A DNA stretch of 64,000 nt, from the IMG/VR virus record IMGVR_UViG_3300022591_000002; one strand, given 5' to 3'. Within the stretch, counting starts at the first letter, position 1, and every line of letters begins with the position of its first letter. The notes under the pieces were generated by a model. It worked only from the letters and a program-made list of their open reading frames with translations, made no database searches and was not told where the DNA came from. Below, in pieces: positions 1 through 64,000 of this stretch. This DNA comes from a virus. Lineage: Duplodnaviria; Caudoviricetes. Made by a program: the position numbers and the translations under genes.

Positions 1-2646
1 GCAGTAGTTGGTACAACAAGCAATCCAGCATTTACAGCTTCTCCAGGTGCTATTACAATTAACGGTAACTCAATTACTGTTACAACAGCATCTACAGTAG
101 CAAGTATTTCTGCAAGTATTAACTCAGCATTGCACATCAAAGGTATTGGTGCTAAGGCTAATACATCAGGTAAGCTAGAACTATACACAGACTTGTATCC
201 AGGTAGTTTAACAGTTGCTGGTAATGCAACAACATTGAATTCACTAGGTATTCCAGCAGGTACATATAGCGGTCCTCAAATGACTGTTGCTCCTCATACA
301 CAATATCCTAACTACGGTACTGCACCTAGCGGATCTGTATACCTAAAGACTACAAGTCCTAACAGTGGTGCTCATTGGATTGTTAAACAATACTCTGCAT
401 CAACACAAGCATTTACACAAATTGCGGCTCCATTGTATAACAACTCTGCATCTGCATTGTATAACATTGACAAAACAGGCGGTGGTGCAAACATTCCAGT
501 TGGCACATTGTTTATTGAAGCAAGCTACGACCACGGTGATGGTTTTGCATCAACATCAACACAACGTCCAATCACATTGAACTTTGAAATTCAAAGACGT
601 GCCGCAGTTAGCCCAACAACTATTACAAGTAAAGCACTAAGTAGCTCTCCTACACTAGTTAATGGCACAACACTACAACTAAAAGAAAGTTTAGTTGGCC
701 AGTTGAATTATGGTAACGCAGTTACAGTAACAGTTCAAACTCCTAGTGCAGGCGATACATGGATTGGTGCGTTAGTAACAGCAATTAATTCTGCAGGTTT
801 AACAAACGTTACAGCACAGCACAACAGTGATGACACAATTACAATCACTCACGCAACTGGTGGCGACATTAAATTTAATGACCCTAACAACGTACTAGGT
901 ACAGTTGGCTTTACAGCATGGAATCAAAGTGCTCCAACAACTGCTTATACAACAAACTTCTACGCACTAGGCGAATACGAACCAGATGCTTTTGACTACA
1001 GAGCAAGTAACTGGGCTCCGTTAATCACAACAGCAAGCCCAAGCGAGCCAGTAACTTCCCCTGAAGATGGTACATTATGGTACAGCAGTATCACTGACCA
1101 AGTTGATATTATGTACAATGATGGTACACATTGGAAAGGTTATAGAAATGCATTCCCAAGTACAGATCCAAATGGCCCGATCATCAGTTCTACTCGTCCA
1201 ACAACACAAAGCGATGGACGTACAGCTCTTGCAGATGGCGACATCTGGATTGATCGTTCAGACATTGAAATGTACGGCTTAAACATCTATGTTTACAACG
1301 GCAATACATTGAAGTGGGTTAAACAAGATCCAGCAGATCAAACAAGTCCAACAGGTTGGGTGTTTGCTGATGCACGTTGGGCAACAAACGGTTACTCAAC
1401 AGCGCAATCATCAATTGCATCACTACTACGTTCAGACTTCTTAGACCCAGACGCACCAGATCCAGGCGGTTATCCACGTGGTACACGTCTATGGAACTTA
1501 CGTCGTTCAGGTTTCAACGTAAAACGTTACGAAGCAAACTATATCAATATCTATGCTAACAACGGTGTAAACCCACGTTACACAGAGCCAATGGATGGTT
1601 CAAACTCAACAACAGCATACGCAACATCACGTTGGGTAACTGTAAGTCCAAATCGTCCAGACGGTGCAGGTTCATTTGGTCGTCACGCACAACGTGGCTT
1701 TGTAGTATCAGCACTAAAAGCGTTGATTGATACAAACCAAACTATCCGCGATACAGACAGTTTAGTATTCAACTTGATTGCTTGCCCTGGTTATCCAGAA
1801 GCAGTACAGAATCTAGTTGCTCTAAACACAGACCGTGGACAAACAGCATTCGTTATTGGTGATACTCCATTCCGCTTACCTGCAAACGGTACAGCATTAC
1901 AAGCATGGGGCTTAAACACTAACGGCGCATTTGACAACGGCGATACAGGTGCTACAAGTTATGACGACTACATGGCATTCTTCTATCCAAGTGGTTTCAC
2001 AAACGACAACACAGGAAACTATATTGTTGTTCCACCAAGCCACATGATGTTACGTACATTCATCAACAGTGATGCTAAATCATACGAATGGTTTGCTCCA
2101 GCTGGTGTACGTCGTGGTAATGTAGATAACGCTACATCAGTAGGTTACATCGACGGCACAACCGGCGAGTTCCACACAACAGCGTTACCACAAGCATTAC
2201 GTGATGTGTTAGCAAAAACTAAGGTTAACCCAATTCCAACTCTAACAGGTTCTGGCATTGTTAACTTTGGTAACTATACTCGTGCTCCTGCGGCAAGTGC
2301 GTTAGATCGTATCAACGTTGCTCGTCTAGTTGCATATCTACGTAGACAGTTGGGCATTTTAGTAAGTCCATACTTATTTGAACCAAACGATCAAATTACA
2401 CGTAGCGAAGTTAAAAACGCAGTAGACAGTTTCTTGTTAGAACTTGTCGGACAACGTGCAATCTATGACTACTTGGTAGTTTGCGATACTAGCAACAATA
2501 CACCTGCTAGAATTGACAGATCAGAGTTATGGATCGACATAGCAATTGAGCCAGTTAAGGCAGTGGAATTCATTTATGTTCCAGTTCGCTTATTGAACAC
2601 AGGTGCAATTGCCGCTGGTAATTTAGGCGATATGTCAAAAGGTTAA
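1..2646 (+). CDS. gp18: Tail sheath protein (T4 gp18-like), 5'-truncated
   Basis: Frame is open from base 1. C-terminal sheath motifs (PPSHMMLRT, WFAPAGVRRG, DRINVARL, FEPND, IAIEPVKAVEFI); next to tail tube. Confidence 0.9.
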   Translation, partial: AVVGTTSNPAFTASPGAITINGNSITVTTASTVASISASINSALHIKGIGAKANTSGKLELYTDLYPGSLTVAGNATTLNSLGIPAGTYSGPQMTVAPHTQYPNYGTAPSGSVYLKTTSPNSGAHWIVKQYSASTQAFTQIAAPLYNNSASALYNIDKTGGGANIPVGTLFIEASYDHGDGFASTSTQRPITLNFEIQRRAAVSPTTITSKALSSSPTLVNGTTLQLKESLVGQLNYGNAVTVTVQTPSAGDTWIGALVTAINSAGLTNVTAQHNSDDTITITHATGGDIKFNDPNNVLGTVGFTAWNQSAPTTAYTTNFYALGEYEPDAFDYRASNWAPLITTASPSEPVTSPEDGTLWYSSITDQVDIMYNDGTHWKGYRNAFPSTDPNGPIISSTRPTTQSDGRTALADGDIWIDRSDIEMYGLNIYVYNGNTLKWVKQDPADQTSPTGWVFADARWATNGYSTAQSSIASLLRSDFLDPDAPDPGGYPRGTRLWNLRRSGFNVKRYEANYINIYANNGVNPRYTEPMDGSNSTTAYATSRWVTVSPNRPDGAGSFGRHAQRGFVVSALKALIDTNQTIRDTDSLVFNLIACPGYPEAVQNLVALNTDRGQTAFVIGDTPFRLPANGTALQAWGLNTNGAFDNGDTGATSYDDYMAFFYPSGFTNDNTGNYIVVPPSHMMLRTFINSDAKSYEWFAPAGVRRGNVDNATSVGYIDGTTGEFHTTALPQALRDVLAKTKVNPIPTLTGSGIVNFGNYTRAPAASALDRINVARLVAYLRRQLGILVSPYLFEPNDQITRSEVKNAVDSFLLELVGQRAIYDYLVVCDTSNNTPARIDRSELWIDIAIEPVKAVEFIYVPVRLLNTGAIAAGNLGDMSKG

Positions 2647-2680
2647 TAGGTTAAATAATAAGGAATAAGGAGCATTTAAG

Positions 2681-3307
2681 ATGGCAATCGCAAGTTTAAG
2701 CAAATTATCAGTTCCATTACCAGCAGGCCAAAGTGCAAGCAGTCAAGGCTTGTTGATGCCAAAACTGAAGTATCGCTTCAGAGTGCAACTACAGAATTTT
2801 GGTGTAACAAAGCCAACTACTGAAGTTACAAAGCAGGTAATGAACGTAACTCGTCCAAAGGTTACTTTTGAAAACATGGAACTTCATGTTTACAACTCAA
2901 AGGTTAACTATGCTGGCAAGTACACATGGGATCCGATCACACTAGTAATTCGTGATGATCAATCTAGTGCAGTAAGCAAGCTATGTGGCGAACAGATCCA
3001 GAAGCAATTCGACTTCTATGAACAAGCATCTGCAAGTTCAGGTATCGACTACAAGTTCACAACTGTAATTGAAATCCTAGACGGTGGTAATGGAGCATTT
3101 GATCCAACAGTTTTAGAAACATTCCAATTAATTGGTTGTTACGTAACTGATATTACATACCAACAAGTAGACTACTCAAGTTCAGAGGCGTTAGATATTA
3201 GCTTGTCTATCAAGTTTGACAACGCAATCCAAACAGATACTGCTGGCAATCCAGTTGGTATTGGTACAAACGTTGGACGTACATTAGGTACATTGGCTTC
3301 GGGTTAA
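2681..3307 (+). CDS. gp19: Tail tube protein (gp19-like)
   Basis: 208 aa directly after sheath; PKLKYRFRV, GKYTWDPITLVIRDD, FDNAIQ; AAGGAG RBS. Confidence 0.85.
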   Translation: MAIASLSKLSVPLPAGQSASSQGLLMPKLKYRFRVQLQNFGVTKPTTEVTKQVMNVTRPKVTFENMELHVYNSKVNYAGKYTWDPITLVIRDDQSSAVSKLCGEQIQKQFDFYEQASASSGIDYKFTTVIEILDGGNGAFDPTVLETFQLIGCYVTDITYQQVDYSSSEALDISLSIKFDNAIQTDTAGNPVGIGTNVGRTLGTLASG

Positions 3308-3321
3308 TCCTAAGCAAACAC

Positions 3322-3353
3322 AAAAAGGCCTGGTTTTTTCTAGGCCTTTTTTT
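3322..3353 (+). terminator. Rho-independent terminator
   Basis: AAAAAGGCCT/AGGCCTTTTT stem followed by a T-run. Confidence 0.85.
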
Positions 3354-3368
3354 ACGGCTAAATACTTC

Positions 3369-5120
3369 ATGCCAAACATTACCGACTTTTTATCTGGTGT
3401 CTTTTCAGGTGCTACCCATCCTAAAGGGACAATGGGCGACTTCCAGCATGCCGCTAGGTTATATACTGATAACTTATATGCTCTTACTCCAAAAGCAGGC
3501 TGGATGTACTATGCGTACTTTGTTATAAATCCCAAAGCGCAAACAGCAATTTCTGCAGGCGCTGATAAAACATCTAGCAGTTTATTAGGTACTATAGGAC
3601 AAGTCCTTGGTGGCGCTAATGTAAAAGGAATTATTTCCAACGGCAAGAATCAAAATCTTGAAGCAGGTATGTTAGTAAAAGCCGCAGACTTACCTAAGTT
3701 TCAAATACAAACAGAACAACTAAATCAGTACAACCGTCGTACTAATATTCAAACAAAAATAAATTATCAGCCAGTGACAATTAATTTTCACGATGATATG
3801 AGTAACACCACAAACGAGTTGTGGCAAAGTTATTTTAGATATTATTACGCAGATACAACTTACGGTAGTGCATCAAGTCCTACTACTGACTCTGCTAACC
3901 TTGCAACTAATCCTGCATACGGAAACACAAAATACTCAGCAACAACACCTGTACCTCCTAATGCATACGGTTTAAACAATAATCAAGGTGAGCCTTTTTT
4001 CCGTGCAATTATATTATATCAGTTGAATAGATCTGTATTCAATTCTTATATAATGATCAATCCATTAGTAACACAATGGGATCACGCACACTTAGATCAA
4101 TCGCAAAACAGTTTTTCAGAAAATAAAATGAGCTTTCAATACGAAACAGTATTTTATGGCAAGGGCAAAGTTAAACGAGATCAACCTCCTGGATTTGCTA
4201 CATTTCACTATGACACAACTCCAAGTCCATTAAGTATTCAAGGCGGCGGCACTGGAACACTATTTGGTCCAGGTGGAGTTATTTCAGGAGCTCAAGAATT
4301 ATTTGGCGGTAGCGACACAGGTCCTACAAGTATCTTAGGTACAGCTCTAGGTGTAGCTAACCTAGTAGGTAATGCAGGTAAACTTAATGCGGCTGGTATT
4401 AAAGCAGAAGGATATAGTATGCTTGGCGGAGTATTAGGCACTATTGGTAACAAAGGAAATATACCAGAAGGCTCGTACGGTGGCATCGGCGGCGGAATAG
4501 TCGGCGGAGCACTTAGCATCTTTAAGGGCGGCAATTCTAGTACTAACGGACAGACAAGTGCTAGTCAAAAATCAATAACCGGACAAGCGTCTAATCAGGA
4601 TAATCCAGCGGGAACTACTACACAGCCTGCACTAGCGGCCGCGGCAGTGGCCACAATTACTCCATTAAATTCTGCACTCTTACCAACAGACGTTGCAGAT
4701 TTAGAGTCGCTATCTGCTAGCAACACTGATCAAATTTCATTGTTAAACTCTAAAATTGCAGATGCTAAAACATTACAACCAAGCTATCTAGCAGAATTTG
4801 GTGCGGCGGCCGCAAGTGGCGGACAAGATGCAGTGGACGCAGTGAATTCTAAATATGCATCATTGGGCTATCAGGATCCTAATAAGTTACAGGCTAACTT
4901 AACAGTATTACAATCAAATCAAACAACAATTGATACTGCATTAAAAACAGCAAATCAAATATCAGCTCCAAATCAAACGTTGGCAAAAGATGATAACACT
5001 ACAGGTCCTCAGGATCCAAGTGCCGCTCTTAACACAGCAAAAAATCAAGATACAAATATAACTCAACAACCAGTTATACAAACAGCATCGGCTAATACAG
5101 CAGATTCATGGTACGAATAA
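3369..5120 (+). CDS. Baseplate-tail tube junction protein (gp48/gp54-like) with low-complexity C-terminus
   Basis: Tube-fold motif VKAADLPKF...NQYNR...YQPVTINFHDD; position in tail operon. Confidence 0.55.
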   Translation: MPNITDFLSGVFSGATHPKGTMGDFQHAARLYTDNLYALTPKAGWMYYAYFVINPKAQTAISAGADKTSSSLLGTIGQVLGGANVKGIISNGKNQNLEAGMLVKAADLPKFQIQTEQLNQYNRRTNIQTKINYQPVTINFHDDMSNTTNELWQSYFRYYYADTTYGSASSPTTDSANLATNPAYGNTKYSATTPVPPNAYGLNNNQGEPFFRAIILYQLNRSVFNSYIMINPLVTQWDHAHLDQSQNSFSENKMSFQYETVFYGKGKVKRDQPPGFATFHYDTTPSPLSIQGGGTGTLFGPGGVISGAQELFGGSDTGPTSILGTALGVANLVGNAGKLNAAGIKAEGYSMLGGVLGTIGNKGNIPEGSYGGIGGGIVGGALSIFKGGNSSTNGQTSASQKSITGQASNQDNPAGTTTQPALAAAAVATITPLNSALLPTDVADLESLSASNTDQISLLNSKIADAKTLQPSYLAEFGAAAASGGQDAVDAVNSKYASLGYQDPNKLQANLTVLQSNQTTIDTALKTANQISAPNQTLAKDDNTTGPQDPSAALNTAKNQDTNITQQPVIQTASANTADSWYE

Positions 5121-5121
5121 T

Positions 5122-5499
5122 ATGACAACAACTTATAATAATATTCCACAAGAAAAAGTTACAGACAGCGCACTAGCTACTGTACAGATGTTTAATCAGT
5201 ACGGCAGTCCTGTTGTTGCCTTAGATGCGGCAACTATAGATGCGGCTGTTGGATTTTTTACAAGTCGTGGCTTTGATAAGAATAGTGCAGAATCTATTGC
5301 CTACATTATTATGAAGCAGGCAAAACTAGACGGCTATAAACCTTTTCAAATTATTGACACACTTGGTGGATTAGATAATGTTCAAATATCTGCACTAGTT
5401 ACAGAACTACTAAACTATAACAGATACAAATCAAGCAGTCTTGGAATGGCACAAACGTTTATTCCTGTAGCAACTGTACAAAGAAATATTTTAGCCTAA
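5122..5499 (+). CDS. Hypothetical protein (tail/baseplate module)
   Basis: 125-aa ORF tightly packed in operon. Confidence 0.7.
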   Translation: MTTTYNNIPQEKVTDSALATVQMFNQYGSPVVALDAATIDAAVGFFTSRGFDKNSAESIAYIIMKQAKLDGYKPFQIIDTLGGLDNVQISALVTELLNYNRYKSSSLGMAQTFIPVATVQRNILA

Positions 5500-5939
5500 T
5501 GAGAAACACAGCAAAGGGTCCTTATCTATTAAAGAACCCAGAAAAATATATTGGTGGTGGTACACCTTATTATCGCAGTAGTTGGGAAGCCGCAGTTATG
5601 AAGATGTGTGACGAAAATGCATCTATAGAACAGTGGGCTAGCGAAGCAGTTAAGATTCCTTATCGTGATCCGTTAACTGGTAAAAACACAGTTTACGTAC
5701 CTGACTTTCTTGTAGTCTTTACAGATCGTAAAAATAAAAAGCATACAGAGTTATGGGAAGTAAAACCTATTAATCAAACTATGCTAGAAAGCGTTGGTAA
5801 AAATCCCTACAACCAAGGGCAGTATGTACGAAATCAAGTAAAGTGGGAAATGGCCAGACAGTGGGCTAGAGGTAGGGGAATACACTTTAGGATCCTCACA
5901 GAGGCCGATATTTTCCATACTGGTAAGAAAAAGCGATAA
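5499..5939 (+). CDS. gp4: Head completion nuclease (T4 gp4 / TnsA-like PD-(D/E)xK)
   Basis: YRSSWE, WASE..IPY, YVPDF, EVKP motifs. Confidence 0.75.
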   Translation: MRNTAKGPYLLKNPEKYIGGGTPYYRSSWEAAVMKMCDENASIEQWASEAVKIPYRDPLTGKNTVYVPDFLVVFTDRKNKKHTELWEVKPINQTMLESVGKNPYNQGQYVRNQVKWEMARQWARGRGIHFRILTEADIFHTGKKKR

Positions 5940-5947
5940 GTAAAGTT

Positions 5948-6436
5948 ATGACTAAAAAGCTAGAAGAACTGTTGGATATAGAACCTACTAAAAAAGTAGA
6001 ACCTGTAACCAAACCCGAATCTGTAGAAATAGCAGAAGTTCAGCACGTTGACCTACAGCAGAACTTAGAGCAGTTTGATAAGATCAGTGCCGCCCTCCCT
6101 CAGGTAAAAGGCCTGGGCGATATGAGCGATACAGAGTTAGATGGCCTAGCGGCAAAGGCAGAATCTGCATACGATGATCTAATGGATCTAGGTATGAACG
6201 TAGAAGCACGTTACGGAGCACGTATGTTTGAAGTAGCAGGTACAATGCTACAGGCCGCAATTAACGCTAAATCAGCTAAAATTGACAAAAAATTAAAAAT
6301 GGTAGAATTACAGCTGAAAAAGCTGGCTATTGATAAGAAGAACGGCCCTGCCGAAGATGGCATGGTTGAGGGGGAAGGTTACGTGATTTCTGACCGTAAT
6401 AGTCTCCTGGAAAAACTTAAAAATATGAATAAATAA
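5948..6436 (+). CDS. Putative terminase small subunit
   Basis: Helical/coiled 162-aa protein upstream of large terminase; positional inference. Confidence 0.4.
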   Translation: MTKKLEELLDIEPTKKVEPVTKPESVEIAEVQHVDLQQNLEQFDKISAALPQVKGLGDMSDTELDGLAAKAESAYDDLMDLGMNVEARYGARMFEVAGTMLQAAINAKSAKIDKKLKMVELQLKKLAIDKKNGPAEDGMVEGEGYVISDRNSLLEKLKNMNK

Positions 6437-6458
6437 TATACCAGGGAACTGATATAAC

Positions 6459-7049
6459 ATGAGATCATTTAAAGAATACTTAACAGAAAGCAAACGCACA
6501 TTTGACTTCAAAGTCAAGATTGCAGGAGACGTATCTGCTGACAGCGAAAAAATGCTAGAAACACTTTTACAGAAGTTTCAAATAGCTAGTTTCAAGAAAG
6601 CGGGCAAAACTCCTATTCAATCAGTTCCATTAGACTTTCCACTAATCAAACACGCAGAAGTTAATATCTACGAAGTAAGTTTAGATTACCCAACAACACA
6701 ATGGGAACTTCACGAGTACCTATCTAGCAATTTAAGAATAGGCAGAGACCAAATAGTAGTTCGCAATCCTTTTGAACCTACAGAAGAATACCAAGCTCCT
6801 AAAGCGGCACATGAAGGCACACTACTACAAGATCCTAATTTTACAGAAGTACCTAGCGTAGACAGCAAGAAGTACTACGGCACCGAATACAATTTGAGCT
6901 TTGTAAAAGCATTGAATGACACAATTAAGGCCCAACGTAAAGAACAAGGCCAACAAATTCCCACAGAGTCAGCCGCAACATATAATGTTGACTCCAAAGA
7001 AAACACAACCAGTCCGATACAACAATCTGACTATGATCCAAGGAAATAA
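6459..7049 (+). CDS. Hypothetical virion (head-internal?) protein
   Basis: N-terminus MRSFKEYLTE resembles T4 capsid-targeting sequence. Confidence 0.6.
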   Translation: MRSFKEYLTESKRTFDFKVKIAGDVSADSEKMLETLLQKFQIASFKKAGKTPIQSVPLDFPLIKHAEVNIYEVSLDYPTTQWELHEYLSSNLRIGRDQIVVRNPFEPTEEYQAPKAAHEGTLLQDPNFTEVPSVDSKKYYGTEYNLSFVKALNDTIKAQRKEQGQQIPTESAATYNVDSKENTTSPIQQSDYDPRK

Positions 7050-7051
7050 TT

Positions 7052-7933
7052 ATGCAAATGATCGACGTAATGAAACGCCTAGCAGAGTTGGATTCTACAA
7101 ATCCTAACGTTGTAAAGGCTGACTCAAAAGAACAAGAGTTCAATGCAGGTAACGCTGTTACTGGCATGAACAACTACACAGGCGAAACAGTTATCGCAGA
7201 AACTTTAAGTGTTGCCGAACTACAAAAATTATCTGGCTTGAACGAAAGTTTAGCAGAATGTGGTCCAATGGGTATGATGGGTGCCGGTCCAATGGGCATG
7301 GCATCTGCAAAACCAACTGCAAACTTTAGCCTAAACGCTTCAGCCGCGACAGGCGATGAAGTAGCAAGTATGCTTACACAAATCATGAACCTAGCAGGCG
7401 TTAAAGATGCAGGTCATCATTTAGGTACTCCAGATTCATTAACAGGCGAACCTCCAGCAGGTAGTCATCACGGCGCAGACGGCATGTCAGCACAAAGCGA
7501 CATTGCTAAGGCATTAGGTCACATTGATAGCATCGAAGACGAAGAAGCAGAAATGGGTGCGGATATGGGCGCAGACTTCAGCGGTCAAATTGGTCACGAA
7601 GTTGATACTAAGTCTCCAACAAACGGTGACGTTGGTGCAATGGCTGACCAAGTTCGCGGTATGGCAGATGAGCTAAGTGAAAAAGATCCAGAAGATTTTG
7701 ACGTTGCTGAAGAACTACGTTTATTTGACAATAGTCCAAAAGAGCAAACACGTGCTTACGATCCAAACGCATTTGCTGATGTAATTAACAGACTACGTGA
7801 CTTTGACACAGTTCCAGCACGTGGTGGTGATAATCCACTAAAGGCACACGCAACTGAGGCAGTTAAATCGGCAGACGACACAGGCTCACTAGCAGAACAA
7901 CTAATGGCAGAATTTCAACAGTTTAAAGGCTAA
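7052..7933 (+). CDS. Acidic hypothetical protein (head-associated?)
   Basis: 293-aa D/E-rich ORF with host-like codon style. Confidence 0.65.
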   Translation: MQMIDVMKRLAELDSTNPNVVKADSKEQEFNAGNAVTGMNNYTGETVIAETLSVAELQKLSGLNESLAECGPMGMMGAGPMGMASAKPTANFSLNASAATGDEVASMLTQIMNLAGVKDAGHHLGTPDSLTGEPPAGSHHGADGMSAQSDIAKALGHIDSIEDEEAEMGADMGADFSGQIGHEVDTKSPTNGDVGAMADQVRGMADELSEKDPEDFDVAEELRLFDNSPKEQTRAYDPNAFADVINRLRDFDTVPARGGDNPLKAHATEAVKSADDTGSLAEQLMAEFQQFKG

Positions 7934-7949
7934 TCAAATATAGCTTTCC

Positions 7950-7977
7950 AAATAGGCTCTTCGGAGCCTATTTTTTT
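7950..7977 (+). terminator. Rho-independent terminator
   Basis: AAATAGGCTC-TTCG-GAGCCTATTTTTTT. Confidence 0.9.
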
Positions 7978-7991
7978 CATTAAATAAACGC

Positions 7992-9578
7992 ATGTCATTA
8001 AACAAAGATACAACGTTAATTAAGACAGCTCATAAAACTGTAAAGTTTAGTGAGCAAGACTTACTTGACCTGCAAGAATGTTCTAATTTAGAAACTGGAC
8101 ACAAATATTTCTTAAAACATTTCTTTGCAATCCAACATCCTACTCGTGGTAAAATACAGTACGAAGCATACGGTTATCAAGAAGCACTTGTAGATAGTCT
8201 ACACAACTATCGCTTCAACGTAAACATGTTGCCACGACAGTCGGGTAAGACCACAACGGCCGTAGGCTACTTGTTGTGGTACGCTATGTTCAATCCAGAT
8301 CAAACATTGTTAATTGCGGCGCACAAATACACTGGTGCTCAAGAAATTATGCAACGTATTCGTTACGCATATGAATTGTGTCCTGATCATATTCGTTGTG
8401 GTGTTACAAGTTATAATAAACAGTCAATTGAATTTGATAACGGCTCGCGTATTGTTGCACAAACAACAACTGAAAACACAGGTCGTGGTATGTCTATATC
8501 ACTACTATACTGTGACGAGTTTGCGTTCGTTCCGCCAAACATTGCCACTGAATTCTGGACTTCAATTTCACCTACACTAGCTACTGGTGGTAAGGCAATT
8601 ATTACATCGACACCTAACTCAGACGAAGATCAGTTTGCTGAAATTTGGTTTGGTGCTAACCGTAAGTTCAACGAGTACGGAGATGAACAAGAAGTAGGGG
8701 AAAATGGTTTCCACCCTTACATTAGCCATTGGTCCGATCATCCAGATCGTGATGATGCATGGGCTAAGGTAGAAATGGGACGCATTGGAGAAGAAAGATT
8801 CCGACGTGAATATGGTTGTGAATTCTTGATCTACGATGAAACACTGATCAGCAGTTTAGCACTTGCAGAAATGTCAGGTGTAGATCCTAAATACAGACAA
8901 GGGCAGGTACGTTGGTACAAGAACATTGACCCACGTATGACCTACATAGTAGCCCATGACCCTAGTCTAGGTACAGGTGGAGATCACGCTGGTATTCAAA
9001 TTATAGAAATTCCAACATTTGAACAAGCGGGAGAATGGCAACACAATCTAACCCCTGTACAAGCACAAGTTCGTATCTTGCGAGACATTTGTAAGTTTAT
9101 TAACGAAGAATGTCAAAAAGTAGGATCAACGGCCAACATATATTATTCAGTTGAAAACAACACGCTAGGTGAAGCGGCCTTAATAGCAATTAGCGAAATA
9201 GGTGAAGAAAGTATTCCAGGTATGTTCTTAAGTGAGCCACTAAAGAAAGGACATGTTCGCCGTTTCCGTAAGGGCTTTAACACAACCCAAAAAGCTAAGA
9301 TCAGTGCCTGTGCCAAACTAAAACATCTAGTTGAGCACAAAACACTCAAGATATACAGCAAGCCCTTAATTACAGAACTTAAAGGTTTTATTGCAGGTGG
9401 TGCAAGTTTTGAAGCAAAAACAGGACAACATGACGACCTAGTGCTGGCATTATTGCTAGCTGTACGTATGATTATGATGTTACAAGACTGGGATCCTGCA
9501 ATCTACGAGAAATTTAACGAACATGCAGACGATGATGCGGTTATGCCAATGCCCATATACATCAGCGGTATAGCATAA
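7992..9578 (+). CDS. gp17: Terminase large subunit (gp17-like)
   Basis: Walker A PRQSGKTT, Walker B LLYCDEFAF, TSTPN, RNase H-like AHDPS and HDDLV. Confidence 0.95.
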   Translation: MSLNKDTTLIKTAHKTVKFSEQDLLDLQECSNLETGHKYFLKHFFAIQHPTRGKIQYEAYGYQEALVDSLHNYRFNVNMLPRQSGKTTTAVGYLLWYAMFNPDQTLLIAAHKYTGAQEIMQRIRYAYELCPDHIRCGVTSYNKQSIEFDNGSRIVAQTTTENTGRGMSISLLYCDEFAFVPPNIATEFWTSISPTLATGGKAIITSTPNSDEDQFAEIWFGANRKFNEYGDEQEVGENGFHPYISHWSDHPDRDDAWAKVEMGRIGEERFRREYGCEFLIYDETLISSLALAEMSGVDPKYRQGQVRWYKNIDPRMTYIVAHDPSLGTGGDHAGIQIIEIPTFEQAGEWQHNLTPVQAQVRILRDICKFINEECQKVGSTANIYYSVENNTLGEAALIAISEIGEESIPGMFLSEPLKKGHVRRFRKGFNTTQKAKISACAKLKHLVEHKTLKIYSKPLITELKGFIAGGASFEAKTGQHDDLVLALLLAVRMIMMLQDWDPAIYEKFNEHADDDAVMPMPIYISGIA

Positions 9579-9587
9579 ATATACTTT

Positions 9588-11648
9588 ATGAACGCTCTAG
9601 AAATTATAGCCCAAGATTTATTCGACAAAGTACGTAGTCGCTTTTCTAACCTGCAAATGGGTGATGAAACTGGCGCCGTTACACTAGACCCTAAAGAAGC
9701 AAGAATGTTTGACTTCGATTTTATTCTAGAGGGTAATAACTTAGGGCGTGTTAGTATCAGTATTAACAATATCGGCAGTTTAAAAGTATTTTACAGCCAA
9801 GGAATTGTAGAAGGCATTGACCATGTGTCAGCAGGACAATGGTATGACTTCTTAAAAGAAATGAGAGGATTTGCTAAACGTAGATTATTACGTTTTGATG
9901 CACGAGACATCAGCAAAGATTTCTTAGACCAAAACGACTTTCAGTTTTTAGCACAAAACGGATCACCACAGGAAAACGCTATGCAAGAATCAAACTACTA
10001 TGGTAGCTCAATGAGCAGTTACCGCAAACTAGAAAACACAAAATTAATTTTGCGCCATTCTAAGGCGGTTGACGAAAATGCAGTTGGTGGCCGTAGCCGC
10101 AACGTCAAAGCAATCTTCATCGAAAATGAAGCAGGCGAGCGTTTTAAATATCCATTCATTCATTTAGCAGGTGCTAAGGCAATGCAACGTCACGTAGCTA
10201 ATGGCGGTAACCCATTTGATGCGGCTGGTAATGCTATCACAACAATGAGCGAACACATTATCAAATTAGGTTCATTCAAACGTCATGTTGGTAATGCTCA
10301 GAACTTAACAACAGAAGCTGTTGGCATTTTAGATCGTGCAAGTGGCAAGTTAACTCAGCTACGTAACACAATGGAAGCTATCAGCAAGCAAAAGAATTAT
10401 GAAGCATGGAGAGAGTCAGTTGATGCTACTCCGTTATCACAAATTGAAGAACTAGATGAAACAACTCTAGCAGATTTTAAATCCAAATTTACAGTTAGCT
10501 CATTTAAAGATGACCTAGCACAATACTTCCCACTATTGAACAGCATCATGCACGAGTCGGGCGAAGTTGATTTAGAAGACTACGTTGGCGAAGGTAAAGA
10601 CGTTTGCACTTGCGATCAAGAAGGTGGCGAAGATGAGTGTCCAGTACACGGCGACTCAGTCGAAGAAAATACAGATCATCTAAAGAATCCAAACACTCCT
10701 GCATACTTACGTAAGAAAGCTGGTTACAAATTAAGCAAAGACGATGTCAAGAACGATGCTAATAAACACAAGTACGATTTCCATAAACGTGCTCACGGTG
10801 AAAAGCATCCAGAAGACACACGTGAAAGTTTCTCAGCATTTGAAGCATGGGCAGATGATTTAGATCCATTTAGTCCTAGCAAGTTAGTACGTGAAGGTGG
10901 AGATCAAAGCCCAGAAGAACGTCAACAATCTATGAAGTATATCATTGATTTAAACAAGGCTGTTAAATCAGGACAAGTACAACCTACTCCAGAACTTAAA
11001 CAAGAGTTTGAACAACAACTAGGTGTTTATGGCTTTGGTATGCGTGATGACGAAATTGATCGTGCATGGCAACGCATTACTGGCGAGAAGGCTACTCCAT
11101 CAGTAGATCCAAAGCTACGCCGTCCAGCTCCTCCAATGGACATGCACGGTGACGATAGCGATGATGAAGTTGATCCAGACGTGAGCAAATACAAAGGTAT
11201 GGCAAAACGTGGTAGCATTGGCACAGATGACTTTGGTGCAGAGCTAGGTGAAGAAGATGGTGAAATGTCTCCAAAGGGTAAACCACCAATCAAAGAAATT
11301 GCCGAAGTAGTTAAGTCAATGTTTGACCCAATTGCAGGTGCGTTCCCAAGAGGCGAAACAGGTGTAAAAACTCATATCGCAGTTAAGTATGGTGACGAAG
11401 CAGGTGACCTTGCAGAAAGACTATGTAGCTATTTGATACAAAAGCACGGCGACAACAAGCAAATGGAAGCTATCCGCAGATTAAGCGGGTTACCTACTCT
11501 ATCAGAAGCTGAAAAGAAGACTATGAGCAAGGCCGCTAAGGGTGTAATGAAGTACGGTAAAAAGGGTATGCAGGCATTAGCCAAGGCTGGTAAAGAAGGC
11601 AAGAGCCTTGATAAAGTCCGCGACAAGTATAACAAGTACAAAGACTAA
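9588..11648 (+). CDS. Large hypothetical protein (conserved N-terminus, mosaic acidic/basic C-terminus)
   Basis: 686-aa ORF preceded by TAAATA motif. Confidence 0.7.
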   Translation: MNALEIIAQDLFDKVRSRFSNLQMGDETGAVTLDPKEARMFDFDFILEGNNLGRVSISINNIGSLKVFYSQGIVEGIDHVSAGQWYDFLKEMRGFAKRRLLRFDARDISKDFLDQNDFQFLAQNGSPQENAMQESNYYGSSMSSYRKLENTKLILRHSKAVDENAVGGRSRNVKAIFIENEAGERFKYPFIHLAGAKAMQRHVANGGNPFDAAGNAITTMSEHIIKLGSFKRHVGNAQNLTTEAVGILDRASGKLTQLRNTMEAISKQKNYEAWRESVDATPLSQIEELDETTLADFKSKFTVSSFKDDLAQYFPLLNSIMHESGEVDLEDYVGEGKDVCTCDQEGGEDECPVHGDSVEENTDHLKNPNTPAYLRKKAGYKLSKDDVKNDANKHKYDFHKRAHGEKHPEDTRESFSAFEAWADDLDPFSPSKLVREGGDQSPEERQQSMKYIIDLNKAVKSGQVQPTPELKQEFEQQLGVYGFGMRDDEIDRAWQRITGEKATPSVDPKLRRPAPPMDMHGDDSDDEVDPDVSKYKGMAKRGSIGTDDFGAELGEEDGEMSPKGKPPIKEIAEVVKSMFDPIAGAFPRGETGVKTHIAVKYGDEAGDLAERLCSYLIQKHGDNKQMEAIRRLSGLPTLSEAEKKTMSKAAKGVMKYGKKGMQALAKAGKEGKSLDKVRDKYNKYKD

Positions 11649-11684
11649 TTGGCTAAAATAACCAGTTTTTCCTGCTGGTAAAAG

Positions 11685-11729
11685 TTGACAGGATAAATAA
11701 AAACGCATACAATTACAGTATGCGTTTTT
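11685..11729 (+). promoter_or_regulatory. sigma70 promoter with nested late motif and 12-bp hairpin upstream of ssb
   Basis: TTGACA 11685-90, 17-bp spacer, TACAAT 11708-13; TAAATA 11694-99; inverted repeat AAAAACGCATAC/GTATGCGTTTTT. Confidence 0.75.
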
Positions 11730-11793
11730 TCTTTAGTGTAGTTGCATTAAAGAATTAGGCAAACAAAGGCATAACAATTAAGGAGAATATATT

Positions 11794-12816
11794 ATGGCAT
11801 CTTTGGCAGAAATCAGAGCAAAACTTCAAGCAAGTTCACAACAAAACACCGGTGGCTCAACAGGTGGTGACAACGCAATTTACCCCCATTGGAACGCCGC
11901 AGAAGGCACAACTACAACAGTTCGCTTCCTTCCAGACGGTGACGCAAACAACACATTTTTCTGGGTTGAACGTGCAATGATCAAACTTCCATTCGCTGGA
12001 ATTAAGGGTGAAACAAACTCAAAACCCGTAACAGTACAAGTACCTTGCATGGAAATGTACGGCGAAACTTGTCCAATTCTAACTGAGGTTCGTCCTTGGT
12101 TCAAAGACAAGAGCTTGGAAGAAATGGGTCGTAAGTATTGGAAAAAGCGTTCATACTTGTTCCAAGGTTTTGTAACAACATCTGAACTTAAAGAAGACAA
12201 AACCCCTGAGAATCCAATTCGTCGATTCATCATCGGTAGTCAAATCCACAACATCATCAAGAACGCATTGATGGACTCAGAAATTGAAGAATTGCCAACC
12301 GACTATGTTCGCGGTCTAGATTTTAAGATCGTTAAAACAAGCAAAGGCGGTTACGCAGATTACTCAACATCAAACTGGGCTCGTCGTGAACGTGCGATCA
12401 GTGCAGATGAACAAGCCGCTATTGATCAATATGGTTTGTTTGATCTTAAGAGCTTCCTTCCTAAGAAGCCAGGTGAAGTTGAACTCAAGGTTATCAAAGA
12501 AATGTTCGAAGCGTCAGTAGACGGCGAAGCATTTGATATGGACCGTTGGGGTCAGTACTTCAAACCAGCTGGTATGGGTGGTAGCGGTCAAGCAACTGGC
12601 TCAGCACCACGTGCGGCAGTAGCTACTCCAGCGCCAGCAGGGGAAGATGATGACGTCCCTTTTGAGAGTGCGGCATCAGCACCCGCAGTTAAAGTTGCTG
12701 AATCAACTCCTGTGGCAGAGAAAACTGCACCAGCGGCTGAATCATCAAGCGGCAGTGAAGCAAGTGCAAGAGCGCAAGACATTCTTGCAATGATCCGTAA
12801 CCGTCAAAAAGCATAA
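11794..12816 (+). CDS. gp32: Single-stranded DNA-binding protein (gp32-like)
   Basis: VRFLPDG, CPILTEVRPWFKD, GRKYWKKRSY, DFKIVKTSKGGYADYSTS; acidic tail. Confidence 0.9.
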   Translation: MASLAEIRAKLQASSQQNTGGSTGGDNAIYPHWNAAEGTTTTVRFLPDGDANNTFFWVERAMIKLPFAGIKGETNSKPVTVQVPCMEMYGETCPILTEVRPWFKDKSLEEMGRKYWKKRSYLFQGFVTTSELKEDKTPENPIRRFIIGSQIHNIIKNALMDSEIEELPTDYVRGLDFKIVKTSKGGYADYSTSNWARRERAISADEQAAIDQYGLFDLKSFLPKKPGEVELKVIKEMFEASVDGEAFDMDRWGQYFKPAGMGGSGQATGSAPRAAVATPAPAGEDDDVPFESAASAPAVKVAESTPVAEKTAPAAESSSGSEASARAQDILAMIRNRQKA

Positions 12817-12831
12817 TTTAGGAGATAGACT

Positions 12832-13896
12832 ATGGGAAAAGCCTTCGATATTTCGAAGTTCCGTAAGTCTATCACTAAGTCGATTGACGGCTTAGGTATA
12901 GGCTTTAATGATCCAACAGATTGGATCTCAACGGGCAATTACGCACTCAATTACCTTATTTCAGGTGACTTCTTCAAAGGAGTTCCACTGGGCAAAGTAA
13001 CGGTATTTGCGGGCGAATCAGGAGCAGGTAAGAGTTATATCTGTTCAGGTAACATTATTAAAGCGGCACAAGAACAAGGTATTTTTGTTGTCTTAGTTGA
13101 CTCAGAAAACGCTTTGGACAAGCAGTGGTTAATTGATTTGGGTGTTGATATTTCAGAAGATAAACTTTTGAAACTTAACATGGCAATGATTGATGACGTG
13201 GCAAAAACCATTTCAGAATTCATGAAAGAATACAAAGCAATGCCAACTGAAGAACGTACAAAGGTCTTGTTTGTAATTGACTCGCTAGGTATGTTGCTTA
13301 CTCCTACTGACGTTAATCAGTTCGAAGCAGGTGAAATGAAAGGTGATATGGGCCGTAAGCCTAAAGCACTTACATCACTAGTTCGTAACTGTGTTAATAT
13401 GTTTGGTAGTTATAATGTAGGTATGGTTTGTACAAATCACACTTACGCATCGCAAGATATGTTTGACCCAGATGACAAGATTTCAGGTGGTCAAGGTTTC
13501 GTTTACGCATCATCAATTGTTGTTGCTATGAAGAAACTTAAACTGAAAACTGATGCAGATGGTAACAAAGTATCTGACGTATTAGGTATCCGTTCAGCAT
13601 GTAAAATCATGAAGACACGTTATGCAAAACCTTTTGAAAGTGTTCAAGTTGAGATTCCATATTCAACTGGTATGAGCCCTACATCCGGTTTGGTTGACAT
13701 GTTCGAGAAAATGGGTGTATTATCTAAAGTCGGGAATAAATTAGCATACACCAGTAAAGAAACTGGTGAGATTGTTGCAGAGTTCCGTAAGAATTGGACT
13801 GAAGATAAACTACACGTTATCATGAACGAGTGGGATGCCAAGGCGGCAGAATCTTTAACTACAACAGAAACTACTACTGAGGATGAAGAAGCATAA
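12832..13896 (+). CDS. uvsX: RecA-like recombinase UvsX
   Basis: Walker A GESGAGKS, VDSENALD, VIDSLGML, SGGQG. Confidence 0.92.
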   Translation: MGKAFDISKFRKSITKSIDGLGIGFNDPTDWISTGNYALNYLISGDFFKGVPLGKVTVFAGESGAGKSYICSGNIIKAAQEQGIFVVLVDSENALDKQWLIDLGVDISEDKLLKLNMAMIDDVAKTISEFMKEYKAMPTEERTKVLFVIDSLGMLLTPTDVNQFEAGEMKGDMGRKPKALTSLVRNCVNMFGSYNVGMVCTNHTYASQDMFDPDDKISGGQGFVYASSIVVAMKKLKLKTDADGNKVSDVLGIRSACKIMKTRYAKPFESVQVEIPYSTGMSPTSGLVDMFEKMGVLSKVGNKLAYTSKETGEIVAEFRKNWTEDKLHVIMNEWDAKAAESLTTTETTTEDEEA

Positions 13897-14147
13897 TGGA
13901 TGAAAATCTAATTATTACACTTTGGGATACTTTTAAAGAGTATATCCCAGAAAAGAATCGTGACATGGCCGCAAATCATTACGTTGATTTTTTGCTAGGT
14001 AACGATATCGATGCAAGTACATTGTCTGGATACATGGGCTACGACCCACATCTTGATGATGCCATCAAAACGGTTGTTGACGAAGAAAGCGGCGATGATG
14101 ACGACTACGACGAAGACAATTCAGGGTACGAAGACGAGGATTATTAA
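13896..14147 (+). CDS. Small acidic hypothetical protein
   Basis: Translationally coupled ORF between uvsX and uvsY. Confidence 0.7.
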   Translation: MDENLIITLWDTFKEYIPEKNRDMAANHYVDFLLGNDIDASTLSGYMGYDPHLDDAIKTVVDEESGDDDDYDEDNSGYEDEDY

Positions 14148-14599
14148 TGTGGTATAGTAAGGTTAGTAGAGATATCTCGCACTTGCCTGACTGTATAGAA
14201 TATTATTATTCTCAGTTAGACGATGCTAGAAAGGAAGTTAAGGTATACGGCAATCTTGAGAAAGCCAGTGCCTCACTTCCTGGCATCGTCGAACAACGTT
14301 TCAATCAACTCCAGGAAATAGAAGCAATCCTGGAGTATTTGAACATAGAATTACGTAGAACACGTAGTAAAGCATTTAAGAAGTATCTGGAAAATTATCA
14401 ACGAGCTTTGAGTAGCAGAGACTGCGAAAAGTATGTTGACGGTGAGGCCGACGTAGTCGATCTAGAGAAAATTGTTAACGAGTTTGCCTTGTTACGCAAT
14501 CAATGGCTAGGGATTATTAAAGGTCTTGATATTAAACAATGGCAAATGAGTAATATTATCAAATTACGAACTGCCGGAATGGAAGATGTACAGATCTAA
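14147..14599 (+). CDS. uvsY: Recombination mediator UvsY
   Basis: Helical protein with YLENYQRALSSRDCEKYVDGE and IKGLDIKQWQ; position next to uvsX. Confidence 0.75.
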   Translation: MWYSKVSRDISHLPDCIEYYYSQLDDARKEVKVYGNLEKASASLPGIVEQRFNQLQEIEAILEYLNIELRRTRSKAFKKYLENYQRALSSRDCEKYVDGEADVVDLEKIVNEFALLRNQWLGIIKGLDIKQWQMSNIIKLRTAGMEDVQI

Positions 14600-15816
14600 T
14601 GTATATAGAAGATTTGATATTGCGAACTGCCGGTCACGGCAAGTGGTTGTTTGAACCAGCCTTCACACTTTCTACTGATTTTGAAAAACGTTTTATCGAA
14701 AGCGTTGCAGAACAGATAGATAGAGGCGAAGCACTGACTGAAAAGCAGGCAAATCTTGCACTCAAGCTACTAGGTAAGGTTGAACCACAACTTGTTGCCT
14801 ACTTCAAAACCAAGACTTGGGATTTATTGAATCCAAGTTTCAAAAAACAATTTAGAACACTACTGCCTGTGTCAAGCATTGAGGTTGACAAGTCAGAAAT
14901 TCCAGGAAAAATTGTTGTACGATTCCCATACCACGAAGCAACCATCAAAGATATCAAAGATTTCAAAAATCAAAACACTGGGTTTAACGCAGATTGGCAT
15001 CCTGACAAAAAAGCATGGATTTTTGCTCTACGTGAAGACTGTATTAAATTTTTACAGACAAAAGTTGTACCGCGTGGTTTTACAACCGACGAAAATTTCA
15101 AGGAATTAGTCGTACAAGTTGAAAATATTGAAAATAACCTAGAAAGTTATTTGCCTATGGTTGTGCTTGAAGAAGGCAAACCAAAATTTATCAATGTTTT
15201 TGACAATGTCCCTCAACCAGCAGGCAATGATATTGTTCACGCATTATTTTTAGCCCGTCAATTTGGCATTACAACCTACAGTGATGAAATTAGTCAGTGG
15301 ATTGAGGGAAATATTGAAAATCCCATCACAAAATCCTTGATCAACGCAACCTACTCAAAACAGGGGTTGTGGGTAGATTCAAAAACTCACACAGTTGACA
15401 CGTTTAAGGACATTGTTGACTACGGACAACCTTTATTGATTGTTGTTCCAGGTGGTAGTGAATACAAGAGTCTTAAAGAATGGCACGAATTTGTAAAATC
15501 TTGTGGAATTGAGGACAAAGACATCAGTGTCATGTTTAGACTGCCAAATGAAGGCAAGGGCGATTTCAATCTCTACGTCAAAGAACATAATTTGAATAAT
15601 GAAATTGCTGGCAATACCAAAGTAGTGTTTGTTAGTGTAAAAATTCCTAAGCCATTAGTGAAGACAAACATCAAATTTAATGCTATAATAAATTTAGGGT
15701 TCTATTTGAATACACATTACACGATGGAGACGTTAATTCGTTCAAGTTCAACGTTATTTTTCTATACAGATACAGAACCAAAGGTGAACAGATACAATAC
15801 ATATGGCTACCGCTAA
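14599..15816 (+). CDS. Hypothetical protein upstream of UvsW
   Basis: 405-aa ORF, coupled to both neighbours. Confidence 0.7.
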   Translation: MYIEDLILRTAGHGKWLFEPAFTLSTDFEKRFIESVAEQIDRGEALTEKQANLALKLLGKVEPQLVAYFKTKTWDLLNPSFKKQFRTLLPVSSIEVDKSEIPGKIVVRFPYHEATIKDIKDFKNQNTGFNADWHPDKKAWIFALREDCIKFLQTKVVPRGFTTDENFKELVVQVENIENNLESYLPMVVLEEGKPKFINVFDNVPQPAGNDIVHALFLARQFGITTYSDEISQWIEGNIENPITKSLINATYSKQGLWVDSKTHTVDTFKDIVDYGQPLLIVVPGGSEYKSLKEWHEFVKSCGIEDKDISVMFRLPNEGKGDFNLYVKEHNLNNEIAGNTKVVFVSVKIPKPLVKTNIKFNAIINLGFYLNTHYTMETLIRSSSTLFFYTDTEPKVNRYNTYGYR

Positions 15817-17263
15817 AATAATAATTAAAGACGAAGTCAACGTAAAGATAGAAGGTCTTGATTTAGACACTAGGAAAGACCTAGTGAAGAAATTTAAGTA
15901 TTTTGACCAAAAAGCACGTTACATGCCTGCCTACAAATTAGGTCGGTGGGATGGGTGTACGGCATTTTTTGGTCTTGGCGGTACTACCTATGTCAGCTTG
16001 TTAGACCGAGTGCTTCCACTTTTAACACAGTGGGGTTACTACATCGAAGTTGAAGATCAACGTCATCCAGTTAGCCTAGAATTCCCCAAGATTTCTGAAG
16101 ATTTTTGGGGTGACACAGTCTGGCCAGAAGGACATCGGTTTGCTGGCGAGAAGATTAGACTACGTGATGACCAAGTTGATGTTGTCAACAAGTTCCTTGA
16201 GAATCCACAATGCATACAAGAAATTGCCACTGGCTTTGGTAAGACAATTACCACCGCAACTTTGGCAAAAATCTGTGAAAAATATGGTCGAACTGTAACC
16301 ATTGTGCCAAACAAGAGTCTAGTTGAACAAACAGAAGAAGACTTTATCAACTGCGGATTAGACGTTGGTGTTTACTACGGCGACAGAAAAGACCTAGACA
16401 AAACACACACAATATGCACTTGGCAAAGTTTGAATATTTTAGATAAAAAAGGCAAAAATGCCGAAGAAAATGCTGAAATTTTAACCGTGGCAGAATTGCT
16501 TGAAAACGTACAAACTGTAATGGTTGACGAAGTTCATATGGCCAAGGCGGAAGTGTTGAAAAATTTATTAACACGCAATCTAGCAAATACTCCAATCCGT
16601 TGGGGACTTACAGGTACCATACCAAAAGAGGATATTGACTTCGAAAATATCCGTGCTAGCCTGGGCGAAGTAGTAAATCGTGTTAAGGCACATGAATTAC
16701 AAGAACAGGGCGTACTAAGTGACTGCCACGTTAATATTGTACAAACACAAGAGTGGAAAGAATTTGAAAGCTACCCTGCAGAATTAAAATACTTGGTAAC
16801 AGATGACACTAGAATGGAGTGGATCGCCAAGTTAATCAACAAAATTTCTGAAGCAGGAAACACACTAGTATTAGTTGATAGAATTGAGTCAGGAAAGTTT
16901 TTAATAAACGAATTACCCGAAGCAGTTTTTATTAGCGGTGCTGTAAAAACTAAAGATAGGAAAGAAGAATATGACGAAATTAAAACTGCTGACAACAAGA
17001 TTATTGTGGCGACTTACGGTGTGGCCGCTGTGGGTATTAATATTCCTAGGATCTTCAATATGGTGCTTCTGGAACCCGGAAAGAGCTTTGTCCGCGTTAT
17101 CCAATCTATTGGACGAGGCATTCGCAAAGCAGACGACAAAGACTTCGTCCAAATCTGGGACATAACTGCAAGTTCCAAATATGCCAAGCGTCACTTAACA
17201 GAACGCAAGAAATATTACAAAGAAGCCAAATACCCATTTACAATTGAAAAGGTGAAATACTAA
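15803..17263 (+). CDS. uvsW: SF2 DNA helicase UvsW
   Basis: ATGFGKT, DEVH, GLTGT, VIQSIGRGIR. Confidence 0.9.
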   Translation: MATAKIIIKDEVNVKIEGLDLDTRKDLVKKFKYFDQKARYMPAYKLGRWDGCTAFFGLGGTTYVSLLDRVLPLLTQWGYYIEVEDQRHPVSLEFPKISEDFWGDTVWPEGHRFAGEKIRLRDDQVDVVNKFLENPQCIQEIATGFGKTITTATLAKICEKYGRTVTIVPNKSLVEQTEEDFINCGLDVGVYYGDRKDLDKTHTICTWQSLNILDKKGKNAEENAEILTVAELLENVQTVMVDEVHMAKAEVLKNLLTRNLANTPIRWGLTGTIPKEDIDFENIRASLGEVVNRVKAHELQEQGVLSDCHVNIVQTQEWKEFESYPAELKYLVTDDTRMEWIAKLINKISEAGNTLVLVDRIESGKFLINELPEAVFISGAVKTKDRKEEYDEIKTADNKIIVATYGVAAVGINIPRIFNMVLLEPGKSFVRVIQSIGRGIRKADDKDFVQIWDITASSKYAKRHLTERKKYYKEAKYPFTIEKVKY

Positions 17264-17767
17264 ATGCAAATACTTACGCTAGATAACAAGACATTCTATT
17301 TGAATGACTTGCCTGAGGAAATCGATGAAGACATGCGATTTGCTGTCATGGATAATAGTGATCCACAAAATCCTGACTATTTTTACCTCCCGCTGGTATT
17401 TTTAGAGTCATTCACAGGACCTGCCGCGGTACTAAAAATTGGTCCACACGAAATTACTATGCCACTCGATTGGTGTTGTATTGTTGGAGATCCAACTGGA
17501 CCAGAGATGGAAGTTCTTCCGTTGACTAGTTTAAATGACAGAGGATTTAAGACATTCTGCTTTAATCCATTAAGTAGTTTTCGACCAGAATTTCATGACA
17601 TTGACATCATCAATGTTTACCAAGATGTCAAGTGGTATTTCCCTAAGATGAAGCCGGGGCAGTTACTTGCTACACCTTTACACGCAGGCGAGAAGCCAAC
17701 GTGTGCTTACTTTGTTAAAGAAGTTAGTCGTCAAAGCGAAATAGTAAATTATACACTTTGCTGGTAA
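17264..17767 (+). CDS. Hypothetical protein with Hint-like motifs
   Basis: CIVGDP and GQLLATPLH segments; see findings. Confidence 0.65.
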   Translation: MQILTLDNKTFYLNDLPEEIDEDMRFAVMDNSDPQNPDYFYLPLVFLESFTGPAAVLKIGPHEITMPLDWCCIVGDPTGPEMEVLPLTSLNDRGFKTFCFNPLSSFRPEFHDIDIINVYQDVKWYFPKMKPGQLLATPLHAGEKPTCAYFVKEVSRQSEIVNYTLCW

Positions 17768-17772
17768 AAAAA

Positions 17773-18057
17773 ATGGGAAATCTTAAGCCAGGCGCAACCT
17801 ACGTATACGAACGACAAGGCGGTACTGTGTATGCTCGTGAGATGGGCGCACCGGCCGCTGATAGATTTCCTATAGGTTGGGATTGGGAACCAGAAAACAA
17901 TCCCTCCAGAGTTAAAGGCGCAAGTCCAGATAGTATTTTGGAAGCACAACTTTGGTATAGAATTAAAGAAGCATCACTTACCAATCCCACTTTACACGAA
18001 GCTATTGAACGTGTTAAACTGTTATATTACTTGAGCAAAGAAAAAGATGGCACTTGA
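17773..18057 (+). CDS. Hypothetical protein
   Basis: ORF from ATG 17773, coupled to the next gene. Confidence 0.65.
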   Translation: MGNLKPGATYVYERQGGTVYAREMGAPAADRFPIGWDWEPENNPSRVKGASPDSILEAQLWYRIKEASLTNPTLHEAIERVKLLYYLSKEKDGT

Positions 18058-18502
18058 TATCAAACGTGAATTGAATGCAGTAGACAAGAAGATCTATGAC
18101 TTCTATGATAAACTAACTCCTGAAGAACAGAAGGAGTTTAGCCCCTATGTATTGATGCGATACGTTGCTAACGTTCAAGGAGATCCAGATATTCAAGCAT
18201 GGTTCTTAGAAATGACCAATGAGTTAATTAACAAGAATCATTGGGACCTCAGTAAGAATCACAAGGCATTGTTGTGGAAACTGTTTGCGGCATGTGGTGC
18301 AGGAGTGCCATGTTATCATCCTTATCTTAAAGCAGGATCAAAAGAAAAAGCAGTTAAGATTGAAAAGTTATTGGCAGAATTATATCCAGCATACAAGCTA
18401 GAAGATATTAAAATGATGGCCAAGATGATGACAAAAGAAGACAAGAACGAACTATTTGATAAGATGGGCTTTGACAAAAAGCAACGGAAAGAATACGAGT
18501 GA
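18047..18502 (+). CDS. Putative clamp-loader small subunit (gp62-like)
   Basis: FSPYVLMRY...EMTNELIN pattern resembles gp62; replication context. Confidence 0.45.
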   Translation: MALDIKRELNAVDKKIYDFYDKLTPEEQKEFSPYVLMRYVANVQGDPDIQAWFLEMTNELINKNHWDLSKNHKALLWKLFAACGAGVPCYHPYLKAGSKEKAVKIEKLLAELYPAYKLEDIKMMAKMMTKEDKNELFDKMGFDKKQRKEYE

Positions 18503-19194
18503 TGCAATTAGCTGACCAGCCTTTTGTTTGTACACATTGTGGTAAAAGATTCATGCAGGAAAAAACTCTGTATGCCCACATGTGCGAGCCTAAGCGTAGG
18601 TTTATGCAACGAGATGAAAAACGAGTACAGGCAGGCTTCTTTGCGTTCAACAGATATTACAGACTAGTACAAGGTGCAAAGAAAGACAAAACATATGAAG
18701 AGTTCTGTAAGAGTGCTTACTACAACGCTTTCGTTAAATTTGGCAGTTTTGTCAACAATGTTAATCCCCTATATGCTGATAAGTTTATTGATTACGTTAT
18801 TAAGAGCGGAGTAAAACTTGACCATTGGTGTAGAGATGAATTGTATGAAACATATCTATACGAGATGCTTAAGGTTGAACCTGTTGAAAGTGCAATACAA
18901 CGAGCATTAACAACAATGATGGATTGGGGTGAAGCAACAGACGCTCGATGGAACCATTATTTTAGATACGCTAGTCAAAGTAGAATTGTACAAAATATAC
19001 GTGATGGCAAAATTAGTCCTTGGATATTCTTAAACTGTGAATCCGGTAAGGAACTTCTTACAAGTTTAAATCAGGATCAAATGGAACTTATTACAAGTGC
19101 CATTGACTTGCAGTGGTGGGTAGGACATATTAAGAAATTCAAAGCAGATGCAAATGTAGTCAAGGAAGTTTGTAGGGAAGCAGATATACCATGA
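18499..19194 (+). CDS. Zinc-finger (CxxC..H..C) hypothetical protein
   Basis: CTHCGKRFMQEKTLYAHMC at N-terminus. Confidence 0.65.
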   Translation: MMQLADQPFVCTHCGKRFMQEKTLYAHMCEPKRRFMQRDEKRVQAGFFAFNRYYRLVQGAKKDKTYEEFCKSAYYNAFVKFGSFVNNVNPLYADKFIDYVIKSGVKLDHWCRDELYETYLYEMLKVEPVESAIQRALTTMMDWGEATDARWNHYFRYASQSRIVQNIRDGKISPWIFLNCESGKELLTSLNQDQMELITSAIDLQWWVGHIKKFKADANVVKEVCREADIP

Positions 19195-19532
19195 GTAAGC
19201 CACTTCCATATTCAAACGCTCTTGCAAATTTTTGTAAAGCATTTGAAGCTATTCCTGAGCCTAGCCAAAGAAGATTTCGTAGAATGGTCAGTAGTCCAAT
19301 TAATTGGGAACAAGATTCGAGCATTCCATACGGGTCTGCAAAATATGAAGAAGTCGAAGCCGTAGCAATACATATTCCAATTTATAAGTTAGATGAATTT
19401 GTAAATTCTATTCCAGAACAACATTATAAAGAAATGGAGATACGTATGCGTGTACCAGCAGTTAAGCTAGCATATGAGCGTTATCAAATGTTGTTAAAGA
19501 TGTGTGGTGGAGATTACGATGCCGGATATTGA
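19191..19532 (+). CDS. Hypothetical protein
   Basis: Coupled ORF in replication operon. Confidence 0.6.
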   Translation: MSKPLPYSNALANFCKAFEAIPEPSQRRFRRMVSSPINWEQDSSIPYGSAKYEEVEAVAIHIPIYKLDEFVNSIPEQHYKEMEIRMRVPAVKLAYERYQMLLKMCGGDYDAGY

Positions 19533-20094
19533 TATTGACTTTGCTGATAGAAATTTAATCTTAGATAAGATTAAACACATCCCTGCGGCAAGAATTGATG
19601 GTGACATCAAGAAGCACAATACAGGAGTTTACTGTCATCAAATTCCAATGAATCCGCTAACAGGACTTGCCAGCATTGACTATGAAGAAGCAGAAGAACG
19701 TCAGTACTTCAAAATAGACTTTCTAAATGTAAACATATATGCAGGTGTTAAAAATGAAGAACACCTTAAAAAACTAATGGAGACGGAACCGCTATGGGAT
19801 CTACTGGAACAGGACGACTTTACGAATCTGCTCTTTCACGTGAATGGGCACGGGAGCGTATTGAGAAAAATGAAGCCGAGAAGTATAGAACAGCTTGCGG
19901 CCGTACTGGCCGTCATAAGACCAGCAAAGAGACATTTGATAGGGAAACCGTGGGACGAAGTACTACAGGATGTTTGGATCAAGCCAACGACTGATGAATA
20001 TTACTTTAAGAAGGCTCACGCAGTTGCTTATGCGGCGGCCATTGTAGTGCAGATGAATTTAATTTGCGAAGGTATTAGCTACGGGTTTTCTTAG
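19519..20094 (+). CDS. dnaE: Miniature/split DNA polymerase III alpha (family C) catalytic fragment
   Basis: PDIDIDF, KHNTGVY, YFKIDFLNV, LAVIRP, FKKAHAVAYA; GGAG RBS before ATG 19519. Confidence 0.8.
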   Translation: MPDIDIDFADRNLILDKIKHIPAARIDGDIKKHNTGVYCHQIPMNPLTGLASIDYEEAEERQYFKIDFLNVNIYAGVKNEEHLKKLMETEPLWDLLEQDDFTNLLFHVNGHGSVLRKMKPRSIEQLAAVLAVIRPAKRHLIGKPWDEVLQDVWIKPTTDEYYFKKAHAVAYAAAIVVQMNLICEGISYGFS

Positions 20095-20473
20095 GAGCAC
20101 GTACTAATTGTATTGATTTGCGTTTGATACGCTTTTCTGCTATTTCGCTCAAATTTACACTTGGCCCAAATATTAGTGTTACATCTTTGCTGTTAAAAGT
20201 TTTGATGTAGGGCCTAAAAATAGTCATTTCTGCTTTTAGGAAAATGTTGATAGGAATCTTACGATTACTTTCCCACCACCATGTATCACCTAATTCTAAG
20301 AAACTTTGCTTTTCAAAATCTGTACGGATTATGCCGAAATCGTAAATGCTAGTAACGTTATTATCTAAGTTTAAGATGATGCCGATATACTCTTCTTCGT
20401 TGCATTTTATACAACTGATAAAGGGAAAATTCTTCTGAAATTCTTGGTCTTTGTTACTCTTTGATATCGCCAT
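20075..20473 (-). CDS. Hypothetical protein
   Basis: 132-aa ORF; TATAAATA on minus strand at 20502-20509 upstream. Confidence 0.65.
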   Translation of the reverse strand: MAISKSNKDQEFQKNFPFISCIKCNEEEYIGIILNLDNNVTSIYDFGIIRTDFEKQSFLELGDTWWWESNRKIPINIFLKAEMTIFRPYIKTFNSKDVTLIFGPSVNLSEIAEKRIKRKSIQLVRAPKKTRS

Positions 20474-20483
20474 AAATATGTAT

Positions 20484-21425
20484 ATGTTAAAACTACCAGT
20501 CTATTTATATACCAACCGTTACCAGATATTACTAGATTTGGACACAAATCAAGGAGTTAACCGCGTCATGTACCAAAGAAACTTAACAATTCAAAAAGGA
20601 TTGAAAAATAGCATTCAAATCCAATTTAAAAACAGTGATCAAAAGGCTGTGCCTGTTCACAACATGACATTCATGTTCAACATGTTCAACTCTTTAGACA
20701 ACACTCAATTGTTAAGCAAGCGATTAGAAATACTTGATGACGGTGCAACAACTAACACACGTGGTTTGGCATTATTGACAATTACAGAAAGCGATACACT
20801 CGACTTACAGGCATCTGCATACAACTTCAGCGTAACGGCACTAGATGAAGATGGCGCATACACTCCTGCATATTCAAACACCTACTATGGCGTCAGCGGT
20901 ACAGCTGAAGTTAGAAATGATGTTAATCCAGTTCTAAAGCCAACAGCAGAAATTACTAATTTTCAAGTGTTTAGAAACCCTAATCCAGATGCACTACGTT
21001 ATGAATTCTATAGCGGAGACATTCCAGCTAACGCAGGATTTAAGAGCAATGAAGGCTTACATACTGCGGCAATCTACATGGACGGATTTTCAGGCACGTT
21101 AGAAGTGCAGGTTAGTTTATCCAATAGTCCTGCCAATCCAGGTAACGCCAATCAGAATTTTACCAGCATACAGAGTTTAGACTCTGGTGCAATCAACAAT
21201 GATTTTGTCACAGTGAATTCACTAACATACGACAACTTCACTGGCATTGATTACGTCAATTGGACAGGTAACTGGACCTATGTACAGTTCAAATGGGTAC
21301 CAATGCCAACTACTGAATTTGGTAATCTAAACAACTTTATACCACCAGGTGGTATCAACAACCCACTAATTAATCAACCGTTTTATCCAACCGGAAAGAT
21401 TGACAAGATCCTCTACAGAAGCTAA
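20484..21425 (+). CDS. Probable virion structural protein (beta-rich)
   Basis: TAAATA 5 nt upstream of ATG 20484; N/T/G-rich composition. Confidence 0.55.
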   Translation: MLKLPVYLYTNRYQILLDLDTNQGVNRVMYQRNLTIQKGLKNSIQIQFKNSDQKAVPVHNMTFMFNMFNSLDNTQLLSKRLEILDDGATTNTRGLALLTITESDTLDLQASAYNFSVTALDEDGAYTPAYSNTYYGVSGTAEVRNDVNPVLKPTAEITNFQVFRNPNPDALRYEFYSGDIPANAGFKSNEGLHTAAIYMDGFSGTLEVQVSLSNSPANPGNANQNFTSIQSLDSGAINNDFVTVNSLTYDNFTGIDYVNWTGNWTYVQFKWVPMPTTEFGNLNNFIPPGGINNPLINQPFYPTGKIDKILYRS

Positions 21426-21428
21426 AAT
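21400..21428 (+). promoter_or_regulatory. sigma70 promoter for primase, embedded in the upstream gene end
   Basis: TTGACA-17-TAAAAT; ATG lies 6 nt after the -10. Confidence 0.65.
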
Positions 21429-21434
21429 AGTTGC

Positions 21435-22427
21435 ATGAATCTGATTCAGGCAACCTTAACAGCATCCTTACCATCAAAAAGAAAACAAACTCCTAGCGGG
21501 TGGATTTCTTTCAATGCGCCTTGCTGTCATCACAGAGGTGAGAAAGCAGACAAACGTAAACGTGGCGGCATTTTAATGAACGCTGATGGTTTCCAGTTTC
21601 ACTGTTTCAACTGCGGATTCAAGGCAGGATGGCAACCTGGAAAATTACTGAGCAAGAACACAAAAGATCTATTCCGCTGGATTGGTGTTGCTGACTCAGA
21701 TGTATCGAAATGTGCAATGGAAGCACTCAAGAGTAGAGATGAGATCCAACAAGCACCAGTACCAAAGCATTTTGTAATTGAGCCTAGAGAGTTACCTCCT
21801 AACTCAATGCCAATGTTAGAATTGCTTGAAAATGGTTGTACAGAAACAGAATTTTTAGATGCTGTCGAATATCTAATAAACAGAAAAATTGACCTAGACT
21901 GGTTTGACTTTCACTGGACTGATGAAGCAGGATACAAAGACCGAGTGATTGTGCCTTTTTACTTAGAAGGCAAGGTTGTAGGCTACACAGGCAGAAAAAT
22001 TCGTGAAGGCACACCAAAATATTTGACTCACGTTAGTCCAGGCTATGTGTTCAACTTAGACAATCAAACCGATGACAGGCAGTATGTGATTGTAGTCGAA
22101 GGACAATTTGATGCTATTGCCGTCGATGGAGTGGCCATTGGTCATAATGAACCAAATGAGGCACAAATTGCCAGAATTAACCAACTAGGTAAGACCGTGA
22201 TTGTTGTTCCTGATCAAGACAAGCCAGGTGCTACAATGATTAAGATTGCACTGGAACAAAACTGGTTAGTAAGTTTGCCCGAGTGGGGAGACGATGTTAA
22301 AGACGTTGCAGACGCTGTTAAGAAATATGGCAGAATTTACACACTTTTCACGATTTTGCAGTACCGTGAGACGAATGAGATAAAAATACAACTACTAAAG
22401 AAAAAACTAGAGAAACACAATGGCTGA
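21435..22427 (+). CDS. gp61: DNA primase (gp61-like)
   Basis: Zn-binding PCCHH...HCFNCG; TOPRIM VVEGQFDA and PDQDKPG. Confidence 0.85.
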   Translation: MNLIQATLTASLPSKRKQTPSGWISFNAPCCHHRGEKADKRKRGGILMNADGFQFHCFNCGFKAGWQPGKLLSKNTKDLFRWIGVADSDVSKCAMEALKSRDEIQQAPVPKHFVIEPRELPPNSMPMLELLENGCTETEFLDAVEYLINRKIDLDWFDFHWTDEAGYKDRVIVPFYLEGKVVGYTGRKIREGTPKYLTHVSPGYVFNLDNQTDDRQYVIVVEGQFDAIAVDGVAIGHNEPNEAQIARINQLGKTVIVVPDQDKPGATMIKIALEQNWLVSLPEWGDDVKDVADAVKKYGRIYTLFTILQYRETNEIKIQLLKKKLEKHNG

Positions 22428-23859
22428 TCAAATTACCAACTATACCTACGACATTCAAAAACTTTATATCGAAATGTTTATGAGCGATGCTGACACGTTC
22501 ATGCGTTGTGCAAACATCTTTGAGCCTGAGAATTTTGACAGAAAATTGCAGGAACCTGCGAGCTTTATTAAAAAGTATGTAGACGAATATAAGGTAATGC
22601 CGGAGCCGCAGATTGTTAATGCCAGCTGTGGATTGGACTTGAATCCAGCGGCATTGCCAAAAGAAAACTACGAATGGCTGATGAATGAATTTGAGAATTT
22701 TTCACGTCATAAGGGGTTAGAAAGGGCAATTTTAAAATCAGCTGACTTGCTGGAAAAAGGCGAGTACTTTCCAGTTGAGAAATTAATCAAAGACGCAATT
22801 CAGATTAGTTTGAACAAGGACATGGGTACAAACTACTTTGAAGATCCGAGACAGCGACTTGAAAGTTTGAAGAACTCAAACGGTCAAATTAGCACTGGTT
22901 GGCCATCAATTGACAAGAAATTGTATGGTGGATTTAATCGAGGTGAATTGAACATTTGGTGTGCGGCGTCAGGTGGCGGTAAGTCATTGTTCCTTGCAAA
23001 CTTAGGATGTAACTGGGCCTGTAACGGTTTAAATGTTTTATACTTAACATTCGAATTGAGTGAAAATTTAGTGGCGATGCGTATGGATAGTATGATGACT
23101 GACATTCCAACTCGCGAAATTTTTAAGAGTCTTGATGACGTTGAACTTAAGGTTAAGATGCTGGGCAAGAAGTCTGGTAGCGTACAAATCAAGTATATGC
23201 CATCAGGTAAAAATGCAAATGACATCCGTGCATATTTGAAAGAATATCACGTGAAAAAAGGCTATGAGCCAGACATTATTTTGATTGACTATTTGGACTT
23301 GATGATGCCTATGTCAGTTAAAGTTAGTCCAAGTGACTTGTTCGTTAAGGACAAATATGTGTCAGAAGAGTTGCGTAACTTGGCAATGGAAACACAGGCA
23401 ATTGTGTGTACTGCTAGTCAGTTAAATCGCTCGGCTGTTGAAGAAATTGAATTTGATCACAGTCATATCTCAGGTGGCTTATCTAAGATTCAAACAGCAG
23501 ATAACGTGATTGGTATTTTTACAAGTCGTGCAATGAAGGAACGTGGACGCTATCAAATCCAGTTTATGAAGACACGTAACTCATCAGGTGTAGGTCAGAA
23601 AGTTGACTTGGAATTTGACGTTGATACACTGAAAATTAAAGACTTGGGTGATGATGAGCAGGGTAATGCAGGTAGTGGATTTAAATCACAGGGCTCAACT
23701 ATCTATGAAAACCTAAAGAGAACTTCTGCAAATATTGATCAATCTACTGGGGAAATTAAAGATCCTAATGAAGGCGTATCAGTAAACAAGATTAAGACTA
23801 AAACTGGACAGGCAGGCATTCACGCTATCCTAGCAGGCTTAAATTCTGAGAAAGATTAA
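22420..23859 (+). CDS. gp41: Replicative DnaB-like helicase (gp41-like)
   Basis: AASGGGKS, IDYLDLM, TASQLNR, SGGLSKIQTAD, MKTRNS. Confidence 0.92.
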   Translation: MADQITNYTYDIQKLYIEMFMSDADTFMRCANIFEPENFDRKLQEPASFIKKYVDEYKVMPEPQIVNASCGLDLNPAALPKENYEWLMNEFENFSRHKGLERAILKSADLLEKGEYFPVEKLIKDAIQISLNKDMGTNYFEDPRQRLESLKNSNGQISTGWPSIDKKLYGGFNRGELNIWCAASGGGKSLFLANLGCNWACNGLNVLYLTFELSENLVAMRMDSMMTDIPTREIFKSLDDVELKVKMLGKKSGSVQIKYMPSGKNANDIRAYLKEYHVKKGYEPDIILIDYLDLMMPMSVKVSPSDLFVKDKYVSEELRNLAMETQAIVCTASQLNRSAVEEIEFDHSHISGGLSKIQTADNVIGIFTSRAMKERGRYQIQFMKTRNSSGVGQKVDLEFDVDTLKIKDLGDDEQGNAGSGFKSQGSTIYENLKRTSANIDQSTGEIKDPNEGVSVNKIKTKTGQAGIHAILAGLNSEKD

Positions 23860-24440
23860 AATAGTTCAGCTATTTTATTATTAACACATTCTTCAATGGC
23901 ACGTTGCCATTGCTCTTCGCCGGATCCAGACAATACTAGTTCAGTGGTTGCTTTCGTAGTTAACCATTGATGGTCTGGAGTCCACGGCGGAATTCCACTT
24001 TGTTCGCCATCTAGTTGCCCAGCACTCCAAGCCGCTAATCCAACCCCAATGCGCCACATTTCTGGACCTTCATCTGCGGCTATTGCGGCCAACACACTCA
24101 TCTCGCCCGTAATACCTAAATCTTCAGTAATTTGAATAGTACTGCTGGAAAACCAATCCATCGTGTGTACTACGTGTACACGAGTTTGTTCTACAGGGCC
24201 ACCTAAATAAACTGGTCCGCCCTTACCCGGAATTTTTAACAAACGTTCTGGATAATCTATACCTGCCGCACTCATAACTGTTTGCATGCCAACTTGTGAT
24301 GCTTCTTTGTTGACCACAACTCCCCACGCTCCGGCTGGTCCGTGTTGTGCTATTATTACTACTGATTTTTGAAAGTGTCCGTTACTATTTTTAGGTTGTG
24401 AAACTAACACTTGTCCCGCTAGGCTTTTAAATGTACTCAT
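23856..24440 (-). CDS. YqgE/AlgH (DUF179) family protein
   Basis: FQKSVVIIAQH, GVVVNK, VYLGGPVE, AAWSAGQLDGE. Confidence 0.8.
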   Translation of the reverse strand: MSTFKSLAGQVLVSQPKNSNGHFQKSVVIIAQHGPAGAWGVVVNKEASQVGMQTVMSAAGIDYPERLLKIPGKGGPVYLGGPVEQTRVHVVHTMDWFSSSTIQITEDLGITGEMSVLAAIAADEGPEMWRIGVGLAAWSAGQLDGEQSGIPPWTPDHQWLTTKATTELVLSGSGEEQWQRAIEECVNNKIAELF

Positions 24441-24445
24441 AACAA

Positions 24446-24462
24446 TATTTAACCCATAAATA
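24446..24462. promoter_or_regulatory. Back-to-back TAAATA late promoters
   Basis: TATTTA 24446-51 (minus) and TAAATA 24457-62 (plus), 5 and 7 nt from the two ATGs. Confidence 0.65.
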
Positions 24463-24469
24463 CATTATC

Positions 24470-25156
24470 ATGAACATCTTTGAGTTTCAACCGCCCGTAG
24501 CAGTACACAATAGACTTAATCCTAAACTATGGATTAATCGTCGTCTACGTAAAGACGTATACAAAGCCCTAATGCGTATTGCAGGCGAGTTTTACAAGAG
24601 CCTAAACATCAATGTCAAGCCCGTTGATATATTAATTACAGGAAGCCAAGTTAACTATAACTACGGCCCGGATTCGGACTTAGACCTTCACCTAGTAGTA
24701 GACTTTAGAAGCGTAGACTGCGAAGGTGGAGCACGTGAACTGTTTGATACAAAGCGCAATATTTGGAACCAGGATCACGATATTACTATTCACGATATAG
24801 ATGTAGAATGCTATGTCGAGGATATCAACGATAAGACTGTTAGTGCTACATATAGCCTACTGCACAATCGTTGGTTAGAAGAGCCCCCAGAACCTGAAAC
24901 GGATTTTGATGAAGATCTAATCAAGAACTATACTCAGCACTGGGAACATAAAATTGATCAAGCTGTTGAAACCGGTAGCTTGAGCAAGTGTCGTAAAACA
25001 CGCATGGACCTGAAGAAGTTTAGAGTTAAAAGTCTAGCCAAGGGCGGCGAGTATGATGAGGGCAATCTTGCTTTCAAAGCACTTCGCAACTCGGGCTATA
25101 TTGAAAAACTAATGTCAGCTATTCGTCACTACGATGATAAACGTTTAAGTATATAA
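24470..25156 (+). CDS. Pol-beta superfamily nucleotidyltransferase-like protein
   Basis: GSQVNYNYGPDSDLDLH and DVECYVE motifs. Confidence 0.7.
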   Translation: MNIFEFQPPVAVHNRLNPKLWINRRLRKDVYKALMRIAGEFYKSLNINVKPVDILITGSQVNYNYGPDSDLDLHLVVDFRSVDCEGGARELFDTKRNIWNQDHDITIHDIDVECYVEDINDKTVSATYSLLHNRWLEEPPEPETDFDEDLIKNYTQHWEHKIDQAVETGSLSKCRKTRMDLKKFRVKSLAKGGEYDEGNLAFKALRNSGYIEKLMSAIRHYDDKRLSI

Positions 25157-25168
25157 AAAGGAAAAACC

Positions 25169-25390
25169 ATGAAAAAGTTTTTAATCGCATTAAACATTGT
25201 AATTTGGAGTCTTGTTGCGTTTGAAGTGGCACACGCTGAACCAGCGAAAAAACCAGTAGCCGCTAAGAAGGCCGCTAAGAAAGCAGAAGCACCTAAAAAG
25301 GAGCATCCAAAATACGAACACCAGAAAGCAGAAAAGAAGAAAGTTCCATTGCGCGATAACAGCCCAATGCCAACTCCTCCAGGAAAATAA
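25169..25390 (+). CDS. Small exported Lys/Ala/Pro-rich protein
   Basis: Signal peptide MKKFLIAL...AHA; AAGGA RBS. Confidence 0.7.
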   Translation: MKKFLIALNIVIWSLVAFEVAHAEPAKKPVAAKKAAKKAEAPKKEHPKYEHQKAEKKKVPLRDNSPMPTPPGK

Positions 25391-25406
25391 TCCTGCAATT
25401 CAAAAG

Positions 25407-25435
25407 AAAAGCACAGTTAACGCTGTGCTTTTTTT
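25407..25435 (+). terminator. Rho-independent terminator (possibly bidirectional)
   Basis: AAAAGCACAG/CTGTGCTTTT stem plus T-run. Confidence 0.85.
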
Positions 25436-25467
25436 ACGGCTAAGCATAGACCTAGCTAAAATTCTTG

Positions 25468-25540
25468 AGGTTCAAAACTGTTCTTTTTGACGTCATTTAG
25501 GTTCAATTTTGATGTCTTTTTGAACCTAAACGGTTCAGTT
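25468..25540. repeat. Imperfect ~31-bp tandem repeat with an 11-bp inverted repeat
   Basis: GGTTCA three times; TTTAGGTTCAA 25496-506 / TTGAACCTAAA 25520-30. Confidence 0.6.
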
Positions 25541-25891
25541 TTAAGTGGTTTGATGCCAGGGCGGCGCAACGTTAGCATTGACCGTAGACTGCATATCTGC
25601 CTGGTTTAGCTGTACAATTAGTCGATCTGTAATTGTAGTAATAGCATCTTCATCTATTTGCTCTTCTACCCATTGTAGAGCCTGTTCTGGTGTAATTGAT
25701 TCAAAGGGCACAAACTCGCCAGGCACAGGTGCTGGAAAATCCACATAACCGTAGAATGGTGCAGAGTTGCCCAAGTTGTCCTTGCCTATGATTGTAAAGA
25801 ATGCTTTGGTTACTACGTTTTCAAATCCGTTCAATTCCGGAGTACGTTCAAAACGTTCGATAACCCATTCAAATGTATACTGTTTGTCCAT
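25541..25891 (-). CDS. Hypothetical phage protein
   Basis: 116 aa; GAGGA RBS and TAAATA upstream. Confidence 0.7.
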   Translation of the reverse strand: MDKQYTFEWVIERFERTPELNGFENVVTKAFFTIIGKDNLGNSAPFYGYVDFPAPVPGEFVPFESITPEQALQWVEEQIDEDAITTITDRLIVQLNQADMQSTVNANVAPPWHQTT

Positions 25892-25926
25892 AATATATCC
25901 TCTTCCAATATTTAGTTAAATATAAG

Positions 25927-26358
25927 ATGTTCCCAACAACTATTATTTCAGCTTTCAGCAACAATGCCAATCGTCTAGTCGAAACCGAACCTTTTGTGCT
26001 TACAGAAGCGGCATTGGCAGAATTTGGTATTGAAGTCAACCGCCGTCACATGCCACAAGACGGACGCACAGGGCGTTCAGTGCTAGTAGGACAAGTTGAA
26101 ATGGATTTCCTACAAAAGGCTTGGGACGTACTATTAGAGTTTCAACACTTTAAACAAATGGATGATCTAATGCGCCGTCGCTATCAGTGGCACGGGCATG
26201 TCTGCTTAGATCAAACGGTCAAAATCCGCTTGGATATGGTTCGCTACGAGCCAGCTCTAGGTTGTGTCAATGTATGGTGGGATTGCAGTCTGGTTGACGC
26301 AGACACCGACTCTGTGTTATGCTCATATCAACGATGCCAGCGTTGGTATACAGAGTAA
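25927..26358 (+). CDS. Possible hotdog-fold (MaoC-like) protein
   Basis: LTEAALAEFG..VNRRH and beta-strand pattern; weak resemblance. Confidence 0.35.
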   Translation: MFPTTIISAFSNNANRLVETEPFVLTEAALAEFGIEVNRRHMPQDGRTGRSVLVGQVEMDFLQKAWDVLLEFQHFKQMDDLMRRRYQWHGHVCLDQTVKIRLDMVRYEPALGCVNVWWDCSLVDADTDSVLCSYQRCQRWYTE

Positions 26359-26390
26359 ATATACGCACTTAATTACAACTAGAGGATACT

Positions 26391-27215
26391 ATGGATTTAC
26401 AGCCTTTGGGCCCTTATCAGCCCGCACCTTGGAAGCCAGGACAACCTGCAACATTTAGCCAAACATGGACATTTGGCGATATCATCTACTCACTAATTCC
26501 TATTAAACTATTAGGTGGCGGTGAATTCTACTTGCGCCTAGAAAACCTAGACACACTTTGCCGTGATGTTATTGGATGGCCCGATGGTGGTACGCACTCA
26601 GGTCGTATGACCCAAAAAGACTTTGATCTTCTAGCACCGCTTATCGAAGCACAGCCATACATTAAAAAGTGGGCTCCATGGAACGGTGAAGCTATCACTC
26701 ATCCACTGGACAACATCTGCTGTTGGTTCTACGGTAACGTACATGACAAAGGTCACTATGGACGCATCTACGCACACGCTGTGGGCCTAGATCCAGATCA
26801 GTGGGAACCAGCTGTTACCCAGCCTTGGTTGTACAATGTCAAGCCCAGAGACTTGGGTAGCAAGCGTATGGTTATCAGTAAAACTGATCGCTATGGTAAC
26901 GGACAAATTGCTCCAGCATGGCAACGTTTCAAAGAGTCAGGTTGGAATGAGCAGGCCTACTTTGTAGGTACAGCTGAAGAACACTCAAACTTCCAAGACG
27001 ACTTTAAACTAAAGATTGAGCACTACAAGACCAACGACTTGCTAGAGCTAGCAGAAGTAATTGCAGGCTCACAGTTATATATTGCTAACCAATCAGTGGG
27101 TATGGCAATTGCTCAAGGATTGGGAGTAGCGTTCTGGTGTGATTATCGTAAAGATAACTGTACGCTAGAAGGTTGCGAAACTTACTTTAAACGAGATAAT
27201 GGATTTTATTTCTAA
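26391..27215 (+). CDS. Glycosyltransferase, GT9/heptosyltransferase-like
   Basis: FGDIIYSL and LLELAEVIAGSQLYIANQS...AIAQGLG. Confidence 0.7.
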   Translation: MDLQPLGPYQPAPWKPGQPATFSQTWTFGDIIYSLIPIKLLGGGEFYLRLENLDTLCRDVIGWPDGGTHSGRMTQKDFDLLAPLIEAQPYIKKWAPWNGEAITHPLDNICCWFYGNVHDKGHYGRIYAHAVGLDPDQWEPAVTQPWLYNVKPRDLGSKRMVISKTDRYGNGQIAPAWQRFKESGWNEQAYFVGTAEEHSNFQDDFKLKIEHYKTNDLLELAEVIAGSQLYIANQSVGMAIAQGLGVAFWCDYRKDNCTLEGCETYFKRDNGFYF

Positions 27216-27277
27216 ACACGACATTTGGGTACTGTACATGTTCATAGTGGTGTTTGCCATTACACGTGCAGTACACT

Positions 27278-27541
27278 ATGGTCTTATCTGAAATCCCTTG
27301 GATAGAAATCAACGGACTAGGGTTTTATCAAGAAGTTGTTGATGGAGACCCTAGAGATCCACGCTGTTGGTTGTATATTAGAGGACCCAAGGGCACAGTC
27401 CGTGCTTGGGATATCGGCTACATTACTCCAGGCTACTATGAAGAGCGTCCCGGCTATCTATGGGGATTATACGAACTTATCTTAACCACCATAGACGGGC
27501 ACTATCACTGTTGCTTGTCTGGTAAAGTTTGGAATCTCTGA
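27278..27541 (+). CDS. Hypothetical protein
   Basis: ORF only. Confidence 0.4.
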   Translation: MVLSEIPWIEINGLGFYQEVVDGDPRDPRCWLYIRGPKGTVRAWDIGYITPGYYEERPGYLWGLYELILTTIDGHYHCCLSGKVWNL

Positions 27542-27732
27542 AGATCACGTTGCTGGTACCACGCTAGCCAAGGACTCACGTGAGCAAACGCCATAACGAA
27601 CCACATGGCGGGCATTTCCCAAGTGGTAAACCCACATACACTAGAGCCACCCATTAACACACTATACACTCCGCCCAAGAAGAACAAGGGTGCCGGTGAT
27701 AGGCTAAAAAATAAATTAACTCGTCTACGCAT
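27505..27732 (-). CDS. Small membrane protein
   Basis: Two hydrophobic segments; coupled to the oxygenase gene. Confidence 0.6.
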   Translation of the reverse strand: MRRRVNLFFSLSPAPLFFLGGVYSVLMGGSSVCGFTTWEMPAMWFVMAFAHVSPWLAWYQQRDLQRFQTLPDKQQ

Positions 27733-28297
27733 TGTGTAACCTCACTGGTGGCATGCCCAAACCCGGTCTAAGATCGTAGGCATCACTAGCATACGGACCG
27801 TTACGATCAACCCAATGTAGAGTCATGATCAAACAACTGGTGCCCTCAAAGGGTTCACGCCAATGTTCTACTTCTCCGCCCTTGTAGGTGTAAGCATCAC
27901 CGGGTGCTAGTGTAACTGCTTGGCCCGCCATATAGATGGGCCACGCTGTGGGTTCACAGTGGATCATGACTGTTGCAGAGTATTCACAGCTAGGTCTATC
28001 ACGATGCGGTTTAAGTTCAGCACCAGACCAGTGATAACGAGCGTAGCTGTAACTAGGCACTAGATCACAGGCCCATACTGTACTAAAACGTGGAGTCAGT
28101 AGTGCCAACATGGCTTCTGTTATGTGATTACCATATGAGTCCCAACAGTTGTTGACCATAGTGGGATCAGGCGAGTAATGATTGTGATCACTAGGATCAA
28201 CTCCGTCTCTGGTGTACTGCGACAAGCGAGCTAGATCTAGGGTAACACGTATAAGATCTAGTGTACGGAGGTCTAATAATGATGGAATTAAGTGCAT
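27725..28297 (-). CDS. 2OG-Fe(II) oxygenase (prolyl-hydroxylase-like)
   Basis: HRD iron motif (LKPHRDRPSCEYS) and distal HWREP. Confidence 0.85.
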   Translation of the reverse strand: MHLIPSLLDLRTLDLIRVTLDLARLSQYTRDGVDPSDHNHYSPDPTMVNNCWDSYGNHITEAMLALLTPRFSTVWACDLVPSYSYARYHWSGAELKPHRDRPSCEYSATVMIHCEPTAWPIYMAGQAVTLAPGDAYTYKGGEVEHWREPFEGTSCLIMTLHWVDRNGPYASDAYDLRPGLGMPPVRLHNA

Positions 28298-28338
28298 AGA
28301 TTTTTACCAAATTTGTGGGCGCATTCTTACAAGGATCT

Positions 28339-28354
28339 CGCGAAGCGTCGGCTA
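28339..28354 (+). repeat. 16-bp element CGCGAAGCGTCGGCTA, copy 1
   Basis: Exact reverse complement at 43938-43953. Confidence 0.85.
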
Positions 28355-28387
28355 AAAATTTTTTCGGGAGACTTAAATACCTATACT

Positions 28388-28612
28388 ATGCCAAAACCTA
28401 CAGATAACCTATGGCCCAGAGTAGTCGAGCTAGCCAACTTGATACCTAAACGTTACCAGGATCCTCACCAGCAGGCCCACTACGAAAAGGGTTACTTAAT
28501 AGCGGTCCTCAACAGTCTCTATACAGAGTGTTATGATGTACGCACTCTAGTCAAGCATAAGATCACCACTATGAAGGATCCCCATCCTGAAAACTCTAGG
28601 GACTCTTGGTAA
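28388..28612 (+). CDS. Hypothetical protein
   Basis: ATG 8 nt after TAAATA. Confidence 0.55.
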   Translation: MPKPTDNLWPRVVELANLIPKRYQDPHQQAHYEKGYLIAVLNSLYTECYDVRTLVKHKITTMKDPHPENSRDSW

Positions 28613-28781
28613 AGCCCCAACGCACTCGCAACCAAACTCGTTCAAACAGATAGTGTACTAGAGTTAGAATAACGTGTATAACCACAGCTGATGATAATCC
28701 AGTCCAAATGGCTGTGATCAATAGAGCTGTAATTCTATAGCTGATGGTACGGGCAAGTGTACGAGCATGTGTTTCTGTCAT
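28596..28781 (-). CDS. DUF2061-like small membrane protein
   Basis: ETHARTLARTISYR...YLFERVW; paralog at 50133. Confidence 0.65.
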   Translation of the reverse strand: MTETHARTLARTISYRITALLITAIWTGLSSAVVIHVILTLVHYLFERVWLRVRWGFTKSP

Positions 28782-28788
28782 AGTACAC

Positions 28789-29049
28789 TTAATTAGCCCA
28801 GCGTAATAGAAATAGTGTACAATCTTGAGCTCGAGTAAAAGCCACACATGCTTGACAATAGGCCTGCTCTTCTAGACTGGCATAAACCCAATGACTGTAG
28901 TGATCGCCCACATACTGCTTAAGCCAAGACTCTAATAGATCTACACTTAGTATCCAATCCTGCTGATGCTGTCGAACATCAATTGGCCAGGGCACTACTG
29001 CACGATATGGAAAGTAGGGATCTACGGGATGGTCGATTAAACAACGCAT
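28789..29049 (-). CDS. Hypothetical protein
   Basis: ATG 5 nt after TAAATA. Confidence 0.6.
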   Translation of the reverse strand: MRCLIDHPVDPYFPYRAVVPWPIDVRQHQQDWILSVDLLESWLKQYVGDHYSHWVYASLEEQAYCQACVAFTRAQDCTLFLLRWAN

Positions 29050-29061
29050 GTGAGTATTTAA

Positions 29062-29271
29062 TTACTCGCCCTTAACTCGCTCGCAAATGCCCTTGATTAA
29101 GCGATGACGCTCACTAGACTCTACACGACTAGTACTAATGCGTTCTATATCCTTAATGGCTATTTCTAATGTGTCTATACGATCTAGTGCAGTATAATAG
29201 CGTTCGCGTAGAGTGGTAGCTTGTAGCAAGCTGAGTAACTTGAATATGACTACAGTGATCCAATTATACAC
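29062..29271 (-). CDS. Hypothetical coiled-coil protein
   Basis: Coupled ORF. Confidence 0.55.
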   Translation of the reverse strand: MYNWITVVIFKLLSLLQATTLRERYYTALDRIDTLEIAIKDIERISTSRVESSERHRLIKGICERVKGE

Positions 29272-29482
29272 TAGGTAATCCTGTAGCTAGATCTAGCCCG
29301 GGATCTACTAGCGGGCAACAGTGACTGAAGCGTAGTAGAAACTCTGTATATAGTGGGCTAGTGGGGTCAATCCAAAAGCGTGTGCGATTTAGATGCAGTT
29401 CGCACAGGATCTGATTATCCTGTATAAAGGCAAATACAGCGGCTAGGTTAGGATCCTGTGTGAGTATATAGTGTTGATGCAT
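29264..29482 (-). CDS. Hypothetical protein
   Basis: ORF with TATAAT just upstream. Confidence 0.55.
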   Translation of the reverse strand: MHQHYILTQDPNLAAVFAFIQDNQILCELHLNRTRFWIDPTSPLYTEFLLRFSHCCPLVDPGLDLATGLPSV

Positions 29483-29723
29483 ACTAGTAATTATACTGAG
29501 ACCGGCTACGAGCCAGTAAAAAATTTACTGCGCAAATTTTTTTGGTGCCCGATTTCGTTTAGTGCCCGTAAAAAAATTGGGTGCAAAAAACTAAGGTCCT
29601 GGAGAACCTAACCCCTGGTGATCTAGTCTAACTGGTGGTATTTACGGCATGCGCAAAAGTTGCGCAACTGTTGTGATGCAAGAAGACACCTGGGTACCCC
29701 CTGGTGCCTCCCCACCTCCTCCA

Positions 29724-30050
29724 CTATGCCAACTCTTCGTCCACCGGCTTCAGATCAAAGTCAAAGCCTTCTGCTTCTAGCTCTGCAATAGCTTCGTTGA
29801 ACAAGCTCTCGATCATGCGTACATTGTTGGCCGTGCGTATGTCCTTCTTACGCTTACGCAATGCGCTACCCTTTACGTACATAAGCGCATGATGCTCTGC
29901 ACAGTACAGCGTACCTTCTACTAGAGTCTTGCAAGCACAGTAGGGAGGAGCTCCCCTAACTGTGCGTGGATCATATGCAGGCCCTAGGTATGTACAGCCG
30001 TAGGGCTTAAGGGTCACATAGTCTTGATCGTTACGTGCTGTGGTGCTCAT
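29724..30050 (-). CDS. GcrA C-terminal-domain-like Cys/His protein
   Basis: L...GCTYLG..DP...YCACKTLVEGTLYCAEHHALMY. Confidence 0.5.
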   Translation of the reverse strand: MSTTARNDQDYVTLKPYGCTYLGPAYDPRTVRGAPPYCACKTLVEGTLYCAEHHALMYVKGSALRKRKKDIRTANNVRMIESLFNEAIAELEAEGFDFDLKPVDEELA

Positions 30051-30052
30051 GC

Positions 30053-30928
30053 TTAGACCCTCCGCATACATGTAGTCTTAGCCATAGCTGTCCAGCTGGT
30101 AGGAAAGCTCTTGCGCAGGTCTGCTAGCTTGAGTACCATACGCAAGCTCAGCTCACGTAGCTTGTCTGCATTGCTGACTACGAACGAGACGATCTCATCC
30201 TTAGCCACTTCGGGCTCGTTGAAATCATATGCATCCAACATGCCATCGTTAACGATCTGCTTGATGCGCAGGATCTTCTCACGTGTGGTATCCATCTGCA
30301 GATCAATGTAGTGGCAACGGCTTTCCAATGCATCCAAGTGATCACGCAGACGTTTACTCTTAACGTGTTCAAACTTGATGTTGGTAATAAAGATAGCGGC
30401 ACCCTTGAACTCAAACTTATCGGGGATGCCTTCTGAACGCAAGAGTCTGCTATCAGTATTCCAAGCAATGGTACGCTTCTTAGAACTGTCCAATGCACCC
30501 TTTAGGATGTTCAAACTCAAGTCTTCCATAAGGATTGAGTCACAGTCGTCAAACACTAGAACGTTCTTAGCATCAGCAAACTCGTAGAGTTTAGCATACA
30601 GGCCCAATGCTGACATTGCACCCTTAACGATCTCATACTTGGGCTTACGCTCGCCTAAGACATTAAACAGATCGTCCTTAGACAGTACTTCTTCTACACC
30701 AAAGCTCTTACCTACGCCTGGGGGACCTGATACGATCATAGCACGTACATCACCTGTCTTAACAGCCTTGGTCATCTCAGTGAGGATCTCAAAGCGTTCA
30801 CGGAGTCGCTCTACAATCTGCTCGTCCGTTTCCTGTGCTACTTCCTGCTCACGTGCCTTGATAGCATCCGTATCGAACTCAAGTACTGTGGTACCGGGCA
30901 TTGCCTTTTTTGCTTTTGCTGTAGCCAT
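30053..30928 (-). CDS. AAA-family ATPase
   Basis: Walker A GPPGVGKS, Walker B LVFDDCD, R-finger ALESRC. Confidence 0.85.
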   Translation of the reverse strand: MATAKAKKAMPGTTVLEFDTDAIKAREQEVAQETDEQIVERLRERFEILTEMTKAVKTGDVRAMIVSGPPGVGKSFGVEEVLSKDDLFNVLGERKPKYEIVKGAMSALGLYAKLYEFADAKNVLVFDDCDSILMEDLSLNILKGALDSSKKRTIAWNTDSRLLRSEGIPDKFEFKGAAIFITNIKFEHVKSKRLRDHLDALESRCHYIDLQMDTTREKILRIKQIVNDGMLDAYDFNEPEVAKDEIVSFVVSNADKLRELSLRMVLKLADLRKSFPTSWTAMAKTTCMRRV

Positions 30929-30965
30929 TGTGTGTGCCTTTCTAAGTTAAAAATGTATTATACGA

Positions 30966-31190
30966 TCAAAGACGGAATTTGTCAAGTAATACTTGAGCTT
31001 CTTGTGTGGACTCTACTTCGTCACAAACGGCCAAGATCATCATCTCTACTACCGTTTGGGCTTCCTGTCTCATTGTAGGGTGTAGGGCTTTGATGAACGC
31101 TTCTACTTCGGGTTTAGAGTTCATCATCCACATGACATCAGCCAGCGCCCTTTGACGCTGATTGAGCCCTTCTATCTGTACCTTGCTCAT
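30966..31190 (-). CDS. Hypothetical early protein
   Basis: Coupled ORF. Confidence 0.65.
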   Translation of the reverse strand: MSKVQIEGLNQRQRALADVMWMMNSKPEVEAFIKALHPTMRQEAQTVVEMMILAVCDEVESTQEAQVLLDKFRL

Positions 31191-31885
31191 GCTACCGCCT
31201 TCAAACGGATTACGAATCCGCTATAGTCTTTCTTAGCACGACCCTTAGCCTTCAAGCCAAGCATCACACCTTTTGGATCTAAGAAGCGCAAGTCTGTTTC
31301 GTCTGCACTAGGAACGCCTTCTGGGATCTCATCGTATACTGCAACCACGCTCATGCCTTGCTTGAGTGCTTCTGCCACATCTGCATCGTTGCCATCAGCC
31401 TTACTGAATGTCAAGTGGTAGTTCTTGTACTTGGCTACCTTACGGCCTAAGACCTTAGTGTAGTCGTAGAACTGAACGTCTGGAAACAATTCAAAGATGT
31501 TCTTGTCGTTGATAGTGTACTTCTCCCAGCTCAAGTCTGATGTGCCGTTCAAACGAAACACTGGAGTCAAACCCTGTTTAGCCGCGAACTTGATGGCCTT
31601 TTGAATGTCTGCGTACAGATCGTTCATGAAGTAGTCGCGAGCTTCAAAGAAGTACTTGGTCTTGCGGATACGTGCCTTTTGGATCATGTTCGTATTCTCA
31701 CCCTTCTTGAACATGCCACCACGACCGGCAGTATTAAGGCAAGCGGCAGTACAACCAGCGGTGCGCTTTGGGCAAGTCTCTTTGCCTGACAAATCAGCAG
31801 GAGCAAGGTGCAGGATAAAGCTCAAGTAGCCGAGCTTCGTGCCCTTTTGGATTTTAGGATTTGCTGTAGAAAGTAGTTTGAACAT
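31187..31885 (-). CDS. GP88-family protein (radical-SAM-like Cys motif)
   Basis: CPKRTAGCTAACL, RLNGTSD, FYDYTK, DETDLRFLD. Confidence 0.7.
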   Translation of the reverse strand: MFKLLSTANPKIQKGTKLGYLSFILHLAPADLSGKETCPKRTAGCTAACLNTAGRGGMFKKGENTNMIQKARIRKTKYFFEARDYFMNDLYADIQKAIKFAAKQGLTPVFRLNGTSDLSWEKYTINDKNIFELFPDVQFYDYTKVLGRKVAKYKNYHLTFSKADGNDADVAEALKQGMSVVAVYDEIPEGVPSADETDLRFLDPKGVMLGLKAKGRAKKDYSGFVIRLKAVA

Positions 31886-31940
31886 GTTCGCTCCGTTTGT
31901 TTAGTGTATGTGTGTATTATACAAGGTTTTACTAACCTTG

Positions 31941-32300
31941 TCAAGCCCCAAAGTAGAAATTTTCTGGTTCTACTTCTTCTAGTGGCAATAAAACAACGGC
32001 TGGGTAGGCAATACGCCCATCCCACTCTAACTGACTCTTTTCGTAGGCAGTCATGAAGTCATCAGCCACTACACCGTAGCCCACTAGGTAGTTACGGCTA
32101 CCAACATCATCCCACTCGATGCGCTTACGAAGAACCTCCACCAACTCATCGATGTGCTCATCGTTAGGGCGCTCGTTGCCCAGCTGATAGAAGTAGTCCT
32201 CGCCGCCCTTCATCTTCCAGTACTGTGGGCACTCACCCTCACCATTCCAATCGTGAGCACCGTAGTTTTCCATGTATTGTGTAGTGATATGCAATTTCAT
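31941..32300 (-). CDS. Hypothetical early protein
   Basis: Start moved to ATG 32300 using the AGGAG RBS and promoter. Confidence 0.7.
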   Translation of the reverse strand: MKLHITTQYMENYGAHDWNGEGECPQYWKMKGGEDYFYQLGNERPNDEHIDELVEVLRKRIEWDDVGSRNYLVGYGVVADDFMTAYEKSQLEWDGRIAYPAVVLLPLEEVEPENFYFGA

Positions 32301-32499
32301 TTGAGCTCCTAATGTTTCAGTGTATGTGTACATTATACCTTCAGAAGTTGGTTTTGTCAACCGGTTTACGAACAAAATCCCAGTCGGTGAAAGAGTGTTG
32401 TTTTTATGCCACACCAGCTAGATATGGTGGCCGGGTCCGTCCATCCCGTTGCCTTCGAAGTTTTATTATACAGTTGGTTTTACCATTTGTCAACCCCTA

Positions 32500-32600
32500 A
32501 TTTAGAATAAGGTGAACCTAGCGTATCTCCCGATAGGCTAGGTTCTGGGTGCCGGGACACTACCCCCGGACTTGGAGCGAATGTCGCTTGTGCGACTCGG
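32500..32600 (-). terminator. Structured 3'UTR/terminator with three hairpins
   Basis: GTCGC/GCGAC; CCGGG-GGTAGTGT-CCCGG; AACCTAGC..TATC-GGGA-GATA..GCTAGGTT. Confidence 0.6.
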
Positions 32601-32607
32601 TCTGAGT

Positions 32608-32877
32608 TTAGAGCGTGATGCCCATTGCGCGAGCTTTATAACCTAAGGCTACGATCTCACGGCTTGGCTTGCCCAACTCATATTCTGTAACTTCAACACC
32701 GTTGGCAGACTTGCGTGTGTTTGCATACACGGCATAACCTGCTTGACGTAGGCGGCTTGCTTCTGCGGCCAAGTTACCGATACCGGCCTTCTTAGCTTGT
32801 GATGCTGTCAACTTCTTACCAGCTTGTAATTGTTGAAATACCTTACCTGTTTTAGTTTCTAAATTAATACGTTTCAT
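32608..32877 (-). CDS. Winged-helix/HTH DNA-binding protein
   Basis: LQAGKKLTASQA..GIGNLAAEASRLRQAGY; start at ATG 32877. Confidence 0.6.
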   Translation of the reverse strand: MKRINLETKTGKVFQQLQAGKKLTASQAKKAGIGNLAAEASRLRQAGYAVYANTRKSANGVEVTEYELGKPSREIVALGYKARAMGITL

Positions 32878-32932
32878 TATTGTTTCCTCTATAGTTGTGA
32901 TGTGTTCGCACATCGTAATAATATTGTAACAC

Positions 32933-33364
32933 CTACGCCAGACCCTGTCTAGCCTTTTGGATCTTTTCCTGTATTGCGATCTCCCAAATGCGGTCTAGAT
33001 TGGTATTACTGGTTTTGTCAATCATCCAATGATAGAAACTATCGAACAAGGGCATAGACATAGGTGCTTCTTCAGCATTCTCCCACCAATCGTAATTGAT
33101 CGTAGGGCCTGTGTCCTTCTTGTTGGCCTGTCTAAGCCCTGTGTCCTTCAATCGGATCGTGTGCTTCCACTTGCGAAGGATAATGGCTTCAGCTTCTGTC
33201 CAGTGGTTGTGTGCCCAAGAGTCCGGCTTAGATCGTTTGATTGCTTCACGAGCCGAGTCAAGCCTACGACCCAAGCACTCGAGTTCGTATGCCGCATTAC
33301 CCCAGTCCTTGTAGAACTCAGGGGTAATGTACTCGGTCTTAGTCTTTCTTTTTAATCGAAACAT
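32933..33364 (-). CDS. Hypothetical early protein
   Basis: ORF in operon. Confidence 0.6.
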   Translation of the reverse strand: MFRLKRKTKTEYITPEFYKDWGNAAYELECLGRRLDSAREAIKRSKPDSWAHNHWTEAEAIILRKWKHTIRLKDTGLRQANKKDTGPTINYDWWENAEEAPMSMPLFDSFYHWMIDKTSNTNLDRIWEIAIQEKIQKARQGLA

Positions 33365-33536
33365 TAGCACGGAAGAACGCTCCTAGAACGATAACTGCGA
33401 ACCAATTGGAAAGGGTGTAGGGGATTGCCAGGGCTGGGAACAGGGTATTGAATGCCCAGATAGTCAACAAGGGACCGATCAGGATCAACACGATGGCAAA
33501 CACTACGATGCCGACTACTGCGAGAATGGTTTTCAT
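33339..33536 (-). CDS. Two-TM membrane protein
   Basis: Hydrophobic 65 aa. Confidence 0.65.
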   Translation of the reverse strand: MKTILAVVGIVVFAIVLILIGPLLTIWAFNTLFPALAIPYTLSNWFAVIVLGAFFRANVSIKKKD

Positions 33537-33865
33537 TTGATTTCCTTAATGTGCTTACAGTCGCCACGGAATTGAAAGCCCGGGCAAGTGCAAGTCTTTT
33601 GTTCTACATCTACATAATACACTGAACCTTTGGATCCAGCAACCTCAATCAACTCCGACTTCTTGGGTTCGACTTTGAACGGGTTGACCTTTAGCTTCTC
33701 AAATGTTCTACGGCGTGTATCAAATCCTTTGATTGGGTTCTTGAAATAGAACGGTACAGTCTCGCCCTGCTTGATGTAGGCTACGAGCTGTGTACCGTCC
33801 AGGAGGTACGTGTGATTAGAGCAATTAACATCACCCCAATCGGTAGTTTCACGTACCGCTTCCAT
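33533..33865 (-). CDS. SWIM zinc-finger protein
   Basis: CTCPGFQFRGDCKHI. Confidence 0.75.
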   Translation of the reverse strand: MEAVRETTDWGDVNCSNHTYLLDGTQLVAYIKQGETVPFYFKNPIKGFDTRRRTFEKLKVNPFKVEPKKSELIEVAGSKGSVYYVDVEQKTCTCPGFQFRGDCKHIKEIK

Positions 33866-34224
33866 TACATCAACGCTGGTTCTGCATCAGCGAGGATGGT
33901 GGCAGAGTCAACCACTGCCGGAGTCTTCGTTGCTTTCTTAGCAACAGGCTTAGAGACCTTAGCCTTAGGTGCAACGTCAACACCACGCTTATCAGCCGCG
34001 GCTTCCAATGCGGCCTGCACTTCTTTGTTGCCGTTAGCGAAATCGATGCTCATCAAATAAGCTACGATGTCTTCTTTGACCATCGGGTTCTTCAACTCGA
34101 TGATATCAATGTCCTTGTGACCGTTCTTGGCAAGTACTTTGACGCGAAGGGCATCATTACAGAAACGAACCTTGAACTCACCGTTCAAACGTGAAACACC
34201 TGCATGTGAAAAAGATTTTGACAT
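33865..34224 (-). CDS. Hypothetical early protein, basic tail
   Basis: AGGAG RBS and promoter upstream. Confidence 0.7.
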   Translation of the reverse strand: MSKSFSHAGVSRLNGEFKVRFCNDALRVKVLAKNGHKDIDIIELKNPMVKEDIVAYLMSIDFANGNKEVQAALEAAADKRGVDVAPKAKVSKPVAKKATKTPAVVDSATILADAEPALM

Positions 34225-34310
34225 AATTAATAACTCCTGTGTGTGTAAAAAGCGTTAGAACTATTTCTAACTGTTAATAGTATACTACCAAACTGCCCAA
34301 ATGTCAACCC

Positions 34311-34487
34311 CTAAGAGTTAACTGTTACGAATGGGCTGTAGGGTTCTTGTGGCTTTTGTGCCACAGTCATACGCACCCAACCATCTACGATTTTACCAAG
34401 CTCTGTAGGAACTTCGAACTCGATAGTGTCGTCCTCGCCCGTGTACTCGTAGTCCGGGTCTTCATATGTCTGTGCAAATTTACTCAT
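34311..34487 (-). CDS. Small acidic hypothetical protein (58 aa, below ORF-track cutoff)
   Basis: MSKFAQTYEDPDY...; ATGA overlap with the upstream gene. Confidence 0.6.
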   Translation of the reverse strand: MSKFAQTYEDPDYEYTGEDDTIEFEVPTELGKIVDGWVRMTVAQKPQEPYSPFVTVNS

Positions 34488-34612
34488 TTAGCCAACTCCT
34501 GTGATTGTGTTTTAACTGTGTCAACGCCCTTGTCCAGCATCTTGGCAATGCCGCCGAATCCTACTGTGGCTAACACCAGTCCAAAGATTGTTCCTGCGAT
34601 AAATGCTCTCAT
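34484..34612 (-). CDS. Small membrane peptide (42 aa)
   Basis: MRAFIAGTIFGLVLATVGFGG...; coupled on both sides. Confidence 0.6.
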   Translation of the reverse strand: MRAFIAGTIFGLVLATVGFGGIAKMLDKGVDTVKTQSQELAK

Positions 34613-34821
34613 TTGTCAAACTCCTCTTCACCCATTTCAGTTACTTCTTCTTCCAACACCATTACATCAATGATGCGGGCCGTTTGATCTTCGTTGCTCA
34701 CACCCTGGAACGCTGTGCGGAACGATTGGTACTCGCCCAGGAAGTCATAGACATCCTCTCGTTCCCAACCTTCAGGCACTTCAAGTTCTTGCCGCAAGAT
34801 AGTGGTCAAATAGACTTTCAT
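34609..34821 (-). CDS. Acidic hypothetical protein
   Basis: Start ATG 34821 overlaps the previous stop. Confidence 0.6.
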   Translation of the reverse strand: MKVYLTTILRQELEVPEGWEREDVYDFLGEYQSFRTAFQGVSNEDQTARIIDVMVLEEEVTEMGEEEFDK

Positions 34822-35285
34822 TCTGTGTACTCCTCTTGAGTGGCTTTCGCCTCTGCCATTGTCATCCATACACCGTCTGTAGTATAGCAACGCACATACC
34901 ATACGCCGTCTGTGCGCAGGATGTAGTCGTATTCTTCTTGCTGGCAAGTGTCAAAGTACTCGTCTGCGTTCTTGTAACTACGAGCTACACAACCGCTTTC
35001 GCCGCGATCACGTCCGTAGAACGTACACATATCTTCAGTCAGTGCCTTGTAGCCTGCTACTTCTTCAGCTCGCAGTTCAAACTGGCTAAAGGCGTGCTTC
35101 TCACCAATGTTAGGGCGCAGGCTTGACAAGTCGCCTAAGTCAATAAGCTCGCGCAGTTTAAATGGATCGGAGTAGTGTTCTGCAAGGATAGCGCCGTTGT
35201 GTGCCAAGTAACCGTCCCAGTGACAGTAGACCTGCCCAACTGTGCCGTCTGCGTACTCTAGTGCGATAGTGCTTCGTGTTCCCAT
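34818..35285 (-). CDS. Conserved-looking phage hypothetical protein
   Basis: MGTRSTI...YCHWDGY; promoter-RBS cassette upstream. Confidence 0.75.
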   Translation of the reverse strand: MGTRSTIALEYADGTVGQVYCHWDGYLAHNGAILAEHYSDPFKLRELIDLGDLSSLRPNIGEKHAFSQFELRAEEVAGYKALTEDMCTFYGRDRGESGCVARSYKNADEYFDTCQQEEYDYILRTDGVWYVRCYTTDGVWMTMAEAKATQEEYTE

Positions 35286-35350
35286 TTCTCTGCTCCTTTA
35301 GTGTCTAAGTGCTGTTAGTATAACACCGGTTTTACCAGTTGTCAACCGTT

Positions 35351-35551
35351 TTATGCAAATATTTCTTTAGAAAGGATCTTTTCGTTGACGATCTTGTGGC
35401 AAGTGTTCATAACCATAAAGGCTATTTGGTAAGCCTGGGCACGTTCCTGCTTATTGCTCAAGCCTTCAATGCGGTTGAACATCTCTGTGAGGTTGTCTTC
35501 TGTAACGAACAAGTCGTTCTTGGGGATTGGGTTTTCTACAATGTTGTACAT
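35351..35551 (-). CDS. Hypothetical early protein
   Basis: Cassette upstream. Confidence 0.7.
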   Translation of the reverse strand: MYNIVENPIPKNDLFVTEDNLTEMFNRIEGLSNKQERAQAYQIAFMVMNTCHKIVNEKILSKEIFA

Positions 35552-35604
35552 AGTTCGCTCCTTAAGTGTTTAAGTGTATAGTATAGCACCGATTTTACCA
35601 GATG

Positions 35605-35832
35605 TCAACCAAAGACTCGATATAACCCTACTAGCGTTATGGCTACTCCTACAACGTTAACGATCATCTGTTGTTTATTTGCCACACGGATTGACCATAC
35701 CAAGAACAAGGCACCACCTAGGCATCCTGCCACCAACTGTACTGTGTGAAGTTCAGAGAAGAAGCTCATCACGGTATACATTGTCATGAAACAGGCAGTT
35801 CCTGCCCACTGTAGTACTTCGTTCAATTTCAT
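35605..35832 (-). CDS. Small three-TM membrane protein
   Basis: Hydrophobic pattern. Confidence 0.65.
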   Translation of the reverse strand: MKLNEVLQWAGTACFMTMYTVMSFFSELHTVQLVAGCLGGALFLVWSIRVANKQQMIVNVVGVAITLVGLYRVFG

Positions 35833-35833
35833 C

Positions 35834-36358
35834 TTATGCTTTCTTGTAGAAAATGTGTTGACCTACTTGCGCAACCTTACGAACACTCTTTGCCCACAGC
35901 GGAGGATTAATGTACTCTGCGTGATACAGCGTTGATTCGGCTAAGCTAGGCACCCTGTAACCACGAACTAGTACGGATCTTGCTACCGCTTGGCTTTCTG
36001 CCCACAACTGTCCTTTTGGATGCTCTGCCTTTCGCTTCTTATACAAGGTCCAGCTGAACTGGCTCTTGGCGTATACAACCGAGCAAATGTCCTTGCCCCA
36101 TTGTCCTGCACGTAGCCTGTTCAATGTAACCTGCGCCACAGCGTACTTGCCTTCGGTGGGTTCAATGCCAGCTTCGTGGTAGATGTTCTTGGCCAAGCAC
36201 TCTTCTTCTGCTTTGGTAAAGGTCATGCGTTCGTTGGTCTTAACCACTAGTGCCTTGACTTCCTGTACTTCATCATGAACCACCTGGATCTCAGCCTGTT
36301 GGAAGGCAAGAACAGCCACTAGGGCCGTTCCTGTCGCAATGGTTACAACCTTATTCAC
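35834..36358 (-). CDS. Cell-wall hydrolase, SleB/Hydrolase_2 family
   Basis: CLAKNIYHEAG, AVAQVTLNR, ICSVVY..SQFSW, YHAEY, GQHIFY; GTG start. Confidence 0.85.
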   Translation of the reverse strand: MNKVVTIATGTALVAVLAFQQAEIQVVHDEVQEVKALVVKTNERMTFTKAEEECLAKNIYHEAGIEPTEGKYAVAQVTLNRLRAGQWGKDICSVVYAKSQFSWTLYKKRKAEHPKGQLWAESQAVARSVLVRGYRVPSLAESTLYHAEYINPPLWAKSVRKVAQVGQHIFYKKA

Positions 36359-36932
36359 TGTCTTCCTCTGCGTTCTCTGCTTCCCACTCAGCGGCACTTT
36401 CGCTAATACCAAAAGCCTCATCAAGTTCCCAAGGCAACTCTTCTGCGATCTGCTCGCTGTTCAAGCCACCATACTCATAGAAGTCGTCATCACCGTTGTC
36501 CCAGATGCCAGCAAACGCCATACCTGGTTCGTAATACATAGCACGGATCGAAAAGCCCATCTCAACCAACTTCTCATAAGCACCAATAGGTGGGCTCCAA
36601 GCACTATCAAAGGTCAACATCAAGCCACCGGGGATGTCGTCAGCTTCTACGCCGTCCGCACCGATATCCCACTTAGTGCCCCATTCGTTTACACAGAAGT
36701 CATACCATGTAGCGTAACCAAACTTCTCTAGGTTAGCCTGCTCTGCGGCTTCTAGTGCGATCTGCTTAGGGTCATCCTTAGCACCAACGCAACCTGCTAC
36801 GATCTGCAATTCAGGAGGCACTGGAATGAATTCGTTAAGCAGGGCACCATCGTTGAATGCCTTGCGAGCACGCTCAATCATTGCAGGATCTTCGTGGTAG
36901 AGTTCTACCGTGTTGTTGCACCAATTAGGCAT
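36351..36932 (-). CDS. YubB/DUF1281-like ferredoxin-fold protein
   Basis: MPNWCNN, WYDFCVNEWGTKWD, FDSAWSPP. Confidence 0.7.
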   Translation of the reverse strand: MPNWCNNTVELYHEDPAMIERARKAFNDGALLNEFIPVPPELQIVAGCVGAKDDPKQIALEAAEQANLEKFGYATWYDFCVNEWGTKWDIGADGVEADDIPGGLMLTFDSAWSPPIGAYEKLVEMGFSIRAMYYEPGMAFAGIWDNGDDDFYEYGGLNSEQIAEELPWELDEAFGISESAAEWEAENAEEDSE

Positions 36933-36933
36933 A

Positions 36934-37197
36934 TCAAACTCCTTCGTAGAATGTAACGGTTGGGTCAATGCTCTGCAACTCACGAGCGGCACGGGTCAGC
37001 AACTGATACTTGGTTTGGACTGCTGAACGGCTCAACTCACCATCGCATGTCAAGTTCTCAGGGCTAAGGTCTGCGTCAATGGAATCAGCAATACGCTGAC
37101 GATCTTCTGTATTCAACAGGCTCAACTCGCGTGTGCCAAAGATACGAGCAAAAGCGTTCTTGCTCTCTACATAGCGTTCTAAGTTTGAAATGTTCAT
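36934..37197 (-). CDS. Hypothetical early protein
   Basis: Cassette upstream; LSPENLTCDGE. Confidence 0.7.
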   Translation of the reverse strand: MNISNLERYVESKNAFARIFGTRELSLLNTEDRQRIADSIDADLSPENLTCDGELSRSAVQTKYQLLTRAARELQSIDPTVTFYEGV

Positions 37198-37253
37198 ATC
37201 GCTCCTTAAGTGTTTAAGTGTATAGTATAACAGGTTTTACCAACTCTGTCAAC

Positions 37254-37460
37254 CTAAGATTGAATAAAAACTTCTACCCGTTGTATAAAAGCCACAAACT
37301 CATCATACTTGATTAGGCTGTATGGGCTGTGATTGTAGAACTCGTAGGGCATCTTAACCTGCTTGCCGTCCTTCCAGCACTCGTGGAATGTCTTAATATT
37401 GTCTTCTTCTACATCATCCCAAGTCCTGTATTCAAAGCCTAGGTATTCGTAGTGTTTCAT
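37254..37460 (-). CDS. Hypothetical early protein
   Basis: Start ATG 37460 by RBS and promoter. Confidence 0.65.
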   Translation of the reverse strand: MKHYEYLGFEYRTWDDVEEDNIKTFHECWKDGKQVKMPYEFYNHSPYSLIKYDEFVAFIQRVEVFIQS

Positions 37461-37498
37461 TTCTGCTCCTAATCTATCAGTGTCTGTGTAGTATAACA

Positions 37499-37684
37499 TC
37501 AATCTATCTGGATGTCAACTACTCGTCCGTCCCTAAAGATGTAGTACTCGTTGATATGGCCGTAATATGCCCAAATGCATTCATTACCGCGGGTTAGGGT
37601 GTAGTGGGTAACGCCCTTCTTCTCTAGCAGGTCTGCAACCACTAGCACTTCAAATTCGTTTAGGGTGGGGTCAATCTTAATCAT
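37499..37684 (-). CDS. Hypothetical protein
   Basis: Start ATG 37684, downstream of a terminator. Confidence 0.55.
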   Translation of the reverse strand: MIKIDPTLNEFEVLVVADLLEKKGVTHYTLTRGNECIWAYYGHINEYYIFRDGRVVDIQID

Positions 37685-37692
37685 ACTGTACT

Positions 37693-37735
37693 TCAAAAAA
37701 ATGCCGGGGCTTACGGACACTACCCCTGCCCGGCT
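37693..37735 (-). terminator. Rho-independent terminator carrying a GGGGTAGTGTCC hairpin
   Basis: GCCGGG...CCCGGC followed by ATTTTTTT. Confidence 0.75.
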
Positions 37736-37766
37736 AAAGGGCCCCATTGCAGGGCCCGGAGCAACC

Positions 37767-38111
37767 TTAATCCATACGCGAGCTAGCGTAGATTCTAGCT
37801 TCTGGAAAATACTGGCGGAAGAAGTCTGCGAACGCCTGCGCACCTGCTTCCTTAACACTGATGCTCTGGGTAGGCAAGCCTGCTGGATCCCACAGGTCCA
37901 AACACTTGGCCTTGTAGCTCTTACGGAAGCCTGCTTCAATCAACGCCTTTGCTTCCTTGCTGTTGGTACGATCCACATAGATCTCAACCCAACCAAAACC
38001 ACATGCATCACGCTCGCCCACTTGGGCATACATCTTCTTAGCGGCTTCTACAGCCTCAACCTTAGCGCCAGCAACCACGCTCAAAATCTGCTCTTTGCTA
38101 AAACCTTTCAT
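37767..38111 (-). CDS. Hypothetical early protein
   Basis: Cassette upstream; DACGFGWV. Confidence 0.75.
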   Translation of the reverse strand: MKGFSKEQILSVVAGAKVEAVEAAKKMYAQVGERDACGFGWVEIYVDRTNSKEAKALIEAGFRKSYKAKCLDLWDPAGLPTQSISVKEAGAQAFADFFRQYFPEARIYASSRMD

Positions 38112-38176
38112 ATCTCGCTCCTTAAGTGTTTAAGTGTATAGTATAGCATCAATGGTTTTACCTGTCAACCATTTTT

Positions 38177-38358
38177 GGGGAACTCCAGTCTACTTGTCCT
38201 GTACCGTCTACAGGCCTAGTGCTTTCGTCATTATTGCCTACTTACCTGTCAGCTTCGCCCGAAGGTCTGCCTTCTTGTCCTGGATACTAGGCACCCGTCA
38301 GTGCTCTTCCACCTCTCCTAGGACCTAACAGCGTAGGTAACCCCTAATTCCTTACTAT
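38177..38358 (-). ncRNA. Candidate structured ncRNA (~180 nt) with its own sigma70 promoter
   Basis: Promoter 38365-93 lacks the RBS-ATG part; nested stems and a UUCG loop; no credible ORF. Confidence 0.6.
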
Positions 38359-38404
38359 GTCTATAGTATAACACCGGTTTTACCTAGTGTCAACCGATCT
38401 GTTG

Positions 38405-38572
38405 TTAATATGTAACAGGAGCAAACATCTTTCTGCCCAACTGCATGAAATTACGGAACTGGGCCTGTATCTGCTCGTCGAACTCGTCCAAGTTCTCATC
38501 CATGTACTCTAACCCAACTAGCAAGTCACCGCCACCAGCTTCTTTAGCTACTTCAACAAGTCTATCAAACAT
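38405..38572 (-). CDS. Small acidic hypothetical protein (55 aa)
   Basis: MFDRLVEVAKEAGG...; cassette with AAGGAG upstream. Confidence 0.7.
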   Translation of the reverse strand: MFDRLVEVAKEAGGGDLLVGLEYMDENLDEFDEQIQAQFRNFMQLGRKMFAPVTY

Positions 38573-38624
38573 ATCTGCTCCTTAAGTGTTTAAGTGTATA
38601 GTATAACACAGGTTTTACCAAATG

Positions 38625-38864
38625 TCAACCGATCGTTGCAATAACCCTATCCTCTGCAGGGTTATAGCTCAGGAACACTTTAGTACTATCGCGCTCTTTA
38701 GCATCGATCTTATAGACAACAAAGTAGCAGAACTGCCCTGCATTGGTCAGACCTAGGAACTTAGCACCTGTGAGCTCGTAGTCCTTGCCCGCCTTGCCTA
38801 AGGCCTGCTGTAGGCCATGATGCGTAAATGAGATCAAGGTCTGTAGTCGTTCTGCTGTGATCAT
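38625..38864 (-). CDS. Hypothetical early protein
   Basis: Coupled ORF. Confidence 0.65.
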   Translation of the reverse strand: MITAERLQTLISFTHHGLQQALGKAGKDYELTGAKFLGLTNAGQFCYFVVYKIDAKERDSTKVFLSYNPAEDRVIATIG

Positions 38865-39175
38865 TCTGCTACTTCCTCCAAACTATCGAAACAGTCCTCA
38901 ACACGGTCTGCGCCATTGTAGATAACATAGTCGCCGATTGTGGTGCGACCTTCGCCCTCTTTGATGTATTCGAAGCCGCCGTAATAGTCCAAGCTACGGC
39001 TACCGTTTGCAACAATGACACGCTCGTTGCGATCAATATACACACGACCACAGCGGATGTCTAGGCCTAGCTTGTCGGCACTTACCCGCTCCATGCCGGC
39101 CACATAACGCTCAATGCCGTATGTGATCTCGTCCATCACGTCCAGTATGCTACCACAGTCTTCGAACAAATTCAT
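38861..39175 (-). CDS. Hypothetical early protein
   Basis: Cassette upstream. Confidence 0.7.
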   Translation of the reverse strand: MNLFEDCGSILDVMDEITYGIERYVAGMERVSADKLGLDIRCGRVYIDRNERVIVANGSRSLDYYGGFEYIKEGEGRTTIGDYVIYNGADRVEDCFDSLEEVAE

Positions 39176-39263
39176 ATCAGCTCCTTAGTGTCTATGTAAA
39201 CATTGTAACACAGGTTTTACCACTTGTCAACCCCAGGGGACAAAGCCCCTAAGGACTGCAGGG

Positions 39264-39593
39264 TTATTCCATGCTCGCTATGCCGTTGTCTTGCATACCC
39301 TGCTCTGTAAACGACACCTCGTAGCCCAGCAACCGGCTAATGGCACTCTCAAAGCCCGTGTCTGTGTACATACGCCAGCTGTCTTCAACTTCAGTGCCGT
39401 CTACGCCGTCTACGTCGTAGTATACATTAATGCTATTAAAGCCGTCAAACTCAGTAACTACAATGTCTGTAACTGTTACTTCTGTAAGTGTACAGTCCCA
39501 AATGCTGTCACCTGCTAGTACTACACTCTCGTTGCAGGTATAGTGTGTAGTAGTGCTGTCGTCATCGCTAGTAATGTCTTTTTGTGTTAGCAT
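39264..39593 (-). CDS. Acidic hypothetical early protein
   Basis: Start ATG 39593 by RBS; SFTEQGMQD. Confidence 0.7.
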   Translation of the reverse strand: MLTQKDITSDDDSTTTHYTCNESVVLAGDSIWDCTLTEVTVTDIVVTEFDGFNSINVYYDVDGVDGTEVEDSWRMYTDTGFESAISRLLGYEVSFTEQGMQDNGIASME

Positions 39594-39674
39594 AAGTGCT
39601 CCTTTAGTGTTTAAGTGTGTAGTATAGCACAGTTTTACCAAAATGTCAACTGTGCTATACAATAACCCTGCAAC

Positions 39675-39938
39675 TTAGTCAACTAATTGTATGTTGCTAG
39701 TGTTTAGCGTTTTGCTAGCTATGTGCAGGGCTTGTAGTACTTCCTCTGCTTGTAAGTCTCCGCTAACATAAGCGCATTTTGCTTGCACAGGAAATGCGTG
39801 TACTAGCTCGTTTTTATTATTAAGTTTTTTGTGTACATTAAAAGCAACTACTACTTTTACAGTACCTAATTTTTTATTGTAAACTAACTTAGCTTTTGCA
39901 GGCGTATTAACTGCGCTAACTGTAAATGTGTGTAACAT
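39675..39938 (-). CDS. Basic hypothetical early protein
   Basis: Cassette upstream. Confidence 0.65.
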   Translation of the reverse strand: MLHTFTVSAVNTPAKAKLVYNKKLGTVKVVVAFNVHKKLNNKNELVHAFPVQAKCAYVSGDLQAEEVLQALHIASKTLNTSNIQLVD

Positions 39939-40095
39939 ACAAGCTCCTTTTTAGTGTATGTGTGTATAATAGCACACTTTTACCAAAGTGTCAACTACAA
40001 TTTTAATAGTTGACTAGTGTGTAGGGTTTCTTAACTAGGGGTTGACAACTGTGGTAAAACCTGTTATACTACACACTAGACACTAAGGAGAGCAT

Positions 40096-40308
40096 ATGAA
40101 GACAGCAAAGGTTGACGGCAAGACCGTTACAATTGGTGATGTTGTTTGCTTTAAGAGCGACATCGAGCAGTCGGGTACTATTGTAGACATTAAGCAGAGC
40201 TACATGGGCACGGCGCTTACACTACAGAGCACATATGGCTTTGAAGGTGAGTACATAGGTGGGGAGGAGATAACGACCGAACTAGCCCGCGACTGCTGGG
40301 TAGAATAA
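40096..40308 (+). CDS. Hypothetical early protein (SH3-like strands)
   Basis: Plus-strand copy of the cassette upstream; GDVVCFKSDIEQSGTI. Confidence 0.7.
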   Translation: MKTAKVDGKTVTIGDVVCFKSDIEQSGTIVDIKQSYMGTALTLQSTYGFEGEYIGGEEITTELARDCWVE

Positions 40309-40340
40309 CAGGGAGGGCGCAGGCCCTTTCCCACACTCAC

Positions 40341-40371
40341 AAAAAAACCCTACTATATTGCTATAGTGGGG
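40341..40371 (-). terminator. Rho-independent terminator
   Basis: CCCCACTATA-GCAA-TATAGTAGGG-TTTTTTT. Confidence 0.8.
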
Positions 40372-40560
40372 TCTTCCCGCCTTGAGCTCAAGCATATATG
40401 GCTCAAGTCCGCTGGCCCTTCCACCTAGCCCCGTTACGGGTTGATCTAGCGTGTGTGCATCCGCTAACATCGGCAGGCCATTCTATACAGTAGGCACAGA
40501 ACTTCACAGTTCCCATTGAGCTAGGCTCGTTAACCATTTAGTCCGGTCCGCTTCTTTCCC
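40372..40560 (-). ncRNA. Candidate structured RNA in the tRNA trailer
   Basis: Multibranch fold closed by CCTAGCTC/GGGCTAGG, plus a CTTGAGC/GCTCAAG hairpin; ends at a terminator. Confidence 0.4.
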
Positions 40561-40624
40561 TGCTGTTAGCACTCGATTGACAACAGTCCGGTTTCGCTGT
40601 ATAATACGGTTACTTCAAAAACTA

Positions 40625-40701
40625 TGGTGGGCCCACCTGGACTCGAACCAGGGACCAAAGGATTATGAGTCCTCTGCTCTAACCAACTGAGCTATAGGCC
40701 C
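40625..40701 (-). tRNA. tRNA with CAU anticodon, Ile2 (lysidine)-type, encoded CCA
   Basis: GGGCCTA/TGGGCCC acceptor stem, TAGCTCAGTTGGTTAGAGC D-arm, CTCATAA loop, GTTCGAGTC T-loop; resembles ileX-type rather than Met tRNAs. Confidence 0.92.
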
Positions 40702-40718
40702 TAACCTTAACTTATATT

Positions 40719-41726
40719 TTACTGTCTAAGTCCGAGTCCTGCAAGTAATGATTGTGCCGAATTGATCTTCTTCTGCTCCTGCTGTCCTTGCTTAGTAGCA
40801 CTCATAAAGCTAGTAGGCACACCGCCCTGTGTTTGGCCGAAAGGACTGTAGGTCTGTGCAGAACCTGCTCCTGGACTAGGCTTATTAGGGGCCTCTACAG
40901 CGGGGTTTCTTTGTGGCTGTGCCTGCTGTTGTTTGGCTACTGTCGCCGCTACATCAGCTAGGCTCTGCACTTGTACTCCGGGTGGTGCTTCTACGGGTAT
41001 ATAACCCCACGCCCCTAGCAGTACTGGATTACCATCTACACGGCGGTTCCACTTGCGCATAAAGTACTTGTCAGTCGCCTCACAGATCTTAAGCTGGTCA
41101 ATCAAGTTGGCAAATACACTATCAATAAGCACAATAGTTTCCGCACCCTCAATAATCTTTAACCAGTCAAAGATACAGTCAGTTAGCTCAGTGATCTCTA
41201 TACGCTCGACACCTGGTTCAATCCCACTAAGATCGATCTCATATTGCACATCACTAGCCTTACCCTGATATACCATGTAGCGGGGTTTTGTTACTACACG
41301 ATCATAGAGTGCTTGCTCACGCACGGGGTCACGAGTAATACACTTGTCTAGTTCCCACTTCTTGGCAAATGCCACACCCGCGGCCGCATACTTGTACTGA
41401 TCGAACTTCATCATGGCAAACAGGTCTGGGTCCGTACGTTCTGGCACACTAGACAGATACTGATACAAGTATATGACGTCATCTTCCTCTGTGATGCCTA
41501 CACTGGCCAACCTCTCTAGCGGGGTATTTAAAAAGAACTCACCTGTAGCATCTACAGGAACCGCCATCCAATTAACCCAAGGTGCTACATCCTTAAAATG
41601 GCTAACAAAGTCCTCACAGATGGGCCAATAGATCTCATTGCCTTGATCCGCATAATGTTTCGCGATTGGTAAAGCGATAACAATATCACCAATACCTCTC
41701 GACTGTATAATACCTAACTTACTCAT
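40719..41726 (-). CDS. Glycosyltransferase (GT9-like) with Q/P-rich C-terminal tail
   Basis: SRGIGDIVIALP and IIEGAETIVLIDSVFANL. Confidence 0.7.
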   Translation of the reverse strand: MSKLGIIQSRGIGDIVIALPIAKHYADQGNEIYWPICEDFVSHFKDVAPWVNWMAVPVDATGEFFLNTPLERLASVGITEEDDVIYLYQYLSSVPERTDPDLFAMMKFDQYKYAAAGVAFAKKWELDKCITRDPVREQALYDRVVTKPRYMVYQGKASDVQYEIDLSGIEPGVERIEITELTDCIFDWLKIIEGAETIVLIDSVFANLIDQLKICEATDKYFMRKWNRRVDGNPVLLGAWGYIPVEAPPGVQVQSLADVAATVAKQQQAQPQRNPAVEAPNKPSPGAGSAQTYSPFGQTQGGVPTSFMSATKQGQQEQKKINSAQSLLAGLGLRQ

Positions 41727-41738
41727 ATAATCCCTTTA

Positions 41739-41924
41739 TTAACTAAGCAGGGTAACTCCATAACAATGACCATACAGTTGTTCAGCAATAGCTCTAGCTT
41801 GTAGACTATCTCGAGCTTGAATAACCAAATGTGTATCACGATTGTCTATGACCACCCATATGTCATAATTATGCACGGGCTCATCTCCTACTATAAAGGT
41901 TTGATTAATTTTACGATCTGACAT
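41739..41924 (-). CDS. Hypothetical protein
   Basis: ORF from ATG 41924. Confidence 0.5.
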   Translation of the reverse strand: MSDRKINQTFIVGDEPVHNYDIWVVIDNRDTHLVIQARDSLQARAIAEQLYGHCYGVTLLS

Positions 41925-41928
41925 TATA

Positions 41929-42105
41929 CTAGCAATTCTCAGGACTACGACTACAGTCACGACCACCTTGACCCCATGGAGTCGTGATCCACTGTACAGG
42001 TTCACTACCCGGAGTTCTTACAGTATACACACTAGAGCAACCTGAGCAGAGTAAGCACAAGAGCACAGTTAATACTATATAGGCAATCACAAAGTATCTC
42101 ATCAT
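41929..42105 (-). CDS. Small lipoprotein-like protein
   Basis: Hydrophobic leader and lipobox-like LCSGC; consensus promoter 6 nt upstream. Confidence 0.55.
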   Translation of the reverse strand: MMRYFVIAYIVLTVLLCLLCSGCSSVYTVRTPGSEPVQWITTPWGQGGRDCSRSPENC

Positions 42106-42530
42106 GTAACTATTATACAGCTTCCGTGTGGTTTTGTCAAGAGTCAATAGTTAGAACGGTGGGAAAATATGTGGCATTTTGACACAAAACACTCCCCAGA
42201 ATAGGCCATTTTTGACACCTTTTGGGACAGTTTTGGCAAAAATATAGGTAAAAATATTTGGCGGGTGGTCTGGGTGACAGGCTATGCTAGAAATACTTTT
42301 TCTACTCTGCCTCCTCCACGCTGGCCCTTAAGCGTACTGCCTACGGAATACCAAAGTAAATTTCAACTGAATAACAAAGTAAATTTATATACCCAAATCA
42401 CTTGTTCACAACTCCCTGACTGTAGTATTATTGTGTATACGTAGCAAGTGAGTAGCGAATCAAAAGCACTTATACACTGGCTACCAAATAGTTCTCATCG
42501 TGCCACGAGCAGGTGTTAAATATGTCTACT

Positions 42531-43865
42531 ATGCGCAAAACAACACTAGACACTATACCCAAGTTCAACAACACTGAGCACTTAAACCTTAAGCATCACT
42601 CTAGTACTCCGGATTACCCATTTCCAGAGTTTAGACATGACATATACGATGATCATGTTACACGTAATATAGAGGGTAGTCATGTACCCAAAATGGAGAA
42701 CATTCCTAAAGTACAGGCTGAATTCCATCCTATTAAGCAGTACAACTATGCTTACCCAGAGTTGATTCCTACAGTAGGCACTAGTACGCTACACAAGCCT
42801 TGGAATCCTAACTATACTACACGTACAGCTGATGAAGTTATTGCACAAATGAGCAAGAACTCTACCAAGTGGAGTATGCATACAGCTAACGAAGTATTTG
42901 GTAAGGGCGTTGGACCTATGTCATATACTATAGACATTAACAACACATTCTTCCTACGGGCCGCCAAACGAGTAGATGACGCTTGGGATGCTACCACTGT
43001 AACTAAGACTATTAAGAATAGTACTGCATTTCAGGGCAAGGCCAAACCCATAGTTGATACACGCAAGTACATTACCAGCTATGGTACTAATAAACATACT
43101 ACACAGGTTAACTTATCCGACATGATTGAATTTACACCTTCAACACCTAAAAAGCCATCACTAGATGCTGTACAAGAGCAAAAGTATGTAGTTAATACTC
43201 CTACTCCAGATTTAGGCGCTCGTCCAACTGATACAGGACGTCCTCCAATGTTATTGCCCGCTTGTACTGCATGTGGGCATCAACACCCTAGTACTGTACA
43301 GTTAAAATGGATGAGCCGTGTATGGGCGGCATTAGATGGGTTCTTAACTCCAGCAGAGTGTGATAGTCTACAGGCCCTAGCTAGTGATATTGCACCCGCT
43401 AAAATCAGTACTCAAATAGAGGGATTTGTTGATCCTAATCTACGCACTAGCGACATAGGTTGGATTAACGGTAATGCCGATAGTGGTTGGTTATTCCGCA
43501 GATTATGGGAAGCTATTGGTGAAGCTAATAACCAAATGTTCCACTATGATATACAGTTTCTAGAACCCTTGCAGTATACGATCTATCGTGCTGAGCAACA
43601 GGGTTTTTACGATAAGCACTATGATTGGGGAGCAGGTGATAGCGGTATGCGTAAACTATCCTTTAGCATACAGTTGTCGGATGACGTCGAGTACTCGGGC
43701 GGGGATGTTGTGCTTTATACTGGCGACAAGGGTGGCATCAGTATTCCTCGAACTAAAGGCACTATTACTGTATTCCCTAGCTGGATGATGCATGAAGTTA
43801 CTCCGGTTACGCAGGGTGTTCGCAAGAGTCTAGTAGGATGGTTCCAGGGCCCTGTGCATTTTTAA
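42531..43865 (+). CDS. 2OG-Fe(II) oxygenase (PKHD-like) with ~260-aa N-terminal extension
   Basis: FYDKHYD, RKLSFSIQLSD, FPSWMMHEVTPVTQGVRKSLVGW. Confidence 0.85.
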   Translation: MRKTTLDTIPKFNNTEHLNLKHHSSTPDYPFPEFRHDIYDDHVTRNIEGSHVPKMENIPKVQAEFHPIKQYNYAYPELIPTVGTSTLHKPWNPNYTTRTADEVIAQMSKNSTKWSMHTANEVFGKGVGPMSYTIDINNTFFLRAAKRVDDAWDATTVTKTIKNSTAFQGKAKPIVDTRKYITSYGTNKHTTQVNLSDMIEFTPSTPKKPSLDAVQEQKYVVNTPTPDLGARPTDTGRPPMLLPACTACGHQHPSTVQLKWMSRVWAALDGFLTPAECDSLQALASDIAPAKISTQIEGFVDPNLRTSDIGWINGNADSGWLFRRLWEAIGEANNQMFHYDIQFLEPLQYTIYRAEQQGFYDKHYDWGAGDSGMRKLSFSIQLSDDVEYSGGDVVLYTGDKGGISIPRTKGTITVFPSWMMHEVTPVTQGVRKSLVGWFQGPVHF

Positions 43866-43890
43866 ACTCTAACTTAGACTTAGTATAAAC

Positions 43891-43920
43891 AAGCCCGGTG
43901 TAATAGCTGGGCTTTCTCTT
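43891..43920 (+). terminator. Probable terminator
   Basis: AAGCCCGG/CTGGGCTT followed by TCTCTT. Confidence 0.65.
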
Positions 43921-43937
43921 ATGAGCAAAAAATTTGC

Positions 43938-43953
43938 TAGCCGACGCTTCGCG
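43938..43953 (-). repeat. 16-bp element CGCGAAGCGTCGGCTA, copy 2 (inverted)
   Basis: Exact reverse complement of 28339-28354. Confidence 0.85.
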
Positions 43954-43975
43954 TAAGTGAGTTGTAAATACGGGT

Positions 43976-44203
43976 ATGGAAAAACCATATTACTACACAG
44001 TTCACAAGTTTTCAGTAGACTTTAGGGCTCCCGTAGAGGAGATATGGGCAGAAGCACAAGCTCATGATGTGGGTATTAGTGTTGTGGGTGATCGCTATAG
44101 GTTTACTATAAGCGAAGAGCATTCAGGCTCGTATATAACGCTGTTTTTACTACGTTGGGGTGACTATATAGTCAAACGTGAACAGGAACGGTGGATCAAG
44201 TAG
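43976..44203 (+). CDS. Hypothetical protein
   Basis: ATG 5 nt after TAAATA. Confidence 0.6.
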   Translation: MEKPYYYTVHKFSVDFRAPVEEIWAEAQAHDVGISVVGDRYRFTISEEHSGSYITLFLLRWGDYIVKREQERWIK

Positions 44204-44786
44204 ACTGTATCAGTGAACTGTTTTGAAAGTACTGTAGAGTTAGTCGTTCGCCGGCCCATACAGGTGTTACTTGATGTAACAAGAAGCTGGGGAATATTAT
44301 GAGTGTGTTAGACTTATTTTCCACTGTTTCCACTGCTGAGTGGGGCTCTGTAGGGCTTTCACTAAATTGAAATAGGCCACCCTCGTCCGCTGATTTGATC
44401 ACTAGGTTATAGGTCAAGTATGGAGTACGATCTCTATGCCATTGATAGTAGTCGCCCTGTTCATACTTGGAATATAAGAAACTGCCCTCATCAATAGTAG
44501 CGTGTGCTTTGAACAAGTAATCGTTCATATCTAGTAGGGCCTTGCGTATGGGCTGTCCCCAAGCCCTATCACGAAACTCAAGGGCTAGATCATTAGGAGC
44601 ACCTAGCCATGCGTTTTTGTTCTTTTTGTGTGGGCTTACTAGGGTCCTATTACTAGGGCTAACAACATCACCCTCACTGAGAGGCATACGGGCTAGCGTT
44701 GTAGCCCAACGAGCCAGCGTAGCCTCATCTAAGAAGTCGTGGACTTCTATATACTTGATGGGATTAGAGTGTAGCTCTACCAACAT
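44196..44786 (-). CDS. 2OG-Fe(II) oxygenase
   Basis: YYQWHRD, IFPSFLLHQVTPV..GER. Confidence 0.85.
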   Translation of the reverse strand: MLVELHSNPIKYIEVHDFLDEATLARWATTLARMPLSEGDVVSPSNRTLVSPHKKNKNAWLGAPNDLALEFRDRAWGQPIRKALLDMNDYLFKAHATIDEGSFLYSKYEQGDYYQWHRDRTPYLTYNLVIKSADEGGLFQFSESPTEPHSAVETVENKSNTLIIFPSFLLHQVTPVWAGERLTLQYFQNSSLIQST

Positions 44787-44994
44787 CGGGTCTGATCTTT
44801 ACAGCATTGTCAATACGGCTTTCCAGCATTTTGATCTGCTGTTCAATGCGGCCCTGTGCGTCTTTGTACAGAGCAATCTTGCTGTCATCGGGGGCTAGCT
44901 CGTTTGATTCACGTGCCAGCTCCTTGGTGATCTTTTCGTGTTTGTTCTTGAGTAGCAGAACGTGATGTTTGAGTTTTTGTAGTCCTGAGGCCAT
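44764..44994 (-). CDS. Coiled-coil hypothetical protein
   Basis: GAGGG RBS; heptad pattern. Confidence 0.6.
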   Translation of the reverse strand: MASGLQKLKHHVLLLKNKHEKITKELARESNELAPDDSKIALYKDAQGRIEQQIKMLESRIDNAVKIRPDVGRATL

Positions 44995-45003
44995 ACCCTC
45001 TCC

Positions 45004-45819
45004 TTAAAATGCGGAATTGTTCATACGCTCGGCCATTAGCCAAGGATCATTCCACGTGTCAACGTTTTCAATCTTTTGTACAGCATAAGGCTTGTTGCAG
45101 GCCTGGGCCACAGCAATACCCCACCCTGGTGTGCCGATTGTTTGTTGTGCGCCTGATACCCATGTAGCTAGGGTCCATACGCTGTCTGTAATAACTGTAT
45201 CACAGGTAATACCTGATGCTTCGACGAAACTGTTATATTCCTCTTGGGTACCTACGAACGTGGCGATCTTGTCGATGTTCTGTAGCTTCCACTGTGGGAA
45301 CTGTGTGCTTTCTTGCCAATTGCCACCGCATAGTACGATGGCCTTACCCATTGGACGTCCTACGTTAGCAGGAATGTCCAGCCAGCTTTTAAATCTACAG
45401 CTTTGCCACTGGGTCCAATGTATCTTCAGTACTTTACCAAAGCGGTCCATTGGGTGCATGTTAAATGTGTTGTCTTTGTCACGGGTATAGTCAATCTTAT
45501 CCAGGTCGTGTGTTACGATCTCGCCAGTCCATGGCTCGACGCTTTTAATCCACTTTTGATTCTGGGTAAGTTCACGGATGATGTCTAGGTCCTGCTCATC
45601 TAAGCGGCCACGCCATTCATTGCGAACTCCTACTCCGTTATAGTACAGGCCCTTGGCATTAAGAAATCCAAGTCCTACTCGTAAATGGCCACCACCCATA
45701 GCACGTACCCAGGCCAAGCTCTGGATAACTTCTAAGGGGGTACCTGAAATTTTAAATGTATTGGTATCTGAATAGATATCTCTAAAGTGCGGGTTGGTTG
45801 TGTATTTGAATTGTTCCAT
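45004..45819 (-). CDS. Glycosyltransferase-like protein (GT9-related)
   Basis: Parallels the 26391 protein (IKSVEPW.GE, FVGTQEEY, LATWVSGAQ..IG..GWGIAVAQ). Confidence 0.6.
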   Translation of the reverse strand: MEQFKYTTNPHFRDIYSDTNTFKISGTPLEVIQSLAWVRAMGGGHLRVGLGFLNAKGLYYNGVGVRNEWRGRLDEQDLDIIRELTQNQKWIKSVEPWTGEIVTHDLDKIDYTRDKDNTFNMHPMDRFGKVLKIHWTQWQSCRFKSWLDIPANVGRPMGKAIVLCGGNWQESTQFPQWKLQNIDKIATFVGTQEEYNSFVEASGITCDTVITDSVWTLATWVSGAQQTIGTPGWGIAVAQACNKPYAVQKIENVDTWNDPWLMAERMNNSAF

Positions 45820-45898
45820 ATGGGTATTTACGGCTCCGTCAGTTTGTGTTATACTAGTCTTGAGTATAACATAATTACTATAAAGGAGTCAATAGACA

Positions 45899-46099
45899 AT
45901 GTTAAAACCAAATAAAACTTTCAAGCTCGCTAAACAAAGCAAACGATTCATGGCAACATTTATCGATCCTGTACAGCGCAATGCTTACAAGAACGCCATG
46001 ATCCAAGCGCAACTACAAAGCGAAATTGTACCAAAGCGTGAAGCTAAGAAACCACGTGGTAATTATCCAGATACTCAAACAGATAGCTCTGTAGAATAA
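45899..46099 (+). CDS. Small basic hypothetical protein
   Basis: AAGGAG RBS. Confidence 0.65.
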   Translation: MLKPNKTFKLAKQSKRFMATFIDPVQRNAYKNAMIQAQLQSEIVPKREAKKPRGNYPDTQTDSSVE

Positions 46100-46244
46100 A
46101 ACCCTATATAATCAGCAAAACGGGCCGTTTTAGGCCTGTTTTTGTTTCATATGGATCATATGAGCTAACTAAAACTACGATCTTTACATTATTAAAGGAT
46201 TAACACACAGACAGTAGTAATTAAACAATAAGGAGGACAGCGAT

Positions 46245-46952
46245 ATGTCTAAAATACACAGAGCATTAACTGTGCTATTAGCATTAGCGGCCCTGACTGT
46301 AATGGCACCCAGTCAAGCCGAGACCCCGACTAAAGAGGGTCAACAATATGTATTAGCTTATAACATCTATGATGATGCTACTAGCAAAATACAATCAACA
46401 GTGGATACGATTATGTCACCAATCGTTAATCCCAAAGAACTAGCTTGTCTAGCCCGCAACATATTTTTTGAAGCAGGCAACGAATCCGAAGAAGGCAAGG
46501 TAGCTGTAGGGTTAGTAACTATCAACCGTACTCAGGATGGACGCTTTGCGAAAACCATCTGTGGTGTAGTTGAACAGAAGCTGACTCGCGATATTCCCAA
46601 GAATCAAATAGTCAAAGTTGAAAAGACCAATTGGATTGGGCAAAAGAGGGTAGAGACAGAACAACATACTGTCTGGAGCAAACTTAGTATCTGCCAGTTC
46701 AGCTGGCGTTGTATGTTTGTTAAGAACCCTAAGAGTACAGATGAACGCTGGGTAGAAAGCCAACGTATTGCACAGGAACTGTTAGCTAATGACATGACCT
46801 ACAGTGATTGGCGTACCAAGTATTCTAGTGCTTTATACTTCCATGCCACTGGCATTAGACCATCCTGGGCCAAACAAAAAGAATGGCTGGGTCGTGTAGG
46901 TGGACATTTCTTTTACGCAGATAAGGAAGATGCTCGTTACGCTAAATACTAG
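46245..46952 (+). CDS. Cell-wall hydrolase, SleB/Hydrolase_2 family (second copy)
   Basis: Signal peptide; CLARNIFFEAG, AVGLVTINR, CQFSW, YFHA, GGHFFY. Confidence 0.85.
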   Translation: MSKIHRALTVLLALAALTVMAPSQAETPTKEGQQYVLAYNIYDDATSKIQSTVDTIMSPIVNPKELACLARNIFFEAGNESEEGKVAVGLVTINRTQDGRFAKTICGVVEQKLTRDIPKNQIVKVEKTNWIGQKRVETEQHTVWSKLSICQFSWRCMFVKNPKSTDERWVESQRIAQELLANDMTYSDWRTKYSSALYFHATGIRPSWAKQKEWLGRVGGHFFYADKEDARYAKY

Positions 46953-46953
46953 T

Positions 46954-47208
46954 ATGCGAGCAACAGAATTTATCACTGAAAAGAAACTCAAAGCCCCCAC
47001 TCGTAGCCAATGCTCGGTGGGGCACTCACGTTTGAGTAATGTACGTTACAGCCAATGTGTCAGCAGAGGTTACATTGCACACGATTCAGATCACACAGAT
47101 GGATCTGGTACACAAGGTAAGAAAGGTAGTGGTAAGCCTTTACGTGGTAAGAAAGTTAAAACAGCTCCAAATGGCCCCGTTCGTAACTACGGCGGCGATC
47201 ATAGTTAA
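46954..47208 (+). CDS. Small basic protein with capsid-targeting-like N-terminus
   Basis: MRATEFITE; ATG 5 nt after TAAATA. Confidence 0.6.
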   Translation: MRATEFITEKKLKAPTRSQCSVGHSRLSNVRYSQCVSRGYIAHDSDHTDGSGTQGKKGSGKPLRGKKVKTAPNGPVRNYGGDHS

Positions 47209-47531
47209 ACTCTAAAACTTTCCCCGCATCCACATCGATCACGCTCGTTAGGATTTTGAAATTCAAATCCTTCATTAAGTCCGTTGCGAACCCAATCTAT
47301 AGTCATACCGTCCATATAGGCAAGACTCTTGGCATCTACTAGCACACAAAAGTCAGGCTGTGCAAAATTGGTAATACCGGCTTCTCCCTTGTACTCGTCT
47401 ACATACTCTAGTGTATAAGCCAATCCAGAACATCCTGTAGTCTTGACACCCAATTGGATACCTACACCTTTACCACGTTTGGTTAACAGGTTCTTTATTT
47501 TTTTGGTAGCTTGCTCTGTAATTGTAATCAT
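47205..47531 (-). CDS. iscA: Fe-S cluster assembly protein IscA (HesB family)
   Basis: GVKTTGCSGLAY, FQNPN..DRCGCGESF. Confidence 0.92.
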   Translation of the reverse strand: MITITEQATKKIKNLLTKRGKGVGIQLGVKTTGCSGLAYTLEYVDEYKGEAGITNFAQPDFCVLVDAKSLAYMDGMTIDWVRNGLNEGFEFQNPNERDRCGCGESFRV

Positions 47532-47583
47532 GTTATTATTTACGTGTAAATATGACTATTATTATAGCATCTGGAGAAGTACT

Positions 47584-47904
47584 ATGAAAAAACTTTTGGC
47601 AACATTTATTCTATGTGCTGGCATGGGTAGCTGTGCAGTAGCACACGCCGATGGCTGGCGTCACGGAGGCGGTCACTATGTTTATCGGCCTAACTATGGT
47701 TGGGTAGCTCCTATAGTAGTTGGCGGCATAATTGGGTATGAGATTAATCGAGCCCAACAGCAACCTAATGTCGTTGTTGTACAGCCTCAACCAGTATACC
47801 CTCCTCCATCACCTCCTTATTGGCCACAGCCAGCAGACTATCATTGGGAAGCTATCCTAGATGCTAACTGTAACTGCTATAGAACTGTATTGGTACACAA
47901 CTAA
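47584..47904 (+). CDS. Exported Pro-rich protein
   Basis: Signal peptide MKKLLATF..AHA; GGAG RBS. Confidence 0.65.
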   Translation: MKKLLATFILCAGMGSCAVAHADGWRHGGGHYVYRPNYGWVAPIVVGGIIGYEINRAQQQPNVVVVQPQPVYPPPSPPYWPQPADYHWEAILDANCNCYRTVLVHN

Positions 47905-48950
47905 TGAAGATAAGCAAGATCCCCGGACTAGGTCGGTTTGGAGTGTTTATTGATGATGTTGACTTTGCATCAATGACTCCTGACCTGTGGAATGAAATTG
48001 GCAATATACATTTAAACAGTCTAGTCACTATATTGCGAAATGTTAAACTTGATGTTCGTTCGTATGTCAAGTGGATGAAGCAGTGGGGTCATCCAAGTTC
48101 AAATAAGTTTTACGAAATACAACACAGATACAACATTGAGTATCCATTTCAAATTATAGGAAAGACTGAAGTTAACGGAGTACCAGTTGATCCTGTAGAT
48201 GAAGAATGGGCACACGGCATATTTAGAATGTTAGCCCCAGACGAACACGGCATGCCAACATCGGCAATGATGGTAACTGGCAAACGTGATAAAGATGGAA
48301 ACCCGTTAGGCATGTTTGCTGATGGTGAGCTATTATGGCATAGTAACGAATCGGGACAGTTAGCATTTGCTCCTGGTGTTGCCCTGTTAGGTGAGTCAGG
48401 AGTTGTTGGAAGTTCTACAGGGTTTGTAACAACAACAGATTGGTACGAAAAACAAACAGAAAGTTTTCGCAGTGAACTAGATGAAATGATTATAGTTCAC
48501 AAGTTTACTCCAGGAAGAATCAATCCAGGATTACCCGAGCATCAAGACAAAATTATGTTTCATAATATGTGTCCAACTCCTAACGAGTTGCCACTGGTTA
48601 TTCAAAGTCCTGCTGGTATAAAAGGATTACATTATAGTATTAACACAATTGATTCTATTAAAGGAATGACCAAAGAAGAATCACAACAAGTATTTGATGT
48701 TATAAACAAAGGCCTGTTCACAGATGAACATACCTACGATCACTGGTATGCTCAAGATAATGATCTTTGTTTGTTTGACAACAGTATTACACTACACAGA
48801 AGATTAGGTGGCATTACTAATAGAATGTGTTACCGCATACAATATGCGTTTAGCAAACTTGCTCCTGATTATAATCCATACTTTCAAAAAATGTATGCAG
48901 ACGAGTATGCTAATAGAATAACAGACATGGCTAAATTAGTCATAACATAA
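47904..48950 (+). CDS. TauD/TfdA-like Fe(II)/2OG dioxygenase
   Basis: LLWHSNES; HYWY..DLCLFDNSITLHRR-type C-terminus (DHWYAQDNDLCLFDNSITLHRR). Confidence 0.75.
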   Translation: MKISKIPGLGRFGVFIDDVDFASMTPDLWNEIGNIHLNSLVTILRNVKLDVRSYVKWMKQWGHPSSNKFYEIQHRYNIEYPFQIIGKTEVNGVPVDPVDEEWAHGIFRMLAPDEHGMPTSAMMVTGKRDKDGNPLGMFADGELLWHSNESGQLAFAPGVALLGESGVVGSSTGFVTTTDWYEKQTESFRSELDEMIIVHKFTPGRINPGLPEHQDKIMFHNMCPTPNELPLVIQSPAGIKGLHYSINTIDSIKGMTKEESQQVFDVINKGLFTDEHTYDHWYAQDNDLCLFDNSITLHRRLGGITNRMCYRIQYAFSKLAPDYNPYFQKMYADEYANRITDMAKLVIT

Positions 48951-48962
48951 GGAACATACAAT

Positions 48963-49346
48963 ATGGCATACTCAGATAAAGTAATCGATCACTATGAAAA
49001 CCCACGCAACGTGGGTAGTTTTGGCAAGGACGAAGCAGGTGTAGGCACTGGTATGGTAGGAGCACCGGCCTGCGGTGACGTAATGAAACTACAAATCAAA
49101 GTTAGCCCTGAAGGTATCATAGAAGACGCTAAGTTCAAGACGTATGGGTGTGGTTCAGCTATTGCCAGTTCAAGCCTAGTAACAGAGTGGGTCAAGGGTA
49201 TGCATATTGACGAAGCCCAGAAACTCAAGAACTCAGACATTGCAACAGAACTTGCGCTACCACCCGTAAAGATTCACTGTTCAATTCTTGCAGAAGATGC
49301 AATCAAAGCCGCAGTAGCGGACTATAAGGCAAAGCATGGCAACTAA
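48963..49346 (+). CDS. iscU: Fe-S cluster scaffold IscU
   Basis: MAYSDKVIDHYENPRNVG, GAPACGD, FKTYGCGSAIASSS, LPPVKIHC. Confidence 0.95.
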   Translation: MAYSDKVIDHYENPRNVGSFGKDEAGVGTGMVGAPACGDVMKLQIKVSPEGIIEDAKFKTYGCGSAIASSSLVTEWVKGMHIDEAQKLKNSDIATELALPPVKIHCSILAEDAIKAAVADYKAKHGN

Positions 49347-50124
49347 AATATTAATTATGGGTCTACCTGGTGCAGGTAAGACTACACTAGCAGAAGCGTT
49401 ACGTGAACGCCTGTGGCAAGAAGGGCGCACAGTAAGTTGGTTTAATGCAGACGAAGTTCGTAAACAATATAACGATTGGGATTTCAGTCACGAAGGCCGT
49501 ATCCGTCAAAGTAAGCGCATGGACGAATTAGCCACAGCCACAACTACTGATTATGTTATTGCAGACTTTGTTGCTCCTTTAGTTGAAATGCGTAACAACT
49601 TTAAAGCAGACTGGACTATCTGGGTAGATACTATTCGTGAAGGTCGTTATGCTGATACAAACAAGGCTTTTATTGAGCCTGAGATCTACGACTTCCGTGT
49701 TATAGAACAAGATGCAGAAAAGTGGGCAGACTTTATTGTTAACCATATTATTGACGATCGCCGTCGTCCAACATTTGATTGGCGTAAAGAAACAGTACAG
49801 ATGTTAGGACGTTGGCAACCTTGGCATGATGGTCATCGTGCCCTATTTGAGCGCCTGTTGGCCAAGACAGGACAAGTTGTTATTCAAGTACGTGATGTAC
49901 AGGGCTGGCAAGATAGCAATCCATTTAACTTCTTTGATGTTGTTAAGTTTATTAAACGTGACTTAGATCCATTGTACCAAGGACAGTATGAGATACAGTT
50001 AGTTCCTAACATTGTACACATTGGCTGGGGTCGTGGTGTAGGATATACAGCAGGTGAGGAAACATTTGATGATAAAATCACTGATATTAGTGCTACAAAA
50101 ATTCGCAAACAATTGGGTATCTGA
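49336..50124 (+). CDS. APS-kinase (CysC)-like domain fused to an HxGH nucleotidyltransferase domain
   Basis: GLPGAGKTT, NADEVR, DFSHEGR; C-terminal GRWQPWHDGH. Confidence 0.75.
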   Translation: MATKILIMGLPGAGKTTLAEALRERLWQEGRTVSWFNADEVRKQYNDWDFSHEGRIRQSKRMDELATATTTDYVIADFVAPLVEMRNNFKADWTIWVDTIREGRYADTNKAFIEPEIYDFRVIEQDAEKWADFIVNHIIDDRRRPTFDWRKETVQMLGRWQPWHDGHRALFERLLAKTGQVVIQVRDVQGWQDSNPFNFFDVVKFIKRDLDPLYQGQYEIQLVPNIVHIGWGRGVGYTAGEETFDDKITDISATKIRKQLGI

Positions 50125-50132
50125 GTACGAAG

Positions 50133-50339
50133 ATGAGCGACTCAGCTGTAAGAAGTCTAGCCAAAGCAGTTAGTTGGCGAGTAACAGGAACTATAGATAC
50201 CTTTATCATTAGCTGGTTGATTACGGGTCAAGCCTTACTAGCCAGCGGAATTGCATTTACAGAAATTATGACAAAAATATTATTATTCTGGGCTCACGAA
50301 AGAGTATGGAATAAAATTAGTTGGGGGAAGGATGACTAA
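50133..50339 (+). CDS. DUF2061-like small membrane protein
   Basis: RSLAKAVSWR...HERVWNKISWG. Confidence 0.75.
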   Translation: MSDSAVRSLAKAVSWRVTGTIDTFIISWLITGQALLASGIAFTEIMTKILLFWAHERVWNKISWGKDD

Positions 50340-52032
50340 ACGTATTACTACTCTTGCGTTTAGTATGGCTTTAACTACAGATTACAATTTCCCTTACGTA
50401 CACATACTATTCAAACAGCATTACAAAGTCTTTGGAAAATACCCTGAACAATACGAATGGGTAGATCCGGATTATCTTACGCAAGATATAGAACCTTCTA
50501 TTGTTGCTGATTGGGTTGTTGATAATAAAATTGATATTGTGTTTGCAAGTATGTACTTGTGGAATCATCAATATACTCACATGATCCTTAAAGAAATTAA
50601 GGAACGTAATCCAAACATAACAATCATTGCAGGCGGCCCTCATGTCTTTGGCAATGATCCTGTGTACTTTGAAGAACACCCTTGGGTTGATATCGTTTCA
50701 GATGCTAAAGTATACGGCGAAGCATTCATTGTTGATTATCTTAACGGCAATGAACTAGCTGACGTTACAGGAGCAATTTGGGCAACTGGCAAAAGTAATA
50801 AAAAATTTAACATACGAGATTTTGAATGGGCTCCTAGAGTCTATGCTGACAATATTGACTATGTCAAGAAAGTCATTGCAATGGCTAAATCAGCTTCGAT
50901 GCCAGCCGTAGTTGGATTTGCTATTGAAACTAGTAGAGGATGCCCATTTGCCTGTACCTTCTGTGAGTGGGGTGGCGGCATTGCTACCAAGATGAGTAAA
51001 AAAGATCTAGCCGATGTTAAAGCAGATGTTGCGGCGTTAATATCTGCTAAGGCAGAACGATTCCATATATGTGATAGCAACTTTGGTTTTTGGGACGAAG
51101 ATGTAGCTCTGCTCAAACAAATTGCGGCATCTAATAGAATTGTAGGGTTTCCTAAAGTTGTTACTATCTATGGATGGAGTAAGAATAATAACAAGCGCCA
51201 TTATGAAATGTGTAAGATAATGGCCAACTCAACTATCGAAGGCTTCTATTATGCTCTAAGCATACAAGGGCTGAACGAGTTAACATTACAACAAATTAAA
51301 CGATCTGATTCGCCACTAGAAGATAGATGGGCATTAGCTAGAAAGATATCACAAGACTTCAAAACAAAAGTTCACGTTGAAATCCTAATGGGATTACCGG
51401 GTGACAAATTAGTTGACTATTATAAGATTTTAAACAAACGACATGAATTAGATGCGTTCTCTCATTATGTCTGGATGTTGTTACCAAACACCGAAGCCCA
51501 TACAAAAGAGTACAGAGAAAAGTACAGTCTTAAAACAGCATGGGCGCATAATGTACAACCTAGCTTCATAAAACACAAAGGTCAAAAGATTAACAAAGAA
51601 CTAACGGCCGCTCATGCAAAAAACAGATACGAATATGTAGTTGGCAGTTATTCTTTAGATCCAGAAGAGTGGCTAGAAGTATTCATGCTTGAACGGTTGT
51701 ATAATACAGCAAAGAAGCATACAATAGTATGGCCAGTGTTAGAAGCAAAGCGTGTTCAACTAGGACTTCATCCAAGCGTGTTTTGGAAAAAGATCATGCG
51801 TAACTTTAATAAAATAGATAGTCCAGAGTGGAAGTCTATATGGGAAGACATGTGGCCAAAAATACATAAAATGGTTGAGCCATTACAACCTGGAGAAATC
51901 AGGTACATGGGATCAGCAGGTATTGAAGATGGACACTCTGTGCATCTAAGTGATGTTGCTATTATGTTTTTTGAAAAGTACACAGACAAGTTGTTAGCAT
52001 TAGTTGAACAGGATCAGGAAGGATTACAATGA
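50332..52032 (+). CDS. B12-binding-domain-type radical SAM enzyme
   Basis: N-terminal SMYLWN...IIAGGPH; ETSRGCPFACTFCEW; ICDSNFG. Confidence 0.85.
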   Translation: MTKRITTLAFSMALTTDYNFPYVHILFKQHYKVFGKYPEQYEWVDPDYLTQDIEPSIVADWVVDNKIDIVFASMYLWNHQYTHMILKEIKERNPNITIIAGGPHVFGNDPVYFEEHPWVDIVSDAKVYGEAFIVDYLNGNELADVTGAIWATGKSNKKFNIRDFEWAPRVYADNIDYVKKVIAMAKSASMPAVVGFAIETSRGCPFACTFCEWGGGIATKMSKKDLADVKADVAALISAKAERFHICDSNFGFWDEDVALLKQIAASNRIVGFPKVVTIYGWSKNNNKRHYEMCKIMANSTIEGFYYALSIQGLNELTLQQIKRSDSPLEDRWALARKISQDFKTKVHVEILMGLPGDKLVDYYKILNKRHELDAFSHYVWMLLPNTEAHTKEYREKYSLKTAWAHNVQPSFIKHKGQKINKELTAAHAKNRYEYVVGSYSLDPEEWLEVFMLERLYNTAKKHTIVWPVLEAKRVQLGLHPSVFWKKIMRNFNKIDSPEWKSIWEDMWPKIHKMVEPLQPGEIRYMGSAGIEDGHSVHLSDVAIMFFEKYTDKLLALVEQDQEGLQ

Positions 52033-52763
52033 TAGGAATTATTGGGTATGGTATGGTTGGTAAAGCAGTTGAGTATGGATTTAAAAATACTCAAGTGATT
52101 GTGTCTGACCCTGCGTATGGAATAACAGACATTGTTGATGTTGTCCAAGCTGATCCAGAAGTTATATTTGTATGTGTTCCTACTCCTACAGATGACGACA
52201 AATATAGTTTGTTACGTGGCGTCCTTAAGGATATAAAGCAAACAGGCTATACAGGATTGATTGTTGTAAAGAGTACAGTATTACCGCAGTACATAGAAGA
52301 TTTTGATGTATTATACAATCCTGAGTTTCTAAGCAGAGCAACAGCTAACACAGACTTTACTAATCCTCCTATGTTGATCATAGGTGGTGATCCAATCAAA
52401 GCAAAAGAGTTACTGTCAATATATAAAAAGTATTCAACTGTGGTAACAGACAAAGTATTCATTACAGATATTAAAACTGCTAGCCTAGCCAAATATGCAA
52501 TGAATAGTTTTTACGCTACCAAGGTTACATTTATGAATCAAATGTACGAAGTAGCAGAACAAGTTGGTGCAGACTGGAACAGCGTAACTAATATCTTAAA
52601 AGAACATCCTTGGATGGGAACACATCACTTTGCTGTGCCCGGACCAGATGGTAGCAGAGGATTTGGTGGCCCTTGCTTGCCTAAAGACACAGAAGCATTA
52701 GTTAAAGAGTTTGATGTTGAGTTATTAAGAACTGTACTAGAAATAAACAAAAATTACAGATAA
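52029..52763 (+). CDS. ugd: UDP-glucose/GDP-mannose dehydrogenase (short form)
   Basis: GYGMVG, FVCVPTP, KSTVLP, NPEFL, KYAMNSFYATK, GFGGPCLPKD. Confidence 0.9.
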   Translation: MIGIIGYGMVGKAVEYGFKNTQVIVSDPAYGITDIVDVVQADPEVIFVCVPTPTDDDKYSLLRGVLKDIKQTGYTGLIVVKSTVLPQYIEDFDVLYNPEFLSRATANTDFTNPPMLIIGGDPIKAKELLSIYKKYSTVVTDKVFITDIKTASLAKYAMNSFYATKVTFMNQMYEVAEQVGADWNSVTNILKEHPWMGTHHFAVPGPDGSRGFGGPCLPKDTEALVKEFDVELLRTVLEINKNYR

Positions 52764-53296
52764 GTTTTACTACGCTCTGCAATCAATTTTGCTTGTCGTC
52801 TGTAGTCGTCAAAGTCAAACCCTGTAGGTGTAATCTTTTCAACTGAAACCATAATTCTTAATTTGTCAGGATCAATATTGAATACTGAATGTGGGCTCTT
52901 AACATCTATAGTATGCCACACACCTTTTGGTATAACATGATCCTCAATAATCTCGCTATTGTTGTCAATGCTAGTGTGCCACGCAGTATGAGTTTCGCCA
53001 CCTGTTTCAATTAAAAAACTTGTTACTGATTCTATTCCAGAATCGACGTGCGGCGGAAACACATTCTTAATTGTTCTAACGTGCAATTTATAAATTGGGC
53101 CCAGATCAAAGTATTGTTTGATCCATGTCTCTAATTGTTTTGGAGGATTGTATATGCAAAAATTATCAAATATGTCACCAAAGCCAGACACATTATCGTT
53201 ACCAATTACAGTTTTAGCTAACTCTTGTAAGTGTACTGGTAATGCAGGTATTTCCGGATGGTATGTAACGAATCGACTATTTTCCATTGACTTCAT
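52754..53296 (-). CDS. Cupin/dioxygenase-like protein
   Basis: PPHVDSG, WHTIDVKSPHSV, LRIMVSV. Confidence 0.55.
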   Translation of the reverse strand: MKSMENSRFVTYHPEIPALPVHLQELAKTVIGNDNVSGFGDIFDNFCIYNPPKQLETWIKQYFDLGPIYKLHVRTIKNVFPPHVDSGIESVTSFLIETGGETHTAWHTSIDNNSEIIEDHVIPKGVWHTIDVKSPHSVFNIDPDKLRIMVSVEKITPTGFDFDDYRRQAKLIAERSKTYL

Positions 53297-53356
53297 TCCT
53301 AATGTATGTTAATATTTAATCTATAAATACCTTTATAACAACAAATATGGACAACT

Positions 53357-54463
53357 ATGGTAATTGATCTTAATGTAACCAGCACGTGCAACCTAGCATG
53401 TACCTACTGCTCCGAAGGATATGAGTGCGGATTATCCACCGCCTATGAAGAAAATACAGAAGTAACACTAGACGACATTGAAGAATTCATGTCAAAGATT
53501 GATGACCCAAAACGTGACATTTACTTTTGGGGTGGCGAGCCTTTTGTTAACTGGGAATTCTGTCGCGGTGTTATGGAGAAGTATAAAGACAATCCAAACT
53601 ACAGCTTCTTCTTTTATACCAACGGCGTATACCTAAAGAAATACCTAAAAGAACTTGTACGCTTTCATGAAGCAATGCCAGATCGTTTGAAGATACAGGT
53701 TTCATATGATGGCAAACCTGTTAATGATTTAACACGCTTTGACAAAGCAGGCAATCCCAGTTCTGCAATGGTTAAGAGCAACTACAAGGCCGCTAAAGAA
53801 GCAGGCCTTAATGTTAAAATGAAATCAGTGTTACCTGCAGAACACTTTGATAAAATTTACGAAGCATTCTTAGATGTTATCTCAATGAACGATAACTACT
53901 TCCCAACACCAGACTTATACTCACAGTTAACAGAGGAAGAGTTTGCTCCTAGATTAGAAGTATTGAAACAAGGTCTAGCTAAGATCGCCAAGCACATCTA
54001 TACACATAAGCTACCTCCTGAAAAGTTTGGTTGGTTTATGCAAAGTCGTGCTCTATGCTCCTCTGGTATTAATTATGTATCAGTAGACTTAAACGGAGAC
54101 ATCAGTCCATGTCACGGTTGCATGTACAAAGAGTCACATGCACACGTTATGGGCAATATTTTAAAGACTCCAGACATTGATGCACTGATTAAAGAAAAGA
54201 CAGAAATGTACAAAGGTGCTTTAGCCAATCAACCTTTAATGTGTCAATCATGTGATAGCCAATTTTGTATGAAGTGCAATAGTGCTACTTACGAAAAAAG
54301 CGAAAAAGAAACATATCTTGAAAAATGGTCTGATCACACAAGTAATTGGCAAGTGTGCAAGGTATTCAAAACTAACGAAATTGTCCATCACGCATTGCGC
54401 ACCGCTCTTAAGACTTACAAGAAACCTAAGTTTGAAATTAAAGCGGAACAATGTAGCCTATGA
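53357..54463 (+). CDS. Radical SAM/SPASM enzyme 1
   Basis: CNLACTYC, WGGEP; SPASM CSSG..GDISPCHGC and CQSCDSQFCMKC. Confidence 0.9.
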   Translation: MVIDLNVTSTCNLACTYCSEGYECGLSTAYEENTEVTLDDIEEFMSKIDDPKRDIYFWGGEPFVNWEFCRGVMEKYKDNPNYSFFFYTNGVYLKKYLKELVRFHEAMPDRLKIQVSYDGKPVNDLTRFDKAGNPSSAMVKSNYKAAKEAGLNVKMKSVLPAEHFDKIYEAFLDVISMNDNYFPTPDLYSQLTEEEFAPRLEVLKQGLAKIAKHIYTHKLPPEKFGWFMQSRALCSSGINYVSVDLNGDISPCHGCMYKESHAHVMGNILKTPDIDALIKEKTEMYKGALANQPLMCQSCDSQFCMKCNSATYEKSEKETYLEKWSDHTSNWQVCKVFKTNEIVHHALRTALKTYKKPKFEIKAEQCSL

Positions 54464-55374
54464 TGCAAACAGTTATTCCAAAGATTGTTAGTGCTGGATC
54501 AAAGGACTTTGAAGAAGTTTCCTTTGGTTGGTTGCTGACTGATTGGTGTAACTATGATTGCAGTTATTGTTCTAGCAAAGGTTGGCTAGTTGATAAGTTT
54601 GATAGAAGCAAATATCGCACAGCTTTAATTGTTCCATTTCGATTAAAAAATATAGACGTAAACTTTACAATTGATCTAGCAGGTGGTGAGCCAACGGTTC
54701 ATCCTTATCTTAATGAGATACTTAAAAGCCTAGCTGATATCAATGCTTGCAAACGCATTGTAGTTAATACAAACCTTTCTAGATCATTGCGTTACTTTAA
54801 GAATCTATACAAACATGATAAGATTATGATATCAGCTTCTTATCATGTTGAACACGATAATGAAGACTTTGTTAAGAAATGCCTAGAGCTTAAGAACGAT
54901 AACTTTGTTGTTCATATTAATATTATTGATAATCCCATACACTGGCCTGCAATACTAAAACTAATTGAAACGTGTAGAGCAAATGATATCAATTATGCAT
55001 TTAATTCGTTGCACTCTACTGAGTATAAAGAAATAAATTATACTCCAGAATGTTTTGAAATGTTCAACGACCTTAATACAACTATTAAAGACCGTTACTA
55101 CTACGCATATGAAGACGGTACTACAGAACATCTTAGCTCATTTGAAATTAAACAAAAAAGCCTACACAAGTTTTTAGGTTATAAGTGTACAACACTAAAA
55201 TATCAAATACAATTTGATGGACGCATTGTTAGAGAATGTAACAGAGAACCAGTTACAGCTATGTTTCCAAAACGCAAAGACTTTTTTAAAACAATAACAT
55301 GTCCGCAAGCACAAGGGTGCGATTGCGATGTGATGCTAAATTATTACAAGGAATTACCCAATGTTTACGCTTGA
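54460..55374 (+). CDS. Radical SAM enzyme 2 (twitch-like C-terminus)
   Basis: CNYDCSYC, AGGEPT, NTNLS; C..DGRIVREC..CPQAQGCDC. Confidence 0.85.
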   Translation: MMQTVIPKIVSAGSKDFEEVSFGWLLTDWCNYDCSYCSSKGWLVDKFDRSKYRTALIVPFRLKNIDVNFTIDLAGGEPTVHPYLNEILKSLADINACKRIVVNTNLSRSLRYFKNLYKHDKIMISASYHVEHDNEDFVKKCLELKNDNFVVHINIIDNPIHWPAILKLIETCRANDINYAFNSLHSTEYKEINYTPECFEMFNDLNTTIKDRYYYAYEDGTTEHLSSFEIKQKSLHKFLGYKCTTLKYQIQFDGRIVRECNREPVTAMFPKRKDFFKTITCPQAQGCDCDVMLNYYKELPNVYA

Positions 55375-56485
55375 AATATCCGTAACTGAAAAATGTAACT
55401 TAGGTTGTCCCTACTGTTATGTTGCCAATCGCCCTACATGGATGACTCCAGAAGTTTTTGACAACGCTATGCCAGAGCTATACAATCTAATGTCTCGCAG
55501 TGGAGATAGAGACTATTATGTTAGTTTCTTTGGCGGAGAACCTCTGTTAAACTTTGATTTGATCAAATATGCTGTTCCTAAACTAAAAGCAGATCCAAGA
55601 TGTAAAGGTATTAACATCATTACCAATCTAACTATGATCGATGATGAAAAATACAAGTTTATTAAAGAGAACAATGTAGGAGTTAGTTGGAGTTTTGATG
55701 GAATGAGTTCTAACACCACTCGTCCATTGTTGCCCTTGTTAGAAAACACTAATCCAGAAACTGGCGAGTTGTTCAACGGCATCCTCGATATGTACAACTT
55801 TAAGAAGGATCTTATTATGGATCTAACTAACGGTTGTAAAGTTATGATATGGCCAGGCAATACTAAAGACATGGCAGAGAACTTTGAGTTCTTGCTGGAC
55901 TGGGGCATTGCACACCCTGACTTCAGTATTGTACGTGATGACGTTTGGAAGCGTGACGACATTCTAGAGTTTGGTGTTGAGTGTGAACGTCTAGCTACTG
56001 CATGGATCTCAAAGATTAAACAAGGCATACCATGTTCAGTTGGCTTCCTACGCCTAGCTATATTAGATATCTTGTTTGGGCTTGTAAAAGGTAAACGAGC
56101 GTTTGGTTGCTTTGCAGGAACTAACGGTGGTGTGCTTATGAGCTCAGGAGAGTTTTATCCTTGTGCTCGCTTTGCAAGTAAAAAGATTATGAAAATGGAT
56201 AGTGAATATGATTTCCAGTACTATCAAAAGATATTCAATCCACACAGCTATGACAAATGCCAACCCTGCGATCTTAAGCAGGTATGTAACGCAGGATGTA
56301 CTTACAGTCAAGTAACCAATGACAACAAGCCGTTAGACAGTATCTGTGAATTGTTCCATATCTATTATCAACAGGCTATGCGTGTTGTAGAAGAGTGCAA
56401 AGATGAACCTTTGTTCCAAGATTTAATATTGCATTATCTTGATAACATTGGTGTAGAAAATGAAGGTGTAGAATGCAGGAACTAA
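55361..56485 (+). CDS. Radical SAM/SPASM enzyme 3
   Basis: CNLGCPYC, FGGEPLL; CFAG..GEFYPC; CQPCDLKQVCNAGC. Confidence 0.92.
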   Translation: MFTLEISVTEKCNLGCPYCYVANRPTWMTPEVFDNAMPELYNLMSRSGDRDYYVSFFGGEPLLNFDLIKYAVPKLKADPRCKGINIITNLTMIDDEKYKFIKENNVGVSWSFDGMSSNTTRPLLPLLENTNPETGELFNGILDMYNFKKDLIMDLTNGCKVMIWPGNTKDMAENFEFLLDWGIAHPDFSIVRDDVWKRDDILEFGVECERLATAWISKIKQGIPCSVGFLRLAILDILFGLVKGKRAFGCFAGTNGGVLMSSGEFYPCARFASKKIMKMDSEYDFQYYQKIFNPHSYDKCQPCDLKQVCNAGCTYSQVTNDNKPLDSICELFHIYYQQAMRVVEECKDEPLFQDLILHYLDNIGVENEGVECRN

Positions 56486-56814
56486 AACCTAAAAAGACTT
56501 ATCGTAGTATTACCAGCATCCCTGTTAAGGTTGAAATGCAACCTGTTGAACACAAGGCTGATCGCGTATTAACTACAGATGAACTACAAGAACAAATTGA
56601 AGAAGCACGTAAAGGTAAAGCCAAAGTAGACAGCAAGTACGTAGGTTTTGAGTTAGACGAACGCGGCCATCTGTTTGAATACAAATATGATTATGTTCGC
56701 TATCTAGATAATATGAGTCATATTATTAAAGAAGCTAAGGCACGTAAAAAGAGTAAAGCTGATGACCTTTATCAGAATACACATAAAATGCGTATAAGCA
56801 ATTCACCAACATGA
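56473..56814 (+). CDS. Hypothetical protein within the radical SAM operon
   Basis: Overlaps both neighbouring rSAM genes. Confidence 0.65.
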   Translation: MQELKPKKTYRSITSIPVKVEMQPVEHKADRVLTTDELQEQIEEARKGKAKVDSKYVGFELDERGHLFEYKYDYVRYLDNMSHIIKEAKARKKSKADDLYQNTHKMRISNSPT

Positions 56815-57701
56815 TACCTATTGTAATAGATAAACATCCTAACGCAGATTTCTACGTTGGTGACCAAACAGATAAACCTACTCCAGAAGGATCTGGAGTC
56901 AATGTCTTGTACTTTACTAACAAGTGCAATCTAGCTTGTACATATTGCTATGAAGATTTGCCAGGCCGTCCTCCGCAGATTATGACCAAGGATGAAATCA
57001 GAGAATCTATTGATGCTATCATTGCTAGAGAAAAGCCTGAGAATCAAACGCTGATTGTATTGTTTGGCGGTGAAGCAACACTAGAGTGGGAAAACGTTTG
57101 CTATGCTATGGAATATGCTTACAGCAAGAAAACTAATCTACATTTTAATCTTACTACTAATGGTATCAAATATCTAAGCCAAAAGTTTATTGATGAAACT
57201 ATAGGTAACTATTTTTATAAGAAACGTATGTTGAGTATTGACATTAGCTTCGATGGCATAGGCAACGGTGATCGTATTTTTCATAACGGCAAAGACAGCA
57301 CCGGATCTATGCTAGAGGTGTTGCGTAATTTGGTAAAAAACAATGTTAGATATAGACTACGATATACTATTCAAAAGAATAACATAGATCACTGGTATGA
57401 AGATGCGCACCATATTATTAAAACATTTAAACCCTTGCGATTCATTACATCAGTTGCTTGGTCTACGTTAGATCCTGATACCGACTTTGATAAACTTGAC
57501 ACCGCTAAGTTGAAGTTTAGAGCCGACTGGGTAGAAAAGAAGTTAAGTGTGCCCGTTTGCGAGCTGTTTTGCGACATGTGTAACGGATGCGGCGAACGAA
57601 AAGAACTAAAAACCTACTTTACCAATGAAGGTAATGTAACAACTTACGGGAATTATGAGAACTCTCCAAAGTTCCATGATTTCAAAGAAAAAATACAATA
57701 A
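56811..57701 (+). CDS. Radical SAM enzyme 4
   Basis: CNLACTYC, FGGEAT, TTNG, ISFDG; short CELFCDMCNGC tail. Confidence 0.88.
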   Translation: MIPIVIDKHPNADFYVGDQTDKPTPEGSGVNVLYFTNKCNLACTYCYEDLPGRPPQIMTKDEIRESIDAIIAREKPENQTLIVLFGGEATLEWENVCYAMEYAYSKKTNLHFNLTTNGIKYLSQKFIDETIGNYFYKKRMLSIDISFDGIGNGDRIFHNGKDSTGSMLEVLRNLVKNNVRYRLRYTIQKNNIDHWYEDAHHIIKTFKPLRFITSVAWSTLDPDTDFDKLDTAKLKFRADWVEKKLSVPVCELFCDMCNGCGERKELKTYFTNEGNVTTYGNYENSPKFHDFKEKIQ

Positions 57702-57725
57702 ATAACAAACTAAGAGAGATAATCT

Positions 57726-58133
57726 ATGACTAATAACGACACCCCAACTAACACCGTAATTATTGATAAGCTAAATCACATATTTGAGCTTATTTGTGAA
57801 ATTTCAGCAGAAGATCAGGCGCTTGGCGTCCTTCTTAAAGAGTTTTATACCCTATCGCTAAAAACAGCATCTGAGATTGCACAGCACGGTGGTGACAGAG
57901 ATAAAATTGATATTAGTCAGCATATTAGCATCATCAGCAATATATTAGGTGCTGATGTTCGTGCAATGATGGAACAGGTATTATTAGATCTATCTGCACA
58001 ACAGGTAGAATCAAATAAAGAAGCCGACTCTGCAACTTTAGAATTTATTACTTCTGATTTAGATGATTATGAAAAGTTCATTGCTCAAAACAAAGCTAAA
58101 GAAAGTTTAGATTTTCTTTCAAAAGAAATTTAA
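57726..58133 (+). CDS. Helical acidic hypothetical protein
   Basis: ORF between rSAM 4 and the Cys-rich protein. Confidence 0.65.
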   Translation: MTNNDTPTNTVIIDKLNHIFELICEISAEDQALGVLLKEFYTLSLKTASEIAQHGGDRDKIDISQHISIISNILGADVRAMMEQVLLDLSAQQVESNKEADSATLEFITSDLDDYEKFIAQNKAKESLDFLSKEI

Positions 58134-58145
58134 GGATTTAAGCAT

Positions 58146-58664
58146 ATGGGAAGTCGTAATATATCATCGTTTGACGGAAGCAAGTACGGAGTATCGTATT
58201 CTATATCATCACCTAGTGCCGGAGCAACAATTCAGTCAACCGACTTTGATACTCTAGTTGCAAGATACAATGATGAGTATGTAAGACGTAATCAAGGAAA
58301 TCCCGGTATTGGCCATCCAACTGGTACTATTTCGTCAGATACAATCAAAGGGTGGGCTAATGGCCTAAATGGTTTAGGAGGTCAAGGTGCTACAGGTAAT
58401 AGTTTAGGCGACCCTGGGCAAGACGTTAACTCAACAACCATTAGTCAAATTAATCAAGGTGCGGCATTTTCTGGTGCAGGTGGCGGAGCTCCTGGAAACA
58501 TATCTGGCGGTAATGTGTTTTATGCATCCGACTTTACAGGAGTAGCAAACGCAGTTATTAATGCAGGTGCTCAATGTTTATGTAATTGCAACTACTGTAC
58601 TTGTAATTGTAACTACTGTACCTGTAACTGCGATTACTCATGTACCTGTAACTGTAACTATTAA
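58146..58664 (+). CDS. Gly/Ser-rich protein with 12-Cys C-terminal repeat; putative radical SAM substrate
   Basis: Ends CLCNCNY CTCNCNY CTCNCDYS CTCNCNY; TAAGGA RBS. Confidence 0.8.
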   Translation: MGSRNISSFDGSKYGVSYSISSPSAGATIQSTDFDTLVARYNDEYVRRNQGNPGIGHPTGTISSDTIKGWANGLNGLGGQGATGNSLGDPGQDVNSTTISQINQGAAFSGAGGGAPGNISGGNVFYASDFTGVANAVINAGAQCLCNCNYCTCNCNYCTCNCDYSCTCNCNY

Positions 58665-58780
58665 TTGAAAGGCAAATATGAAACATAAAGAATTAGAAGG
58701 AATTAAGCCTTTAGCTGATGAAGCTCGTAAAGCAGTTGTAGAGCGCAATAAAGTATTGGAATCAAATCCAGCTTATCGTG
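58665..58780. other. Probable junction between two different phage sequences
   Basis: Gene content switches; first GCTGC seen at 58780. Confidence 0.7.
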
Positions 58781-59442
58781 CTGCTGCAAAAGATACTAGA
58801 GATATTCATGAACTGCAAAACGGTATGGAACACGTTGGAGCTGATAAATTTATTGAAAAATATGTTTTAGGCAATACAGATGTTGCTTCTAAAGCTAACG
58901 TACAAAGACTTATTAAAGAATTAGGTGAAAACTCACAAGGTCATCAAGCAATTAAAGCTGGTACTTTGCAACATTTAAAACATACTGCTGGAATTGTTAA
59001 CGATCAAGGAGCTTTTGGTCAAGCTGCTTATAACAAATTTGTTCATAAAAACTTAGGATCTAAGTTAGAAGACATTATGGAAGCTCAACACGTTGCTGAT
59101 GTTAAGGATCTTGGAGATGTTGCAAGATTGACTGAACATAGAAAAGGTGGAGCTGGTTTTGCTAATACAAGCAATACTCAAACAGTTGGCGCTAGAGAAC
59201 AAGCAAAACAAAATCTTAAACAACTTGGTAAAAATGTTGTTGCTGGAGCTGCCGAAGCTGCTGTCAATCTTAAAACATTAGGATTTGGTGGTACTGCTGC
59301 AAGACATACTTACAGAGGATGGAAAGAAGGCGCTGAAGCAACTAAAGCGGCAGCAGAACAAGCAGAAAAACTCAGAGAAACTTTGGATCTTGGATCTGCT
59401 GTAAAAAAACATAGCTTATCAGACATACAAAAAGGAAAATAA
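58678..59442 (+). CDS. Virion (ejection-type) protein, possibly a C-terminal fragment
   Basis: Ala/Lys-rich helical protein directly upstream of a fibre gene, as in P22-like gene order. Confidence 0.45.
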   Translation: MKHKELEGIKPLADEARKAVVERNKVLESNPAYRAAAKDTRDIHELQNGMEHVGADKFIEKYVLGNTDVASKANVQRLIKELGENSQGHQAIKAGTLQHLKHTAGIVNDQGAFGQAAYNKFVHKNLGSKLEDIMEAQHVADVKDLGDVARLTEHRKGGAGFANTSNTQTVGAREQAKQNLKQLGKNVVAGAAEAAVNLKTLGFGGTAARHTYRGWKEGAEATKAAAEQAEKLRETLDLGSAVKKHSLSDIQKGK

Positions 59443-59444
59443 TA

Positions 59445-60191
59445 ATGGCATCAGTTCTTTTATCTCCAGTAGGAAATAGCGGTCAGATATTTACTGACAA
59501 TAATGGCGTTCCTTTAGCTGGTGGTCTTATCTATACATATCAAGCTGGTAGCTCTAGTCCTCTCGCTACATACACTACAAACAATGGAACTATTGCCAAT
59601 GCAAATCCTATTGTTTTAGATGCAAATGGTCGAGTACCAAATGAAGTTTGGTTATTTACTGGTTATAGCTATAAATTTATCATTCAAACAGCTACAGGAA
59701 CTTCTTTGCAAACTTTGGATAATATTTATCCTATTTTGCAAAATGCTCCTGCAAGCGCACCATCAGTTCCTAGTGGCGGTATTATTTTATGGTCAGGTTC
59801 TACAGGTTCAGTTCCTAGCGGATGGTATTTATGCGATGGAACAAACGGAACACCTGATTTACGCAACTCGTTCATAGTTGGCGCTGGTAATACATACGCA
59901 GTAGGAGCAACAGGTGGCTCTACTGATGCAATTGTAGTAAGTCATACCCATACAGCAACTTCTACAGTTACAGACCCTGGACACGTTCATACTTTAAGCC
60001 CATCTTATCAATCAAATGTAAATTCAGGACAAGGCGGTAGAAACGATGGCTCACAAAACAATCTTGTTTCTGCAACACAATCAGCAACAACAGGAATTAC
60101 AGTAGCTACAACTAATGCTACTGCTGGTACAAGTGGCACAAATCAAAATCTTCCTCCATATTATGCACTTGCATACATTATGAAATCTTAA
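59445..60191 (+). CDS. Tail fibre/spike with head-binding-like N-terminus and tail-collar domain
   Basis: GVPLAGGLIYTYQAG; GGIILWSG..PSGWYLCDGTNGTPDLR; NLPPYYALAYIMK. Confidence 0.8.
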   Translation: MASVLLSPVGNSGQIFTDNNGVPLAGGLIYTYQAGSSSPLATYTTNNGTIANANPIVLDANGRVPNEVWLFTGYSYKFIIQTATGTSLQTLDNIYPILQNAPASAPSVPSGGIILWSGSTGSVPSGWYLCDGTNGTPDLRNSFIVGAGNTYAVGATGGSTDAIVVSHTHTATSTVTDPGHVHTLSPSYQSNVNSGQGGRNDGSQNNLVSATQSATTGITVATTNATAGTSGTNQNLPPYYALAYIMKS

Positions 60192-60192
60192 G

Positions 60193-60432
60193 GTGAGCAA
60201 TATGTCTTTTGAACTTGACCCGGTTAAATATGGAATGCTTTGGAGTAAGGTGGAATCTTATGAAGATAAATTTGAAGCTATGTCTAAAAAAATGGATAAG
60301 CTGGAGTCTTCAATTGATGAACTCGTTGCTCTTGCCAATCGTAGTCGTGGCGGTCTGTTTATGGGCATTGGCATTATTTCAGCTATTAGTTCTCTTGTGG
60401 GATTCGTAGCGCATTGGTTCAGTTCAAAGTAA
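60193..60432 (+). CDS. Coiled-coil protein with C-terminal TM
   Basis: Heptad segment followed by a hydrophobic helix. Confidence 0.65.
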   Translation: MSNMSFELDPVKYGMLWSKVESYEDKFEAMSKKMDKLESSIDELVALANRSRGGLFMGIGIISAISSLVGFVAHWFSSK

Positions 60433-60456
60433 GGCGGTATAAGAAAGTGAACCTAT

Positions 60457-60906
60457 ATGTCAGATCCATTCGGTATTTCGGAAGGAGCAAAGGCTCTTAG
60501 CGGTAGTCTTGATAGCAGCAGAGAGGCTGCAAAAGGATTATCTAAAAGCATTGAAGGAATACAGCAAGACGGATTAGATGTAGCTCAACGCAAAGCAAAT
60601 GAAAGGCGTAGAGCATTACGAGAAGCAGAACATAAGAAGCAAACAGCGTTGATTAAAGCGCTTGAAGATTGGAACAAAAAGAAACAAATGAGCGATCAAG
60701 AAACAAAGTTAAAGATCGACTTTGTTAAAAAGTACGGTGCTAAAGAATGGGATGCTGTTTTAAGAATTAAGTTGGATATTGAGAATATGGAACGCAAAGC
60801 TAATGAAGAATTTCAACATGATCTTAAAGAAGTTCGTAAAGTTCAATTTTATTGTTTTGCTGTAGCAGCTCTAATAGCTTGGTATTTGACTTGGGGAATA
60901 AAGTGA
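60457..60906 (+). CDS. Coiled-coil membrane-anchored hypothetical protein
   Basis: C-terminal TM segment. Confidence 0.65.
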   Translation: MSDPFGISEGAKALSGSLDSSREAAKGLSKSIEGIQQDGLDVAQRKANERRRALREAEHKKQTALIKALEDWNKKKQMSDQETKLKIDFVKKYGAKEWDAVLRIKLDIENMERKANEEFQHDLKEVRKVQFYCFAVAALIAWYLTWGIK

Positions 60907-60987
60907 ACAATGAAAGATTTTTATGGTTTTTTATAGTTTTGTGTATTTGGCTTATTGTGGGAACTTTAATTATGGGAACTTATTAAT

Positions 60988-61386
60988 ATGTTTGGCATAG
61001 ATGACATTATTGGAGCTGGTCTTAAAATTATCGATAAGGTAATTCCTGATCCACAAGCTAAAGCTCAAGCTCAATTAGAATTGCAAAAGTTAGCAAACGA
61101 TGGTCAGTTAGCTGAACTTCAAGCTGACATGAACGAACAAAACAATGTATCTGATCGTTGGAAAGCTGACTTGCAGTCTGATAGTTGGTTATCTAAAAAT
61201 ATTAGACCAATGACTCTTATTGCAATTCTTGCTGGTTATTTTGTATTTGCTACATCTTCAGCTTTTGATTTGAATGTAAAACAAGCGTATGTAGAGCTTC
61301 TCGGTCAATGGGGAATGCTCATAATGTCAGCTTATTTTGGCGGTAGAACTTTAGAAAAGATTATGTCTAAAAAGGATGCAAAATGA
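60988..61386 (+). CDS. Holin (GTA 3TM-holin-like)
   Basis: IIDKVIPDP, RWKAD..SDSWLSKNIRP, AYFGGRTLEK; lysis context. Confidence 0.75.
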   Translation: MFGIDDIIGAGLKIIDKVIPDPQAKAQAQLELQKLANDGQLAELQADMNEQNNVSDRWKADLQSDSWLSKNIRPMTLIAILAGYFVFATSSAFDLNVKQAYVELLGQWGMLIMSAYFGGRTLEKIMSKKDAK

Positions 61387-61595
61387 ACAATAAAGAACAT
61401 ATATTGACAATTGCAGCTTGGTCTTTAGTTTGCGTTGTAATTGCTATGCTTTGTATGTTTGCTTTTGCCGTTATTGATCCTAATGTTGATGATGAAAAAG
61501 TATTTCAAATCATAGGGCCGGCATTTCAAACAATAGTTGGTGGTTTTATTGGTTTAATTACAGGAATTAAAATAGGATCAAATGATGACGAATGA
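61383..61595 (+). CDS. Two-TM membrane protein
   Basis: AFQTIVGGFIGLITG. Confidence 0.65.
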   Translation: MNNKEHILTIAAWSLVCVVIAMLCMFAFAVIDPNVDDEKVFQIIGPAFQTIVGGFIGLITGIKIGSNDDE

Positions 61596-62181
61596 TCAGT
61601 TGGAAGCTCTAGGAATTGATCCTAAATGGCTTGATCCTTTAAATAGCACTTTTGATAAATACGAGTTAAATACGCCAACTCGTCAAGCTGCTTTTATTGG
61701 TCAATGCGGTCATGAGTCAGGAAATTTTAAAACGCTGGAAGAAAATCTTCATTACAGCGCTAAAGGCTTAATGGCAACTTGGCATAGTCGTTTTCCTGAT
61801 GAAGCAACTGCTGACAAGTACGCTAATAATCCTGAGATGATCGCAAACAAGGTTTATGGCGGTAGAGCTGATCTTGGCAATACTGAAGACGGTGACGGAT
61901 GGCGCTTTCATGGAAGAGGCGTTATACAGTTGACCGGGCGTGCAAATTACAAAACTTGTGGTGATGCTATAGGCGTGGATCTAATAAACGCTCCTGAGCT
62001 GCTTTTAGAGCCTAAAAACGCTGTTATGAGCGCTGGATGGTTTTGGAACAAAAGAGGCTTAAATGCACTTGCAGACAATCAAGATTGGGAAACTATCACC
62101 AAAAGAATAAATGGCGGTACATTAGGTTTACAAGATAGAATCGATAAAACTCACAAAGCAATGGATATTTTAGGAGCTTAA
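61582..62181 (+). CDS. Endolysin, GH19 (chitinase-like) family
   Basis: AFIGQCGHESG, EENL.YS, FHGRGVIQLTGRANY, TKRINGG. Confidence 0.9.
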   Translation: MMTNDQLEALGIDPKWLDPLNSTFDKYELNTPTRQAAFIGQCGHESGNFKTLEENLHYSAKGLMATWHSRFPDEATADKYANNPEMIANKVYGGRADLGNTEDGDGWRFHGRGVIQLTGRANYKTCGDAIGVDLINAPELLLEPKNAVMSAGWFWNKRGLNALADNQDWETITKRINGGTLGLQDRIDKTHKAMDILGA

Positions 62182-62183
62182 AA

Positions 62184-62405
62184 ATGGCAACAAATTTCAC
62201 AATCAAAGAACACAAACCAGCAAAAGCTACAACAAAAGCGCATTATGTTGTTGAGCGTGAGCATGAGAAAAAAGAGCATAACGAGCTAGTTCGTTTAGAA
62301 AAAAAGCTCGATAAGCATATTGGATTGCCTATGGAAAAGGCTCACAAATCCGAAAAAGGAAACAGCCAAAAGGCTGCTCCTCTTCCAAATATGCGTAAGT
62401 ATTAA
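62184..62405 (+). CDS. Small basic His/Lys-rich protein
   Basis: AGGAG RBS. Confidence 0.6.
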   Translation: MATNFTIKEHKPAKATTKAHYVVEREHEKKEHNELVRLEKKLDKHIGLPMEKAHKSEKGNSQKAAPLPNMRKY

Positions 62406-62608
62406 CGCACTCTTGCTACTTTAGCTTTTCTTAAAACTGCCTCATATTGCTGCTTGGCTTGATCGTCAAGTTTGCGTAGAGGCAGTTCTTGAAAATATTT
62501 GTATTTAGCTTGATATTCAGGAAGTTCTGAAGGTCGAACCCAACCGTATTTAACTCTCCAGCGTTCTTCTATATCAGTTCCTGCTGCTGTCCAAATATAT
62601 TCGGTCAT
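62402..62608 (-). CDS. Hypothetical protein
   Basis: AGGAG RBS. Confidence 0.65.
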   Translation of the reverse strand: MTEYIWTAAGTDIEERWRVKYGWVRPSELPEYQAKYKYFQELPLRKLDDQAKQQYEAVLRKAKVARVR

Positions 62609-62617
62609 AGCATCTCC

Positions 62618-62872
62618 TTAAAATGGAATATCTGACTCCATATCAGCCAAATTAGTTGCTGGTGCAGCTCCTGCTGGTTTATCTTCAGGAACATTTAGGT
62701 AGGCAAATATAGCGCCTTCCTTCATAGCAAATAAAGGCAAATTCTCAATCTTAAGCATCAAACCATTCTTTGTTTCAAGAACTACGCCAATAGACTGATA
62801 CTTCTTTTTTACAATTCCTGCTTGGTCTTTATACTCGGAAACTGCTGCTTTTACAAAATATTTAACTGACAT
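62618..62872 (-). CDS. Small SSB-like protein with acidic ..DIPF tail
   Basis: C-terminal DMESDIPF; next to the exonuclease. Confidence 0.55.
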   Translation of the reverse strand: MSVKYFVKAAVSEYKDQAGIVKKKYQSIGVVLETKNGLMLKIENLPLFAMKEGAIFAYLNVPEDKPAGAAPATNLADMESDIPF

Positions 62873-63549
62873 TATTTACTCTCCATTAATTTAACTTCTG
62901 CTTCTACTTCATTTAAAAACTGATTAATTTCTGTTTCCATATAGAGAATAAACTCAGGATCTCTAGGAACATTGATTATTAATAATTTGCTTCTTTCAGG
63001 CATTCTTGGATCAAAGCTCACAAAATCGCACCATTTAGCACCAGTAACTGACATTTGTGCTTGCATCTGAATAATGTATTTTTGAGGCGGTTTTCCTTCT
63101 TTTACATAGCTCCAATGCGTAGCAGAGTTTGGACACTTAATCTCGATAAGACCATCACTACCAACAAGTCCATCAGGAGAGCAGCCAAACCAATCAATAG
63201 TAGGATGGTCAATAAATGGTACTTGATCAACGAAATTAAACGATGCAACTTCATACGCAACTCTTGCTTGCGGTTCTGTTGCTGTTCCCCATTCCATTGC
63301 TGCATTAGTGTAAGATTCCTCTATGGTCTTTGTAACTCGTTGCAAGGCAAGCTCAATCAGATAGTTTTGTCGACTAGCTGAAGCGCCTGATTTTGTTCTT
63401 GCAAGTATGTCAGCAACTCTAGAAGCTGTCACCTTTCCTCTACGCAGCTCATGCCATTCTGCCGTTCCTTGTTGCACAGTTTGAACCATTCCAGCAAACG
63501 GTATAGGTTCAAAAGCTGATAATCGATCTTCAGTTGTAAATGTAGTCAT
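62872..63549 (-). CDS. YqaJ/lambda-exonuclease family recombinase
   Basis: QGTAEW..RRGKVTAS, MEWG...EPQAR, GCSPDG, EIKCP, QMQAQM. Confidence 0.9.
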   Translation of the reverse strand: MTTFTTEDRLSAFEPIPFAGMVQTVQQGTAEWHELRRGKVTASRVADILARTKSGASASRQNYLIELALQRVTKTIEESYTNAAMEWGTATEPQARVAYEVASFNFVDQVPFIDHPTIDWFGCSPDGLVGSDGLIEIKCPNSATHWSYVKEGKPPQKYIIQMQAQMSVTGAKWCDFVSFDPRMPERSKLLIINVPRDPEFILYMETEINQFLNEVEAEVKLMESK

Positions 63550-63836
63550 GTATTTTCCAAAATCCAAGAGTTTAAAATTTTAAGCAATTCCCAATTTAAT
63601 GATGCTCCAGTTTGATCTGCTAAATTTCTTGCATCATCAGTCATACCATTAAGGTAATCAATGGTTAATTGTGGCGCACAAAAATTAATTGGTTTGCGTG
63701 GCTCAAATTCATTAACAATTCGAATTACTTCACGAACTTTATGCCAATCATGGAAATCATAAAACTTTTGATAATAAAAATTTTCTGATTTTCCATCCTC
63801 TTCTTTTGAAATATTAAGTTCATAAGATGTAGTCAT
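63546..63836 (-). CDS. Hypothetical protein
   Basis: Coupled ORF. Confidence 0.55.
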   Translation of the reverse strand: MTTSYELNISKEEDGKSENFYYQKFYDFHDWHKVREVIRIVNEFEPRKPINFCAPQLTIDYLNGMTDDARNLADQTGASLNWELLKILNSWILENT

Positions 63837-63934
63837 AGTTTTCCTATCATTAAATGTAAATAATCAACAATTATTGTTAATTCGCCAAAAATTAATCCTG
63901 CTACAAAAGAAAACCAAAGCGCTATTATTTTCAT
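63833..63934 (-). CDS. Small membrane peptide (33 aa)
   Basis: MKIIALWFSFVAGLIFG...; ATGA overlaps on both sides. Confidence 0.45.
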   Translation of the reverse strand: MKIIALWFSFVAGLIFGELTIIVDYLHLMIGKL

Positions 63935-64000
63935 TTTTCCATCCAAATATAAAAAATTGTGGCAAAAATAAGCAACCAGCAAATTGCACCAGTTAAAGCC

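Follow-up and report, generated by a model that had tools for sequence, protein, structure and literature searches.

A gene of a T4-like aquatic phage in the 64,000-nucleotide stretch of viral DNA analysed here (hereafter, the window) encodes a protein that ends in a run of cysteine heptads, and genes for radical-SAM enzymes lie just upstream of it. We think it rather probable that the radical-SAM cassette takes this heptad protein as its substrate and that the tail of the protein becomes enzymatically cross-linked, in what is probably a trimer-forming protein of the phage particle. What connects enzymes and tail is synteny together with the family to which the enzymes belong; we infer that they act on the tail, which kind of cross-link results, that the protein is a trimer and where it sits in the particle.

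The cysteine-heptad tail

The heptad gene (58146..58664, + strand) is an open reading frame for 172 aa, whose core (58575..58661, + strand) specifies residues 144-172, the C-terminus of the protein, with the stop codon directly after. The tail reads CLCNCNY, CTCNCNY, CTCNCDY, S and CTCNCNY, a layout that can be written as (CxCNCNY)x3, one spacer residue (Ser here) and CTCNCNY. The first-pass annotation had described four alternating-Cys heptads ending in Tyr; all four are present, but they are not strictly contiguous, as the Ser sets the fourth apart. The repeat copies use different codons (tgt/tgc, act/acc, aat/aac, tac/tat), and Tandem Repeats Finder reports for the tail DNA a period of 21 and 3.7 copies with only 77% matches. 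Homologues of the 172-aa protein number 542 at E<=0.01, and the tail pattern is kept in every one of the best 120. Over 512 heptads each Cys is invariant, Asn and Thr are nearly so, and the same is true of the Tyr that ends every heptad. Pairwise comparison of 24 distinct tail DNAs shows on average 12.1 synonymously and 2.2 non-synonymously differing codons out of 29, whereas the 29 codons 5' of the tail, in an ungapped comparison, show 3.1 synonymous and 23.0 non-synonymous differences per pair. The earlier supposition of protein-level selection on the tail is thereby borne out. With the pattern kept among the best homologues, the Cys invariant and synonymous changes in excess, the tail is, by these sequence comparisons, far beyond chance, and by the same measure each of its residues is under constraint, not the Cys alone.

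The sole PHROG match of the window protein is that of the tail itself to phrog_26958, and tblastn of the heptad protein against 50,697 phage records gave no match, with low-complexity masking the probable cause. AlphaFold gives the tail a pLDDT of 35-40, and no signal peptide is evident in the protein sequence.

With 12 Cys in 29 residues and CxC spacing, the tail could in theory be a knot held by metal ions, Fe-S clusters or disulfides, and not an enzyme substrate, with the radical-SAM enzymes serving, for example, sugars, nucleotides or further proteins encoded in the island. Some phage fibres, the T4 gp37 tip among them, carry metal ions on the axis of the trimer. Set beside metallothionein-like or metal-threaded tips such as the HxH needle of gp37, the heptad tail has CxC spacing and no HxH motifs. 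A gene for IscU is found a few kb upstream of the heptad gene (the first-pass annotation places IscA there too), and the island holds many other tailoring enzymes. However, the intervening Asn, Thr and Tyr are about as invariant as the Cys, and plain metal ligation needs none of that. Some homologues have 3, 7 or 9 heptads, which gives an odd number of Cys per chain as well as per trimer, so that full disulfide pairing is impossible. Finally, the genomic tie described below is specific to the CteB/PapB-like rSAM1 and rSAM3 and outlasts both rearrangement and the absence of sugar genes. We regard such a knot as an unlikely account of the tail.

The radical-SAM cassette and its synteny with heptad genes

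The cassette begins with rSAM1 (53357..54463, +), a core member with Pfam Radical_SAM and SPASM domains whose orthologues adjoin heptad genes. It is followed by rSAM2 (54460..55374, +), a Pfam radical SAM enzyme that is accessory and occupies this position in some cassettes only, and by rSAM3 (55361..56485, +), a core member of the CteB-like radical SAM/SPASM type, without an RRE, that shows reciprocal synteny. The small conserved protein orf113 (56473..56814, +) has orthologues in T4-like cassettes and no protein-family match. Next come rSAM4 (56811..57701, +), a shorter member of the radical SAM family that is present in most cassettes and carries a C-terminal CX3CX2CX2C cluster motif, and orf135 (57726..58133, +), a conserved helical protein that lies immediately 5' of the heptad gene in T4-like cassettes; its only match is phrog_4004 (unknown function), and a protein-atlas look-up gave nothing usable. 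The core-bearing heptad gene lies 445 nt downstream of rSAM4. In nearly all cassettes the heptad gene is followed by o132, of which the window retains the first nine codons (58678..58704, +), the remainder being replaced. The o132 model is all helical (pLDDT 90.7) and found no match in the PDB, AlphaFold DB clusters, a PDB sequence profile or the protein atlas. The idea that o132 is an RRE-type leader binder was rejected, since it has no beta-sheet winged-helix core.

A T4-type late-promoter motif, TATAAATA (53322..53329, +), stands 27 nt before the start of rSAM1 and heads a tightly packed same-strand gene run (53357-58664). Motifs of this type occur twice in the window, which is no enrichment, and at the same place in only 1 of 19 relatives; the motif was dropped as proof of late expression for these reasons and is kept as a weak hint.

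The CxxxCxxC cluster motif is found in rSAM1 (Cys 11/15/18), rSAM3 (Cys 12/16/19) and rSAM4 (Cys 39/43/46), each of which scores above the Pfam Radical_SAM cut-off. Their closest solved structure is CteB (5WGG; E 4e-19, 9e-10 and 1.6e-8 across the three), and their best NCBIfam model is PapB (NF047865) at 73.3, 124.8 and 86.7 bits, the 124.8 belonging to rSAM3. As the PapB equivalog cut-off of 340 bits is far above all of these scores, the three enzymes are, on profile evidence, relatives of the PapB equivalog that stand outside it. Residues 6-328 of rSAM3 align with residues 101-430 of CteB (E 4e-19) and keep its SPASM motifs C-x(n)-G-x4-C and CxxCx5Cx3C. SPASM Cys motifs are also kept in rSAM1, which scores 24.7 bits against the Pfam SPASM cut-off of 21.5, while rSAM4 shows only the CX3CX2CX2C and so resembles SPASM proteins in part. 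The N-terminal RRE (PqqD-like) is missing, with residue 6 of rSAM3 corresponding to residue 101 of CteB and the cluster motif starting at residues 11-12 in rSAM1 and rSAM3, and no separate RRE-like protein was recognised among the small cassette proteins.

Several other genes share the island. A nucleotide-sugar dehydrogenase (52029..52763, +; NCBIfam TIGR03026) forms a conserved flank upstream of T4-like cassettes, and before it is a B12-binding radical SAM enzyme of a KedN5-like C-methyltransferase family (50332..52032, +), which through this shared location is only a candidate for any role at the tail. The tailoring genes of the island include those for a UDP-sugar dehydrogenase, GT2, 2OG oxygenases and a sulfotransferase, along with additional radical-SAM genes. 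In view of the sugar enzymes, oxygenases and additional radical-SAM genes, some of the island enzymes may act on other substrates.

Modification of the tail need not involve thioethers. Cross-links at Tyr through C-C or ether bonds, as in triceptides, darobactin and dynobactin, conversion of Cys to formylglycine and, through the B12 radical-SAM, dehydrogenase and GT2 enzymes, methylation or glycosylation are all conceivable. The NCBIfam models of YhhB and DynA (cyclophane-forming) and of the anaerobic sulfatase maturase also match, at E 1e-11 to 1e-17, each heptad closes with the nearly invariant Tyr, and the B12 radical-SAM methyltransferase-like gene and the sugar enzymes flank the cassette. 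However, the top model (PapB) and the top solved relative (CteB) are both Cys-thioether synthases, and it is Cys that dominates the core and never varies in it. Chemistry of this other kind seems quite improbable to us.

The association of heptad genes with these enzymes was followed in both directions. Radical-SAM genes occur within the fetched flank of 39 of 44 IMG/VR viral contigs with a heptad gene; the five remaining are interrupted by a contig or locus end. The commonest order has the enzymes directly upstream, as rSAM1-rSAM3-orf113-rSAM4-orf135-gene-o132. Conversely, 32 contigs carry a full-length rSAM3 orthologue; 27 of these have a heptad gene within 8 kb, and two more have one elsewhere on the contig. 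The association persists in the rearranged order rSAM3-rSAM4-rSAM1-gene-o132, in Campylobacter phages, where heptad gene and enzymes are dispersed, and, for rSAM1 and rSAM3, in lineages that have no sugar genes. Contigs L004 and L005 were rejected as cases of heptad genes without enzymes; they stop 0.9 kb past the heptad gene, and the relative L062 has rSAM1 and rSAM3 3.2 kb downstream. The first-pass annotation had held that homologues lacking the tail beside retained radical-SAM genes would speak against it. No intact-gene homologue without the tail keeps the enzymes, and the one exception, L071, has them beside a truncated 71-aa remnant of the heptad gene. Judged by gene order, conserved synteny links the tail with the radical-SAM genes whichever of the two is taken as the starting point.

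The genes to the right in the window have a different origin. A chimeric join at 58686..58704 consists of about 19 nt that the T4-like phage to its left has in common with the small, unrelated phage to its right. The window is identical to contigs L022 and L024 up to about 58704 and unrelated beyond, independent contigs with the heptad gene continue otherwise to the right of the join, and independent contigs with the right-hand block, from two studies, continue otherwise to the left of 58686. Past about 58705, the tail-collar and lysis genes come from another phage and reflect an assembly chimera. The phage-tail genes directly downstream in the window are thus not true neighbours of the heptad gene; the tail-collar fibre, holin and lysin genes were rejected as context, and with the join in between the tail-collar fibre gene in particular is unusable. 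A megablast search with 12 kb gave only a 200-nt tail-collar match, itself located past the join.

The body, the S74 domain and the phage particle

The part of the protein before the tail was earlier described as Gly/Ser/Asn-rich with a segment GATIQSTDFDTLVARYNDEYVRR, and both features are there. Its proposed resemblance to phage fibre or whisker modules did not hold up, since no such family was matched in Pfam or PHROGs and no fold match was found. The window protein has no match in Pfam or NCBIfam, which leaves room for a fibre role of the body. In the AlphaFold model the body is a confidently modelled domain of three helices and loops, and fold searches with this model (PDB, BFVD, wide VIA) gave weak helical look-alikes only (best Z 6.4). 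A query with the body alone retrieved just 2 relatives among 1.84 billion representative proteins. The body thus models as a fast-evolving helical domain of no known fold. Its first conserved helix (58236..58286, +; AF2 helix 31-47) contains the invariant E44, R47 and R48 (alignments A1 and A2). Just before the core is an amphipathic helix (58524..58571, +), defined by AF2 (helix 127-142, pLDDT 82-88) and by column frequencies, with the family consensus I-x-A-S-x-I-N-x-L-I-x-x-L-x-x-A-G. This pre-core helix is the only non-repeat part shared with the Campylobacter-phage proteins, its motif is found in P0121, and it may be a docking or recognition element.

In 61 of the best 120 homologues, Pfam Peptidase_S74 follows directly after the tail. 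In these, position 1 of the S74 profile is the Ser immediately after ...CNCNY; in P0002, for instance, the domain scores 29.1 bits (cut-off 22) from Ser173, although a search of this region against PDB sequences gave no match. S74 (PF13884) is the self-cleaving intramolecular chaperone domain of fibres and spikes such as the K1F endosialidase and the T5 L-shaped fibre. In the homologues it likewise opens with the Ser of S-D-x-R-L-K and keeps the Ser-x4-Lys spacing of the dyad, so that its predicted removal would leave a C-terminus at ...CNCNY. The window protein differs in that it has no Pfam S74 domain and simply ends at Tyr172, a C-terminus that coincides with the predicted cleavage point of the fused homologues. 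A further difference is that S74 fibres and spikes have a long beta-helical fibre or enzyme domain before the chaperone, in place of the 29-residue Cys array and small helical body of the heptad family. S74 cleavage and trimer formation in the heptad family are predictions from sequence; a three-copy complex prediction for the window protein (alignment A2) had a score of 0.00 and a chain pLDDT below 50 and was counted neither for nor against a trimer. The heptad protein is in all likelihood a small particle component that forms trimers, of the fibre-tip or decoration type; half of the family carries a trimerisation chaperone after the tail.

The product of gene 3-9 of Campylobacter phage IBB_35, 92.5% identical to the heptad protein of CPt10, is among the virion proteins detected by MS (PMC3322345 Table S2); the detection is weak, at 2.6% coverage or about one peptide, and this Campylobacter-phage relative is distant, sharing only the helix and the repeats with the window protein. 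In L004 and L062, giant collagen-repeat fibre genes abut the heptad gene. It is from the S74 fusions, the abutting collagen-repeat genes and the weak virion detection that the fibre-type reading is drawn. The first-pass annotation had offered a virion appendage with a cross-linked tip as one possibility, and this remains the best reading.

The other possibility raised there was a long-leader precursor. In a RiPP-type version of this reading, the modified 29-residue core would be cut off to give a free small molecule such as an antimicrobial, a metal chelator or a signal, and would not stay on a particle protein. A leader-like helix does precede a C-terminal Cys-rich core that lies beside CteB/PapB-like maturases, two to four tandem heptad paralogues occur in some phages (L041, L044, L009), as they often do in RiPP clusters, and the body evolves very fast, as leaders may. 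However, the protein is no short peptide at 172 aa, and no transporter, exporter or leader peptidase was recognised by Pfam among the cassette genes scanned. The S74 trimerisation and self-cleavage domain after the core in half of the family fits a folded oligomer better than a released peptide, and three conserved helices make up a confidently modelled domain. Moreover, in the long forms, which reach 851 aa and include those of Campylobacter phages, the repeats lie mid-protein, and a relative was detected in a virion proteome. A long-leader precursor of this type appears distinctly unlikely.

Known systems and a proposed mechanism

The closest counterparts to the heptad system are the ranthipeptide (SCIFF) systems CteB-CteA (thermocellin, 5WGG) and PapB-PapA (freyrasin). 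The window enzymes are likewise radical SAM/SPASM proteins nearest to CteB and PapB, and in both cases a repetitive Cys-rich C-terminal target follows a conserved helix. The known substrates, however, are peptides of roughly 45 aa, compared with 172 aa in the window and up to 851 aa in relatives, and they are served by one enzyme, where the window cassette has two or three paralogues. The heptad CxCNCNY also follows a different grammar, and the window enzymes have no RRE and score far below the family cut-offs. Finally, the window system is phage-encoded, and in the family its core is often followed by S74.

Modification at the scale of a protein has precedents. The radical SAM/SPASM enzyme QhpD forms several Cys-to-Asp/Glu thioethers inside a small structural subunit, QhpC, which stays in a larger assembly during the maturation of quinohemoprotein amine dehydrogenase. 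The corresponding model, TIGR03906, matches rSAM1, rSAM3 and rSAM4 at E 1e-14 to 2e-20, with scores far below its cut-off; unlike the heptad system, QhpD is a single enzyme that acts on a cellular enzyme subunit with no repeats. The SPASM radical-SAM enzyme CrpC of Methanococcus voltae was found to install a thioether (ranthionine) on the large cysteine-repeat protein CrpA, whose N-terminal part aids recognition (PMC13692751, 2026). The window cassette would follow the same protein-scale logic. CrpC/CrpA is nonetheless archaeal and cellular, relies on one enzyme (TIGR04463) for a 17-residue repeat that carries CxxQ/D motifs, and lacks both an S74 domain and any link to viruses, phages being unmentioned in that paper.

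The gene families of the window also occur in Campylobacter group II phages (CP220, CPt10 and IBB_35) and in marine T4-like viral genomes. For the former, a 21-bp in-gene repeat in CPT_0180/CPt10_1891 and 11-12 radical-SAM genes were noted (PMC2853527), and for the latter up to 12 radical-SAM genes with IscU (PMC5332604). The enzymes were seen as helpers in metabolism, the repeat was treated as a property of the DNA, and neither study links the repeat protein with the enzymes. A search of the literature on the motif, and on radical SAM together with phage fibre, virion or SPASM, likewise found no such link.

In the mechanism that we propose, the heptad protein would be made in the cytoplasm alongside the enzymes encoded just upstream. 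The pre-core helix would present (CxCNCNY)3-x-CTCNCNY to the CteB/PapB-like rSAM1 and rSAM3, and usually to rSAM4 as well, and these would turn the tail cysteines into covalent cross-links. The likeliest products would be thioethers to carbons of Asn/Asp, Thr or Tyr, within or between chains, with a compact, oxidation-proof knot at the C-terminal tip as the outcome. In S74-bearing relatives, removal of the chaperone would yield the very C-terminus that the window protein already has. As a bolder and more tentative extension, which we hold possible and would not yet call probable, many aquatic T4-like phages, and Campylobacter group II phages, may staple the tip of their own particle protein with RiPP-type radical-SAM enzymes, each of the two or three paralogues attending to one Cys position of the heptad. 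Three chains would be brought together by the self-removing S74 chaperone or by the helical body and joined into a covalent knot that resists oxidation.

If this holds, it would be the first case of a viral structural protein with a thioether network installed by enzymes, radical-SAM cysteine stapling being known from small antibiotic-like peptides and, since 2026, from one archaeal protein too. The system is compact and testable, with a highly conserved motif of 29 residues, two or three apparent enzymes and cultivable Campylobacter-phage relatives, and tag and enzymes together might serve as a portable kit for giving proteins very stable, cross-linked ends. If phages do staple their own proteins in this way, the many orphan radical-SAM genes that marine T4-like and Campylobacter phages carry would gain both a job and a substrate.

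The cysteine-heptad tail and its body

The heptad gene (58146-58664, + strand) encodes a protein of 172 aa whose last 29 residues (144-172; 58575-58661, + strand) read CLCNCNY, CTCNCNY, CTCNCDY, a single S and CTCNCNY before the stop codon, a layout of three heptads, a one-residue spacer and a final heptad. On re-reading the sequence, both the coordinates and the description of the gene and its tail in the first-pass annotation were found to be correct. The copies use different synonymous codons, and Tandem Repeats Finder assigns the tail DNA a 21-nt period with just 77% matches; therefore, this is no fresh slippage array. A search of 5.8 billion proteins returned 542 matches to the window protein at E<=0.01, and the tail is present in all 120 of the best 120. 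Throughout the 512 heptads of these homologues Cys is invariant at every Cys position; Asn or Asp occupies position 4, Asn (seldom Asp) position 6 and Tyr (seldom Phe or His) position 7. Thr fills position 2 in 264 of 272 middle heptads and in 120/120 last heptads, with free variation (T, L, V, I, M) limited to the first heptad. In most members the count is exactly 3+1, with a spacer that varies (Ser in 57, Ala in 54), and a few carry 3, 7, 9, 12 or 13 heptads, or as many as ~25.

When 24 distinct tail DNAs are compared, the 29 tail codons show 12.1 synonymous vs 2.2 non-synonymous differences per pair, while the 29 codons before the tail, compared in ungapped register, show 3.1 vs 23.0. From the conservation by position and the synonymous excess it follows that constraint on the intervening residues equals that on the cysteines themselves. 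The earlier proposal of protein-level selection rather than slippage is borne out by this excess and by the imperfect repeat matches. Judged from these sequences, the tail is under extreme protein-level constraint and defines a large family. In prokaryote genome assemblies, 409 stretches match a back-translated CNCNYCTC pattern (roughly 2 expected by chance); two of them passed a tblastn filter, in a 161-kb 'Chloroflexota' contig and in an 832-aa protein of an Anaeromicropila MAG, and both resemble phage sequence that was binned into MAGs. Tandem paralogues of the heptad gene, two to four with differing bodies, occur in three viral contigs (L041 4721-7285, L044 7386-9443 and L009 9659-10803).

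Outside the tail, family alignments reveal three conserved helical segments: the first bears invariant E44, R47 and R48, the second is short, and the third lies directly N-terminal of the tail (the core) with the consensus I-x-A-S-x-I-N-x-L-I-x-x-L-x-x-A-G. AlphaFold2, given 113 sequences, predicts helices at 31-47, 64-75 and 127-142 (pLDDT 82-92), with the Gly/Ser/Asn-rich parts as loops and the tail at pLDDT 35-40. The body matched no Pfam, NCBIfam or fibre-type PHROG family, and its model had no specific match in fold searches. With no family match, no specific fold and a helical model, the earlier description of a "fibre-like body" is not supported as such. Searched alone (residues 1-143), the body found just two relatives among 1.84 billion representatives, both with the tail. 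As modelled and aligned, it is a fast-evolving helical module.

Radical-SAM enzymes and conserved gene order

Five radical-SAM genes lie upstream of the heptad gene on the same strand, and three are CteB/PapB-like: rSAM1 (53357-54463, + strand), rSAM3 (55361-56485, + strand) and rSAM4 (56811-57701, + strand). The best NCBIfam model for each is PapB (73.3, 124.8 and 86.7 bits, respectively), all below the equivalog cut-off of 340 bits, so none belongs to the PapB equivalog. For all three the closest solved structure is the thioether-forming enzyme CteB (PDB 5WGG; E 9e-10, 4e-19 and 1.6e-8, respectively). Residue 6 of rSAM3 aligns with CteB residue 101, and the alignment extends across the SPASM domain, where the cluster cysteines are retained; given this starting point, the enzymes lack the N-terminal leader-binding RRE domain. 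A Pfam SPASM domain is found in rSAM1, and rSAM4 has the CX3CX2CX2C motif only. No known family was matched by the cassette proteins orf113 and orf135 or by o132, the usual downstream partner of the heptad protein. The confident predicted fold of o132 (pLDDT 90.7) had no structural match; being all-helical, it rules out an RRE-type winged helix. Just upstream of the radical-SAM island, genes for a TauD-like oxygenase, an IscU (NifU_N) scaffold and an APS-kinase-like protein (47904-50124) are also present in an independent 50.8-kb contig, which fits a phage supply of Fe-S clusters to its many radical-SAM enzymes.

The association was followed in both directions. Radical-SAM genes lie within the fetched flank in 39 of 44 IMG/VR contigs with a heptad gene; each of the remaining five is truncated at a contig or locus end. 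Of these, L004 and L005 stop 0.9 kb past the heptad gene; in L062, a relative of theirs, orthologues of rSAM1 and rSAM3 lie 3.2 kb downstream. T4-like cassettes commonly run sugar dehydrogenase, rSAM1, rSAM3, in some cases rSAM2, orf113, rSAM4, orf135, between one and four heptad genes, o132, o337, o309, rSAM5, GT2 and rSAM6, while in a divergent group the order is rSAM3, in some cases rSAM4, then rSAM1, the heptad gene and o132. Conversely, a profile of rSAM3 orthologues yielded 32 contigs with a full-length orthologue (>=33% identity), 27 of which have a heptad gene within 8 kb. Two more carry it elsewhere on the same contig (CPt10; a 161-kb contig at 73002) and two are fragments truncated on the side concerned. 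The last, L071, keeps the whole enzyme cassette with a 71-aa N-terminal heptad-gene remnant (10665-10880) between orf135 and o132, which may reflect a deletion, a pseudogene or collapse of the repeat during assembly. Homologues that lack the tail while keeping the enzymes, named in the first-pass annotation as what would refute its reading, are thus represented in these 32 contigs by this truncated copy only, and apart from it the reading withstands the test.

Downstream, the window is an assembly chimera. Independent assemblies with an identical heptad gene (L022-L024 and the 50.8-kb ENA contig) are identical to it up to about 58704, are unrelated beyond, and go on with o132, o337, o309 and more radical-SAM genes, while contigs from two studies covering 58686-59700 are unrelated to it left of 58686. 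The join (58686-58704) is a stretch of ~19 nt common to both phages, with a T4-like phage to its left and a small unrelated phage from 58705 to 64000, and the window retains just the first nine codons of the near-universal o132. Since independent contigs of both partners diverge here, the 254-aa ORF, tail-collar fibre, holin-like genes and lysin of the right-hand block, which also holds an exonuclease, belong to another phage and are uninformative on the heptad gene, in line with a separate first-pass remark on the window. In its natural setting the island extends downstream (L022 3573-9094; ENA contig) with a further four radical-SAM genes and with genes for a GT2 glycosyltransferase, a 2OG-Fe(II) oxygenase and a sulfotransferase-like protein.

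Viral contigs also carry radical-SAM/SPASM genes more remote from rSAM3 (21-29% identity), and these often adjoin other Cys-repeat proteins, some of 850-2000 aa, with grammars such as CTCTCTC... (L110, L112, L122), CECECE... (L120) and CQxCxxC... (L116, L117, L111, L131); L123 and L115 are further contigs of this kind. This suggests a wider set of phage enzyme/Cys-repeat pairs.

S74 domains and a probable link to the particle

Of the best 120 homologues, 25 stop at ...CNCNY, as the window protein does; in 61 the tail is followed by a ~72-residue extension beginning S-D-x-R-L-K-x-N-I, and 34 have a short extension, mostly a 12-residue stub, SDERLKTxIxYM (e.g., P0022, P0026 and P0041). The 72-residue extension is Pfam Peptidase_S74 (29.1 bits in homologue P0002; cut-off 22), with profile position 1 on the Ser directly following the last tail Tyr. 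Peptidase_S74 is the self-cleaving intramolecular chaperone of endosialidases and tail fibres; it aids trimerisation of the preceding part and then cuts itself off before its first Ser. By analogy, the predicted self-cleavage would leave ...CNCNY as the mature end, exactly the C-terminus of the window protein. P0002 (74% identical to the window protein) has the domain and P0003 (72%) does not; as both are close relatives, the chaperone is easily gained and lost. Stub variants (SDERLKTxIxYM, SDVTTKxNIVYM) retain both residues of the S74 dyad (Ser and Lys) with the remainder of the chaperone absent, and the L044 array combines stub and full-S74 proteins.

In L004 and L062 the heptad gene directly follows genes for giant collagen-repeat proteins (2007 aa; Pfam Collagen, E 2e-105). 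Campylobacter group II phages encode the 534-aa CPt10_1891 (phrog_26958), which has the pre-core helix in common with the heptad family and ~seven CTC[D/N]CNY heptads mid-protein; only a 21-bp in-gene repeat was noted for its gene, along with 11-12 radical-SAM genes in the genome (Timms et al., 2010; PMC2853527). Its orthologue, IBB_35 gene 3-9 (matching coordinates, 92.5% identity), was listed among virion proteins by ESI-MS/MS (60,318 Da, 2.6% coverage; Carvalho et al., 2012, PMC3322345, Table S2), an experimental but thin detection of about one peptide in a distant member. Taken together, the S74 fusions, the collagen-repeat neighbours and this virion listing point to a particle protein. 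In phages CP21 (NC_019507.1 74991-76592) and vB_CjeM_WX1 the protein is labelled 'putative N-acetylneuraminate pyruvate lyase'; Pfam finds no family in the CPt10 orthologue P0121 (93.8% identical), so nothing in the present data supports that name.

A proposed cross-linked tip

The most economical reading is a five-step cross-linking scheme. The heptad protein and the enzymes would be made together in the cytoplasm, with the pre-core helix as docking element; rSAM1 and rSAM3, usually with rSAM4, would then convert the heptad cysteines into covalent links; the body, or the S74 domain in relatives, would assemble the chains; and the product would be a compact cross-linked C-terminal tip. Within this scheme we infer the tail chemistry, whether the links join residues of one chain or of different chains, how the enzymes share the work, and the trimeric state. 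Thioethers are favoured as the link type because the nearest characterised enzymes make them, because Asn/Asp, Thr and Tyr show the conservation expected of acceptors, Asn to Asp being the main tolerated change, and because the SPASM enzyme CrpC was shown to install thioethers on the Cys-repeat protein CrpA (PMC13692751). The enzymes may instead form links of the cyclophane or ether type, or the tail may be tailored further by the B12 radical-SAM and sugar enzymes.

The abundance of radical-SAM genes was noted in Campylobacter phages (PMC2853527, PMC3322345) and, with IscU, in marine T4-like viral genomes (PMC5332604), and metabolic roles were proposed in both cases; our literature searches found no paper linking phage radical-SAM genes to a Cys-repeat protein. 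Radical-SAM maturation of Cys-rich peptides and proteins is known; what would be new here is a phage protein as its proposed target, coupled to S74.
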